DNA from: the human T2T-CHM13v2.0 reference genome, Homo sapiens
Assembly: GCF_009914755.1 (NCBI RefSeq)
Contig: NC_060930.1
Direction: 5' to 3' (one strand)
Length of the DNA stretch: 64,000 nt
In this document: piece by piece, positions 1 through 64,000 of the stretch
How positions within the stretch are numbered: position 1 is the first letter of the stretch
Layout of the letters: each line of letters begins with the position of its first letter
Notes under the pieces: model-generated
Told to the model about the DNA's origin: nothing
Database searches by the model: none
What the model saw: only the letters and a program-made list of their open reading frames with translations
Translations under genes and position numbers: made by a program

Positions 1-982
1 CTTCAGAGACATTAAGGAATTATTTTTATATGAATCATAAAAACCTTTTACAATTTTCTATATGATAACATATATCTCTTTCTTGCTATCCATCTTTCTA
101 TCTTCCTGTCTCTGGGCAATTTGCCTTTAAGAGGTTAAAACCTTGTACAAGATCATTCTAGAACCCTAGTCCCACATGGACGGCTTACCAACATGGAGTT
201 ATATGTTACAGAATTTAGCTGTGGTCTCAGTTGTCTGAATTTTAATATCTTCCCTATTATATGCTTTAAGGGATACTGCCCCAAACTAGCTTTTCCCCTT
301 CCCTTACTACTCATATTTAGGACTGCTGTTTGATCCTCAGCCTTTCCATTTGGGGTTTTGAATTCTAATTCACTGTATAAGGCTAGTCCTTAGCGCTTCT
401 GAGATTGTGACTCTGATACTTCAAGACTTCCATCACAGGAAGTTTTCCTGGTGCTACTTTACAAAGAGAGGCATAAGGAGTGGGTTTTTCTTGTGTGTTG
501 GTTAGCCATGACAAGAGCAAGATGCTATCCTATGGATGCTGGAAAGTAGAGATACCTTTTTCTAAGAAATCTGGCAGTGAACAGGAAGCAAGAGATCAGA
601 ATGTGGGTTAAAGCACTGGCAGGAAGGTGGGGTTTGTGTTTGTCTACACACAGAGGTGAGAGTTTGGGCAGCCACGTGGACTGAGGAGAAGTTGTCAGTG
701 GTGAAGGACAGAGTAAGATGAGGATTCACAATTAGCACTTTTCCAAAAAATACCCAGCTTTCAAGTCAGTCTGCCTTTAATAATGATGAAGTAGAGCATT
801 CCCAGTCATTTTGCTCATGGCTTTGCTTCACAGGGGCCCTTCCTTTACACCCCAGTTCTCCCAAAAAGTGCCATGGGGAATTCTTGGCTTTTTGTGGACA
901 TTACAGAAGTGGAAACTACCTGGAGGCTTGTAAGTGGTACCCCATAGGCAGTTTTGTTATGCCTATCCTGTCTTCTTCCTGC

Positions 983-1652
983 TGTTGGGGCTCGGAATAA
1001 GATACCCCAAAGTACGGCACATTGGTGTGCTGAGTACTTTGAACTAGACATGGGAACATAGGAAAGGCCGCTGGCTGCCTGACAAAAAAAAAAAAAACTG
1101 TGTGTGCATGCTTTTCAGCTGGCTGTAGGATATCAGCCAGAAACAAGGTCTTTCTGACCCTCTCGCATTTTCCCCTGAAGCAAGTCATGGAAAACAGAAT
1201 TCCTTTCCCCAAGGTGGGTCTCAGAAACCAGAACCACTCCGCCCCAAAGCAAATCATAAAACCTAAAAAGGTCACTCTCTCCCTTTTCCCTTGAAAACCT
1301 TATTTCATGGGAGTCCTGCCCTCTGCCCAGGAGGAAGAAATGCCACACAGTGAGGCCCAAAAAATCTGGACAGGCCTTGCTGGGTTTCTGTTTCAGTTTA
1401 TTACTATTGACTCATACCCTTTTGTTCAATCACATTTCTACACGCCCATCCTTTCTTCATCAAACCTAAGCATAAAATCAGACATTTTTCCCTGAGTCTT
1501 TAGATCTTCATTTTGAAAGCCTCCCATGTCACATCAAACTTTGATTAACTAAATTTGTTATGCTTTTCTCTTGTCACTCTGTCTCCTGTGATAGGAGTGT
1601 TAGCTGTGACCCTGATGAGTGAGGAAAGGCATCACACCTTTCTGTCTCCACA
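983..1652 (+). mobile_element. ERV1 solo LTR of the MER34/MER39/LTR29-like group
   Basis: TGTTGGGGCTC...ATACCCCAAAGTA start, ...CTCCACA end, 4-bp TSD CTGC on both sides. Confidence 0.75.
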
Positions 1653-2239
1653 CTGCGTTGCTAGAAGTTCAGCAGCAGCAGTAGGAGGAAGATCTCCAGT
1701 TTGCCTTTTGATGCAATGACAATTCTTTATTAAGGTGATAAAGTAAAACTGTTCCTATCAAAGCTGTGATTCAATCAAGCAGCTTTATGCAAACAGGTGC
1801 TGAGACCTGCAGCACAAGAGCACCAAGGGTGCCACGAGACTGTAGCACCAGCCACCACCACAATAGCTGCATTGTCTGCTGGTCAGTGAGTCAGATGAAA
1901 CCACAACTGTAGCTGGCACTCAACACGAAACAATCCATTTTTCACAATATTTGAGTTTCTGCCTGCTTTCTTCTTCTCTTTCTTCCCCATATGCCTTTTA
2001 TTGCATATGGACATAATGGGCACGCAATAAACACTTGCCAGCTGACTAAATCCTACAGCCAGCTGAAAAGCATGCACACACAGGTGGTTTCTTTTTTTCT
2101 TTTTTTGGCAGGCAGCCAGGTAATTATATAGCTTGACCAACTGTGAATACTTTACAAATTTAAAAGACACCCCCACCCCCACTTCATATTTTGTTCAAGA
2201 AAAACTTGCAGTTGTCCAAAAATGGCCTTGCAGCTATGG

Positions 2240-2572
2240 CCTGCCCTTCCTGTGCTCTTTCTCCCTGAACGCCTTTGTTCCCAACTCATCTTTCAATAGT
2301 CATCTCTGCTACCACCTCATTTCTGAAGTCCACTTCTCAGTCCTCAGCATTATCTTGCCCCCGGCTCGTGTGTGCCCACTATGCACAGAATGTGTGTTCA
2401 GAGTCCATCTCATTTTAAGGCACTCTTTGATTGACCTGTGTGTCTTCACTATTAGACTGGAAGTTCCTTGAAGGCAAGAACCCTGCCTTTCTGAGACCTG
2501 TCCTTTCACCGCTAGCCTTCTGGCACAAAGTAAATACTCAATGTTTGTCGAGTGAATGAATGAATGAATGAA
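2240..2572 (+). mobile_element. L2 3' end fragment
   Basis: ttagactggaagttccttgaaggcaag...tactcaatgtttgtcgagtgaatgaatgaa, typical L2 terminus. Confidence 0.7.
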
Positions 2573-2956
2573 AACAACACTCCAGAATACTGATCCTTAC
2601 ACCTCTACTCCCCACAATTGTATCAACAGACTATGGTTAATCTGTAGTGTTATATAATGGTTAGCATCTAGAACTTTATCTTCATATAAATATTTAGCAA
2701 CTGAATAGCAATCCATTAGCATTTCTATGAAGGTTTTAGCGCTATGTTTAGCTAGCTGATATAGCACCATTTCAGGGACCATAAAGTGTTTTATTGTCAC
2801 AACTATATTTATATTTTATTAAACTTCAGCCCTATGCATGGAATTGTTCTCTAGTTGTTCAGACAGAGTATTTAGCAGCCCTGTTTCAGTGGACCAGGTC
2901 TTCAGGTTCCATAACATTCTCCAGGCACCAACTCTCCAGCCCATCTACACCACTAG

Positions 2957-3262
<306 letters not shown>

Positions 3263-3267
3263 TAGCA

Positions 3268-3570
3268 TTTTTTTTGGCTTTTGTTTTTGTTTTTTTTTTC
3301 AGACGGAGTCTGGCTCTGTCGCCAGGCTGGAGTGCAGTGGCATGATCTCGGCTCACTCTCCACCTCCCAGGTTCAAGCGATTCTCCTGCCTCAGCGTCCG
3401 GAGTAGCTGGGACTATAGGCGTGCACCACCATACCTGGGTAATTTTTGTATTTTTAGTAGAGACGGGATTTCACCATGTTGGCCTGGATGGTCTCGATCT
3501 CGTGACCCCGTGATCTGCCTGTCTCGGCATCCCAAAGTGGGATTACAGGCATGAGCCACTACACCCGGCC
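3268..3570 (-). mobile_element. Alu (AluSc-like)
   Basis: Full dimer, ctctgtcgccaggctgg diagnostic, TSD ggttagc. Confidence 0.9.
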
Positions 3571-4214
3571 AGGTTAGCTTTACTCTCCCTTCTCTCTCTT
3601 GCCTTTACATCCAAGGTTTTACAGCACCCTGGATTATATTTCACTAGGTTTGTATCCTGCCTTAGACTGGGAGCATGTTGGGAGCAGGAGTGTCTGTATC
3701 ATGGGTGCCAGTGCTCAGTAGAGGTTACAGGATGCCCCAGGAAGGAGATGCAGGAACTTAGCAGAAGGCTCACCTCCTATAACCTCCCAGAGGGCATGTC
3801 CCAGGGAGAGTTCTGGTGTGGTGTTTCCAGCCCACCAAATGTCCAACATGCTGCTCCTTGGCATTGGACCCTGCATGGCCATGCCTGTATTGACAAATAC
3901 TGGGTACAAGGCTTATCTAGCCACTATCTCCCACCCCTCCCCTGCACCCTGATCCTCTCCTCAGCACACAGTGAAACTCAGACAAAAAGGAACTTTGGCC
4001 TCTCTCAACACCTATTATTATTTGAATTTTCTACGGAAAAAATATAGAAATGTTGCGATCTTTCTTTGTTAGTTTTCCAACCCCGGGTTTGATTTAGTAG
4101 CAATTTCACAGACATCCTTTCCTGAAACTAATATTCTTCCACTCCTATTGGCTGAGGAGTTAATAAGAGGAGACACTGTTTAAATTTGCATGTTAGTACT
4201 CCCCTGTGCTTTGA

Positions 4215-4580
<366 letters not shown>

Positions 4581-4621
4581 TTCTTTCTGCTCTTCCTTTT
4601 ATCCTTTCTTCCTTTCTTTCC

Positions 4622-4653
<32 letters not shown>

Positions 4654-4925
4654 TCTCGCTCTTTCGCCCAGGCTGGAGTGCAGTGGCACAATCTCAGCTC
4701 ACTGCAACCTCTGTCCCTGGGTTCAAGCAATTCTCCTGCCTCAGCCTTCTGAGTAGCTGGGATTACAGGTGCCTATCACCACGCCTGGCTAATTTTTATA
4801 CTTTTAGTAGAGACAGGGTTTCACCATGTTGGCCAGGCTGGTCTTGGACTCCTGACCTCTGGTGATCCACCCACCTCGGCCTCCCAAAGTGCTGGGATTA
4901 CAGGCGTGAGCTATCGCACCCAGCC
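4622..4925 (-). mobile_element. AluS
   Basis: Full dimer, TSD tcctttcttcctttctt. Confidence 0.92.
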
Positions 4926-5579
4926 TCCTTTCTTCCTTTCTTCAATTCAAAACTTTCATCAGGATAAGTCTGGTGCATTTTCTTCTAAATTTTTCTGCTA
5001 CTTGTTGAGTTCTTTTTCCATTCAGGAAAGATTTCCTCTAATATTTTTGTCTATTTGTTTAGACACAGTTATTTATATGTTAGTTTAATATATTCATTTC
5101 CTCTTTCATCTCTAGCTTCTCATCCTTTTCATCTGCATCCTAGAAGAACTTCTCATATTCATCCTCCACATCACAGATTTCAGATGATGATTCTGCTGTT
5201 GCAGTTTCATTCCCTTCCACTCTACACGTCATTGATCTATTTGCATCTCAGTTCTCAGCAAGCTCTATCTTCACCTCAGTTTATTCTTATCATCAGATGT
5301 GGTTTACATCTTTTGCCACAGAGTCTATCTTAAAAAACTATATTGAGAACAGAAATCAGATGCTTTCCATAATTTATTTATGTTTCCTATAAATAGAAAT
5401 CTTAGAATGCATCCTTTTCCTCTGTATTTGAAACATACTTGCCAATAACCAGATTTGCAGCATTGCAAATAACCTAGCCCCTAAATTTGCAGCATAACCT
5501 AGCCCCTAAATCAGTTATGATATTTTTGACTGTGATACAGTTTTTTTTTAATCACAATTGATGTCCCATTCCAAGACTG

Positions 5580-6341
<762 letters not shown>

Positions 6342-6346
6342 GACTG

Positions 6347-6760
6347 CAAGAACCCCAAGCCCTGATAAACAGAAGCTTACATCATAGTGGCATTTATTGC
6401 TTAATTAACTAAAAGACCAAGTTGGGTTTGGTGTCTCCAAAGACTCACACTGTACCCATCCTCCTGTTCCCGTTTCCTCAAAGGATTGTCTGTTGTCCCC
6501 TGGCTTGTCACCATATGTGCAAGGTGGCTGCCGCAGCTCCAGGAATTACGTTCCCTCACAACCACATCCATAGGCAGGAGACAATAGAAGGAGGCTTGGG
6601 ACAAGGATTTATCCTCCTGTGGCTCTCTCCTTTTATCAGGAGGAAAACTTTCAAGAAGCAACCTGGAAGACTTACTTAATATCTCATTGACCAGAGCCAG
6701 TGGGTGACTGGTCAAACTTGGCTGTGAGAGAGATTGACAAGTGCATGTCTGAATCTTTTA
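6347..6760 (-). mobile_element. Old MLT1 (J/K/L-like) LTR relic
   Basis: caaggtggctgccgcagctccaggaattac...tctcattgaccagagc motifs typical of antisense MLT1. Confidence 0.55.
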
Positions 6761-7262
6761 GTTACCCATGTAGGAAAAGTAGAAAATCAGAGGGGAGTTG
6801 GAATGGCTGTGGTATATTCAGTGTCTGACACACCTTATTCTAGCCACCTGGTTGCAGTTAGAAACTCCTCTCAGGTCTTTTGCACTGGAGGTGCAATTGA
6901 TGTGCACAGCTGCTGGCCAACTTTCTGATGTCTGTATGTTATTTTTCTGGTGTGGTTCCATTGAACCAAGAAAGGAACTTTTTAATTTTTTTTTCTTCCA
7001 CTTTTTGGTCCCCTGATTACAAATGAGGGAGATCATTCCTGGATTATTTAAAGCAGTCTGTATTTCTTTACTTGTCAAAAACAGTGGGTGCAAAACAAAC
7101 TTCTAGAGTGCATTGCTCCAGTGGCTCTGAAAGGCTTTGTCTCTTCTTAACACTAGTTTCATATTTCAAAATGCAGTGAGTCACTGTCTTGCCTATCCAG
7201 CCCAGAGTTGTTGAAATCATGGAAATTGGAGTCCCTGAAGAGATACAGAAAGAGAAATGACA

Positions 7263-7414
7263 AGGCACAGTGGCTCACACCTGTAATCCCAGTGCTTTGG
7301 GAGGCAAGGCAGGAGGATTGCTTGTGGCCAGAAGTTCAAGGCTGCAGTAAGCTATGATTTTACCTCTGCCCTTCAGCCAGGGCAACAAAGCAAGTTGTGT
7401 CAAACAAAAAAAAA
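7263..7414 (+). mobile_element. Alu monomer (FAM/FRAM-like)
   Basis: Single-arm Alu ending in an A-rich tail. Confidence 0.8.
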
Positions 7415-8551
7415 GAGAGAGAGAGAGAAAGAAAGGGAAGTGATAATGACAGGATGGGGGATGGGATTGGAAGAATCAGGTGTTAGGGCAAGAAATTCTG
7501 ACCCTCAGAGAAAGCAGCCTGAGGGTCTGAGGAGCTCTTTCCCTTCCTTGCTTGGTGAAGGTTCCATCTCTGTCAAATGAGGATGCACAGCGGCAGTCTA
7601 CGGGAATCCAACATTTTACGGCCCAATCTTATACATTAGGCTCCCCATTTTATTTACTGTTAAATCCTAACTCATTGACAAATATTCGGGCTTTCAATGC
7701 TGTGGTGATTTTGCACTTCTGTCTGCATTTTTGTGGAGACTTTCGATGATAGATGGTAAAGAGGGAGGGAACCTGGAGAATAAACCCGCAGCTGTCTTTC
7801 CTAGAGTCCCCTGGCGTCTCCAGGAAGGGGATGCTCAATGTGTGTGAGCCTTGGTGAGCCATGGACATTTGAAAACCGACATCTCCGAAAGGATCCCCAG
7901 TCCACTGAAGATTATTTAATGTTGAAAAAATAGTAAAAGATGTATCTGTACTTCTCAATTTCAAATGTATATAAATGGGATGGAAAGTTGTTTTTTAAAA
8001 AATTCAGTGTGCTAGTGAGTACATAGCAACTTTCTCTCACTCTATATTTTCTAATCAATAAATATAAAACTGCGAAGACAATTTTGTGAGGATTTGAAGT
8101 TGTTTTTATATTTTAAAAGGAGTTGCTGCACTCAATAATGGTTGAGAATCACCAGTAGTGCTTTTTAAATTATTTAATTAGGGAAATGAAATGGGAAGAA
8201 CATAAACTATATTGTGAAGGCTGTGGATGAAGGTCCTTTTAGGAAGAGCAATTTACTAAAATTAATACCTGAATGGCCACCTGAACACTAAGGGTTAAGC
8301 TCACCGTTATCATGTTGATAATGGACAGGTGGCCTATGGGAGAGAGCGAGAGGGAGAGAGAAAAGGCTAAAGTGCTCTATCGAATACAAAGGAGGGATTT
8401 TGATGAGAAAGAGAGTGAGACAGAGAAAGAGAAAGAGAGAATGAAAGGCTAAGAGAGCCCAGAAATAGAAAAAAAAAAAAAGTAGAAGAAAAGGTCAGGA
8501 CAAGTTGTCGAGTTGTGGGGAATGGGGAAAGGGAGAGACACCAAGAGCTCA

Positions 8552-8952
<401 letters not shown>

Positions 8953-9199
8953 TTATGGTGGATTTGACAAGAGAATTTTCAGGATGGGCCTACCTAATAT
9001 TCAATTGCACTACAGCACTCTTCAAATTCTTAGTTAAAATCTACAAAGAGCTTATATGAATGGGATTCAAGAATATGAAGGAAAGGGGGCTGCTGTCATC
9101 TAAGAATGGATTGGAGCAGGGATAAGAGAAAAGACCAGTTGCTGGAAGTGGAGGGCAAGGACCCAGAAAAAGCAGGAAGTTGGTGCAGGAGGGTGATCA

Positions 9200-9799
<600 letters not shown>

Positions 9800-10331
9800 T
9801 CACAAAAGTTTTGTGACATCCTTTGTAAGCTAAGGAAGCTGTGCCTGCTGCCAGCTTCAGATTCCTTTGTCATCCTCTTTCCCTGCTTTGAACTCTGTGC
9901 TCCCAGAATTCCGAAGTATTGGAAGCTCCCTGAACGTGCCATTCTCTCTTCTCCAAACATGTTCAAGCTATTTTCCCTCCTTAGAATGCTCCATAAAACT
10001 ACTGGCCTCAGTTACACGTGCTCGGCTCAACTTAGCCATCCTGTCTTCCAGGAGTCTCCAGGGACTGGCTGAACTTCCCCCTTTGCTATCATAGATATTA
10101 CACATAATACATGTATAATATCAAGCCATCTCCTCCATCAAAGGATTCCTGATCCCTCATCGCTCTCCACTAATTGGCAGTAAGCACCTGCACTGTGAGG
10201 ATGCCTTTCGTTTCTCACCAGACTCCAGGGTCTGGCATCATATCTGATTCCTACTATCCACTCAGTATTTGCTGAATGGTTATCTTGCAGTTAGTTCGAT
10301 TTTTATTTTTTTGATAAGTTGGTAAAACCTA

Positions 10332-10661
<330 letters not shown>

Positions 10662-11369
10662 TTAGATACATTTTTTTTTTAACCCTGAAGCATCCAGCAC
10701 TGTGCCTCTCATGTAGTAGGTGCCCAATATGTATTTGCAGAAGTAAAATGCTCTTTAGTTCAGCAATCGCTTCTTTACTCATTGACTCCTTCAACAATTA
10801 AGCATGAACTATGTGCCAGCACTGTCTGGCAGGCAAGTTTCATTGACGGCTATTGCAATCAGCCTTCATGGTTGCTGGCAGCATCGTGTTGAGATGTTTC
10901 CTAGGTTACATCTGGATTTAATGGCACTAGAAGGTGGTACTTGTGCCACATGGATGTGATCCCTCATGTGTAGGCTGGAAATACAGAGAAAAAGGCATGA
11001 TTCCTACCTATTATGAATTGCACAGAACTTTCCAAGCACTGTCAGTCAGCTCAGAGCTCTGATAGGTGCATGAAATATATATTTTATCGAGAAACTTATA
11101 ATCTTATAGAAAAATACAAGTTACATAAAAAGTTAGGGAATTAACTAAAACAGAATGCAAACAAGTCCTGAAATGAGTGTAACTGGAATCCAAATTCACA
11201 GATTGGAAAGTAGAAGCATTATTGCTGGCTGGTAATATGGGTCAAGAGAGCAAACCTGGACTGGATTTAGGAAAGTAAGGTTCAGATCACTGTGCTGTCC
11301 TCTAATATCTGTGCTACCCAAGACAAGTCCCTTTGCTTCTTTCCAGGAGGAACCTGGGCTTGAAGGTGA

Positions 11370-11640
11370 AGAACAGTGTGGAATCAGAGTCCTAATTAGT
11401 TACCGGCTAGACTTTGATAAGTCCCTTAAGGTTTGTTTCTCTCTGTGTCCTCATTCACAAGATAAAGATAATAATATTACCTCCTTCATAGAGTTGTAAG
11501 AATGAATGAGACAGAAGAGACCCTGGTACCTGGTAGTAAATGATTGGTAAATGTTAGCTGTTGTTCTTAGCCTCAGTTTCCTTATCTGTGAACTGGGGTG
11601 CCTCATGGGGTTGCTGTAAAGATCTGAAGGGATTACAGTA
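11370..11640 (+). mobile_element. MIR fragments
   Basis: cctcagtttccttatctgtgaactgggg core and aataatattacctccttcatagagttgtaag. Confidence 0.6.
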
Positions 11641-12436
11641 GTAGAACCACTTGGCCCACAAGAATCATTTAACAAAAGCTCCTTTAATCTGAATCTAGAA
11701 GGTAAAATCTTCATAATACGGAGGTAAAGCTTTGAAACAGTCTTTTACTGATAGCAACAGAAATAAAATAATACCTTATTTCCAGCATAACAATTGTGTC
11801 TTTCATAAATTCTTGAATTCCTTTGCTTTCAAAATTGGCAGTACCTACATAATTGGGCTTGCAGCATGAAAAATTCCTCCTGTGATTTTGTCTGAAGGTT
11901 TCTGCAGCTTAGTTTCCCAATATAAATAAAACATTTCATTAGTGTGAGGATGCTCTCTCACCACACAAATTGACCCTAATTACAACTTCCATTTCCCCTG
12001 TTCTTGAAAAACTTTGCACATCTGAAGCTGAGCTGTCATGGTTTTTTAATTAGTATTACTCATAACTCCCAACTCTAACTTCCATAAAGTGTGGAAATGT
12101 GTGTGGGAGCAAGACATTTTGTATAAAATAATAATGGGCACTGCTAACAGCTCCAGAGCCCAGTGATGCCAGGCAGACCTGAGTCATGAGTTGTCTGAGA
12201 AGCAGCTACTTCCAAGGCAATCACAATTTAACAGTTTAAAATTAAATTACACTTGCTTTACTTAAAAAATATATTCCTAAAAGTCAAACAAGAATTGCAT
12301 TTTTCTCCGTGGAATTTTGGCAAAACAGTATAAAATAAATCATTGTTCAAAAATAATGAAATCTCCTAAAACTAGAATGATGTAATAAATTATTTTAGTC
12401 TTACTATTATTTCTACTAAGTTGTTTAGAATAATTA

Positions 12437-12732
12437 GGTGGGCAGCGGTGCCTCACGCCTATAATCCCAGCACTTTGGGAGGCTGAGGCGGGTGAATTGC
12501 TTGAGGCCAGGAGTTCGAGACCAGCCTGGGCAACATGGTGAAACCGTCTCTACTAAAAAAATATATATATATACAAAAATTAGCCGGGTGTGGTGGTGAG
12601 TGCCTGTAATCCCAGCTTCTCGGGTGGCTGAGGCACGAAAACTACTTGAACCCAGGAGGTGGAGGTTGCGGTGAGCTGAGGCTATACTCCAGCCTGGATG
12701 ACAGAGCAAAACTCTGTCTTACATTTTTAAAA
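12437..12732 (+). mobile_element. Alu (J/S)
   Basis: Full dimer, TSD agaat(a/g)attag. Confidence 0.9.
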
Positions 12733-14232
12733 AGAATGATTAGTATTACTGGGGCATAGTCATTTAGCAAATGCATAAAATAAGTGTGCTACAACATGGG
12801 AAGAAAAATGATACCAGTGTGCAAAGGCAAAACAAAATAATACAGAAAAAAAATTTGAATTTATGATTTACTCTAAAGGTAATATATTTGACTCAGTTTC
12901 AGCTGGGAAGTATTTTGGGGGATGTCACGTTCAGTGACATTAACTGATATTGAGTACTTTTGAAGGGAAGAAGGGATGAAAAATCATCCGCATTTGATAT
13001 TTGGTCAAATAGCCTCTTGGGAAGGAGCCAATTCCAACTTTTCCTTTCTCATCACCATAACTTGGTATCTTTTAAGTGGCTTCCATTGCATTAATTTTTT
13101 CAATAACTCATCCTTCTGGGGGAGACTGTTCATGAGAAAAAATACTGAATGAAGGAGCTCTGACTCTATTCAATTTTAAAATCTTATATAACCCGTTCTT
13201 GCTCATACACTGAGTAAATAGCTGTTTCAACTGTTGCATAGTAATGGAGGGCCCTTTAGAGCTCTCAGAACTTTTTTAACCCAAAGGCTAGATAGTACCG
13301 AGAAAATGCTCCCTATGAAACCGTGATTCTAAAATGAACTATTCTTGAATGAATAATAAAATCCTACATACCTACAGCAATTAAAAATTGCAATTTCAAG
13401 TTGGTGGATTCATCTTTTATCTACACATGCAAATCTCAGCTTCCTTCGGCTGCTCCAAGGTAGATTCAGTGTATTTTGAGTTCTGTCTCTACCAACTAGT
13501 GTAAGCTCTAGACCACTAAAGACCACCCTCTTGAGAATTCACAGGAAAGATACCCTGTGGGCTCATATTCAGGTCCTATCAGCTACCACCAGGCCTATTC
13601 CTGGGCTCTCAGCTGCTTCAGCAACTGTTGGTAATCTGACAGAGAGAACGGTGATGTTGAGAATATTTAACAACTAGGACAGAGGCACCGACCTATCAGA
13701 ATGGCTGTAAAAACTGGTTCAGGCATGCTGGTATGCACCAGCTAATCTCAGCCTGCTCAGATGGGCCCAACCTCTTGGCCGGCTGCTCTCAGGCTGGCTT
13801 GGTCTGGCTCTGCCAGGCCCTGGCAGGGCAGGCTTCCTGCAGCGTGTGTCTGCTGCTGCTTCAGAGCCTGGGAGGGGGTCTGTGGCAACCTCTCTGCTCT
13901 CTCTGGGTGACACATCCTTAGAGAGGAGCAAGACCACTGCCGCGTACGATGCATAGCACCCAGAGTTTGCAGAGAAACATCTCCCACCATGTTCGCAGCC
14001 TTTTCCCTTCCCAAGAGATCCCAGAGGAGCCATTTGCCCAGTGCTCACAGTGGTGAAAAGCCTCAAATCTAGACTTTTGATGTGATTTCCAAGTGAGGTT
14101 AAATGTACAGTCACAGAGATACGCTGACTGGACTGAAAGGGGAGATATTTATGTTTAAATCTGGTCTCATGACCACACAGAAGAGCAAGTGGTCCTCCAT
14201 AAATGAACACGTCTAAAAATCCTGTCATTTCC

Positions 14233-14516
14233 AGCCAGGCACTGTGGATCACACCCGTAATCCCAGCAGTTTGGGAGGCCAAGGTAGGCGGATCACCTGA
14301 GGTTAGGAGTTGGAGACCAGCCTGGCCAGCATGGTAAAACCCCATCTCTACTAAAAATACAAAAATTAGCCAGCTGCTCAGGATGCTGAGGCACAAAAAT
14401 CACTTGAAACTGGGAGGCAGAGGTTGCAGTGAGCCAAGATCGCGCCATCTTACTCCAGCCTAGGTGACAGAGCGAGACTTCATCTCAGAAAAAACAAAAC
14501 AACAACAACAAAAAAA
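14233..14516 (+). mobile_element. AluS with internal deletion in the right arm
   Basis: Alu dimer lacking the gggcgtggtggc...gtaatc segment; TSD cctgt(c/t)atttc. Confidence 0.88.
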
Positions 14517-16837
14517 CCTGTTATTTCCTTGGAAATACGTATCACAGTAGACACAATCATTGTTATCAGATGTTGACTTGTTAAATACATATGTTTTTAA
14601 AACACTATAATTTTTGTCACGGGTTTTGATGCTTAATTGTTTTTAATATATAGAAAGTGTGGAAAAATGGGAATGGCCCAGCATCAAAAACTCTGAGATG
14701 CCTGGGTCTGCCCAAGGTAACTGGCCTCTTACTAGAATCTGTCTTCTCACAACCAAAGCTCTGACATCTGCCCAAGCTGGTTGGCCTGACTCCCTCTTCC
14801 CTAAGGATGAGTTTGTTTCCAAGTCTCCGTCTCTTTTACAAGTTGACTTCCCCTAGAGCTGACTGACGAAGCCTGAGAAAGCCAGGCCTGACGAAATTCC
14901 AGGGGGCCCATTTTAAGCTAAACCCGGGAGAACAGCACTCAGTAGGAACTTAGTTACAGTTACATCTTACATACTCACCACCTGCCCAGCTTCCATTTAG
15001 GAAAAAGGAGTTCACAGCTTTAAAAGCGTTTTGAGAACAACTGCCTTAGAATGTTCATCTGCTGAGCAGAAGCGTGTATTTCTTAAATTCCAGACTGTGG
15101 CATCTTCAGAGGGGATAAAGGACAGTCCTTTCAGCTGAGTTCGTGAGTCCCGTTCTTCATGTTCTGGGTCCCAGTGCCAGAGAGTTCTGCAGTGCTGACA
15201 ACCTGCACTCATACAGTAAATATTGTTCTTGTTTTCTGAACCTTTGGACAGTTGGGGGTGAAGGGAAACTTAAGAGGACTCTGTCCCCAGCCAATTGTTT
15301 GGATCATGAAATAAAGGAAGCCTGGGAGCTGAAGTAGAAGTCAGTATTGAATCTCCTGGGCCAGAGGCCACCAGGGTCAGTTCTGCACCATCCTCTGTGT
15401 GACCGTGGGCCGATCACACATCTTTTGACCTCAGATTTCCCTTGTGTGAGTTGCTCCATCCGTCTAATATCTCACTTCATTTATATCTGTTGTCAACTCT
15501 AGGCACCAGAATTTCAAACTGAGCTTAATCCTGTCCTATATTAAGATGGATTGGAACATGTCCATGAAAGCTGAAAAAATTTACTAAAAATGTAACCACT
15601 TTGAGTCATAGCTTATTGAAAATGAATTAAGTTCATTAGCTTCTAGTCATTGGAACAAAGCATTCTTTTCAGTTAAAGAGGGTTAGTCAAGAAAGACCTA
15701 CCAAAATTTTTCACTGTGCACAATAGCATCAAGGGAGTTCAACTGCAGACCTTAGGGGGTTGGTTTTGTTTTGTTTTTCAGTATCTCACATGATTTAATT
15801 ACCTTGTCCTGAGTTATATAACTCATTCCTCTTTGTGCTTTGATTTTTCCATCTAGGAATGTAGAAAAGCTTGCTACCTTCAAATGCAGACATATTGTGA
15901 TAATTGTTGAGCATAATTTAAATACTCTGAATGTCTTAAATGAAAACTATGGAAGTTGAAAATATGAAGAAGCCAAAAGGAGTATTTGACAAATATTACC
16001 TCATTAAATCTCAACACCTTCATAAAATAGATGAAGATACAATCCCAATATTAATGAATGGAGACTTTAAGTAACTTAAGAAAACCATACAGCAAGTCTG
16101 CACTATGCATTCATTTATACATATGTATGTATAATTGCTTTTGGGTGCCAAAAGATGTTTAAGATAAGTTAAGAAAATTTACAAAAGTAGAAAATAAAAG
16201 GTTTGCATTCATCTAAATGCAGATTATGTATAGCACAAATCAAAGTTGTATTCATCTGACATTTTAAGGAAACATTCAGGCTTTCTCTTCTACAAAATGA
16301 AAGTTAATTTAAAATTAAATTTGAAAGATAATTTATGGTACTTATTCATTTATTATTTCTTTACAACATAAACAGTTGCACTTTAAGTTGAATTTTGTGC
16401 ATGTAACCAACTATTGCAAATGTAAATACACATTATCTTTCTTCTGGATAATTGTGAATTTGTACAATATAAGCTATTAAGAGCACATTGTACCTTCAAA
16501 GCCATATCAAAATAAACAGTCCATTTTTAATGGTTACTACAAAGGCTCTTCCTAGGCAGTTTCTTTTCATCTTCTTTGTGACATTATCACTGACTGTATT
16601 TAGTGAGCCCTTTTGTTAACATCACCACCTCAGCTTGCTCTGCAGTCTAGACTGCAGCTCATGTTCCCAGGAATTTGGAGAAAAGAACTTTGCAACTCTT
16701 TCCCTTTATCTCCAAATATAAGTTTCCCTTGCCTGCTCTTAGGGAACTTGTGGGCCAATGAGTAGCAAGCGCTTAGGGAAAAGGGTACTTCTGCATAGGA
16801 GAGGACAGGCCATATTGAAAGATGACCCCAGATATTC

Positions 16838-17143
16838 TTTTATTATTATTATTATTATTATGTTAGACAGAGTTTCACTCTGTCACCCAGGCTGGAGTGC
16901 AGTGTCATGATCTCAGCTCACTGTAACCTGCAAGTGATTCTTGTACCTCAGCCTCCTGAGTAGCTGAGATTACAGGCATGTGCCACTATGCTCAGCTAAT
17001 TTTTTTATTTTTCTGTATTTTTAGTAGAGATAGGGTTTCCGCTCTGTTGGCCAGGCTTGTCTTGAACTCCTGGCCTCAAGTGATCTGCCCACCTTGGCCT
17101 CCCAAAGTGCTGAGATTACAGGCATGAGCCACCACGCCCGGCC
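16838..17143 (-). mobile_element. Alu with (ATT)n tail
   Basis: Alu dimer, TSD attctt. Confidence 0.9.
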
Positions 17144-18149
17144 TCATTCTTGACGAGAAGTGTGAAAGCAAGAGAAGAGATCAGGACATGGAAGATGGAG
17201 GGCTTCTCCACTCCTGAAGAGGGCCGCTTCATGCCTCGATGTTAGGGGTCACAGGTTCGATTCCCCAAGATCAGACAAACCCACAAGGCAAACGTCAGTA
17301 TTAGGACCATTCCCAAGAGAAAGGCAGATGTCTTTTGTATCATTTAGTGTATTGGATTTTGCATGAAATTTCTATATGCTGCTTGGGAATGTAATATCTG
17401 ATTAAGAATACACAGCTGAGGAAAGTAGTAGGAAAGAGAAGATTTTTTGTGTTTGTTGTCATTTCATATTACAATTACTTTCTATTCCTTTCAGCACAAA
17501 CTAAATGAGCAGGAAGAGGCAGCAAAAAGCGTACAATGTATTTGTGGGAATTGTAAATGTGGAAGTGAAGACCAGCCTCTGATTTATCAAAGATCATTAA
17601 ATGAATTAAAACTTTTCCAAATTTCACCTTCAGAAGGTCATCATAGCAAACAAACCTCAGTTTGCAAGGCCAGTTTTAAAGAAGGCAGAACCCAGCAAAG
17701 CAAGCGTTTCAGGCTCTGAATAACGCTCAAATTCATCACAAACGTGCTGGGAATTTAAAAAGGAAGTTTGTGTTCTCATTGATTACATAACTAATAATTT
17801 TATGAAGCCTGTTTAAAATACTGATTTTTAAAACAGTGGTTATAATGTCAACTGGTTACACAGTGTCCATTTGTGACAATAAATGAAAAAGTGTAAGCAA
17901 GCGTGTGCTTGTGTGTGTTTACAAATGAGACTATCTTTGCCAGTGGACCGTTCCAATATGAAAAACATCCATACATTGTATTATGTAAACACAATCAAGG
18001 GGACCCATCATACCAGTGGTGGATGTGTAACCTGTATTTTCTTGGCACATAAGGTTCCACCAAGACTTCGATCTTCACAACATTACAGCTCCGAGCTGTC
18101 CCACGTCCCACCAGACCCTGTCCCCTTCTCTCCACTCATCCAGCGCGCC

Positions 18150-18165
18150 CACATGCGCGCGCGCG

Positions 18166-18223
<58 letters not shown>
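18150..18223. repeat. Compound (GC)6/(AC)27 microsatellite, perfect purine-pyrimidine alternation
   Basis: cacatgcgcgcgcgcgcat followed by (ac)27 g, read directly. Confidence 0.98.
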
Positions 18224-18224
<1 letters not shown>

Positions 18225-18303
18225 GACTCAAGAGACAGTACACTCGGGAGATGAGTACAGCTTGCTTCTCTGCGGTCACCCGAGCACTGCAGGCTCACTT
18301 TAC

Positions 18304-18406
18304 CTCTCGCCCAGGGAGGATGCCGGCTGCCGCTGCCCTCCGTCTCCACGGCTGTCCCCTTCTGGTTCAGCAGACTGGGGCCCTCGGTGTTTTCAACAGG
18401 TACCAT
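18304..18406 (-). CDS. SLC2A12: SLC2A12 (GLUT12, facilitative glucose transporter 12), coding part of exon 1 (103 nt, phase-1 intron follows)
   Basis: Translates [34 protein letters not shown](G), recognised as the human GLUT12 N-terminus; strong Kozak gaccATGG; ends at donor GAG|GTAAAG; lies in a CpG-rich region. Confidence 0.97.
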
Positions 18407-18700
18407 GGTCACGTAGAAGTTACAGCCGCTTCCCCGCCACCAAACCGCCCCGACCACCCCCGCTCCCAGGAGTGGTCACTTTCCCCATAATAGCATGCTA
18501 AAGAAGAGTGTGGGGAAAAACTTCGGGCAAAGCTAATGTGATTTGTGACCAACTTTGTTTCTATTTCCGAAGGCTTTGCCCTTTTCGGTGACACAGGCTG
18601 TTGCTATTCCAAGCAGCCTATCACAGGCAGGGGGAGGGCCGTGAGTCAGAGGATTGTTTTTGCCTTTAGATGCAGAGTTGGAAGCAAGGGGTTAAAAGAA
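18407..18700 (-). promoter_or_regulatory. SLC2A12: SLC2A12 5' UTR and proximal promoter (exact TSS not determinable from sequence)
   Basis: CpG-enriched from about 18090 to 18640; GC boxes (CCGCCCC about 18445, GGGGAGGG about 18631); AP-1 TGAGTCA at 18642-18648; immediately upstream of the ATG. Confidence 0.75.
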
Positions 18701-19451
18701 AGGGAACTCAGACGGAGTGTTTGGCCATTAGCTAAGGGTAGCTCTTGTATTCTAGCACCTTTGAAAAGAGGCAGAGAAAGGAAACATGCAGATTTAAATG
18801 CAAGCTGAGAGTGGGGATAGAATACTCACAGATGGTATCAGTTAATCTTGCAGAAAGAGGAACAATTTATGCAAAGACATACCAGAAGGAAAAGTGTGTC
18901 AATTTTTCAGCAAGACTGTTATTCCAAAAGTCATGGTATTTACCAGCTTACACAAAGCATAAAATACCTTTATTGTTTCAACCTGATTTTGATCTAGGTA
19001 AAGGCCTATATCTTTCTCTCCAAGGCCTTTCAGATAAATCACAGCCTGAGACCAAAAATACACAAACTCAGAATGCACAGATTCTTTAGACTTTTTATAT
19101 GCTGAGGTTATAGCAAAGTAATCCATTTCTTAATGCAGAATTGTCTTTAAGAGACAAATTAACACTGAATCCTCTGTTAGGTTTCATGTTTGCCTAGGTA
19201 GGAGGAGGATACTCCTCACTCAGAGAGGCCAGACTAAGTGGCCCATTGTGTGCGTGTGGTGGACATGTAATCTCAAACAAAATCAGGTCATGAGAGAGGA
19301 TCTTTTTCTGATTTGTGAACATATTTATAAAAAAGTCTTACAGGGTTATGACATTTTACCTTCAGTTATTCATTCAACAAATCATGTTTATTAAAAAAAA
19401 AAAAGCCTTATAGAGGAAATTGAGATCATCTTAAAAATCATTTGGAATAAA

Positions 19452-19640
19452 AACTAACATGTATGGAGCACTTATGTGCCAGAAATTGTGCTAAGCGCAA
19501 TAACGCAGATGATGACTTTGAGGCAGGTACCAACATTATAGAAGAGGAAATGGAGGTTGGGTAACTTGGCTACAGTCTCACAGCTAATCAGTGGTAGAGC
19601 TGAGATTATGAATCCAGGAGGTCTAAAGCTGTAACTCTCC
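19452..19640 (-). mobile_element. MIR
   Basis: gaggaaatggagg...taacttggctacagtctcacagctaatcagtggtagagctgagatt. Confidence 0.7.
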
Positions 19641-20719
19641 TATATTCTAACTTCCCAGCCTTGTCCTTCTCTAATTTTCTTGGCTTCCTATGGTTTCAGA
19701 CCTACTCGACTTTAAGAAGATGCCGTGAAATATGGCTTTTAGTCATAGGCATTTCTCTGGACAGAAAAACAAATTTGTGCTTGTATAAGCAGAAGCTAAA
19801 TTTTTGTTACTTCTTTTCAACATTTTAACTGAATCACTTCAAAGTTCTAAATTCACTTATTTGTACATTTCCTTTGCTTGTCATTAAATAATTCTATATT
19901 TTTCTTATCTTTCAGGGAAACAGGTAGCAAATGGAAACAAACCTATAATAATTCAACTAGTCTTTATTATGTACCCGTTGTATGTCTGCTGATAGTGCTA
20001 GAAAATGGAAGTCCTCCAGGCATAATCCAGGCCCCTTATGATTAAGAGGGTGAGAAGTTCAGAATCCCACACATCAGTGTCCCCACTAAAGAATGTGTAA
20101 CGCAACCATGGTTTGAAACAACTCATTTTATTTGTTCCCAGGGTGCATTATAATTATATAGGAGTCCCAGTTTCTATCTGTGAGACACATATGTTTCCCA
20201 TAAGTTCTCTATATTCTCTTGGCTTCTAACTTCTTTCTGCTCAGAACCAATGACCTCATTAGGGGGAAAATGTTCTTGCAATGGGTTAGTTGTATCATTG
20301 CTTTGTTTCGTGATCCCACAACCTGTGTTTCTAGCAGCTTCTTGGCCCCATGGGAGTGTTAGAGTGTTTGCTATAGTACTTGACTAGACAGAAGACAAAA
20401 CTAATTCCAGAATACTTTACTATGGTTAAAAGCAGTTCAACAGTTCTCACTCTGTTTTGTGTAGCCAAACCATACAGGAGATCCACAGGCATAGTAAGCC
20501 AACCAGGAGTCAAAAAGAATGCTCAGCAATGCAACTGACAACATCACCTCCTGGTGCTCCTAATTCTGTTCTTTATTCTGCTGGTGACCTGACCGGGGCC
20601 ACTGGCTATCTCAAGCTCTGTTTGTACTTACCTCAATCTCTTAACTCAGAGAAAAGTTTAGGGGAGAAAATTTTTTTCACCCAGACTAGAGGGGGGAAAC
20701 TCTGCCTCAATTCTGTTAC

Positions 20720-21070
20720 GAACCCTGTACTTCTCCTTCCCAGCCTTTTGCACACCATAATGTATTTAATACAGTTAAATGCGGTGATTCAATTAAATCT
20801 GCCTTTTCTGCTAGATTGCAAACTCTATGAGAGTATGGACTATGTTTGTTTAGTTTATTATAGTATTCTGCGTGTCTGGCACTCAGCAAATACTCAGTAA
20901 GTATTTGCTGGCTGACAGACTGATCCCTGTAAATCCAATAAACTTTAGCAACACTAGAATGTATGCTCCAAGAGGGCAGGCACCTATTTCTATCTTGCAC
21001 ATTCGTCCAGCTCCTAACACAATGCCAGGCATGCAGTAGACACTTAATAAATATTTGTTAGATAAATGAG
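20720..21070 (+). mobile_element. Two L2 3' end fragments
   Basis: ctagattgcaaactctatgagag... and ctagaatgtatgctccaagagggcagg...aataaatatttgtt. Confidence 0.65.
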
Positions 21071-21799
21071 TGCTCACAAATAGAGCTTTTAGTGACTAAA
21101 TAACTATTTAGTTTTTAAATATTAAAATCCATATGATGATTGCCTATGACATTTTGTCCTTCCTCTCTGTTTCTGCCAATTCCTTTAGACCAAGTATAAC
21201 CACAGGCTATCCATCTTCCCTGGAGTTTGAGCCACTTCCATTATTAAAATCTGTTCCTCCACTCAAGGAATTCATAATCAGCAGACAGCAGACAGTTCAT
21301 TCTTCATAACCCCAATAATTTTGCTACATACCACTTTGGACCACTGCTCATAGGCAATGCTACCAAATCCAAAAACACCTATCCTGACTTATAAACTGGC
21401 ACAGCGGGGAAGAGGGGATGAAAGACAAGCAGCTTCACAGGGCTCGTAAACATCTACCATAGAGCATGCCTATTTTCATGGCAATTTTTTAAAAGCTTCA
21501 CAAAAACCTTGTGAAGTAAATACCGTTACTTCCATTTTGCAGAAACTGAAACCGAGAAGTTTATGAAACATTTCTAAGATCAAAACATTTTCCAATGTTG
21601 AATTATAAAAATTTGAATCCCACAGGAAAACCTACACTCGACATTTTACCATGCTTGCTCATTCACATCTATATATAACAATTCTTCCATCCATCAGTCG
21701 ATCCGTATTAGTTTTTATACATATCAAAGTAAGTTGAAATACTTCAGAATGCATATTATTAAATAGAGTTCAATACTAGGTTCTTTTTTTCAAGACAAA

Positions 21800-22125
21800 A
21801 AAGCTCCAGAAGCAACCAATTTTCTGATATTTTTCCACATAGATTACCTTTGCTTGTTCTAAACCTTAATTCATATAATGGAACCACAGAGAATGCAGCC
21901 TTGTGTAAGGAGTCTTTCACTGAGCATAGTTTTGATATCCATCCATGTTTTTATGTATATTAGTAGTTCATTTTGTTTATTGCTGAATAGTGTTATATGG
22001 GTGAATAAACCACAGTTTATCCATTTTCCTATTGATGGACATCTGGGCTGTTTCCAATTCTTTGCTATTACACATAAAACTGTTATGAGCACTCTTGCAC
22101 AAGTCTTTTTATGCAGAACATAACA
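21800..22125 (-). mobile_element. Old L1 (L1MB/ME-like) ORF2 3' end and 3' UTR fragment
   Basis: Minus-strand ORF KKTCARVLITVLCVIAKNWKQPRCPSIGKWIN resembles the L1 ORF2 C-terminus. Confidence 0.8.
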
Positions 22126-24161
22126 TTTCAGAGCACAGCAGTTCAAGTCCATTTGATTCCAAAACCCAAATGCTTTTCACTACACCGTATTGTTTCCCTG
22201 CAGTGCACCCTGCAGTGCACATTGATGTGGAATGCACCTTCTACAATGGTTCATTACAGTGTAAACACAAATGGGAAAATATGGTCTTTATGCAAACAAA
22301 AAAATTCCAAATACAAATTCACTTCTTGTTTAGCCTAATTGCAATAAAATATTCATCTTGGTATGATTGTTTGGAAGGATGTTTATTATTTCACTGTTTA
22401 TACTATCTAAATAACTTCTCTATCTGAAAGTTTTCATTATGACTTCTTTCCTTAGGTGTAGAATATTATCACTCATAACATGTTGATTAAAGTTCCTCAA
22501 ATTACAAAGTAAGTGTGGTTAAATTTATTATGGTATGTTCACTTGATATAACGTGATAAATCATTAAAAGAAAGACAATGTAGCAATGCAAGAAAATGTT
22601 TTTCCAATTATTTTAAGTGGGAGAATCAAAGTGGCATACAGAAAGTTGCATACTCATTACTATTACAATACTTTCTTAAAATATATGCGCCTATTGGTAG
22701 AGACTGGAAGGAAACTTGGAACAACTGAAAATAACTAATAGGTTGAGGTGGTAAATCATGTGTAAAAAGTACTGTCTTAAAAGTTGTTTGCTTAATGCTT
22801 CTATCAGATTGTATATATAATAAATATAAATTTGAAGAAAACTTCTTCATACTTAGGGCTGCCATATACCATTGTGCAATTTGGACACAGTACAACTCTA
22901 AGTGGGTCATTCTCATTTGCAGACAGCAGAAGTTTGCTAATTTATAAAGCAAATCTTCCAGAATATGACAATACTAACCTGAAGAAAGGGCAGCTTTTTC
23001 TAATTTGCTCAAAGGTACATTTGGGCAACTGATGGGGCTGTTCAAATTATCATCTCCCTTTAAATCACACCAATGTCATATCTATTAGTTTGGCCCATGT
23101 CTGTCTTTGTACTGCCCAGCTACGTGGAATGAGCACTGTTCTTCCTTTGATTAGCTATTTTTCCAAATAAAGTATTTTTAACTTAAAAATCTCTCTCAGT
23201 CCGATTGCCATGACCCTTGGATGGAGGGCATTAACAAAAAGCTGTTCAATGATTAAACCTTTCCTTGAGATTAACCTGCCTTTGATACCATGAAGTCAGA
23301 AAAAGTTGCTTGATCATACATGACAACAAGCAGTAGTTATTGGGTTGGGAACTCTGGTCTGCTTTCATTACATGTCCCTTGTTTGCCAGACAATAAGGAG
23401 GGCACTGCACAGAAAATGACTACTTTCCAAGTTTAAATAATCTGAATAACTCAGGGAAAATCTGGAGCAGAAAGCTTACTGAAATGCGAAACCTTGTGCT
23501 CAGCTTCTGAAGATGAACTCATTATATTTCAGCTCAGGTGGACATGTTAGAGCTTGTCACGGGCTTTTATTTTCTTCTAGGCTGCCCAGGATCAGAAGAT
23601 CCTTCCTGTGTTGGGAATCCCCCTCTGCAAGGAAGAACCTGTCTCCTAAACAGAAGCTGGAAAGGCCTGATACTCCCTTTTCTCTTAGGACCAGGCTCTG
23701 CCAAGCAGTTCATGCACCCTGGATTTTGCATCAGAAGCTGTAGCACAAAGTAGCAGGATCTACAGGCCCCACCTTCCAGTGAGGATGGTGGCAGTGGCTC
23801 TGGCCAAAATATTTAATGTCAGAGTTGCTAGATATACACTGTTAGGTATGTGCTCAGGGGTGGCTAGATTAGCTCAAAGCAGGATTTGGGGAGTTATTCT
23901 TGACTACAGTTTCCAAGTTGGAGTTGGTTTCTGTTGCTTTAAACCAAGAACTAGGAATGACACCAGACTCAACTAGATAAGTCCTTTTTCATGTGTGCAG
24001 AAGCAGATTAATCAGGAAGCTAATGAAGTTTAAGCTGCAGGGCCCCTCACCCACACCAGCCCTTCCAAGACCCTGGGAGGCACCCAGCAATGCATTTATA
24101 TAATGATATGTTTTGTAAAATTTGCTAAAATGAAATAACTGCAATCAGTTAAGACCACTAA

Positions 24162-24582
<421 letters not shown>

Positions 24583-25017
24583 GGTTTTGGTTTCTCATGG
24601 ATAGTTCACAAGCACTTAACTAATATAGAGTTAAGCCCTCACTAGCTCTCTTGGTATAGAAAAGACTTCCAGGAATTCTCTTGCTCCTCACTATGCCATC
24701 TCATGCCGTGCATATCCCACATTATCACTCACGTGGCACAAAGATGGAAAAGCACAGGGCTAGAGGCTATCTCTCAGTGTGAACTTGTCCTACAGCTCCC
24801 AGGGCCATGGCAGAGGGCCATGCTAGAGGACAGACTGGGTTCTTTTATTTTCTTTATATAGAAAGTAATGTCACAAAAAAATTGTGTTACAAAAAAAAGA
24901 TCAAAATGTGTGCAATCAAAAAATGAAGGGAAAAAAGTATTATGGAAGTGTATCAGGTAATTCCTGGATTATGCAATTTTTGTAATGCTTGGCAGCTTTT
25001 TATCATTTGTAATTTAC

Positions 25018-25320
25018 TGCCAGGCATGATAGCTCATGCCTGTAATCCCAGCACTTTGGGAGACCAAGACGGACAGATCGTTTGAGCCCAGGAGTTTGAA
25101 ACCAGCCTGGACAATATGGTGAAACTCTTTCTCTACAAAAAATACAAAAATTAGCTAGGCATGGTGGCACATGTCTGTAGTCCCAGCTGCTTGGGAGGCT
25201 GAGGTAGGATTGCCTGAGCCTGGGAGGCAGAGTTTTCAGTGAGCTGAGCTCATGCCACTGAGCTGAGATCACACCACTGTACCTCAGCCTGGGTGGCAGA
25301 GCTAGATAGACCCTGTCTAA
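25018..25320 (+). mobile_element. AluJ-like
   Basis: Alu dimer with a duplicated gagctgag segment. Confidence 0.88.
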
Positions 25321-25360
25321 ATTTTTTAAAAATTGTAATTTATCAAAATAAATATTCACC

Positions 25361-25654
25361 TTTTTTTTTTTTTTTTTTTGAGACAGAGTCTCACTCTGTC
25401 GCCCAGGCTGGAGTGCAGTGGTGTAATCTTGGCTTACTGCCAGCTCCCAGGTTCACGCCATTTTCCTGCCTCAGCCTCCCAAGTAGCTGGGACTGCAGTC
25501 ACCCGCCACCATGCCCGGCCAAATTTTTGTATTTTTAGTAGAGACAGGGTTTCACCATGTTAGCCAGGATGGTCTCGATCTCCTGACCTCGTGATCCGCC
25601 CGCCTCGGCCTCCCAAAAAGCTGGGATTACAGGTGTGAGCCACTGCACCTGGCC
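25361..25654 (-). mobile_element. AluY-like
   Basis: ttcacgccatt and ttagccaggatggtctcgatctcctgacctcgtgatccg diagnostics. Confidence 0.88.
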
Positions 25655-25769
25655 TGTATTCTTATTTTTTAAAACAGAGCCCCCAAATTTTATAAACATC
25701 AGGCCCCACAAAACTTGGTTCTGCCCCTATGAATATGTTGGAGAAGTATAGTTCTTTCCAGATGACCAT

Positions 25770-26200
25770 GTTTACTAAAAACCTTGTACCTCCATTCAGT
25801 CCTCCTCATCCCCATTACCACCCTCTAAATCCGGGCCACCTTATAATCTCCCACGGGAAGAGCTGCAATAGCCTCTAACAGGTCTTCCTGTGGGCATTCT
25901 TGCTTTCCTAAGCCCATTCTCCACAGTGGTGCCAAGATTTTTTCTAAAATCTAAATACTTAAATGGCTTTCAGTTGTTTTAAACTTTTCTCCAACTTCTA
26001 GTTGTTCTTAGGGTTGATCTAAATTTCTTCATGAGGCTTAAAATGCCCCACAGGGTCTTGCATGGGCTGATCCCTCCAGGTCCATCTCTTGCCACTTCCT
26101 GACTCGACCTCTGCAATCTGGTCCCATCATGAACTATATGGTGGAGATGCCAATCATCGCCTCCTTGACCTGATATTCTTTTAGACAGTCTTGTCTCACA
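25770..26200 (+). mobile_element. L2 fragment
   Basis: ctgcaatagcctctaacaggtcttcctg...ccattctccacag motifs. Confidence 0.6.
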
Positions 26201-27078
26201 CTTTATTGTGGTTCCCATCTCCCCACCCGCTCCTGTCCCCCACCAGCCTCCAGCAAAATTAAATTAACCAGGAGTAGATGTCTCATGCTCAGGGAGCCGA
26301 TAGGACAGGCTAGGGTCCTCTCTTTCAGATCCTTTTTCTCTCTGATTAGGTTAGGGGTTGTTATATCAATTGTAGTTCAGTGCAGGAACTTCAAGTAGGA
26401 AGAAATTTAGCACAGAGAATTGGGTGCTTATATTTTCACTGGAAAGCCTGAAAGATTCCAAGCATTCAGGAATGACTCCCAGAATAATACAGAGCTGACT
26501 CATCAGCTGGGCTCCTACATCTGAGCTGCCCAATGGAGCCATGAGTTCAGGAATGCATTGTTTAAACCCAGAGAGCAGACCATTTCTGCTCCCATACCTG
26601 CATTCTCTAGGAAGCTATAGATACTGGAATGTCACCTCAGGAAAATCTCGTATCTGCCTGATTCCCTAGGATAGCAGAAACTCCCCAAAGAGGAAAACAA
26701 AAAGAAAACAAACACACTCCCTTCATATTCATCTTCGTGCAGGTGCATCTAACTGATATCTACACCCCTACTGCAAGGAAACCTGGGAAATGTAGCTTTC
26801 TAATCAATCTCTCCAGTGGGAGGGAAGGCAGGATGGAAGTTGAGAGGGCCACGCTGCTGTATCCGGCATCATAGTGAATGTTTGTGTCAATAGATCATAT
26901 GAGCTGGGGCTTCAGGTCTGGGCCCTAGCAGGCCAAAGCTGAAGTTGTAATAGCAGGAGCAAAAGGGACATGCATAATAAAAGAAGCGTGAGTGCTGGAC
27001 AATGGAAACTCACAGAATGAAGCAGAAGCAGGACTCTATGGCCCCACGACAAGGGTCTTGGCTTTGGGTTTTCTGTGA

Positions 27079-27402
<324 letters not shown>

Positions 27403-27829
27403 CTGGCTGTGTTTTACACTTGCCCTTCTATGCTGAGGGACTGACTGATATCCTCTTTTCTATCCCCGCTCACTCCCTATCCATCCCCATTTGCAAGGCA
27501 CTTCTGTCTTCTCTGACCTTCCCTCCCCCGGGGCTGGGCCAAGTGCTCTCCTCTCTGCTCCCAGGGCACATATTGCTCTCACAGACGGAGCATTAAACAG
27601 AGAGTGCTGTGATAATTCACTAATCTGTTTTCCCTATTAGTGTGTCAACACCATGAGCACAAGGTCGTGATCACCTTGTTCATACTCCTTCAGAGTTTGG
27701 CATGGTGTCTGAAACCTTGAGTTGCTCACTAAATATGTATTTAAAGAAATCCAGGAGAAAAGGAGGAAGAAGAAAAGGGTATACACAATCAAACTTCTGA
27801 TCAACCTTATGTTGTTTCATTGCAGCATC

Positions 27830-28050
27830 CTTTTGAAAGTAGGTTCTAGGCCTAGTCTTGGTTCTAATTCTGGCTGTACCACTTACAAGCTCTAGAACCT
27901 CTTTAATGCCTCAGTTTCCTTTTTTCTAATAGATAAGGACAACAATAGCAGCCATCTCATAAGCTTCTTGTGATGATTAAATGAATTAATATATAGAAAG
28001 TAATTAGAACAGTATCTGACCATAGTCATCTGCAATAAATGATAGCTGTT
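27830..28050 (+). mobile_element. MIR
   Basis: gcctcagtttcc...gattaaatgaattaatatatagaaagtaattagaacagt. Confidence 0.7.
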
Positions 28051-28102
28051 GCTGCATCCAAGGGACTCCATAGAAGTATATAGTAATAATAGAAAAAATG
28101 CT

Positions 28103-28430
<328 letters not shown>

Positions 28431-29933
28431 TCAGGAGTAAGAGAATATAAATTCTAATGTTGGAACTTTATTATCCATGACTTTGGGCAAGTCTTATAAT
28501 CCCTTTAGGTCCAGTTTCATCATCTCTAACACAGGGAGACATATACTTGCCTCATACAAAGCTGTCAACTGCTTGCCCAGAAGCAAAGCTTTCTCCTCTT
28601 GGCAATATTCCTGTAATTTTTTTATCAGGGTCAGGGCAGGGGGGATTGCATATTGCATGCGGATTTGATGTACTTGTCAATTAATGTTTACCACTCTCTA
28701 CCTGCAATGACAATTAGATACTCTATCCCTAAAATGTTAGTCTTGAGAGGTAGCATTAGACTACACCCGAATAGAACAGCCATTCCCAATGGCAGAACTC
28801 AAAAAAGACCATCTATTTATCAGTTTCTATGTCATGTTTCTCCTGAGCTATTCTGTTTTTTCCCCGAGACAGTTCTTCTTATTTCAGTTCTATGAACCAA
28901 AGGCCAAGCAACAAATTCATTTTTAGCTAGTGTTACCCAGAGTGCAAAGATTCCCTAACATAAACTCTCTCAAAGGATTTTAGTTAAGAGAAAATCAGTT
29001 GAAGTATTTGAAAACATCTTAAAAACTATTAAGGTGCTATATAAATATGAACCGTTCACCAAGGCAACAGCAACAGCAACTGTAGAAGAGAATCAAGTTA
29101 ATGCTTAGTCCATTTGTTTATCCATTCAAACCATGCTCTCCCTTTCTAAATAAGGATAGAAGCAGCATATGACAGGAGACTGGCAACTGAAACAGTGGTG
29201 AAAAACCAGAAAGGTCCAGGCATCTCTAGTTACAATAGCATGGCCTGACTCAGCATTTCATAGAGGCCCATACACAACTGGAGCCCCCTGGTGAGATCTT
29301 TTAACTCCCAGGTGAAAATCTGGGGGCTGCCCTTACCTCCCAGGAGTGGTGAGATAGCTGCCAGGAGAAGAAAGTGCAAGTGTAAAGGATTGAGGTATAT
29401 TTCCATTCTTCAAGCTCCATCTTCAGAGAGGCTACTCCATGAAATGGCATTTGTCAAAGTTGCGATCCTTCTCTCCCTGTTGGGAAAGAGAGCCGATACT
29501 GGAAAGCTGAGAGAATCAGCTTCAGCATGAAAATAGGACGGGACTTGCTAGGACAGAGCTTCCAAACTCATCTTCTGCAGAGCTTGTATGACCACTGAGA
29601 TGTTAATAGATATTCTGTGGAATTAAAAAATGAGGAGGCTGTTTCATCATTCAAAAAGTTTTGAGAAATTCTTCACATTATATGCTGTTCTCAGGACATA
29701 AAAAAAGTTTCATGTCTAAGAAATTTTGCTGTATACATGTGTAAACAGTTTTAGCGTAGATTTCCTCGCACTTTTAAATTTTGGATTCTTAATTTCCCTG
29801 TCCCCCCTGCCCCCCCCCCAAAAAAAACCTGCTAACGTTTAAACGAACACAGTTTGGGAAATCTGCGTTAAGTCCTTCGTGGGAGTGGGGTTGCTCAGCT
29901 CACAGTAGGCCACGAACCTGAATTTTCTCTTGT

Positions 29934-29952
29934 CTGCTGCCCCCTTTTGATA
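29934..29952 (-). promoter_or_regulatory. Candidate CTCF site (reverse orientation)
   Basis: Minus strand TATCAAAAGGGGGCAGCAG fits the CTCF core with mismatches at the 5' end. Confidence 0.45.
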
Positions 29953-31813
29953 GATGGAGGGAAGAGCAGGCTTCCAGTGCAATGGACAGAAGAGGGAGCC
30001 TGCAAGTTGGTAACAGAGTCTATTAGGGAAAGAGAGAGTCACTTGAATCCTCAGAGCTGCTCCTGTCAACTGCTTTGTGCAGTTTTTGTGACTTATTAGC
30101 TGCTTGTTTGCACTCTATCTACGCCTGCCCAGGTGTGTTTGGGCCCTAGAGCGAAGGGAGCACAGGCGTTCATTTAGAAACTTATCCCTCCGTCCAAATA
30201 TTGGATGCTTACCATGTGCCTGGTGCAATGCAGGGTGATACAAAGAGGAAGATAAGTGAGGCATTCTTATCGAAGGACCAGACACTCTTCCAGCCTGACT
30301 ATATTCATTACACTCGTGCCTGACCTTTCTTTGACTCTAAGATTCTTCCTTTCTAAATGTGAATCTTAAAGACTGAAGTCTTTGATCTAAGACTGCTTTC
30401 TTATCACATCACATCCAACAACCAACTTTTCACAGCTTCCCAGATCCCAAATTCTGTTTAGCAAGGACACTTGGATTTTTTTGTTTTTTGTTATAAATGA
30501 CCTCTTCAGGTTCATATTTTCACTATGTCCAGAATTCTTATTTTATTCTGTTTTGTGCTGACATTGGAGGCAGAGTCTGTGTCACAGAATACACCACTAG
30601 GGGTTACCCTGGACATGGAAGGGTATTCACTCGGGGAAGAAATTTTAATGGAATTTTTAATATCTAGAGCTGTCATTATCCTGTGATGGTTCACAAGAAA
30701 TGGAACACTTAAAAATTTCTACAGAAAAAAAGGAAAATGTCATGAGGCAGTTTTTAGTACTTCCATCCCTTTCCTGGCTGCTCTAACTTTACAGGTACTT
30801 GTAAGTGGCAATTAAGCACTTTTTCCTAATTCCAGAGTCTTGCCCCACTTCAGAGCAACATAGAGTGGCCTAGACAGGCTGAGGTACTTTGCCGCTTCAG
30901 TCATCATTAATCTATGGTATTTACTGATGAGAAGTAAAGTGGTAGAAGAAAAAAAAATTTTCTGTTATCCTGGGCACTTGGAAATGAATGTATTCTCACA
31001 ATCTGTTCTCAAAACAACTTACTGATTCTGGGGTTCTGGAAGCTCTGATGTGCAGGTGAGCCTTTTAAATTCCTCACTGTTGGAGCTCCTATCTAGGACT
31101 CACTGGCTGGATGAAAACGGTTCTTTTTATTGCTTTCTGAATGTCTGCTAGACAGGCGTAAGCAACACCTTATATCTGCCTTCTGAAAAAGGTAAAAGAA
31201 CTGGGACCCATCCACCATGCTGGACAGCTCGGCAGTGGCAGTGGCCTCCCCCAGACCCTGTTCCGAGTGCTCCACCAACAAACTCACCAGCAGTCAGAGT
31301 CTAGCCTCTCCCCAAACTTCACCTTCATCACAATTCATTTTAAGCCCTTCCACAACCCAATCAACTCTAGATCTACTTAATGGATAATAATTTGATCTCA
31401 TGCAAACTGCACTTTCCTCTTCTCAGAATGATCCTTCTACCCCTTAATTAAACATTTGAGAGTGAAAGAAGAGAAAATTCGGGTTCAAAGATTGGTAAGT
31501 CTAAGAAACCTAAGGAAAAGGAGTTAGTAAACATGTTAATCAAAGAGTGAGCACTTTTCGGAAGCGCAACATTCAGATACCTTTCTTGATTGGATTCCAG
31601 AAGACTATTTCTGGGAAGAGGAGATTTGCATTTTTCTAAAGTCTTCTACCCACAGCCTAACCACCCTAGGGCTTTGAAATATTTTTTTTCTGATGTGCAG
31701 TCATAATTGAATAAATAAAATGATTCCTGATCATTTCTTCTCTTCAGCTTTATAATGACATCACTAGGAATCACAACATGTAAGGATTGAAAGTGACCTC
31801 AGAGACTCTAGTT

Positions 31814-31831
31814 CAGCGCCCCCTTTTGACA
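31814..31831 (-). promoter_or_regulatory. Candidate CTCF site (reverse orientation) within a MIR relic
   Basis: Minus strand TGTCAAAAGGGGGCGCTG; flanks match MIR (gacctcagagactctagttc...gagaaattgag...ggttaagtggttggcc). Confidence 0.55.
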
Positions 31832-32138
31832 GGTAGAGAAATTGAGCCCCCTCCATGGTTAAGTGGTTGGCCACATGGTGACTTACTCAGTGGCTTTAGT
31901 TTACAAAGCAAACCGCTAATTATTAGGTAGTAGAATTACTACTTTCATGTTATCTTTAATTTTTAAAATTATCAAAAAACATTAGTTAAGTCTGTATCAC
32001 TGGTGCTGCAGAACCTGAACAGGTGCTGCTGTGGCCTGGGCCCTACAGATGCAATTCTCACATTGCCCCACCCTGAGAAAGGACCGACAAGGGAATCTGC
32101 TTGTCCAAGTTCGAGGGGTTGGTGAAGAATAGGACAAA

Positions 32139-32454
<316 letters not shown>

Positions 32455-32828
32455 TCAAACACCACTAAATATAAAATATAATCTTATCATTCCTTATCCT
32501 CAATGATACTTTCCATTTTTTTCTGTACATGGCAAAACATTTATACACCATAGTAGGCAGTTAAAAATGTATAGTATATTCACATTTGCCACCATCAGGG
32601 AACTAGATAATGAGTTAATTTTTTGATGACCACTCTGAAATTTTATTTTAACTATTCTAATTAATATGCCTTAGTTAACATATGGTAGGAACCAGAATGA
32701 ATATCTTCTGGATTACTCTGAGTAGTGAGTATATTGTGTTGTCATACAATGATGTCCTGAAGAGTAACTGATGTGTCAAATACAGTCACCTTTGCTCCTT
32801 CTCTCAGTTGCTTCTGGCTGATGGTCCT

Positions 32829-33268
32829 TGTGATGGTTAATATTGCATGTCAACTTGATTGGATTGAAGGATACAAAGTATTGATCCTGGGTGTGTCTGT
32901 GAGGGTGTCGCCAAAGGAGAGAAACATTTGAGTCAGTGGGCTGGGAAAGGCAGACCCACCCTTAATCTGGGTGAGCACAATCCAATCAGCTGCCAATGCA
33001 GCAAGAATATAAGCAAGCAGAAAAATGTGAAAAGAGAGACTGGCCTAGCCTCCCAGCCTACATCTTTCTCCCATGCTGGATGCTTCCTGCCCTCAAACGT
33101 TGGACTCCAGTCTTTAGTTTTGGAACTTGGATTGGCTCTCCTTGCTCCTCAGCCTGCAGGCAGCCTATTGTGGGACCTTGTGATCATGTGAGTTAATACT
33201 TAATAAACTCCCCTTTATATATATCTATTCCATTAGTTCTGTCCCTCTAAAGAACACTGACTAATACA
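32829..33268 (+). mobile_element. MLT2A1 (HERV-L) solo LTR
   Basis: TGTGATGGTTAATA...CTGACTAATACA, 440 bp, perfect 5-bp TSD GTCCT. Confidence 0.9.
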
Positions 33269-33299
33269 GTCCTCAACATTGTGCTCATTTACACCATGA

Positions 33300-33930
<631 letters not shown>

Positions 33931-34409
33931 CCAAAAAACTCTTTAAAAACTCCACACCTCTTCACACATTTTAAAGATGGCATCTAAATATTTTACCATA
34001 AGTTAAAATAGTTGCAGAGTCTATATTTTCCAAGGTACTGTATAATGCATATTCCTTTATTATATGCGTCAAAGCAAGGAACTACAGATCCAATCTGTAG
34101 ATAACATCTGCTACATATGCTAATCGGCCTCAGTGTCAAACCAAATGTCAAATAATACTTATTTTCCACCAGCAAATTTTTAAGTTCAGATAAAAACATA
34201 CATGTGCATCTTCTGTGACAGTATTCTCATTTTTGAATTCTTACTCTAAAATAAATAGATTATAGCTGGAAGGAAGGAAGGAAGGGATGGAGGGAGGGAG
34301 GGAGGGAGACTCTCTATGAATTAGAATTTGAGATCTGAAGTTTGCAGGAGGAGCAAACAGGCCCAATCCCCAACTTATACTGAAAAATGGTGAAAAAGCA
34401 ACTAGATCT

Positions 34410-35215
<806 letters not shown>

Positions 35216-36568
35216 AAACTGGACTAGATTTGACCAGGCTCAATCTGAACTAGTCCATCGATGTCTTGCAGGTGGTGTGATACCAGACTAAATCACTCTG
35301 GCCTGGGGAACTACAATAATGTACTATAGTGCCAGTAAGACAATGGTGTCTATCACAGGAGACTACTCAGTATACTCTGTCTACTCTGCTGCACATAGTA
35401 GACACCGTCGTCTTGCTGGCACCAAATAAGAAGGCCATCCCCTCTGGACTGGGGATGCAGCTCCATGCAGCAAGTGGCAATTGCCATGATCTTCCTGAGA
35501 AGGGGCAGATCTGAAAAGCACAAATGAAAATTTCAAGGTTGGGGGAAGAAACTGGGTGGGAAGGGAGAGAAATGTTTCATTCTTTGGGACTTTAGAGAAG
35601 AAGGGTTCAAGAATCAGGGTCAAGGTTTCGCCCAGGGAACCGCTGCTGGGAGCCCAGCGGTGAGAGGAGCTGGCTCCTGGACGTGGAGGCAGGCTAGTGG
35701 CTGCAGGGAAGGTAACATGAGGCCAGCCCTGGGTCTCTGAACTGAGAGCTGCTGTAAGTTGTTCTCTGTGTCTACATTGGATGTAGATTTGCCAAAGCAA
35801 ATGGAGGTAAGGCAAGGATCGGTGCAGGTCCTCAGGACAAAAGCTCAGAGAGTTGAGCAGCTGCCCTGCCTTGAAGGACCTCCGGGCAGGCCCTCTCTCC
35901 CCCTCTGTAAGTCATTCCTGCTGGTCAGCCCGCTGACTCACAGAAGGGCCCCACAGACTGCAGCTTTTCACCCCTCTTTTTCCTGCACTCCATGTTGTCT
36001 ACTCCCCAGTCCCCACTTGAAACCTAGGTAGGAACATAAGGCCTTTAAAGAAAGACAGATAAATCAAAATCACCTGTATAATTAGGTAGGCTCTGTGCCT
36101 GAGGAAGGGGTGTCAGCCCTTCCCCTGGTGAGTAAAACACACAGACCCATACTTGCACTTTTCAGTAGCCAAAGCAATATTTTTTGCTTAATTTCTGATT
36201 TCAGGTCTTTCATGAGTGGGTGACAGCACCAGACATATGTGGTTCAAATATATCTGGAGATTGAAACATTTGAATATAAAGACTCATCGAAGAACATTTT
36301 TCCCTCATCAACTTCATGAATATCGTATAAATTCCACATGGATAGTTTATGTAGACATTGAGTGTGCTGCCCTCCCGGGCTCACGGGGAAACCAGGGCTT
36401 AGTGTGCCCTGCCTCGGGGCATTGAGCAGCAGATGGGAAGCAGCAGTGACCTGGTGCTGAGAAAACACATCTCCTCCTGGCTTTTGTTTTGCCAAAGTCC
36501 AGACTGATGGAGTGGGATTGCTCTGGATTGTCCGACTGACGGGGGGAAGAGAGGCCAGTGCTTGGGTT

Positions 36569-37390
36569 TGTGTTAGTTTCCAAGGGCTGCATAACAACGC
36601 ACCACACTCTGGGTGTCTTAAAACAACTGCAATGTATTCTGTCATGATTCCGGAGGCTGGAAGTATAGATTAAAGATGTCAGAAGGTCCCTGCTCTCTCT
36701 GAAAATCCCAGGGAAGACCCCTTCCTTGCCTTTTCCGCTTCTGGTGTTTGCTGGCTGTCCTTGGCATTTCCTGGCTTGTAGACACATCCCTTCAATTGCT
36801 ACCTTCGTTGTCACTTGGCTTTCTCTCCTTATGTCTGTTTCTCCTCCTCTTCTCATAAGGATGCCAGTCACACTGGAGTAGAGCCCACCTGCCTGCTGTA
36901 TGACATTTTACCTAATTACATCTGCAAAGACTCAATTTATAAATATGGTTTTATTCTGAAGTTTTAGGGAATACATGAATTCTGAGGGACATGATTGATA
37001 TGGTTTGGCTGTGTCCCTACCCAAATCTCATCTTGAATTGTAGCTCCCATAATCCTCGCATGCCATGGGAGGGACCCAGTGAGAGGTAATTGAATCATGA
37101 CGGTGGGTTTTTCCCATGCTGTTCTTGTGAGAGTGAGTGAGTTCTCACGAGATCTGATGGTTTTATAAGAGGCTTTTCCCCCTTTTGCTCAGCACTTCTC
37201 CTTGCTGCTGCCATGTGAAGAAGAACATGTTTGCTTCCCCTTCCATCATGTTCGTAAGTTTCCTGAGGCCACCCCAGCCATGCTGAACTGTGAGTCAATT
37301 AAAACTTTTTCCTTTATAAATTACACAGTCTTGGGTATGTCTTTATTAGCAGCATGAGAACAGACTAATACAACGATTCAATCCAGTGTT
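36569..37390 (-). mobile_element. MLT1C-like MaLR LTR (THE1 inserted near its end)
   Basis: tgtgttagtttccaagggctgcataac...gccagtcacactggagtagagcccacc...ttcaatcc. Confidence 0.8.
36996..37372 (+). mobile_element. THE1C-like solo LTR
   Basis: TGATATGGTTTGGCTGTGTCC...CAGACTAATACA; TSD atgat/acgat (one CpG change). Confidence 0.92.
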
Positions 37391-37986
37391 AGAGCTAAAG
37401 AGTCAGAAGCAACCCCTTGACAAACGGGGCTTTGAGGATTTAGGTAGAAGACTAAGGGTTTTGTGGTACCACAATCTCCAAGGACTCCAACCGTGTTCCC
37501 CATGGGGCCCTGGAGGTGCCAGGGCCTGGGTTACCATGGCTATCTGATGCACTAGAGGGGCTTGGACACAAAGCACATGACTACCACCTCAGCAAAAATC
37601 CCCGGGCCCAAGTATGGCACCAAAGAAACAAAACCACCCCATAAAGGGACCATGAAATATGTAATGTAGACAGCTCCACCGTGACCACTGTAGATCCATG
37701 ACCAGAGGCTGCTTCTCAACATTGTGAACCATGTGAAACCTCCACATCATTCCGCAAACCTGGAAGAAATAGAGCCCCAGATGGCTGAGATTGAATTTGC
37801 TGTCAACCAGAGTTTATGTGGTTGATTTATAGGAATTCAAGAAATGTGACATTTCTTATACCACATGATGTGGAACAAAATTCATAACAACTACACAAGA
37901 GGAATAGTTCCAGGATTTATGTGTATTCTTGGGCAATTCGTGGCTGGTCAAAATCCATAAAATTGTATGCCATAGATTGTTTTGAC

Positions 37987-39290
37987 AAGGCCTTAACTCT
38001 TTTGGAGAATTGATTGACAGGGCTGAGTTAGGATTTTCTTAAGTGTTGAGTTGGGACAAACCAGTGGATTTTGAAACAACACTTTTTAAAAACCTGTAAA
38101 ATGCTTTAGGACTCCTGGGCAAGCACTGAGTGAGATATTAACAAACATGTCAGAAAACCCAAAGACAACTTTACTTGAGTTTATTGGAGTGATGTTGCTA
38201 TTTATCCCAGGAGAGCATCGTGAAAAGGAAATGACACAGGGGCGACCTTTAAGGCCACTATCTCAGATTCTGAATGTCTCTTAAAAAATGAACTCTTCTC
38301 CAGGAATGCAAGGGTAGCCCCAGTGTCTTTCAACGTGGGCACGCTGTTGAAGTTGCAGGCCAAGCAGCAGGAATTGGTGGTCAGGGAAGCCCAAGGTGGA
38401 AATCAATCAGAAAATAAGCCACTGCAGGTTCCAGGCTGGGGGAAGTGTGAATATTAAGTAGATGGTACCACAGTGACAGATAATTAGGTCCAGAAATGAT
38501 GCCAACTGATGAAATATCTCAGATAGATTAGTTTCCTTAGGACTGTTGTAACAAAGCACTACAAACTGAGCAGCTTATAAAATAGACATTTATTGTCTCA
38601 CAGTTCTAGGGCTACAATTCCAAGATCCAGGTGTCAGCAGAGCCACACTCCCTTGGAGGGTGCTAAGGAAGGCTTCCAGATCTCTCCTGTCTTCAGGTAG
38701 TTCCTTGGCTTGTGGCAGCATAATTCCAACCTTCCCATGGTGTTCTCCCTGCATGTATCTATCTCCAAATTTCTACTTAAGAACGTCCGTCATATTGGAT
38801 GAGAGACCCACCCTAACCCAGTGATTCCCTCTTCTTAACTAATTGTGTCTATATAGATTCTATGTCCAATAAGGTCACATTCTGAGGTACTGGGCATCAG
38901 ACTTCAATGTATGGATTCTGCAGAGACACAGTTTGAGTGTCTTTGCTTAGGACGATCTTTCTCAGACACTGCACCTGACTCTCTGAGAACTTTAGAAATA
39001 GAAGAGGATTTAGGGTCCACTGAAAACCAGAAGACACTTAAGGTCACCTCCCTAAGCATCTACCTAAAAGGTTTTCAGAAAGGATGGGGTCTGTATTTAC
39101 ACTCGGATTCAAGTCTTTGGTACTGAAGGAACTGGCCTGGGAGCTGTAGACCAGGCTTGTGTAAAGCAGGCATGGGCTCATCAACACTGAGTGTCTCGCT
39201 CTACTGCACACTCACCCTCCCTCAACTCTATATATTCCCTCTCCACCCCCATGGCTCTCCTTTCCAACAAAGCAGGTGAAGGAGAGTGGG
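37987..39290 (+). pseudogene. Decayed Gypsy gag homologous to PNMA-family (Ma antigen) capsid proteins; stops, frameshifts and an MLT1B insertion
   Basis: Collinear fragments: KALTLLEN*; PVDFE...L*NALGLLGKH*V; ENPKTTLLEFIG...IPGE; FKATISDSECL; QK*CQLMKYLR; TAPDSLRTLE...GSTEN; VDQACVKQ/MGSSTLSVSLYCTL; PPPWLSFPTKQVKE. Confidence 0.82.
38524..38945 (-). mobile_element. MLT1B-like MaLR LTR inserted in the gag relic
   Basis: attagtttccttaggactgttgtaacaaag...ggtagttccttggcttgtggcagcataa...aaggtcacattctgaggtactggg. Confidence 0.82.
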
Positions 39291-40290
39291 AAGAGCAGGG
39301 CAAGGAAGCTATTACTCACTTCCATGAATACAGGAGCTAGACATGGATGGGTTAACTTCAGTAGTCCATGTCTTGCTTGCTGTGATAGATGGGAATTTAC
39401 CACAGCAACAAAAAGCCCTGACTGCCCTTGTGCAGGCCTTGGGGAGCTTGATGTGGACATCCTTCCATAGGCCTGGAAGCTGAGCATTTAAGGCTGGGTA
39501 CCCTCTGGTCTGGCCCAGATGTGAATCCCACTTGGTCCTTGAAAAAGTGGCCTGGAATCCAAGTGAAGCAACTGCACCGTGGAGGAGGCCTCCAGTGGTT
39601 CCAATGGAGACCAGGAGCCCAGTTTAGTAGGAAGATTCAGAGCAAGCCACTGAAGGTTTACAGAAGCACAATGGCCTTGTTTTTGCTCTTCTGATGGTAG
39701 ACTGCATCCACTGATGAACCGGCAGCTAGACTGGGGAGATGAGGTGTGTTTATGGTGATCCTGGAAAATCAGGGAGGGGCAGGGAGTGGAAACACTCCAA
39801 ATAACACTCCAAATGAGGCTTTGCTGGCTCCTTTAGTTTTCCCTTTTACTCCAAACTACAGAAGTCCTAAAATGGGAAGGAGAATGGTGAGAAGGAAGAG
39901 GGTACTGGCCTAGTTAGAGGACCAGATTTATTTTGGTCAAAAATTGACGTTTTTCCTCTCCTGATGCCTTTAAACCAAACACTGCTCCCCAAAAGCTGGG
40001 GCTTTTTAGGCACTTGACCAGACTAGGAAGATTCCAAGACTGAGATGCACAGTGAGCTTAGGGGTTGCCTCCCCAATCTGGGACTCGGCTCACTTATTGC
40101 AGACCCTGTCTCCCATGCCTGGTCCTGAGGACATCTGGAGAAGATCCCTCACCAACCAACAGGTGGCTTCAGGTGGTGGGGGTGAGCATCCTGGGAAACC
40201 GGGGCCTGGCCCTCTTGGAGGGACATCAGGGTGGGGAATACATTTTCTTTTCAGAGACTCAAAGATCCTTTGGGAGGTGGGAGGGAAAGA

Positions 40291-40820
40291 TGCGAGATCT
40301 CTGTTTGAAAATATCAGTTTGCGTTTAGGTCTTGCTGCTACAGTACGTTTTCCTCTCCTCCCTCCCAGAAGATAGCCTGGCCTTTGTGTTCCCAGCCAGC
40401 ATGAGGGACGCTTTGTGTGGCTCTGCAGGAAGTATCCGTTGCCAGGCACCCAGAAGACACCCCTCCTCCTGGCTTTTGTTTTGCCTAGGCCTGGGCTGTT
40501 GGAGGGGAATTGTGCTGCCTGAGAGGGACAGAGAATGAGTGAGTGCTCAGGGTTGAAAAGACCCACGCAGCTGTAGGGGAGGGAGGTTTTCAAGAGCTCT
40601 CCTCTGGAACTAAGAAGGGAATGGGGCTTCTGTGATTTCCACACCTAGAGAAGCAACGCTTTCCCCAACATATCTTGAGTGTTTGGGGGTGGAAGATGGC
40701 AGAATCACGGAAGATTGCATTCCGGGTTCATGCAGAATGGCTGCCCCTCCACTCCTCACCCAGTCCTAGTAGAAATTAGAAAAGGAAGCCTTAAGCTGGC
40801 CCCCTCACACACAGGGGTGG
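40291..40820 (+). mobile_element. 3' LTR of the MamGyp-like element (3' end not resolved, probably truncated by L1-like DNA)
   Basis: Begins with TG after the PPT; aligns by eye with both halves of the 5' LTR (ggaag...agaagacac...ctcctcctggcttttgttttgcc; gggcttctgtgatttccaca...caacgctttcccca). Confidence 0.7.
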
Positions 40821-40829
40821 GTGAGCGGA

Positions 40830-42060
40830 CTGAAGCCTAGATTTCTGTTCCCACTGAATCCTTCACTTACACAAACCTCATCAGCCCACTTCTCTCCACC
40901 TAACTCATTGGAGTTATTTTTTATTCTTCTGTGGGATTTTTCAACATGCCTCCAGTTCTCACTATACCACCTCCTGACTTCTATAACTAAATTTATTTTT
41001 ATATTCTCAATGTTTATAGCCTTTATGGGTTTAGTCTCTCTAGCTCTAATTAATTTATTCATGTCATGTATATATATTTATTTTTAAAACCAGGATTCAC
41101 CATGCAGCATTTACAATAGTATGATTATAAATCTAGGATTCACTGCAGAACTAAAGTAACGCTGTTGGATAAATAAGGAAATGTACTCACTTGTGACTAA
41201 AAGCTGTGACACTAGAAGAAAAAATATGTCCAAATTTTAAAGTCAACAATATATTTTCTTATACTATATCAATTGCACAAAATTATGCCACATTTTATAA
41301 TAGATTGCTTTATATTTGAACCCTGACTTTCTTTTAGATAAGTTTGTTTTTCTTATAGTTTCTAATTGCCTTTGTTTTTTCCTAGGAGAAGCATAGGGCT
41401 TTACCTTTTCACTAATGTCATTTAGCTTCTTAGTGATATTTGTCAAGGTGAATCCACTGATCTTTGACTTCTTGTTTAATTTGAGCAGGTTGCTTTTTAG
41501 ATTTGCTGCATAATCTTCATGGGTTTGTCTCCCCTTTCTTGTTCTTATACCTTCTTCTTTGGATTCATTTTAAGTTTTGATGAAGTAGATGCTCAATACT
41601 TTTTTAGAAGAGTGATTGGTAGAAGACCTTCTGAGCTATGCATGTCTGAGAATACCTTTATATTGTCTTCATGTTTGAGTAATGATGTGGGTTGGCATAT
41701 AACTCTAAGTTGAAAATAACTTTTCCTCAGAACTTTGAAACCAAGCATCTAGCCATAAGGACAGGAAATTGGATGCCCACCTGATTTTCATTCCTTTTAG
41801 AAAAATGATATACCTTCCCTGCTCTGACTCTCAAAATCTCTTAAGCCATTTTATTTATCTATGGTATTCTGAAATTTCATATCTTGATATTAATCTTTCC
41901 CCATCTACTAATCTTTCTCAATACGTTTCAATATGAGTTGTTAGATTTTTCTTTACACTTTAGAAATGTTATTGTATAATTTAATTTACTATTTTATCTC
42001 CTTTATTTTCTTATTTTCTATTTCTGGAACTCCCCTTGAACAGATTTTGGGTTGATCCTC
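40830..42060 (-). mobile_element. Highly decayed L1M/HAL1-like sequence
   Basis: T-rich, with ttgcatgtctgagaatacctttatattg...ttgaaaataacttttcctcagaactttgaa-like motifs. Confidence 0.5.
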
Positions 42061-42064
42061 CATA

Positions 42065-43170
<1,106 letters not shown>

Positions 43171-43299
43171 GTGTATATACTGTACCCCATGTCTCCCAGT
43201 CGCCTCCCTCATCCCTAACCTATGCACCTAGTTTTCATTTTTAAACTTTTCTACCCTTTAATCCATGCCCCATAAGATTTCCTCTTTTTTTGAAGTAAG

Positions 43300-43870
43300 G
43301 AGAAAATGACAATACAGTAGTGTGATATCCTGGAAGTCTAGTAATGGACATATTTCAAGGGAGAGGAAGTGGTAAGCAATGTTAAAACTATAGTTTGCTG
43401 ATGAGTCATGAAAGATAAGGACTGATCATTCACCACTGAATTTAGTGACATGGAATAATTATGACTTTGGCAAGAACAGTTTCAGTGGAATGCTAGCAGT
43501 AGAAGCCTGTTTAGAGTGGGTTCCATAGAGAATGAGAGGAGAGCAACTAGAGTCAGAAGCTATGGACAACTCTCTGGAGGAGTTTTTCTACTACGAGAAA
43601 CACAGACCATGGGGCAGTGTTGGTCAAGGGTGCAGGATCAAAAGAGAGATTCTTTAAGACGGGAGAAGTCATTGCACATTTGTGTGCAGGCATTAATAAT
43701 CCAGGAGAGAAGGAGCAAAAAATAATGTGATACAGGAGAGAAAGGGGACAATAGCTGGAGCAATGACCTTTAATAAATAAGAAGAAACAGGATCTGGCAT
43801 CCAAGGGAAAAGGTTGACCATAGATAGCAGCATAGATAGGTTATCCATGATAAGATGAAGAAGGATAACC
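43300..43870 (-). mobile_element. L2 fragment
   Basis: aagataaggactga...ccactgaatttagtgacatgga...aagaacagtttcagtggaatg. Confidence 0.7.
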
Positions 43871-44073
43871 AAGAAGGGAAAGGTTAACAGCAGGAATGAG
43901 GCCTATCTCCCCTGGGGGGACATTGGCCAGGGGCATGATTGACCTTGACTAGACCTCCTTCTAAATATGTTAATGATATTTACTGTCATCAGTTAAGACA
44001 ACCTAGAGTTATATAACAACCCACACCATTACTCCAGCATGAAGGCAAAATAAAGGCATTTTCAGGCATGCAT

Positions 44074-44941
44074 TGCTGAATGGGAAATCTGTTTTTCCTC
44101 TACTACTCTACTACTACTCTTTCTTCACTCCTGACATCAGATGTGTGGGTTTTTTTCCCCACATCAAGCAATTCTCTAATATTTTAGAGACACTAATTGG
44201 GTGTCCTACAATTCAGTTCTGACCCTATCTTCCTGGAATTGGTGCAGACTTCATAGGTTAAGAGTCCAGTCCCACAACACCGCCCCCACTTCCTGCCTGT
44301 CTCAAGTCCAGGTCCATAAATTGGAGGTTCCCACAACCCCCCTCCTCAGGTTCAATTATTTGCTAGAATGGCTCACAGAACTCAGGAAAGCAATTTACTT
44401 ATTAGATTACTGGTTTATTAAAAAGATACAACTCAGGAAGAGTATAGGACAGAGGAAAGAGAAGTATAGGACAAGCAAGTTATGTGGAAAGTGGCACACA
44501 GCTTTCACGCCTCTCCAGACATGCCATTCTCCCAGCACCTCCATGTATTCCACAACCTGGGAACATTCCAGACCCCATCCTTCTGGGTTTTTATGGAGGC
44601 TTCTTTACATAGGCAGCACTGGCTAAACCCTTGGCCATTGGTGATTCAGTCACTCTCCAGTCCCTCGCCTCCCTAAAGGTCAGGGAGTGGGGCTGCAAGT
44701 TTCAACCCTCTAATCACATGGTTGGTTCCCTTGACAAACCAAGCCCCACCCTCAGAAGCTTTCCAAAACTTACCCCATTAACATAAACTCAGATGTAATT
44801 GAAAGGGGCTTGTGATAAATAACAAAAGATTCTCCTTCATCAGCCCTATCACTTAGGAAATTACAAAGATTTTAGAAGCTCTATGCCAGGACCCAAAGAC
44901 AATGAACAAAATATAAATTCTTATTATATCACAATATCACA
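44074..44941 (-). mobile_element. MER21-family LTR
   Basis: Ends ...cttattatatcacaatatcaca; ttgctagaatggctcacagaactcagg motif. Confidence 0.8.
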
Positions 44942-45026
44942 TTAGCTCAGAGGTTTTCTGTCATTCATCCTTCTGAAAATAAAATATTGAGGCTATTCCT
45001 CAGCAGAATCTAAAATAAATATAAGG

Positions 45027-45961
<935 letters not shown>

Positions 45962-46076
45962 TAAGGAAGAAGAAGAATCAAGTCAAGATTGCTTATTGTA
46001 AGTTAGCCTAGAATTTATGGAGTTATGTAACATGACTGGTTGGTGAATGGATGGCACACAACTAAATATCTTCCTT

Positions 46077-46750
46077 TGAGAAATAAAAATAAAACTCTAA
46101 GTCCCCCAGCTAACTGAACAGACACCTTCTTGGCCAAGGGGACCCCAGAAAAACCTTAAAAACCAAGTCCTCGGTCGTGACAGAATGTGATGCTGGACAC
46201 GCCTCATTAGAGCTCCTCCTCCACTGACTACTGCTAGGCTTTCTTCCCTAAGGGGTAAACAGAAACCAGTCCTTTTGAAACCAACCACCTGATGCTGCCC
46301 CTCCCTGTTGTGGTTTTGACAGAACAACTGATCAACATTCCTTCCTGATAAGAGACCACTGGCCATGGAGTGGATAGCAGAGGCTGCACACAGAGGGCCT
46401 TCCTGTCCTCTGCTTCACCTTTTGATGGATAGGGTCTAATTGTAATATATTTAAATGTTAAGTGTCCACCCCAAAGTGAACATGGGATGCATGCTGCATG
46501 CGTGTCAGCCTTCCCACTACACACACCTGTGCCTTCTCTTCTTGAATATCCATAGCTCCTCCTTTAACCTGTTGAATATGTATACTTAGCCAACTGACTC
46601 GGCATAAATTCCTGTTCCCTTCACCCCTCTCTTGAAGTGTGTTTCCTTCCCAGCCTGTCAGAATGGCCACCTGCAGGCTGCAACCCTTTATGAGAAATAT
46701 GGCTTTTCTTTCCAAATTTATGAACCTCCCTCATGATTCTTCAACTGACA
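46077..46750 (+). mobile_element. ERV1 solo LTR (MER4D-like)
   Basis: TGAGAAATAAAAATAAAA...CTTGGCCAAGGGGACCCCAG start, ...CTTCAACTGACA end. Confidence 0.75.
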
Positions 46751-46959
46751 CTTTGAAAACAATTATTTCACATACAATTGTTCAGAAGACAATTGTTAAT
46801 CTGAAAACAAAATGTATACTCATAAGGGAGACAGAGATATTGTTTTTTAAACTGGAGTCTGACAGATTCCTGCTCCTCTCAAAAGAAATGCCACATCTGT
46901 CCATGGTCTGGTTCTTGCCTGTAGTCTTTGAATTATTAGTGAAGTTTGGTGCTGGGTAA

Positions 46960-47411
<452 letters not shown>

Positions 47412-48091
47412 TAAACTTTGATTTCTCTAGATTTAGTCATTCTGTTTATTCCTATTGGTCCTTCTCTTTCAATCACTAATTTTGGGAAATTGCTCTTGGT
47501 TACCTGGCAACAAGCTTGTTGAGACTGATGGCTCATGTTTCCCAGAGAAAGAGCCTGAGTTTTCCCATGTGCTCAAGTGCTGCCCTGCATCCACTGGGAT
47601 GGCTTCTACCAGAATTCAGCTTCTCACAGTAGTAGGCACTGTCCAATTCTCCAGATGCTGAAAGCTGGTATTTTCCAGGGGTGATTGGTGCCTAAGCTCA
47701 GACTTCTTAGTACTTGAGGTCAAAATGTTTATTTCTCACATTCAAGGCCATTGTTGGGCTCACTTTACACACAGGGAGTGCAACAGGAATTCAGGGTCTC
47801 CAGCAGGAGACCCTTGTGTTCAGCAGCTCCCCGAATCAAGCATGCCTCTCTCTACAGGATGTGGGTGGCATGAGTCCCAAGTACTTTTTGCTCCCAACCT
47901 CCACCATTTGTAGCCTCTGGTGTTTACCCTGACCCCTTTGGCAATGGTCTGCTGATCCTTGATGGTCTCTTATATCTACATGAAGGGCTAGACTGACTGA
48001 TGCATGTGGTTGTTATGCTTCCCAAAGCAACTGCATAGGTCTGTTCTCCCAACACAGCTTTTCCTGAAACAGGCAAGTTGTCATGGGGGTG

Positions 48092-48093
<2 letters not shown>

Positions 48094-48140
<47 letters not shown>
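48094..48140. repeat. (GT)n microsatellite
   Basis: Read directly. Confidence 0.97.
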
Positions 48141-48142
<2 letters not shown>

Positions 48143-48361
48143 TATGCATGCATGCACATGCACTGAATCACAGGGTCTATCTACTTTGGGGTGGAAGCCC
48201 TGTAGGGAACATGTAGACCAATTTTGTTGTCAAAAAGGCTAGAGCTTTACTCTGGTGTGCCAACATCCACTCCTGCGGCCCTAAGCCCCAGAGTCATAGG
48301 TCATTGACTTTCTTTAGAAACCACACCTCTGTGGGGTTTTTCCCTGATGTTCCTAAAAGGG

Positions 48362-48781
48362 CCATATATGCAAAGCGGTCCCCAGATGCCAAAGGAGTCA
48401 ATACATCAAAGAACAAAACTAGACAAATTCAGTTTGTCGGTAAAGGGTGGTTTATTGCAGAAACTTATAGATATAAGCGTGATCTTGGGTGGTCACAAGA
48501 CACATAGATTTCCACACAGTTACCTCCCAGACCCAAAGCTCATATACAATAGGGAAAGAGTGGACATGTTGCAGCAAGATAATTAAAGACAACCCTCCAG
48601 AACAGGCAGGAATGCCATGTGCGTCATAGCCCATAACTTGTGTGACAGCATCATTTTTGACCTCTTCTTACACTAAGGGCAGTAAATAAAGTAGGAAGCA
48701 GGAGGCATTCATGGGACTAGGGCTTGTCAGAAGTCAACATGGTGGATTAGCACCCAAAATGGAGTCATTTTTGTCCCCACA
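48362..48781 (-). mobile_element. LTR47-like solo LTR
   Basis: Reverse complement starts TGTGGGGACAAAAATGACTCCATTTTGGGTGCTAATCCACCATG. Confidence 0.65.
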
Positions 48782-49189
48782 CCGGGGACTAAGCACGGTA
48801 GAACTGGTTCCTTGATAAATGTAGGGTTAGAAAAGATAGATGTCAAGGTAGCCACTAGCATTTAATGCCTTAAATGCCTGCTGCCTACTCTTGCTTTTGT
48901 TTTGGCCAATCCTGAGCTTAGGGGTCCCTGGAGCTTGCACAGGAGAACAGCTGCCACCTCCACTGTAGCCTTCTTTTGAAGGCACTCAGGTTGCTTGTCT
49001 TCTTATTCAATACTACACGATCTTCTTTCCGTATTCTAGAAACCAGTCAAAATCTCCAGTCCATTCATTGCCTGCTGTGGTTGTTTTCACCCTATATTTC
49101 TTTATTTGTAACATATACTCATTCAGCATTTTGCACTAAAACCTAACCACTATATTTTTAAAAGAGTCTGGGTTCGAAACAATAGGCTA

Positions 49190-50315
49190 CTATGAACCCT
49201 GCCTTTTGTGTTTGCATAGGATATTAATATAGGACACCTTTGCTCTTGATATTGACTGCTGTCTCCAAAGGTTGAGTCAAAAATCATAGATGGTAAATGT
49301 TCCCATATTCCCAAGTGAAGTGCTTAGCCTCCTATACGGAGCTAGCAAAGAAGGTGATCAAAAACCTCTGCCATCCTAACATCCACCAAAGGGTTAAGAG
49401 GTTGAGATTGAGTAAGAATGCATGTTGAAAAAATTATTGGCAAGCTGATGTCTTTTTCTCCCCCTAACCCCAGACATTGCGGAGGGGAGAGACTCGGGGA
49501 CCTTTACCCCAAGTGTAGTGAGAAGGGCTTCGGAGACACACTTGGAAAGGTTGATGAGTGTGGCTTAGAGTTGGTAATGTGTTTGGCTCTTACGCATGGA
49601 GCCAAAGCTAAAAGGCTAAGCTGATGCCATGTATGAGGGCAGAAAAGCTTGAGATTGCCATGAACCACATGGGCAATGAGGATTGTAACTGGATCCATCT
49701 GGAAGGAATCCTACATAGGAGAGCAGCTGAGTGAGGGGATCCCATCAGTATCAGGGCAAGGGAACAAGGGTCAGGTGCTGAAGGTGAGGGTTGTTACAAC
49801 AGTTCAGCTAGAGAATGAGTCCCTCATGAGAAAACTGGGCAATGTGAAGTCTCACAGAGACCTCTGAAGAACCCACAAGTGCACTCAAAGGAAAAAAGTC
49901 AGCTTGGAGCCTCCATACCCCATCCTCAATTAGGGCCTCAGCTCAGCTGGGAAAGAGGAGAAAATCAAGGAAATCGAAAGGAAACTACCACATTCCTCTT
50001 TCCCACTGCAAGTTTCCAGCCCAGAGGAGGCCTGAACTGGGTAAGGAAGAAGTCTTAACTTAAGTTTGGATTTATTGCTCTACATGGAACTAGATATATC
50101 GATTATTGAAATAAAGCTGATATGACTAGAAGGAACTGAAGGTCTTTTTTATCTTCTGAGAGTTATTATAAGATTCTTGAGGCCTGTTTTGGATTTTATC
50201 CAACAAGCAGAGAAAAAAATACCTTTATAGAACAGGTTTGAAAGGGCAATGAAGAGAAATAATAAAGTTGTTTTCTGCTTGCCCTCCATGGAAGTCACAT
50301 TTCTATTCTGCTCAC
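49190..50315 (+). mobile_element. Very old LTR relic (LTR85-like, Gypsy-class)
   Basis: About 1.1 kb ending aataaagttgttttctgcttgccctccatggaagtc; boundaries approximate. Confidence 0.4.
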
Positions 50316-50786
50316 TCATCCAATTTCAAAATGCCTTTTGAGAAAAGATGAAATGGGAATTAGAGGTAGCAATTTAGATGAATAGGGACAACAAATATGT
50401 TGCCAAATGTGATAAACCTTCATTCATTATTAACAAAAATAAATTGATCACCTATTGTGTGTCACGGCCTGTGCTAGGGAGGGGAGATTCAAATGTGAAC
50501 AAGAGTGAGTCTATGCTACAGAATTATTAATCCGGTGTGAGAGTCAGACATGTAAACAAAGTATAGCCCAATGTGACATCATAATTCAGATGTATATGCA
50601 GAATTATATTGAAGCCTTCTCATATCTCATTTTGCTCACTTGTATTTCTTATCTGCATATTCTTAAAATTAATTTTTTTTAAGAGAGCTATCTACCGAAA
50701 TTTGAAATTTTCTAGTAGGGAAATCAGAAGACCACAGTGGAATAGTGGGTGGAGTGAGGCCTGGGCATTAAGAAGTGTGAATTGGA

Positions 50787-51212
<426 letters not shown>

Positions 51213-51402
51213 TTAGAGCATGGTAGAAATTTGGCATGGTAACATGTCTTTTTCTTACACGTATTTTAAAAATCTTAACTAAACTAAAGCTATTTCTTGC
51301 ATTTCACATTTGGATTTGGCAAACATGGTAAATAAGAAGAAAATGGATAATTTTTAAATGCTTCTGGTACATGGCTTTAGTCACAGACAAAAATTAAAAA
51401 TG

Positions 51403-52256
51403 AGCTAGGCGTGGTGGCTCACACCTGTAATCTCAGCACCTGGGGAGGCAGAGGCAGGAGAATTACTTGAGGCCATGTGATGGTTAATATTAAGTGTCAA
51501 CTTGATTGGATTGAATGATGCAAAGTATTGTTACTGGGTGTGTCTGTGAGGGTGTTGCCAAAGGAGATTAACATTTGAGTCAGTGGACTGGGAGAGGCAG
51601 ACCCACCCTCAATCTGGGTGGGCACAATGCAATCAGCTGCCAGCACAGCTAGAATAAAAGCAGGCAGAAGAACATGGAAAGACTAGACTGGCTAAATCTT
51701 CTGGCCTCCATTTTTCTCCAGTGCTGGATGCTTCATACCCTCGATCACTGGACTCCAGGTTCTTCAGCTTTTGGACTCTTGGACCTACACCAGTGGTTTG
51801 CCAGGGGCTCTCGGGCCTTTGCCACAGACTGAAGGCTGCACTGTTAGCTTCCCTGCTTTTGAGATTTGGGGACTCGGACTGGCTTCTCTGCTCCTCAGCT
51901 TGCAGACGGCCTATTGTGGAACTTCACCTCGTGACTGTGTGAGTTGATACTCCTTAATAAACTCTCTTTCGTATATACATCTATCCTATCAGTCCTGTCC
52001 CTCTAGAGAACCCTGACTAATACAGGCTAGGAGTTCAAGACCAGTCTGGCCAACACAATGAGACCCCATCTCTACAAAAAATTAAAAAAATTAGGAGGGC
52101 ATGGTGGTGCATGCCTGTAGTCCCAGCTACTCTGGAGGCTGAGGTGGGAGGATCACTTGAGCCCAGAAGTTCAAGGTTTACAGTGAACTCTGATTGTCCC
52201 ACTGCACTCCAGCCTGGGCAACAGAGCAAGACCCTGTTTCTAAAAAAAAGGAATAT
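51403..52256 (+). mobile_element. AluJ split by an MLT2A2 LTR
   Basis: Left arm stops at ...cttgaggcca (51475) and resumes ggctaggagttcaagacc (52025); TSD aaatgag. Confidence 0.9.
51476..52024 (+). mobile_element. MLT2A2 (HERV-L) solo LTR
   Basis: TGTGATGGTTAATA...CTGACTAATACA, 549 bp, TSD ggcca/ggcta. Confidence 0.9.
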
Positions 52257-52410
52257 AAATGAGAATAATAATAATCTTTATTAGTTTGTGGTTCAAAATC
52301 TTTTTCCTTTAGAGTTTTCGAAATAAGCAAGGTATGGGGACTGCAATAGATCATTTAAAGATCTTGAAGGAGATTATGGGGTTTTTGTTATTCTGTCAGA
52401 TTAATATTCC

Positions 52411-52773
52411 TGATATGGTTTAGCTGTGTCCCTGCCCAAATCTCATCTTGAATTGTAGCTCCCATAATTCCCAAATGTTGTGGAAGGGATGCGGTAGGGG
52501 GTAATTGTATCATGGGAGCAGGTATTTCCCATACTTTTCTCATGATAGTGAATAAGTCTCATGAGAACTGATGGTTTTATAAAAGGGAGGTCCCTGGCAC
52601 ATGTCCTCTTGCCTGCCACCATTAAGACATGACTTTGCTCCTCATTCGCCTTCTGCCATGATTGTGAGGCTTCCCCAGCCACGTGGAACTGTGAGTCCAT
52701 TAAACCTCTTTCCTTTATAAATTACCCAGTCTTGGGTATGTCTTTATTAGCAGTGTGAGAACACACTAATACA
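52411..52773 (+). mobile_element. THE1 (B/C-like) solo LTR
   Basis: TGATATGGTTTAGCTGTGTCC...CACTAATACA. Confidence 0.9.
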
Positions 52774-55387
52774 CAGCCTTCTTAGAAATATGGTATTTTG
52801 GCCATCCAGTTATTTAAAGACTACTTTAAATCTGACAAGTGTTGAATCAACATATATGAATTTATTTTTCTGTTCAATAACTTTAAAAATTTTTGTATGA
52901 AGAGAAAAGAGTGATGTATCTTAGCCTTTTTTGTTTTTAACATTTTACTTTTCTCATTTTGAACCCAGTTTACTTGAGGTTAGAATTTTTTTCTCCATGT
53001 GATAGAATAGATGTGGGTGAAAAGATTATCAATTTTTACGTTGTTCGTATAACCGCTATATAGTTCAAGGAAAGGTCCTATCTTTTCCCTTCCTATCCTG
53101 CCCTCTAGCTCCCTCAATGAACAGCTACCCTTTCTAAGTAAATTTAAATTATTAGTAGTGGTTATGAATTTGATCTACAGTACTTATATGTGCAAACGAT
53201 TGTATTATTTATTCTAAATTACATACATCAGTCATGTTTTGGGAGTGTCATTAGGGATCTGAGGACTTACATGATGCCCCCCAAACACATAAAAGGCATC
53301 TTGTCTTCACTATATCATTGCTGGGGTTGAGACACCCATCTGGCATATTTCCACTGCTGAGAACTATGCCTAGCACATCTCGGGCAGTCAATTCATATTT
53401 GTTGAATAAATAAATGAATGCTTGAATGGTTTATTCAAAGTGGGCAGGAAGAATTGTTACCTCAGTGTCCAAGGCCATGATCCTTAGTTGTTGGTGTCTG
53501 AAGGGGTCAATACATGGCACTTCCTTTTCTCTGCTACTTGAGTTAAGGACCCATTGAGAGACAGGTGCGGGAACAGTGCAGGTAGAGATCAAAATATCAC
53601 TTTAGATACTGAGAAAACTAGGCTGGGGAGGATGACTGAATGGTTTGCTAATACCAAACCCCAGAGATAGACTGGTTCACCTGCCCAGCCAAGGCTGCAA
53701 CTGCAGTCCTTGTTCCTTAGGGCAGAGCCTGGAGAATTGATAGCAGAAGAGATCAAGGAAGAATGGAATAGACCTGGGATGTGCAGACCTGGTTCCTTCC
53801 GCCAACCTATTCATCAGAGCAGTGGCTTCTCCTTGCCTGGGAGGACCAACAGTTATGGGTGGAGAGAGATTAGGTGTTTGACTCATGGAGTTCCCTCCAT
53901 GTGGGAGGAAACATCAGGAAACACTCCCCTTGACATAAGTACACTCCCCTTGACATTAGTATTAATACTCATTATTAGTATTCAGTTCCTTTATCAGTTA
54001 CGAGCCACCTCATAAGGAAGGTCTTAGGTCCTCTTGGGGCACAAGGACCCACTCAGCATGAACCCCCTAAATGCCAGTTTCTCCTCAGGTTCTGGAACCA
54101 ATACTCCTGCATCCTTGTCTGGTCAGTTCTGGCTCCTCCACCCACAGTACAGGCCTCCCTTGATGGTCCTCTATTCCTGGAACAAAAGCCAAGCTGGAGG
54201 ATTGGTGAGGCAGGGAAGGGCTTACTCTGAGCATGTTCCACCTTCTGTTTTTAGTTCAACAATAAAAATATCCTGACGTCAGGGAGCACAGAGTCAGAAT
54301 CTAATTTCTTAGGGTGTGAAAGGAGGAAAAAACAATCCCATTCTTCAGGTTCCCTACAAAATTTTTTTAAAATGCGAATAAATATTCCAATAATTTATTC
54401 TGCTTCCCAGGATAAAATAGCATTTGTAATTTAAATAATAGGCATTTTGGTGGTTTGGTTTAAAATTCAGCATTGATAATGGAGAGGAAATACAGCATAC
54501 AGTTTAACTCGTCCTTCCCCTCATGCTTCATTGAAGACTTAGCGCAGGAACTCAATAATTATATGTTGACAGAAAGAAGTCTTGGAAGGATGGGACTCTG
54601 GCCAATTACAAAACAGTCAATTCTTAATGTTCCCCCTGCAAGTGGGACTTCTGGTGGTACAGGCAGCTGCCTGCTGAAAGATCTGTTTGGCTCACTATGG
54701 CTTTCAAAACAGTTCTGCTACCAGAAAGGCCAGCATCAAAATATAACGATAAATATAACCATGGACAGGCTTTCTCTCTGGATGTGGTTGAGGAAACATC
54801 CCTCAGATACTGTTTGCCACAATCTTATGAGCATGAGGGAGAGCCAGATTTATGTGATTAGAACAATGAGAGGAGGCAGATATGCTGGGTCTTTAATAAC
54901 ATCTTTAAAAACTTACAAATCAAACCAATCCTATCTGACCTCTGAAATTTTGAGTGACATGAGCTTACAAAATATCTTTATTATTTGAGCTTAAAAGTCA
55001 ACAGATAGAAACACTTAGAAAGGAACAGTAACATCTTGAGCTATTTTTCACCATAAATTTGGCTTTTTAAATTAATTCTTGTCACTAGGCAGGCTTTCAA
55101 GAAGTAGAGCACAAGGAAAATACATTTTGATAAGAGGGGTGAGGGAAAAAGACAAAAAGGAAGAAGAAGAGAAAGATAAAGAAAAACAGAAAGTAATTTT
55201 TAAAGCCAGCCTCTGGATTCAAATTTTTACCAGATTAAAAGAGACTGAGAAAAAGAAAAGCTATCCAGAGAATTTTTTATAATGGTAAATCATTCAATGT
55301 AAAGGACTTCCTTTTATTTTGAGATTAGGTTCTTCCAACTATTTTTTGATATTAAAATATGAATCCTTTTTTAAAAACATGAATTTG

Positions 55388-55783
<396 letters not shown>

Positions 55784-56007
55784 TTAAAAGAAACTAGACA
55801 ACTTTTTATGGTCCACTCTATTAAAAAAAAAAAAAAGATGTATAATCCATAAGGTCCAAGATTTAAGAACCACTTCACAGTAGAATGAGTCAAGGCCCTA
55901 GAATGCATAGGACCAGAAGGACCCATGTTGAGACTAAGGGTTGGGAAGCTCCAGCAGAAAGGGGAAGGCATGAAAACAGAGAAAAGCTAAGACAGAAAGA
56001 TGGAGAG

Positions 56008-56350
56008 TATGTTAGTCCATTTTCATGGTGCTGATAAAGACATACCTGAGACTGGGCAACTTACAAAAGAAAGAGGTTTATTGGACTTACAGTTCCATAT
56101 GGCTGGGGAGGCCTCACAATTATGATGGAAGGTGAAAGTCATGTCTCTCACGGTGGCAGACAAGAGAAAAGGCTTGTGCAGGGAAACTCCCCTTTTTCAA
56201 ACCATCAGATCTCGTGAGACTTACTCAATATCACGGGAACAGCACAGGAAAGACCCACCCCCATGACTGAATCACCTCCCACTGGGTTCCTCCCACAACA
56301 TGTGGGAATTTAAGATGAGATTTGGGTGGGGACACAGCCAAACCATATCA
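56008..56350 (-). mobile_element. THE1B solo LTR
   Basis: ...ttagtccattttcatg-gctgataaagacatacc...cagccaaaccatatca, TSD GAGAG. Confidence 0.92.
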
Positions 56351-56957
56351 GAGAGGCAGATGGAAAGAGCAGAAGAGAGCTGGTGAAAGGGAGAATTAAA
56401 GAGTTCTTCAATCCTCTTCCTTTGTATGACCTCTGACTACTTAAATGAATTTTATATACGTGTGTGTGTGTGTGTGTGTCACAATGCTTAGTGCAATGAG
56501 CATTATATGTGTTTTCTGTGATAAGACTAATATACCGCACTCATAATTATATAATGGAAGAAAATGAAAAGAAGAACACTAATATTTGATGTCTGGCATC
56601 CATTATCTCATTGGCTTCTAACAAACTACCTTTTCACCCTCACTTTAAAGGACAGAAACATGAGTATGTAAAGAGCTATTTAAGGCCACAGGGTCTGTGA
56701 AGGAGGAAAGCCTACTGAAACCAAAGACATAGTCTTTCAGCTGCACCACACTACTTCAGTGCTGAGGCTATCCAAAACATAGCAAGTACAAAATTGCTGA
56801 TGTGTAGGTTTAGGCTATTAATAGCGTATGATTTTTAAAATTTCGTACAGAATATTAACTATCCCAATTGTATTTGACTCAGGCCAATGGCAAAACGAAT
56901 GTGCATCCTGGTCCCAGAATCAGAATTGACCATGTGTCAATTACTGATAAGAAGCTT

Positions 56958-57123
<166 letters not shown>

Positions 57124-58330
57124 GAAGAAGTTAAAAGTTTGCCCAGAAGAGAAGGAGGTGCCTAAAGTTAAGACTTGTAGAACCTTATTTTGTTTTTTGG
57201 AATTTAAACTCATTAAGCACAGAAGTATTTTAATACATATTAGAGGATTAAGAAGCAGTTTGGTTTCTCTAAGCCCTTTTACAGAACTTCTTTAGAGGCC
57301 TGGGGAAGAGGGAGTGGAGGAGGGTTGGGATTAAACAGATAGACAAGCCATCATTTTACATTTTACTAAAGTGGTGCCAGGTTCTTAGCAGTAATGTGAA
57401 AGGACTACAACATAAGTGAAGAGGCCTGGGAACTGAATTTTAAAGCTTAGTAAAGTCCACACTAGTTACATACTTTAAGAGGATATGAGATATACATCTA
57501 CAAAGCAATAAAATTTACTCTAGAAACAATAAGTTTCCTTTAATCCTAAACATTGCGATTGTTCATAATATGTTCCATGTTTTTAAATCTCTTGATCAAA
57601 CTAGATGACTTTTTCAGAAATATTTCTATCCAATCTATAGCAGAAATGTGATAAGGCAGCTGATTCAGCACCTAGTAATAAAATAGAATTCATTCCCCAA
57701 ACCCTGATTTAGAATAGATTTATATGTCCTTTGGCCATTGATAAATCTGGAGCTTTGCACAGCTTTGATTTAAAAGTTTCTCAGCAATGACCAAACTCAG
57801 AATCTATCCCTTCCCCCTTGCTGAAACACAAGAAAGAAACAGTCCTCGCTGTCACTGTAATTCAGAACTTCTTTAATGAAACCAGCTTTCCGCAGCTCCA
57901 TATATCCATCTAAGCACAGCTAAGGGCAGCTCCCTGCCCTTGACTCTCCATGGAAAGGAATCGGGCTTTCTCTCTCTGTGAAACATAGGGATTGACCACC
58001 TCATATATTTTGAAAGTACATTTTCTAGTTTATCTTTCTATTGGTGATTCTGAAACCAGGGTAAGGTTGGTATTTGTTTTGGAGAAACGAAAAAGAACTT
58101 CACACTGCTCAAAGGAGAGTTATATTTTATTTTTATTTTTTTCAATTACTGAGATAACAGGAAACAAAAAAGAGAGTTCTAAAAGGGTGAAATTTGGAGT
58201 CTTAAAGAGTTCAAATACAGAAATAGAGACTATGTTCTCTGGAAAGCCTCCTAATCAGCAAAATTTCAGCCTAGAAACCATATATTCATGTCCTGTGATT
58301 TGGACTTCATCTGCCCTGGATCAAAATAGG

Positions 58331-59407
58331 TGACTGAGAATGTAAAAAGCAACCCTGAGAGCAGGAAGCTGGCCCTGTCCCATCAATTAGGTCTTGGCTT
58401 TGCGAGTACTCACGGATGGTACTCATGGCTAAGTTTTGTCCTCTTCTGTTGAACAAAAACAATTTCACAGAACATTGACACTAGACATAGACATCATTCT
58501 GTGACCAAGACGGATCAGGACAATAACAAGGCCACTCTACTGTAATCATGCCTGAACACCGACAAAACCAGAAACGTTCTCCAAACCACAAAAATGACCA
58601 AATCTCTCCCTAACCTGAAAGTGAAAGAATATCTCCCTAAGCTAAGTGACAACTTCTTTACCAATTACAGCTTTGACATCATTCTATTCTCTCTTTCTTG
58701 ATAAGGTCACTAGGATACCTGTTATACACTGAATTCTGTCCCTTCCCCTCATCCTCAAGTTTATATATTGAAGTCCTAACCCTCAGGACTGCAGAATGTG
58801 ACCTTGTTTCAAAATAGAGTCATTGCACCAGAAATAGTTAAGTTGAGATGGGTTCGTCTATAGGATGGGTCCCTAAATCGGTATGGCTGGTGTCCATAAT
58901 TATAGGGAGGGTAAATTTGGACACAGACATATACGCACAGAAAGAACACCATGTGAAGGCTGGAGTTATGCTACACAAACCAAGGAACTACCAGAAGCCG
59001 GGAGAGAGGCTTAGGATGGATATTCTCCTACCACTTTCAGAGGCATGGCCCTGCCCACACCTTGATCTCGGGCTTCCAGCCTCCAGAACTCTAAGAGAAT
59101 AAATCTCTGTTGTTGAAGCCACTCAGTTTGTAGTACTTTGTTACAGCAGCCCTGAGAAACTAATACATACCCAATCATGAGACCAACCTTGGGGAAAAAT
59201 CTTACTTGTTTGAACTCTCCCCAGAATCACCTAACACAAGCCAAAATCATGTAAGTCCTCTCACACCCTCTACTGACATGCCCCACAGTTCCCCATACAC
59301 AGCATGGTATGGTATTTCACTTCTCCTTTGTTATGAAAAGTCAATAAAACCACCCTTGTTTAGTTACCAGTGTGCTCCCGGTAGCCTTTGGCTAGAGGGC
59401 ATTGACA
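58331..59407 (+). mobile_element. MER31-like ERV1 LTR interrupted by MLT1B
   Basis: tctgtgaccaagacggatcaggacaa...ccaaaccacaaaaatgacc; ends ggctagagggcattgaca. Confidence 0.6.
58720..59167 (+). mobile_element. MLT1B-like MaLR LTR
   Basis: tgttat...gaagtcctaacc...agtactttgttacagcagccctgagaaactaataca. Confidence 0.82.
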
Positions 59408-61293
59408 CAACTCAGATAACTTTTTTCCTCAATAATGTGTATAGTTTTTGCTGTTTCAACTGCTTGAGTTTTTCTTGGGGAACTCTTAACTTCATATCAC
59501 AGATGTCTATTCTCTAATATCTTCTCTTCATTATGAAAAGGCTTTTATACATCATAACTGATTTTTATCCAATTTCAAGTCTGCTCTTTATTGCTTCAAA
59601 TGTGGATTTTTAATTTGATTTCTGCATTTTGAAATTCATTTAAAATATTTCATAATCTTTCTACTTTCATTGTCTTAGTGCACTTTTGAAATCTGTTCAG
59701 TCTTTTGTCTTATAACTTGCTGGTCTTATTTTACATAGGAATATCATTTTGAATCCTCTCGAAAATTTCAAAGCATTTTTTTAACCTCTCAATTTTTCTT
59801 CTGGATTCTATAATCATTTTTATATATTTTTTTAGAGGGTTTTGTTTGTTTGCTTGCTTTTGGTGGGGGCGGGGGGGTTCCAATATCTGGAATCTCTTCT
59901 TTGGTTCGGTAATACATTTTCAAAATCTCCCATGCTTTTTGTTTATGTGTAGTATCACAGATTACTGTTAGAAAGTATTCACCTCTATGGAGAAATATAC
60001 TCAACTAAGCCAGCCTAGATCAACCAATCCCTACCTGACTCAAACATTTATAAGAATAAATATTTATTGTTGTATGTCCCTAAGATCATGAGATAGGCCT
60101 TGGGGAAAAACCTATGCCTTGCTATGCATCGTCTGCTAATGGATACACTATGTTTTCTTATTTCTTTGCCTATTCATAGTCCCATGAGGGGTTACCTAAC
60201 AGACCTGGAATTTGCCAGAGCGTGGATGATGTTTTTGGTTTTACTGTCTGACAATTGGATGCGGGTTAAATGTTCTCTTTAGGTCTATAACTGTTTAATA
60301 GGTTAGTATACTCAGCTCCTAGCCCAAATTCTAGCAGCTAACCAATTGCTTACATCTAGCTTTGTTCTGTGGAACCAATGGGATTGTATTTTACCTCTTC
60401 TACTATTTCTCTGACACTGAACACAAAGAGAATATGAAAAGTGATTCCTTACAGAGCTGGCACTTTCTGCTTAGAGTACTTTACTTAGGAGATTACATAG
60501 CCCAAGATTCAATGCATTCTCTACTAGTTCAATTGTCTTCTGGGAGTTGCAGTCACAGCAGGGAGGAAGAGATGCCTGAGTTTTTTTGTTTTCATTTTTC
60601 CTTCCAGTCCAGTCCTTGCATTTCTGGAGCAGGGGTAGACGGTTTGGGAGGTATTAAGGCTGTTCAGTTTCCTGTGTCACAGCACAGGCTGGGCATTTCA
60701 ACCCAGGCCATTCCTGAGAGTTAAGAAACATTTCTCTTAGGGTCTAGAATATTACCAGTCTTGATTTTCAGTGCTGCAAGTTTTTATATATTTCTCTTTT
60801 CCTCAGAATTTTATTTTTTATTTATTTATTTTTTTTCAATAGGAGGTCTCAGATTGAAACCCTGAGTCCATGCACCATTGCTCCCATGCCTGCCACTTGT
60901 CAACCCTCCTGTGTAACTGGCTCTGTTGGATACTCTTTTCCCAAGAATTTTAATAAGAAGTAGGAAGAGGATGGGTCAGAGACTCCTCACGGGTTGCCAT
61001 CTTAAATAATGGAATAAAAATGAATACAGCTATGTAACTAGAATATATGTGGCTTATAGGAAGGGAATAATTTTCCATTTCTTACCTAATTTATAGCAGA
61101 GTACTAGACACATAGTAATTGTTCAGTAAATCTTTTTGATGGATCAAATCAGTTTCATCTAAACCATAGACAATCCCTTATTATCCAAATGGCATTTTTT
61201 GGCAACCAAAAAATAAATTTTACACCCATTTCCAAGGTAAAACTATCATGCTATAAGATATCAAGTTACTTGATATTTATTCATTTGATGTAA

Positions 61294-61629
<336 letters not shown>

Positions 61630-62570
61630 CCAAACTCATGCATTTATTATGAAGATTAAATAAGAGTATTGCTTACAGTAGTCAGTATAATGTCACTATA
61701 ACAGTAAGTATGTCTTACAGTTAATAAACATGAGCTTTTATTATAAGCCTCTTAGAATGTAAGTTCCTTCAAGGCAGGACTTTGACAGTTTTCATCAACC
61801 CTATAGCCCTAATATCTTAGTGCTTGGTATGCGTTTATTGAAAAAAATAAATTAGGAATGAATGAGTAAATGAACAAATTAAGTCACACAGAGCCAAACT
61901 TTCTGCCATCCACTTTGGAAAATTGTCTACTGGTTCTTATTATTTGTGTTTGGAACTAATAAGTCTCAGTACAAGTTTACCATTTTGCGGCACCAATACA
62001 AGTAATGAAAACCTCAGAATGATTAATCTCAAAATGAGTATAATCAGTTTATAAGAGATTAGTAAGTTGAAGGAGATATTCTCTGTCTAAACTTGTTCAT
62101 GATTTTAAAAATCGTGACAGGCACTAACAGCAGGTAATTCCATATAAATTAGTACTTGAGCCCCAACAAAGTTGCTTAGAGAAGTTTCTTTTAATTTTAA
62201 TATAAGGACTCCCTGAAATATTCAGCATTTATGGCATTGCTGACATTAGTTCATTACAAAAGTGATTTTAGCTACTACTATGGAAAACATAGAGTGAGCG
62301 AGAAAATCAAATACCTTGGGAAAATCAGGCAAGTAAATATTTACAAACGACATTTACATTACATAAGACAAATGATTTAAGGGATTTTTTTTCTATTAAA
62401 TGATCTTATTTATCTTATTTTATGGTGTTTATACGACTTCAGTGAAACTGCAATATAATTAATGAGCTTAAAATTATAATTACCTTTTAGCTTTTAAATC
62501 TTATGATCTTATAGTACTTCAGTCCTGGGGAAAACATGTTTTGCATCTCTTTTTAAGTAACTACAATTTA

Positions 62571-62937
<367 letters not shown>

Positions 62938-63235
62938 TTAATGTCTGTTGTCATGCAGACATTTTTTGTCTCTGATAAAATGAGTCCAATCAAAGTGTTG
63001 TTTCAGAAATCTTGTGATTTTAAGGTTTCTAGAATTTTCCTTCGCTACAAGTCTAACGCTAATGCTTGAAGGTTAGAGAGAAGTCATAAAATAATAAAGC
63101 AACAGTATCATTATATAAACAAAAACAAAAATCTTCTTTCAAAAAGCCTTAAGCAGCTCCTTTTTTCTCCAGTGCCAGAAAATTCTGGCCCTTGAATCAT
63201 TTGCAGTGGGCTCACCAGACTTTTCCAAGCCAACA

Positions 63236-63251
63236 TTGCCATCTGCTGGTG
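63236..63251 (-). promoter_or_regulatory. Candidate CTCF site (reverse orientation)
   Basis: Minus strand CACCAGCAGATGGCAA, close to the CTCF consensus core. Confidence 0.6.
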
Positions 63252-63499
63252 AAGTTGCTATAATAGCTTATAAAATGAAGTGATGGATGGAGAGCGGAGG
63301 CTTTGTTTTAGCTTTTGTTTTAGTTTGACTACCTTGCATAAAAAGTTCATTGAATGTAACAATATTTTAGTAGCAGAATTTAACTAACCTAGTGAGATTT
63401 TAACTAAAGCAAAAGAGAAACTAAAATTCTTTAAGAACTAAAATTCTTATGAATTTTATTCAAATTGGCTTCCTGAAAGAATTTCACAATTTGCTGCAG

Positions 63500-63660
63500 A
63501 GACTAAGAGCACGGATATGCATGGCTGTGCTGTTTCCTACCTGTGTGACCTTCATAAGCTCTCTGTACCTTTGCTTTCTCATCCATAAAATAGACATACT
63601 CAGGACAGTGCTTGGCACACAATATGTGCTCAGTGAATATTAGTTGTTATTATTATTAAT
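63500..63660 (+). mobile_element. MIR
   Basis: ctgtgtgaccttcataag...ctttctcatccataaaatag...cttggcacacaatatgtgctcag. Confidence 0.65.
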
Positions 63661-64000
63661 ATTTCTTCCTAAGGTAGACATGAAAGAAAGCTTCTTGGTT
63701 ATTTTGGAACACTTCTGATTTCTAAGATATTAATCTGTTTGTTTTCATAATCTTACAATAGCAAAACATAATGGAAAGTCTGAAATTTTACTAAAGTTTT
63801 AATTTTTACTTCTTGAAATTATTTAAGATCTTAAAATATGTTTAATTGAGGGTCATTTCAAGTTATAACCCTTTTTAAAGCAGTATTTCTATCTTGAATG
63901 TTCACATGTTTCTACAAATCCAATTTATTATGGTGCCAAGATTTGAAACATATGTCTATAAGCAAATAAAAAATGGATAATGCTTTTAAAAATGCAGCAT

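What the first reader, a model, noticed from the sequence alone, without database searches (positions are those of the whole stretch)
36238..40820. Two-LTR ancient mammalian Gypsy (MamGyp-like) provirus hidden under younger insertions
Seen in the sequence: two same-orientation diverged repeats (36238-37895 and 40291-about 40820) that align in several blocks, a PBS-like motif just after the first, a purine tract immediately before the TG of the second, and gag remnants between them. From established knowledge: Gypsy retrotransposons are long extinct in placental mammals and survive mostly as solo LTRs or as domesticated genes (PNMA, RTL/SIRH, ARC). Inference: this is one integrated LTR-internal-LTR copy, broken up by MLT1C, THE1C and MLT1B so that automated annotation would list only disconnected fragments. 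Such a copy allows LTR-LTR dating and reconstruction of the ancestral element.
Basis: partly seen in the sequence, partly recalled or inferred. Interest (0 to 1): 0.88.

Follow-up and report, generated by a model that had tools for sequence, protein, structure and literature searches.

The report
Decayed ancient Gypsy retrotransposon copy
This is a thoroughly broken, very old copy of a known mammalian Gypsy-type jumping gene, keeping scraps of its capsid gene and pieces of its end repeats; it is an ordinary genomic fossil.

Summary

**LTR similarity.** The two proposed LTRs are directly alike in only one block, 36436-36525 vs 40428-40517 (66/90 identical). No shuffle reached its score. The flanks do not exceed shuffled controls.

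**Same family.** Both stretches match the LTR of a third copy at chr2:30.03 Mb. The two halves of the first LTR keep the chr2 spacing once 36569-37390 is removed, so that insertion really does split an older unit.

**Gag remnants.** The sequence between the LTRs holds remnants homologous to human PNMA genes: 37976-38339, and more weakly 39001-39171. A paper states that the PNMA2 reading frame is the gag of MamGyp-int. That supports the MamGyp assignment indirectly.

**Not found.**
- No pol domain was found.
- No 3' end of the second LTR and no target-site duplication could be established.
- The PBS-like stretch matches no sampled tRNA specifically.
- The purine tract is a common kind of sequence in this window.
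- 39442-40271 is unassigned.

**Verdict.** The most likely reading is one provirus with pol and part of the 3' LTR lost (about 0.6). The main rival is two separate fragments of the same family. MamGyp-int and its LTRs are curated families, so interest is low.

The parts
36238..36568 (+). First half of the 5' LTR.
   Evidence: nhmmer to the chr2 copy: 36408-36528, E 1e-7. Block shared with the second LTR. The upstream part is not above shuffles: 297/300 and 66/300 shuffles reach the score.
36569..37389 (+). Younger MaLR-type (MLT1-like) LTR insertion. It carries a nested THE1-like LTR at 36996-37372, flanked by ATGAT/ACGAT.
   Evidence: Both are repeated elsewhere in the window and in fetched loci, E down to 5e-58. 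Flanks were read. With this stretch removed, the spacing between the two chr2-matching blocks is 343 nt, against 336 nt in chr2. Family names are recalled.
37390..37897 (+). Second half of the 5' LTR, ending ...ACA. 37693-37897 is backed by homology. 37391-37692 aligns with neither other LTR.
   Evidence: nhmmer to chr2: 37693-37896, E 2e-6. The middle part is not above shuffles: 121/300 and 18/300 reach the score. The LTR-end motif is shared with the chr2 and chr1 copies.
37898..37975 (+). Leader with a PBS-like stretch.
   Evidence: Alignment of five copies. In chr2 the LTR's CA is followed by TGG. tRNA identity is inconclusive.
37976..38339 (+). Gag remnant, N-terminal (PNMA_N-like) part, with many stop codons.
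   Evidence: CDS of the chr8 PNMA gene against 37898-38523: SW 70 vs 29.3 +/- 3.6, 0/200 shuffles reach it. nhmmer E 6e-8. tblastn gives only E 0.15. Stops are seen.
38524..38945 (+). Second younger MLT1-like LTR insertion, inside gag.
   Evidence: nhmmer: 38528-38928 matches 36574-36991, window 58759-59163 and five fetched loci.
38967..39441 (+). Gag remnant, C-terminal part.
   Evidence: CDS of the chr14:87.4 Mb PNMA gene, aa 249-314, matches 38967-39172 with E 1.6e-5. SW 50 vs 34 +/- 4.3, 0/200. 39190-39441 matches the chr1 copy: SW 45 vs 26.1 +/- 3.5, 0/300, at collinear spacing of 744 vs 765 nt.
39442..40271 (.). Unassigned sequence. No homology to any copy, PNMA locus or Pfam family.
40272..40290 (+). 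Purine tract (18/19 purines) directly before TG.
   Evidence: Weak evidence: 12 such tract+TG windows occur in the window.
40291..40750 (+). Second LTR of the same family, partial. 40426-40748 is backed by homology. The start at 40291 is only weakly supported and no 3' end was found.
   Evidence: nhmmer to the chr2 LTR: 40426-40724, E 2e-14. SW 44 vs 25.7 +/- 3.7, 0/300. Start region vs chr2: 8/300 shuffles reach the score. Sequence beyond 40750 is not above shuffles: 284/300 and 14/300. The LTR-end motif is not found there.

Best explanation
The stretch is a dead, neutrally decaying copy of an ancient Ty3/Gypsy LTR retrotransposon whose gag is the kind that gave rise to the PNMA genes (MamGyp type).

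Most likely it is one integration event with this layout:
- a 5' LTR of about 840 nt (about 36238-37897), later split by an MLT1-like LTR that itself received a THE1-like LTR;
- a short leader;
- a gag remnant (37976-39441), split by a second MLT1-like LTR;
- about 830 nt of unassigned sequence;
- a purine tract;
- the first 460 nt or so of the 3' LTR (about 40291-40750).

Pol and the rest of the 3' LTR were lost by deletion and decay. It has no function now.

Shown: family membership of both LTR pieces, the split by younger repeats, gag homology and the shared orientation.
Inferred: that the two LTR pieces come from the same insertion.
For: - One significant LTR-LTR block, same orientation, 3992 nt apart.
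- Both LTR pieces match the chr2 LTR. The two halves of the first LTR keep the chr2 spacing: block start to LTR end is 668 nt after excision, against 665 nt in chr2.
- Gag homology to PNMA genes on the same strand, in gene order, starting 79 nt after the LTR end.
- The same arrangement (LTR end, leader, PNMA_N remnant) is seen in the chr2 and chr1 copies.
- In the region all three LTRs share, the two window LTRs are each other's closest relative: 95/144 = 66%, against 58% and 57.5% to chr2.
- The family is sparse at this similarity. A whole-genome search with the block found only these two copies and chr2. Of 22 further motif-bearing loci, 2 showed weak extended similarity. A second, independent same-family piece 2.5 kb downstream in the same orientation would therefore be a coincidence (inference).
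- PNMA2's reading frame is described as the gag of MamGyp-int (bioRxiv 10.1101/2023.02.09.527862, passage read).
Against: - Only 90-144 nt of the two LTRs align with each other.
- The middle of the first LTR matches neither other LTR. The second LTR beyond 40750 matches neither other LTR.
- No pol: 0 Pfam families in six frames, and 0 retroelement families in 75 ORF pieces.
- 39442-40271 is unassigned.
- No LTR-end motif downstream of the second LTR, and no target-site duplication.
- The 66% vs 58% difference rests on about 150 sites and is not statistically firm.
- A G-rich stretch weakly like the 'purine tract' also precedes the chr2 LTR (8/300 shuffles reach the score). The tract may therefore lie inside the LTR rather than be a PPT.
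- Direct comparison with the MamGypLTR and MamGyp-int library sequences was not possible.
Confidence: 0.6

Rival explanations
1. Two separate fragments of the same family lie side by side. One is a truncated element (5' LTR plus gag). The other is an unrelated solo or truncated LTR, inserted nearby or brought near by deletion.
For: - Direct LTR-LTR similarity is limited to one block.
- Mosaic pattern: each LTR matches chr2 where the other does not.
- About 830 nt of unassigned sequence lies between gag and the second LTR.
- No 3' end and no duplication were found.
- The LTR-end motif count genome-wide is 440, against 265 for the reversed control. The family therefore has more copies than pairwise searches reveal.
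Against: - The two pieces have the same orientation and lie 2.5 kb apart, in a family with few detectable copies.
- The two window LTRs are nearest to each other in the shared region.
Confidence: 0.28
2. It is an old pseudogene or duplicate of a PNMA gene, not a retrotransposon copy. On this reading the 'LTRs' are unrelated repeats.
For: The coding-type similarity is to PNMA genes, and no pol is present.
Against: - Non-coding sequence upstream of gag (LTR end and leader) is shared with the chr2 and chr1 copies.
- The same LTR family recurs downstream.
- No single PNMA gene is markedly closer: identities are 57-58% for the three genes whose match was at or near the top of the shuffles.
Confidence: 0.05
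3. The LTR-LTR similarity is a chance or low-complexity match, and there is no element.
For: The core is T-rich and lacks CpG. The flanks are at the level of shuffles.
Against: - 0/200 shuffles reach the block score.
- The 23-mer gives 25 genome matches at up to 3 mismatches, against 2 for the reversed control.
- There are independent matches to chr2, down to E 2e-14.
Confidence: 0.02

Closest known systems
MamGyp-int with MamGypLTR1a-d / 2 / 2b / 2c (Repbase/Dfam ancient mammalian Ty3/Gypsy family)
   Same: - It is an LTR element whose gag is homologous to PNMA genes, and PNMA2's ORF is described as MamGyp-int gag (bioRxiv 10.1101/2023.02.09.527862, passage read).
- It is ancient and older than MaLR insertions.
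- It is dispersed and heavily decayed.
- Internal part plus associated LTRs is the curated structure (PMC5753468, Table 4 passage).
   Different: No difference was shown. This copy lacks pol and part of its second LTR.
PNMA gene family (domesticated gag: the chr8, chr14, chr19 and chrX genes found)
   Same: Nucleotide-level homology to the N-terminal domain and to part of the C-terminal capsid region. Order and strand are the same.
   Different: - The PNMA genes have open frames of 187-688 aa without stops. The window copy is full of stops and reaches only E 0.15 by tblastn.
- It is flanked by LTR sequence.
- It is a relic, not a gene.
Broken sister copies at chr2:30.03 Mb, chr1:73.62 Mb, chrX:113.31 Mb and chr17:59.09 Mb
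   Same: PNMA_N remnant at the collinear place in all four. The LTR end and leader are shared with chr2 and chr1.
   Different: No second same-family LTR piece was detected in any of the four within the 14-20 kb fetched. The window copy has the most decayed gag of the five.
Sushi-ichi-derived RTL/SIRH genes (PEG10, RTL1)
   Same: Also Ty3/Gypsy-derived gag in mammals (PMC3789554, abstract).
   Different: They belong to a different lineage. No comparison was run here. The window's similarity is to PNMA.

Membership tests
LTR-retrotransposon provirus (LTR-internal-LTR) | Two direct repeats of one LTR family flanking the internal part | tested here: met
   Both pieces match the chr2 LTR (E 1e-7 / 2e-6 and 2e-14) and share one block with each other. 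Only 90-144 nt align directly.
LTR-retrotransposon provirus (LTR-internal-LTR) | Defined TG...CA termini of both LTRs | tested here: inconclusive
   The first LTR ends ...ACA at 37897, aligned with the chr2 LTR end. TG at 40291 aligns weakly with the chr2 start (8/300 shuffles reach the score). The start of the first LTR and the end of the second were not found.
LTR-retrotransposon provirus (LTR-internal-LTR) | Target-site duplication at the outer ends | tested here: inconclusive
   By eye, the flanks of the candidate ends do not match. The outer ends themselves are not established.
LTR-retrotransposon provirus (LTR-internal-LTR) | Primer-binding site complementary to a tRNA 3' end | tested here: inconclusive
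   15 distinct tRNA 3' ends from 20 genes were scored against 5 copies. The best sums are 48/90 (Thr), 47/90 (Gln) and 47/90 (Thr), so none stands out. Only 7 isotypes were sampled.
LTR-retrotransposon provirus (LTR-internal-LTR) | Polypurine tract before the 3' LTR | tested here: met
   40272-40290 has 18/19 purines followed by TG. The sequence type is common: 12 tract+TG windows in 64 kb.
Ty3/Gypsy (Metaviridae-type) element | Pol with protease, RT, RNase H and integrase, in that order | tested here: not met
   0 Pfam families at E up to 10 in six frames of 37898-40293. 0 retroelement families in 75 ORF pieces. None in the chr2 and chr1 copies either. Pol is absent from this copy, so superfamily assignment rests on gag alone.
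MamGyp (MamGyp-int + MamGypLTR) | Gag homologous to PNMA proteins | tested here: met
   for the window. for sister copies.
MamGyp (MamGyp-int + MamGypLTR) | Nucleotide match to the curated MamGyp-int and MamGypLTR models | not testable with these tools
   No Dfam or Repbase library was at hand. Rfam and Pfam do not hold them.

The most novel reading that the evidence does not exclude
This may be one of the few human MamGyp copies that still keeps pieces of both LTRs around gag. It is the only one of the five gag-bearing copies examined here that does. If so, it gives a direct LTR-LTR date for late Gypsy activity in the stem lineage of placental mammals. The K80 distance is 0.34 over 90 sites and 0.47 over 144 sites. 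With a recalled neutral rate of about 2.2e-9 per site per year, that gives very roughly 75-105 million years.
Probability: 0.55. Interest if true: 0.25.

Novelty: already known. Interest (0 to 1): 0.14.

Why it matters
It matters little. The copy is a neutral relic of a curated repeat family in the best-annotated genome. It could serve as one data point for dating the end of Gypsy activity in early placental mammals, and as an example of PNMA-type gag still attached to its LTR. But too few sites align for a firm date, and the sister copies on chr1, chr2 and chr17 preserve gag better.

Tried and rejected
**Searches that found nothing useful**
- Pfam on stop-to-stop ORF pieces: I sent 75 of the 126 pieces listed, those lying in 37350-40644. 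None hit a retroelement family. 5 of 75 had weak unrelated hits, E 0.057-2.8.
- Pfam on six frames read through with X: 0 families.
- Whole-genome DNA searches with 37391-38523 and with the chr2 LTR found only self and the known block. This search is too insensitive for repeats this old.
- 22 loci carrying the 23-mer at 3 mismatches: only 2 showed weak extended similarity.
- 39442-40290 was searched against four sister copies, 15 PNMA loci and 22 other loci. The only hit was one out-of-order match, E 0.009.

**Tests that were inconclusive**
- End of the second LTR: two candidates were seen, about 41057-41074 (placed there by MAFFT, near the length predicted from chr2) and 41234-41284 (14/300 shuffles reach its score). 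Neither is significant. The LTR-end motif has no match there.
- tRNA primer: my lead that the PBS fits tRNA-Gln was tested and not borne out. Gln scores 47/90, Thr 48/90 and 47/90, Cys 45/90.

**Method caution**
- nhmmer E-values from long single-sequence queries looked too generous; for example, 2.6 bits gave E 0.0016. I therefore rechecked the key matches with shuffles.
- In one search, two of four PNMA genes gave no signal above shuffles for the C-terminal part, and one of four gave none for the N-terminal part.

**Rows left out**
- One search used 13 of the 15 PNMA loci. One was dropped as an identical duplicate. One was dropped because its longest frame was not the PNMA frame.
Full report
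**The observation.**

The window is human chr6 (T2T). I read 35800-41400 and compared the two proposed LTRs.
- They share one ungapped block, 36436-36525 vs 40428-40517, with 66/90 identical.
- Its Smith-Waterman score is 42. 200 dinucleotide shuffles gave mean 12.2, sd 1.4 and maximum 19.
- A 23-mer inside it is exact in both copies and unique in the window.
- A scan of all diagonals between offsets 2000 and 5999 found only this diagonal, one stray window, and a match between two MLT1-like repeats.
- Sequence before and after the block is at the level of shuffles: z 1.4, 2.3 and 0.5.

So 'several blocks' is not confirmed. There is one block.

**A third copy shows that both pieces belong to one LTR family.**

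The window's own genome could be searched.
- The block region found only itself, its partner and chr2:30.03 Mb.
- The 23-mer at up to 3 mismatches has 25 genome matches, against 2 for the reversed control.
- Of the 22 further loci, 2 showed weak extended similarity.

Against the reverse-complemented chr2 locus, nhmmer gave four matches:
- 36408-36528 to 5615-5718 (E 1e-7);
- 37693-37896 to 6054-6279 (E 2e-6);
- 37986-38271 to 6382-6676 (E 7.5e-5);
- 40426-40724 to 5633-5931 (E 2e-14).

After removing 36569-37390, the gap between the first two matches is 343 nt, against 336 nt in chr2. The younger insertion therefore does split one older unit.

That insertion is an MLT1-like LTR carrying a THE1-like LTR (36996-37372, flanked by ATGAT/ACGAT). 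38524-38945 is a second MLT1-like LTR. All three have other copies in the window and in fetched loci. The family names are recalled from the look of their ends.

**The internal part is PNMA-type gag.**

Pfam found no family in the window itself:
- 0 retroelement families in 75 ORF pieces;
- 0 families in six frames read through with X.

The sister copies gave the lead:
- The chr2 copy gave a weak PNMA_N hit, about 100 nt after its LTR end (E 0.12).
- A genome search with PF20846 returned 15 intact PNMA genes. It also returned three broken copies, on chr1, chrX and chr17.
- tblastn with the PNMA frames hit the collinear place in chr1 (E 1.6e-6), chr17 (7e-7), chr2 (1.4e-6) and chrX (5e-4). In the window it reached only E 0.15.

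At nucleotide level the window is clearer:
- The chr8 PNMA gene's CDS matches 37984-38328 (E 6e-8).
- The chr14:87.4 Mb gene's codons 249-314 match 38967-39172 (E 1.6e-5).
- Shuffle controls agree: 70 vs 29.3 +/- 3.6 (0/200) and 50 vs 34 +/- 4.3 (0/200).
- Of the four genes tested, one gave no N-terminal signal and two gave no C-terminal signal above shuffles.
- 39190-39441 matches the chr1 copy at collinear spacing: 45 vs 26.1 +/- 3.5, 0/300.

A preprint states that the PNMA2 frame is the gag-derived part of a MamGyp-int element (10.1101/2023.02.09.527862, passages read). The MamGyp label is therefore supported indirectly.

**What is missing.**

- There is no pol remnant.
- 39442-40271 matches nothing.
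- The middle of the first LTR (37391-37692) aligns with neither other LTR. The second LTR beyond 40750 aligns with neither other LTR.
- No LTR-end motif lies downstream of the second LTR. I saw no target-site duplication.
- The purine tract is as described, but such tracts followed by TG are common here.
- A weakly similar G-rich stretch also precedes the chr2 LTR.
- The PBS-like stretch is positionally conserved but fits tRNA-Gln no better than tRNA-Thr or tRNA-Cys.

**One provirus or two fragments.**

In favour of one provirus:
- The pieces share orientation and lie close together, in a family with few detectable copies.
- Gag follows the first LTR directly.
- In the shared region the two window LTRs are closest to each other: 66%, against 58% and 57.5%.

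Against:
- The alignment pattern is mosaic.
- There is an unassigned stretch before the second LTR.
- The outer ends are missing.

I put one provirus with large losses at about 0.6 and two separate fragments at about 0.28.

**Known or new.**

Repbase lists MamGyp-int with its associated LTRs MamGypLTR1a-d, 2, 2b and 2c (PMC5753468, Table 4 passage). So LTR-plus-internal copies are what the family was built from. I found no paper on this locus. Two full-text searches returned papers that only use the family names. Supplements were not examined.

The K80 distance between the LTR pieces is 0.34 (90 sites) to 0.47 (144 sites). With a recalled neutral rate, that means very roughly 75-105 million years. 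This is an ordinary, already-known kind of relic.

Noticed in passing
L032 8322-9502 (chr2:30029321-30030501, minus strand): This is a sister copy with an LTR of about 810 nt, a TGG directly after the LTR's CA, and a PNMA_N remnant. An Alu-like insertion follows straight after. No second LTR was found within the 8.7 kb fetched downstream.
   Followed up: partly
L054 4289-4516 (chr1:73624289-73624516): This is a broken PNMA_N-bearing copy with two stops. It still scores 28.9 bits, above the Pfam cut-off, in the genome search. Read through in one frame it scores 23.7 bits. It is the best-preserved of the broken copies seen.
   Followed up: partly
window 52409-52773 (+), 56010-56351 (-), 58759-59166 (-): There are two further THE1-like LTRs and one MLT1-like LTR in the window. 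The MLT1-like copy ends about 140 nt before the RefSeq silencer at 59309-59378.
   Followed up: no
window 35001-35067: This short stretch is repeated in both orientations in all four other fetched loci. It is probably the edge of a common SINE.
   Followed up: no
window 37429-37506: There is a weak self-complementary stretch in the unalignable middle of the first LTR (nhmmer E 0.063).
   Followed up: no

What the first reader, a model, noticed from the sequence alone, without database searches (positions are those of the whole stretch)
37987..39290. Full-length fossil of a PNMA-like Gag (N-terminal domain plus capsid) readable across frames
Manual translation gives collinear matches to PNMA1/2/5 (reference sequences recalled from memory): 37987 KALTLLEN* vs MALTLLEDW (the ATG is now AAG, in a gacNNNg context); 38061 PVDFE..L*NALGLLGKH*V vs PADFE..LQETLKSLGRYRL; 38153 ENPKTTLLEFIG..IPGE vs ENAKAALLELTG..IPRE; 38248 FKATISDSECL vs FKPPTSDAEFL; 38491 QK*CQLMKYLR vs EKRRRLMESLR; TAPDSLRTLE..GSTEN vs TTAECLKALE..GSVES; 39146 VDQACVKQ/MGSSTLSVSLYCTL vs ADQVRLEQVMAGATLNQMLWCRL; 39243 PPPWLSFPTKQVKE vs PPPSFLELMKVIRE. 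In the 38491 block TGA-TGC-CAA are each single CpG-decay products of Arg codons. PNMA proteins are Gypsy-gag-derived and some form virus-like capsids. This looks like an undomesticated relative still inside its LTRs, showing the PNMA N-terminal domain already present in the mobile element. It is not a functional gene in this genome.
Basis: partly seen in the sequence, partly recalled or inferred. Interest (0 to 1): 0.85.

Follow-up and report, generated by a model that had tools for sequence, protein, structure and literature searches.

The report
Decayed PNMA-type Gag retroelement with LTRs
This stretch of human chromosome 6 is the dead, mutation-riddled remains of an ancient Gypsy-type jumping gene whose coat-protein gene is a relative of the human PNMA genes; it is real but is one of several such relics, and the idea it illustrates is already in print.

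Summary
As a DNA query against the coding sequences of 15 human PNMA-family genes, window 37987-38525 matches the 5' third of four of them. The best matches are E=1.1e-7 and 3.1e-7, and the second runs in register from coding base 8. Window 38947-39400 matches capsid-coding bases 686-881 of another gene (E=8.8e-5). The best of 114 control segments reached E=0.048. Standard protein tools miss it: Pfam on single frames gave nothing.

The gag relic lies between two same-sense repeats (36380-36538 and 40364-40767). A relic on chr2 carries one copy of this repeat at the same distance upstream of a homologous leader and N-terminal domain. The structure therefore reads LTR-leader-gag-LTR, with two later MLT1-type insertions. 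No pol was found, and no poly(A).

It is best read as a decayed copy of an ancient mammalian Ty3/Gypsy element, probably of the kind Repbase calls MamGyp, and not as a PNMA pseudogene.

The concept is not new. PNMA2's origin from MamGyp-int, and the N-terminal domain in mobile metaviruses, are both published. At least two better-preserved relics exist elsewhere in this genome. Whether the relics sit inside or beside the PNMA gene clade is unresolved (AU p=0.30). Interest is modest.

The parts
36380..36555 (+). 5' LTR remnant, proximal part (a start near 36317 is only a guess)
   Evidence: nhmmer: 36380-36538 matches 40364-40521 (E about 1e-11), and 36409-36531 matches the chr2 copy L053rc 2615-2714 (E=1.4e-6 and 9.1e-7). 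The repeat finder family D10 is at 73%.
36556..36993 (+). Later insertion of an MLT1-type (MaLR) LTR into the 5' LTR. The family name is from my recall of the consensus start; no tool named it.
   Evidence: blastn matches to the same repeat in L030, L018 and L029, and to the second copy at 38526-38946 through L030.
36996..37372 (.). Another interspersed repeat inserted next to the MLT1; family not identified
   Evidence: 68-78% blastn matches to unrelated loci L026, L023 and L025. The hub's table lists 36990-37376 as masked.
37377..37681 (+). Presumed rest of the 5' LTR; not shown
   Evidence: Its length fits: 382 nt here against 374 nt between the matched blocks in the chr2 copy. No significant similarity to the 3' LTR or to chr2.
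37682..37986 (+). End of LTR and untranslated leader, shared with other relics and absent from PNMA genes
   Evidence: The chr2 copy L053rc 3037-3675 aligns to 37682-38271 (E=5.4e-13; E=3.6e-13). The chr1 copy L054 aligns to 37805-38141 (E=0.0013). The leader has no hit in gene loci or coding sequences.
37987..38329 (+). gag, N-terminal PNMA_N-like (RRM-like) domain, broken by stops and frame shifts. The start codon position now reads AAG.
   Evidence: nhmmer against PNMA coding sequences: E=1.1e-7, 3.1e-7, 4.2e-4 and 5.8e-3; reverse search. A DNA profile of 14 genes plus 2 relics hits 37980-38303 at E=4.4e-4. Codon-column read-through with X at breaks.
38330..38525 (+). gag linker and start of capsid; weak
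Evidence: Only my frameshift-tolerant alignment enters it.
38526..38946 (+). Second MLT1-type LTR inserted into the capsid region; ends approximate
   Evidence: blastn to L018, L030 and L029 over 38521-38933. The start was read by comparison with the copy at 36556.
38947..39290 (+). gag, capsid remainder
   Evidence: nhmmer: 38969-39174 matches CDS 686-881 of the chr14 351-aa gene, E=8.8e-5 and 4.5e-4. The profile alignment runs to about 39300.
39291..40363 (+). Unassigned internal stretch. No pol, no zinc knuckle and no poly(A) were detected. A purine-rich run at 40273-40291 is a possible polypurine tract (a guess).
   Evidence: Pfam on three frames: 0 families. tblastn with gag-pol proteins P0031 and P0053: best hit in this stretch E=0.21. 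Sequence and TRF.
40364..40767 (+). 3' LTR (an end near 40888 is only a guess)
   Evidence: 40426-40767 matches L053rc 2629-2976 at E=5.2e-14, and 40364-40521 matches the 5' copy. No leader or gag match follows it anywhere in the window.

Best explanation
The locus is a decayed copy of an ancient mammalian Ty3/Gypsy (Metaviridae) LTR retrotransposon. Its gag encoded an N-terminal PNMA_N (RRM-like) domain followed by a PNMA-type capsid.

It entered this intergenic site by reverse transcription and integration, probably some 80-170 million years ago. It was then hit by two MLT1-type LTRs and one other repeat, and has since drifted neutrally to about 40% G+C with many stops and frame shifts. It does nothing now.

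As preserved it reads LTR - leader - gag - about 1.1 kb of unassigned sequence - LTR, with no room for pol. Either pol was deleted, or the copy belonged to a gag-only element moved by others.

Shown: the homology to PNMA genes, the flanking repeats, and the shared leader and repeat in the chr2 copy. Inferred: transposition as the origin, the age, and the name MamGyp.
For: - Homology of both gag domains to PNMA coding sequences, in order and on one strand, with 0 of 114 controls reaching E=0.01.
- Same-sense repeats on both sides of gag.
- The chr2 relic used as a query finds exactly three places in the 64-kb window: repeat, leader plus N-domain, repeat.
- The repeat-to-leader distance is about 400 nt in both copies once the two insertions are taken out.
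- The repeat's conserved core occurs only three times in the genome, twice here and once on chr2, with 0 control matches.
- The leader and repeat are absent from PNMA gene loci and coding sequences.
- There is no poly(A) tract between gag and the 3' repeat.
- Gag-pol proteins with PNMA_N, PNMA capsid, RT and RNase H exist in the public protein library, so this domain order does occur in autonomous elements.
- The repeat pair differs by K2P 0.337 over 90 nt.
- Nested MLT1-type insertions fit an old age.
- Repbase lists Gypsy relics in the human genome, MamGyp-int with its LTRs (PMC5753468, passages read).
Against: - No TG..CA ends, target-site duplication, primer-binding site or polypurine tract could be fixed. 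My candidates have no statistical support.
- The 3' part of the 5' LTR shows no significant similarity to the 3' LTR.
- No pol remnant was found here or downstream in the chr2 and chr1 copies.
- Only three copies of the repeat core exist, so an abundant LTR family was not shown.
- The capsid half has no match to any other relic.
- I could not run RepeatMasker or Dfam, so the family name is recalled, not tested.
- The age rests on 90 aligned bases and on assumed rates.
Confidence: 0.8

Rival explanations
1. It is a pseudogene derived from a domesticated PNMA gene, either a processed copy or an old segmental duplicate, and not a copy of the mobile element. The flanking repeats would then be unrelated.
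For: In the trees the four relics sit next to the chr14 353-aa and chr8 364-aa genes, inside the clade of human PNMA genes (SH-like 0.965 for genes plus relics). No pol was found.
Against: - The repeats flank gag in the same sense, and the chr2 relic has the same repeat at the same distance upstream.
- The leader is shared among relics but is not in gene loci, within 1.5 kb flanks, or in coding sequences.
- There is no poly(A).
- The tree cannot tell inside from beside: with the genes forced to be one clade, the likelihood drop is 5.6 and AU p=0.30.
- The relics' rows were placed by the codon columns of the chr14 353-aa gene, which may pull them towards it.
- Distant 5'UTR exons of PNMA genes were not checked.
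Confidence: 0.1
2. The copy is an internally deleted autonomous element, not a gag-only one. This is a sub-question of the best explanation: pol was lost after insertion.
For: Autonomous gag-pol relatives with the same gag domains exist. Deletions are common in old copies. Part of the capsid is already missing.
Against: No pol remnant in three copies: the window, chr2 and chr1. Such remnants could simply be beyond detection at this age.
Confidence: 0.5
3. The similarity is due to chance or composition, and there is no gag here.
For: Pfam found nothing on single frames. The best tblastn E was 0.10. Strict alignment settings do not separate the locus from controls.
Against: E=1.1e-7 and 3.1e-7 against coding sequences, against a best control of 0.048 among 114. 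The alignment is in register from coding base 8. The chr2 relic matches at E=3.6e-13 and has its own clear N-domain.
Confidence: 0.02

Closest known systems
MamGyp-int with MamGypLTR1/2 (and the other human Gypsy relics listed by Repbase: LTR85, LTR88, LTR104_Mam, MamGypLTR3, X1-X4_LR)
   Same: An ancient, dead Gypsy-type LTR element in the human genome. The PNMA2 open reading frame is described as the Gag part of MamGyp-int (10.1101/2023.02.09.527862, passage read; PMC5753468, passages and table read).
   Different: I could not compare with the Repbase or Dfam consensus, so membership is untested. This copy, as preserved, has gag and LTR remnants but no pol.
Human PNMA genes. The three nearest are the chr8 364-aa, chr14 353-aa and chr14 351-aa genes, which are PNMA2, PNMA1 and MOAP1 by my recall of place and length.
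   Same: Same two domains in the same order. DNA homology at E=1e-7 to 1e-4, with 48-52% nucleotide identity over the N-domain.
   Different: The genes are intact, more G+C-rich (0.49-0.64 against 0.40), and lack the leader and the flanking repeats. The relic has no open frame.
Metaviral gag-pol elements of non-mammalian vertebrates with an RBD-CA-NC gag (Gypsy12_DR type, 'Barthez' clade)
   Same: PNMA_N plus PNMA capsid within a mobile LTR element. Library proteins P0031 and P0053 carry these together with RT and RNase H (PMC11011659 passages, PMC3789554 passages, PMC3670739 table).
   Different: Those are intact or recent and carry pol. In the N-domain tree they fall outside the clade of human genes plus relics.
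Other PNMA-type gag relics in this genome (chr1:117.345M, chrX:107.84M, chrX:113.31M, chr17:59.09M, chr2:30.03M, chr1:73.62M and others)
   Same: Stop-ridden gag homologues. Four of them, counting this one, form one clade (SH-like 0.885, SH-aLRT 89). Three share the leader or N-domain DNA with the window.
   Different: The chr1:117.345M and chrX:107.84M relics are far better preserved (E=3.7e-17 and 4.2e-43 to a gene coding sequence). Among the copies I examined, flanking repeats on both sides were seen only in the window copy; I did not search the others for LTRs.

Membership tests
PNMA-type Gag (Pfam PNMA_N PF20846 + PNMA PF14893) | Match to the PNMA_N model or to the N-domain of family members | tested here: met
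   Pfam on single frames: no hit. The genome scan did not list the locus. DNA homology to the N-domain coding part of four genes was found, with best E=1.1e-7 and controls no better than 0.048.
PNMA-type Gag (Pfam PNMA_N PF20846 + PNMA PF14893) | Match to the PNMA capsid model or to the capsid of family members | tested here: met
   Pfam: no hit. nhmmer matched CDS 686-881 of one gene at E=8.8e-5. Frameshift-tolerant alignment to a 48-protein profile was exceeded by 0 of 296 tiles and 0 of 150 shuffles. Support is weaker with the 8-gene profile at higher frameshift cost: 4-10 of 296 tiles.
PNMA-type Gag (Pfam PNMA_N PF20846 + PNMA PF14893) | Open reading frame giving a protein | tested here: not met
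   No frame is open for more than 101 codons in 37987-39470. 14 of the first 112 codon positions are unreadable. It is a relic, not a gene.
Ty3/Gypsy (Metaviridae) LTR retrotransposon | Two long terminal repeats in the same sense around the internal part | tested here: met
   36380-36538 matches 40364-40521 (E about 1e-11). The 3' copy matches the chr2 upstream repeat over 342 nt (E=5.2e-14). Only part of the 5' copy is recognisable.
Ty3/Gypsy (Metaviridae) LTR retrotransposon | TG..CA ends, target-site duplication, primer-binding site, polypurine tract | tested here: inconclusive
   Candidates read by eye (TG at 36317, CA at 40888, a 4-of-5 flanking repeat, TGG at 37782, a purine run at 40273-40291) have no statistical support.
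Ty3/Gypsy (Metaviridae) LTR retrotransposon | pol (protease, reverse transcriptase, RNase H, integrase) | tested here: not met
   Pfam on 39290-40452 in three frames: none. tblastn with gag-pol proteins: best E=0.21. About 1.07 kb is left between gag and the 3' LTR.
MamGyp-int / MamGypLTR (Repbase, Dfam) | Similarity to the family consensus | not testable with these tools
   No Dfam or Repbase library is on hand. The name rests on PMC5753468 and 10.1101/2023.02.09.527862 and on my recall.
Processed pseudogene of a PNMA gene | Poly(A) tail, target-site duplication around the cDNA, parental UTRs, no LTRs | tested here: not met
   No A-run or tandem repeat of that kind in 39290-40364. Flanking same-sense repeats are present. 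The leader is absent from gene loci within 1.5 kb. Distant 5'UTR exons were not checked.

The most novel reading that the evidence does not exclude
The chr6, chr2, chr1 and chrX relics form one clade that sits inside, or right at the base of, the eutherian PNMA gene clade. The chr6 copy keeps two LTRs but has no room for pol. If both hold, a gag-only, PNMA-type LTR element was still being copied in stem eutherians. Some PNMA genes (the autosomal chr8 and chr14 ones first) would then be separate captures of mobile copies, not duplicates of one domesticated gene. That would bear on the disagreement between the 'several retrotranspositions' view (PMC3789554) and the 'one domestication, then duplication' view (PMC3670739, PMC11011659).
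Probability: 0.2. Interest if true: 0.6.

Novelty: new member of a known kind. Interest (0 to 1): 0.3.

Why it matters
It gives a concrete human locus where a PNMA-type gag, with both the RNA-binding-like N-domain and the capsid, still lies between LTR remnants. The T2T survey of metaviral capsids found no LTRs next to the capsid genes and set aside 2,673 broken capsid-like sequences (PMC11011659, section read). Such relics are the only direct record of the mobile phase in mammals, and could help decide how the PNMA family grew. On its own, this badly decayed copy adds little beyond what Repbase and the PNMA papers already say.

Tried and rejected
- Pfam hmmscan on single-frame read-throughs with X at stops: nothing.
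- Solved-structure sequence search with one frame: nothing.
- Whole-genome DNA search with 37400-38520: only itself.
- tblastn and tblastx against genes and relics: no clear signal.
- DNA profiles built from genes alone: not significant.
- My first frameshift aligner with free long jumps chained noise and placed the start wrongly, so I dropped it for claims.
- The broad protein profile did not detect the N-domain: score 26.8, below the control mean.
- Window 38940-40440 against 28 relic loci: no hit.
- nhmmer controls against whole gene loci were swamped by Alu matches in the flanks. I repeated them against coding sequences only.
- Global alignments of the presumed 3' part of the 5' LTR reached about 62-63% identity with many gaps, which is not above noise.
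I replaced it with FastTree and with a 27-row IQ-TREE and AU test. For that run I kept 11 human genes, 4 relics and 12 library proteins, and left out 35 rows.
- Chance similarity and a processed pseudogene were considered and set aside for the reasons given under rivals.

Full report
**What is there.** The window is human T2T chr6:135222001-135286000. 37987-37989 is AAG, followed by a short open stretch and a stop. Further pieces lie in all three + frames up to about 39290. Between 38526 and 38946 lies an inserted repeat that also occurs at 36556-36993. I call it MLT1-type from my recall of that family's consensus start; no tool named it.

**Is it more than chance?** Standard protein tools say little.
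- Pfam hmmscan on the six single-frame read-throughs, with X at stops, found 0 families at E<=10.
- The genome-wide scans with PF14893 (36 matches of 40 candidates scored) and PF20846 (21 of 25) did not list this locus.
- The best of 750 tblastn HSPs from 15 human PNMA proteins against the 64-kb window did fall here (38191-38298), but only at E=0.10.

DNA-level comparison is decisive. Against the 15 coding sequences (19,368 nt):
- Window 37987-38525 matched the chr8 364-aa gene (E=1.1e-7, CDS 75-346).
- It matched the chr14 353-aa gene (E=3.1e-7), with query base 8 on CDS base 8 and the alignment running to CDS 337.
- It matched the chr14 351-aa gene (E=4.2e-4) and a chrX gene (E=5.8e-3).
- Window 38947-39400 matched CDS 686-881 of the chr14 351-aa gene (E=8.8e-5).
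- Of 114 control segments of 540 nt from the rest of the window, the best reached E=0.048.

Run the other way, the coding sequences hit the whole window only at 37995-38329 and 38967-39172, on the + strand and in gene order.

My own frameshift-tolerant profile alignment agrees, but it depends on settings.
- The N-domain against an 8-gene profile scored 54.3, exceeded by 0 of 516 tiles and 1 of 200 shuffles. At a higher frameshift cost, 8 of 516 tiles exceeded it.
- The capsid against a 48-protein profile scored 73.2 and 52.3 at two frameshift costs, exceeded by 0 of 296 tiles and 0 of 150 shuffles in both cases.
- The same broad profile did not detect the N-domain.
- A first version with free long jumps chained noise, and I do not rely on it.

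**Preservation.** Without the insertion, about 294 codons remain of the roughly 335 of the conserved gag. 14 of the first 112 codon positions are stops, gaps or frame breaks. G+C is 0.40, against 0.49-0.64 in the genes.

**Surroundings.**
- A same-sense repeat flanks gag: 36380-36538 matches 40364-40521 (E about 1e-11; 73% identity over an ungapped 90 nt).
- A relic on chr2 (locus L053, read in reverse) carries one copy of this repeat. Used as a query, it finds exactly three places in the 64-kb window:
  - 36423-36531 (E=9.1e-7);
  - 37682-38271, the leader plus N-domain (E=5.4e-13);
  - 40426-40767 (E=5.2e-14).
- The distance from repeat to leader is about 400 nt in both copies once the MLT1-type element and a second inserted repeat (36996-37372) are taken out.
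- The repeat's conserved core occurs three times in the genome, twice here and once on chr2, with no control matches.
- Relics on chr1:73.62M and chrX:113.31M also share leader or N-domain DNA with the window (E=0.0013 and 0.0014).
- The leader and the repeat have no match in the 27 PNMA gene loci (flanks of 1.5 kb) or in the coding sequences.
- Nothing after the right-hand repeat resembles a leader or gag, so it is a 3' LTR and not the start of a second element.
- Between gag and the 3' repeat there is no poly(A) and no trace of pol: Pfam gave 0 families and the best tblastn E was 0.21.
- LTR ends, target-site duplication, primer-binding site and polypurine tract could not be fixed. The candidates I read by eye are guesses.
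- The 3' part of the 5' LTR is not recognisable.

**Explanation.** The order repeat - leader - gag (N-domain, capsid) - repeat, seen here and in part on chr2, is that of an LTR retrotransposon.
- Library proteins with PNMA_N, PNMA capsid, reverse transcriptase and RNase H (P0031, P0053) show that autonomous elements with this gag exist.
- I therefore read the locus as a dead copy of an ancient mammalian Ty3/Gypsy element, later hit by three insertions.
- The repeat pair differs by K2P 0.337. This gives roughly 77-169 million years at 2.2e-9 to 1e-9 per site per year. It is a rough figure from 90 bases and assumed rates.
- Whether pol was deleted or never present cannot be told.
- The main rival, a pseudogene of a domesticated PNMA gene, is disfavoured by the flanking repeats, by the shared leader that the genes lack, and by the missing poly(A). 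Distant 5'UTR exons were not checked.

**Relationship to the genes.**
- In a DNA tree of the N-domain (18 rows), the four relics group together (0.856) next to the chr8 gene.
- In a protein tree (62 rows, 112 columns, relics read with X at breaks), they group together (0.885). They lie within a clade of all human PNMA genes plus relics (0.965) that excludes the more distant library proteins.
- In a 27-row maximum-likelihood tree they are again one clade (SH-aLRT 89), beside the chr14 353-aa gene. Forcing the 11 genes to be one clade costs only 5.6 log-likelihood units (AU p=0.30). Inside and beside therefore cannot be told apart.
- The relics' rows were placed by that gene's codon columns, which may bias them towards it.
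- The library carries no names, so which rows are marsupial or non-mammalian is not known.

**Comparison with print.**
- Repbase lists human Gypsy relics: MamGyp-int with MamGypLTR1a-d, 2, 2b and 2c, and others (PMC5753468, passages and table read).
- The PNMA2 reading frame is described as the Gag part of a MamGyp-int element (10.1101/2023.02.09.527862, passage read).
- The PNMA N-terminal domain has been found in 12 Repbase metaviral consensus sequences and in 217 reading frames of reptiles, amphibians and fish. The authors conclude that an element with this architecture was active in an early mammal (PMC11011659, passages read).
- The same paper found no LTRs next to the human metaviral capsid genes and set aside 2,673 broken capsid-like sequences (section 5 read in full).
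- The growth of the family is disputed. Several retrotranspositions are proposed in PMC3789554 (passages read). One domestication followed by duplication is proposed in PMC3670739 and PMC11011659 (passages read).
- A full-text search for 'PNMA' with 'MamGyp' found only the two versions of one paper. 'MamGyp' alone found 23 papers, none listed as dealing with the gag of these relics.
- I did not open supplements.

**Verdict.** Better-preserved gag relics lie at chr1:117.345M (E=3.7e-17, N-domain through capsid) and chrX:107.84M (E=4.2e-43, CDS 2-1024). The one feature worth a follow-up is the pair of LTR remnants around a gag with no pol, together with the relics' place at or within the base of the gene clade.

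Noticed in passing
L055 (G000:C1:117342000-117351000), about 3421-4743; same as L049: A much better preserved PNMA-type gag relic on chr1. Gene coding sequences match it from CDS 7 to 982 in three collinear blocks (best E=3.7e-17), with an Alu inside. It shares no detectable leader DNA with the window copy. I did not look for LTRs around it.
   Followed up: partly
L013/L017 (G000:C23:107840139-107843556): A nearly full-length PNMA-like sequence on chrX (CDS 2-1024 of the chr14 353-aa gene, E=4.2e-43) with 4 stops in the Pfam match. It is either a pseudogene or a young relic. I could not tell whether it is one of the pseudogenes mentioned in PMC11011659.
   Followed up: no
window 36556-36993 and 38526-38946: Two MLT1-type LTRs lie in the same sense 1970 bp apart, one in the 5' LTR and one in the capsid. 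They look like two separate insertions: the DNA between them is the Gypsy leader and gag, and it is contiguous in the chr2 copy. A single MaLR element is therefore unlikely.
   Followed up: partly
window 36459-36493, 40451-40485; L053 (chr2): A 22-base stretch of the LTR is identical in all three copies, while the surrounding LTR is only about 70% alike. It could be chance, a CpG-free stretch, or a once-functional site.
   Followed up: no
window 32139-35078, 42611-42915, 45029-45311, 33329-33930, 47009-47305: Alu-like repeats on both sides of the element account for most direct-repeat families in the repeat finder output. They are not part of the finding.
   Followed up: no
genome-wide: Beyond the intact genes, the Pfam scans list 24 weak PNMA-capsid matches and 6 weak PNMA_N matches with stops. 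nhmmer with gene coding sequences confirms at least 15 relic loci at E<=0.01. The window's locus was missed by both Pfam scans, so the true number of relics is higher.
   Followed up: partly
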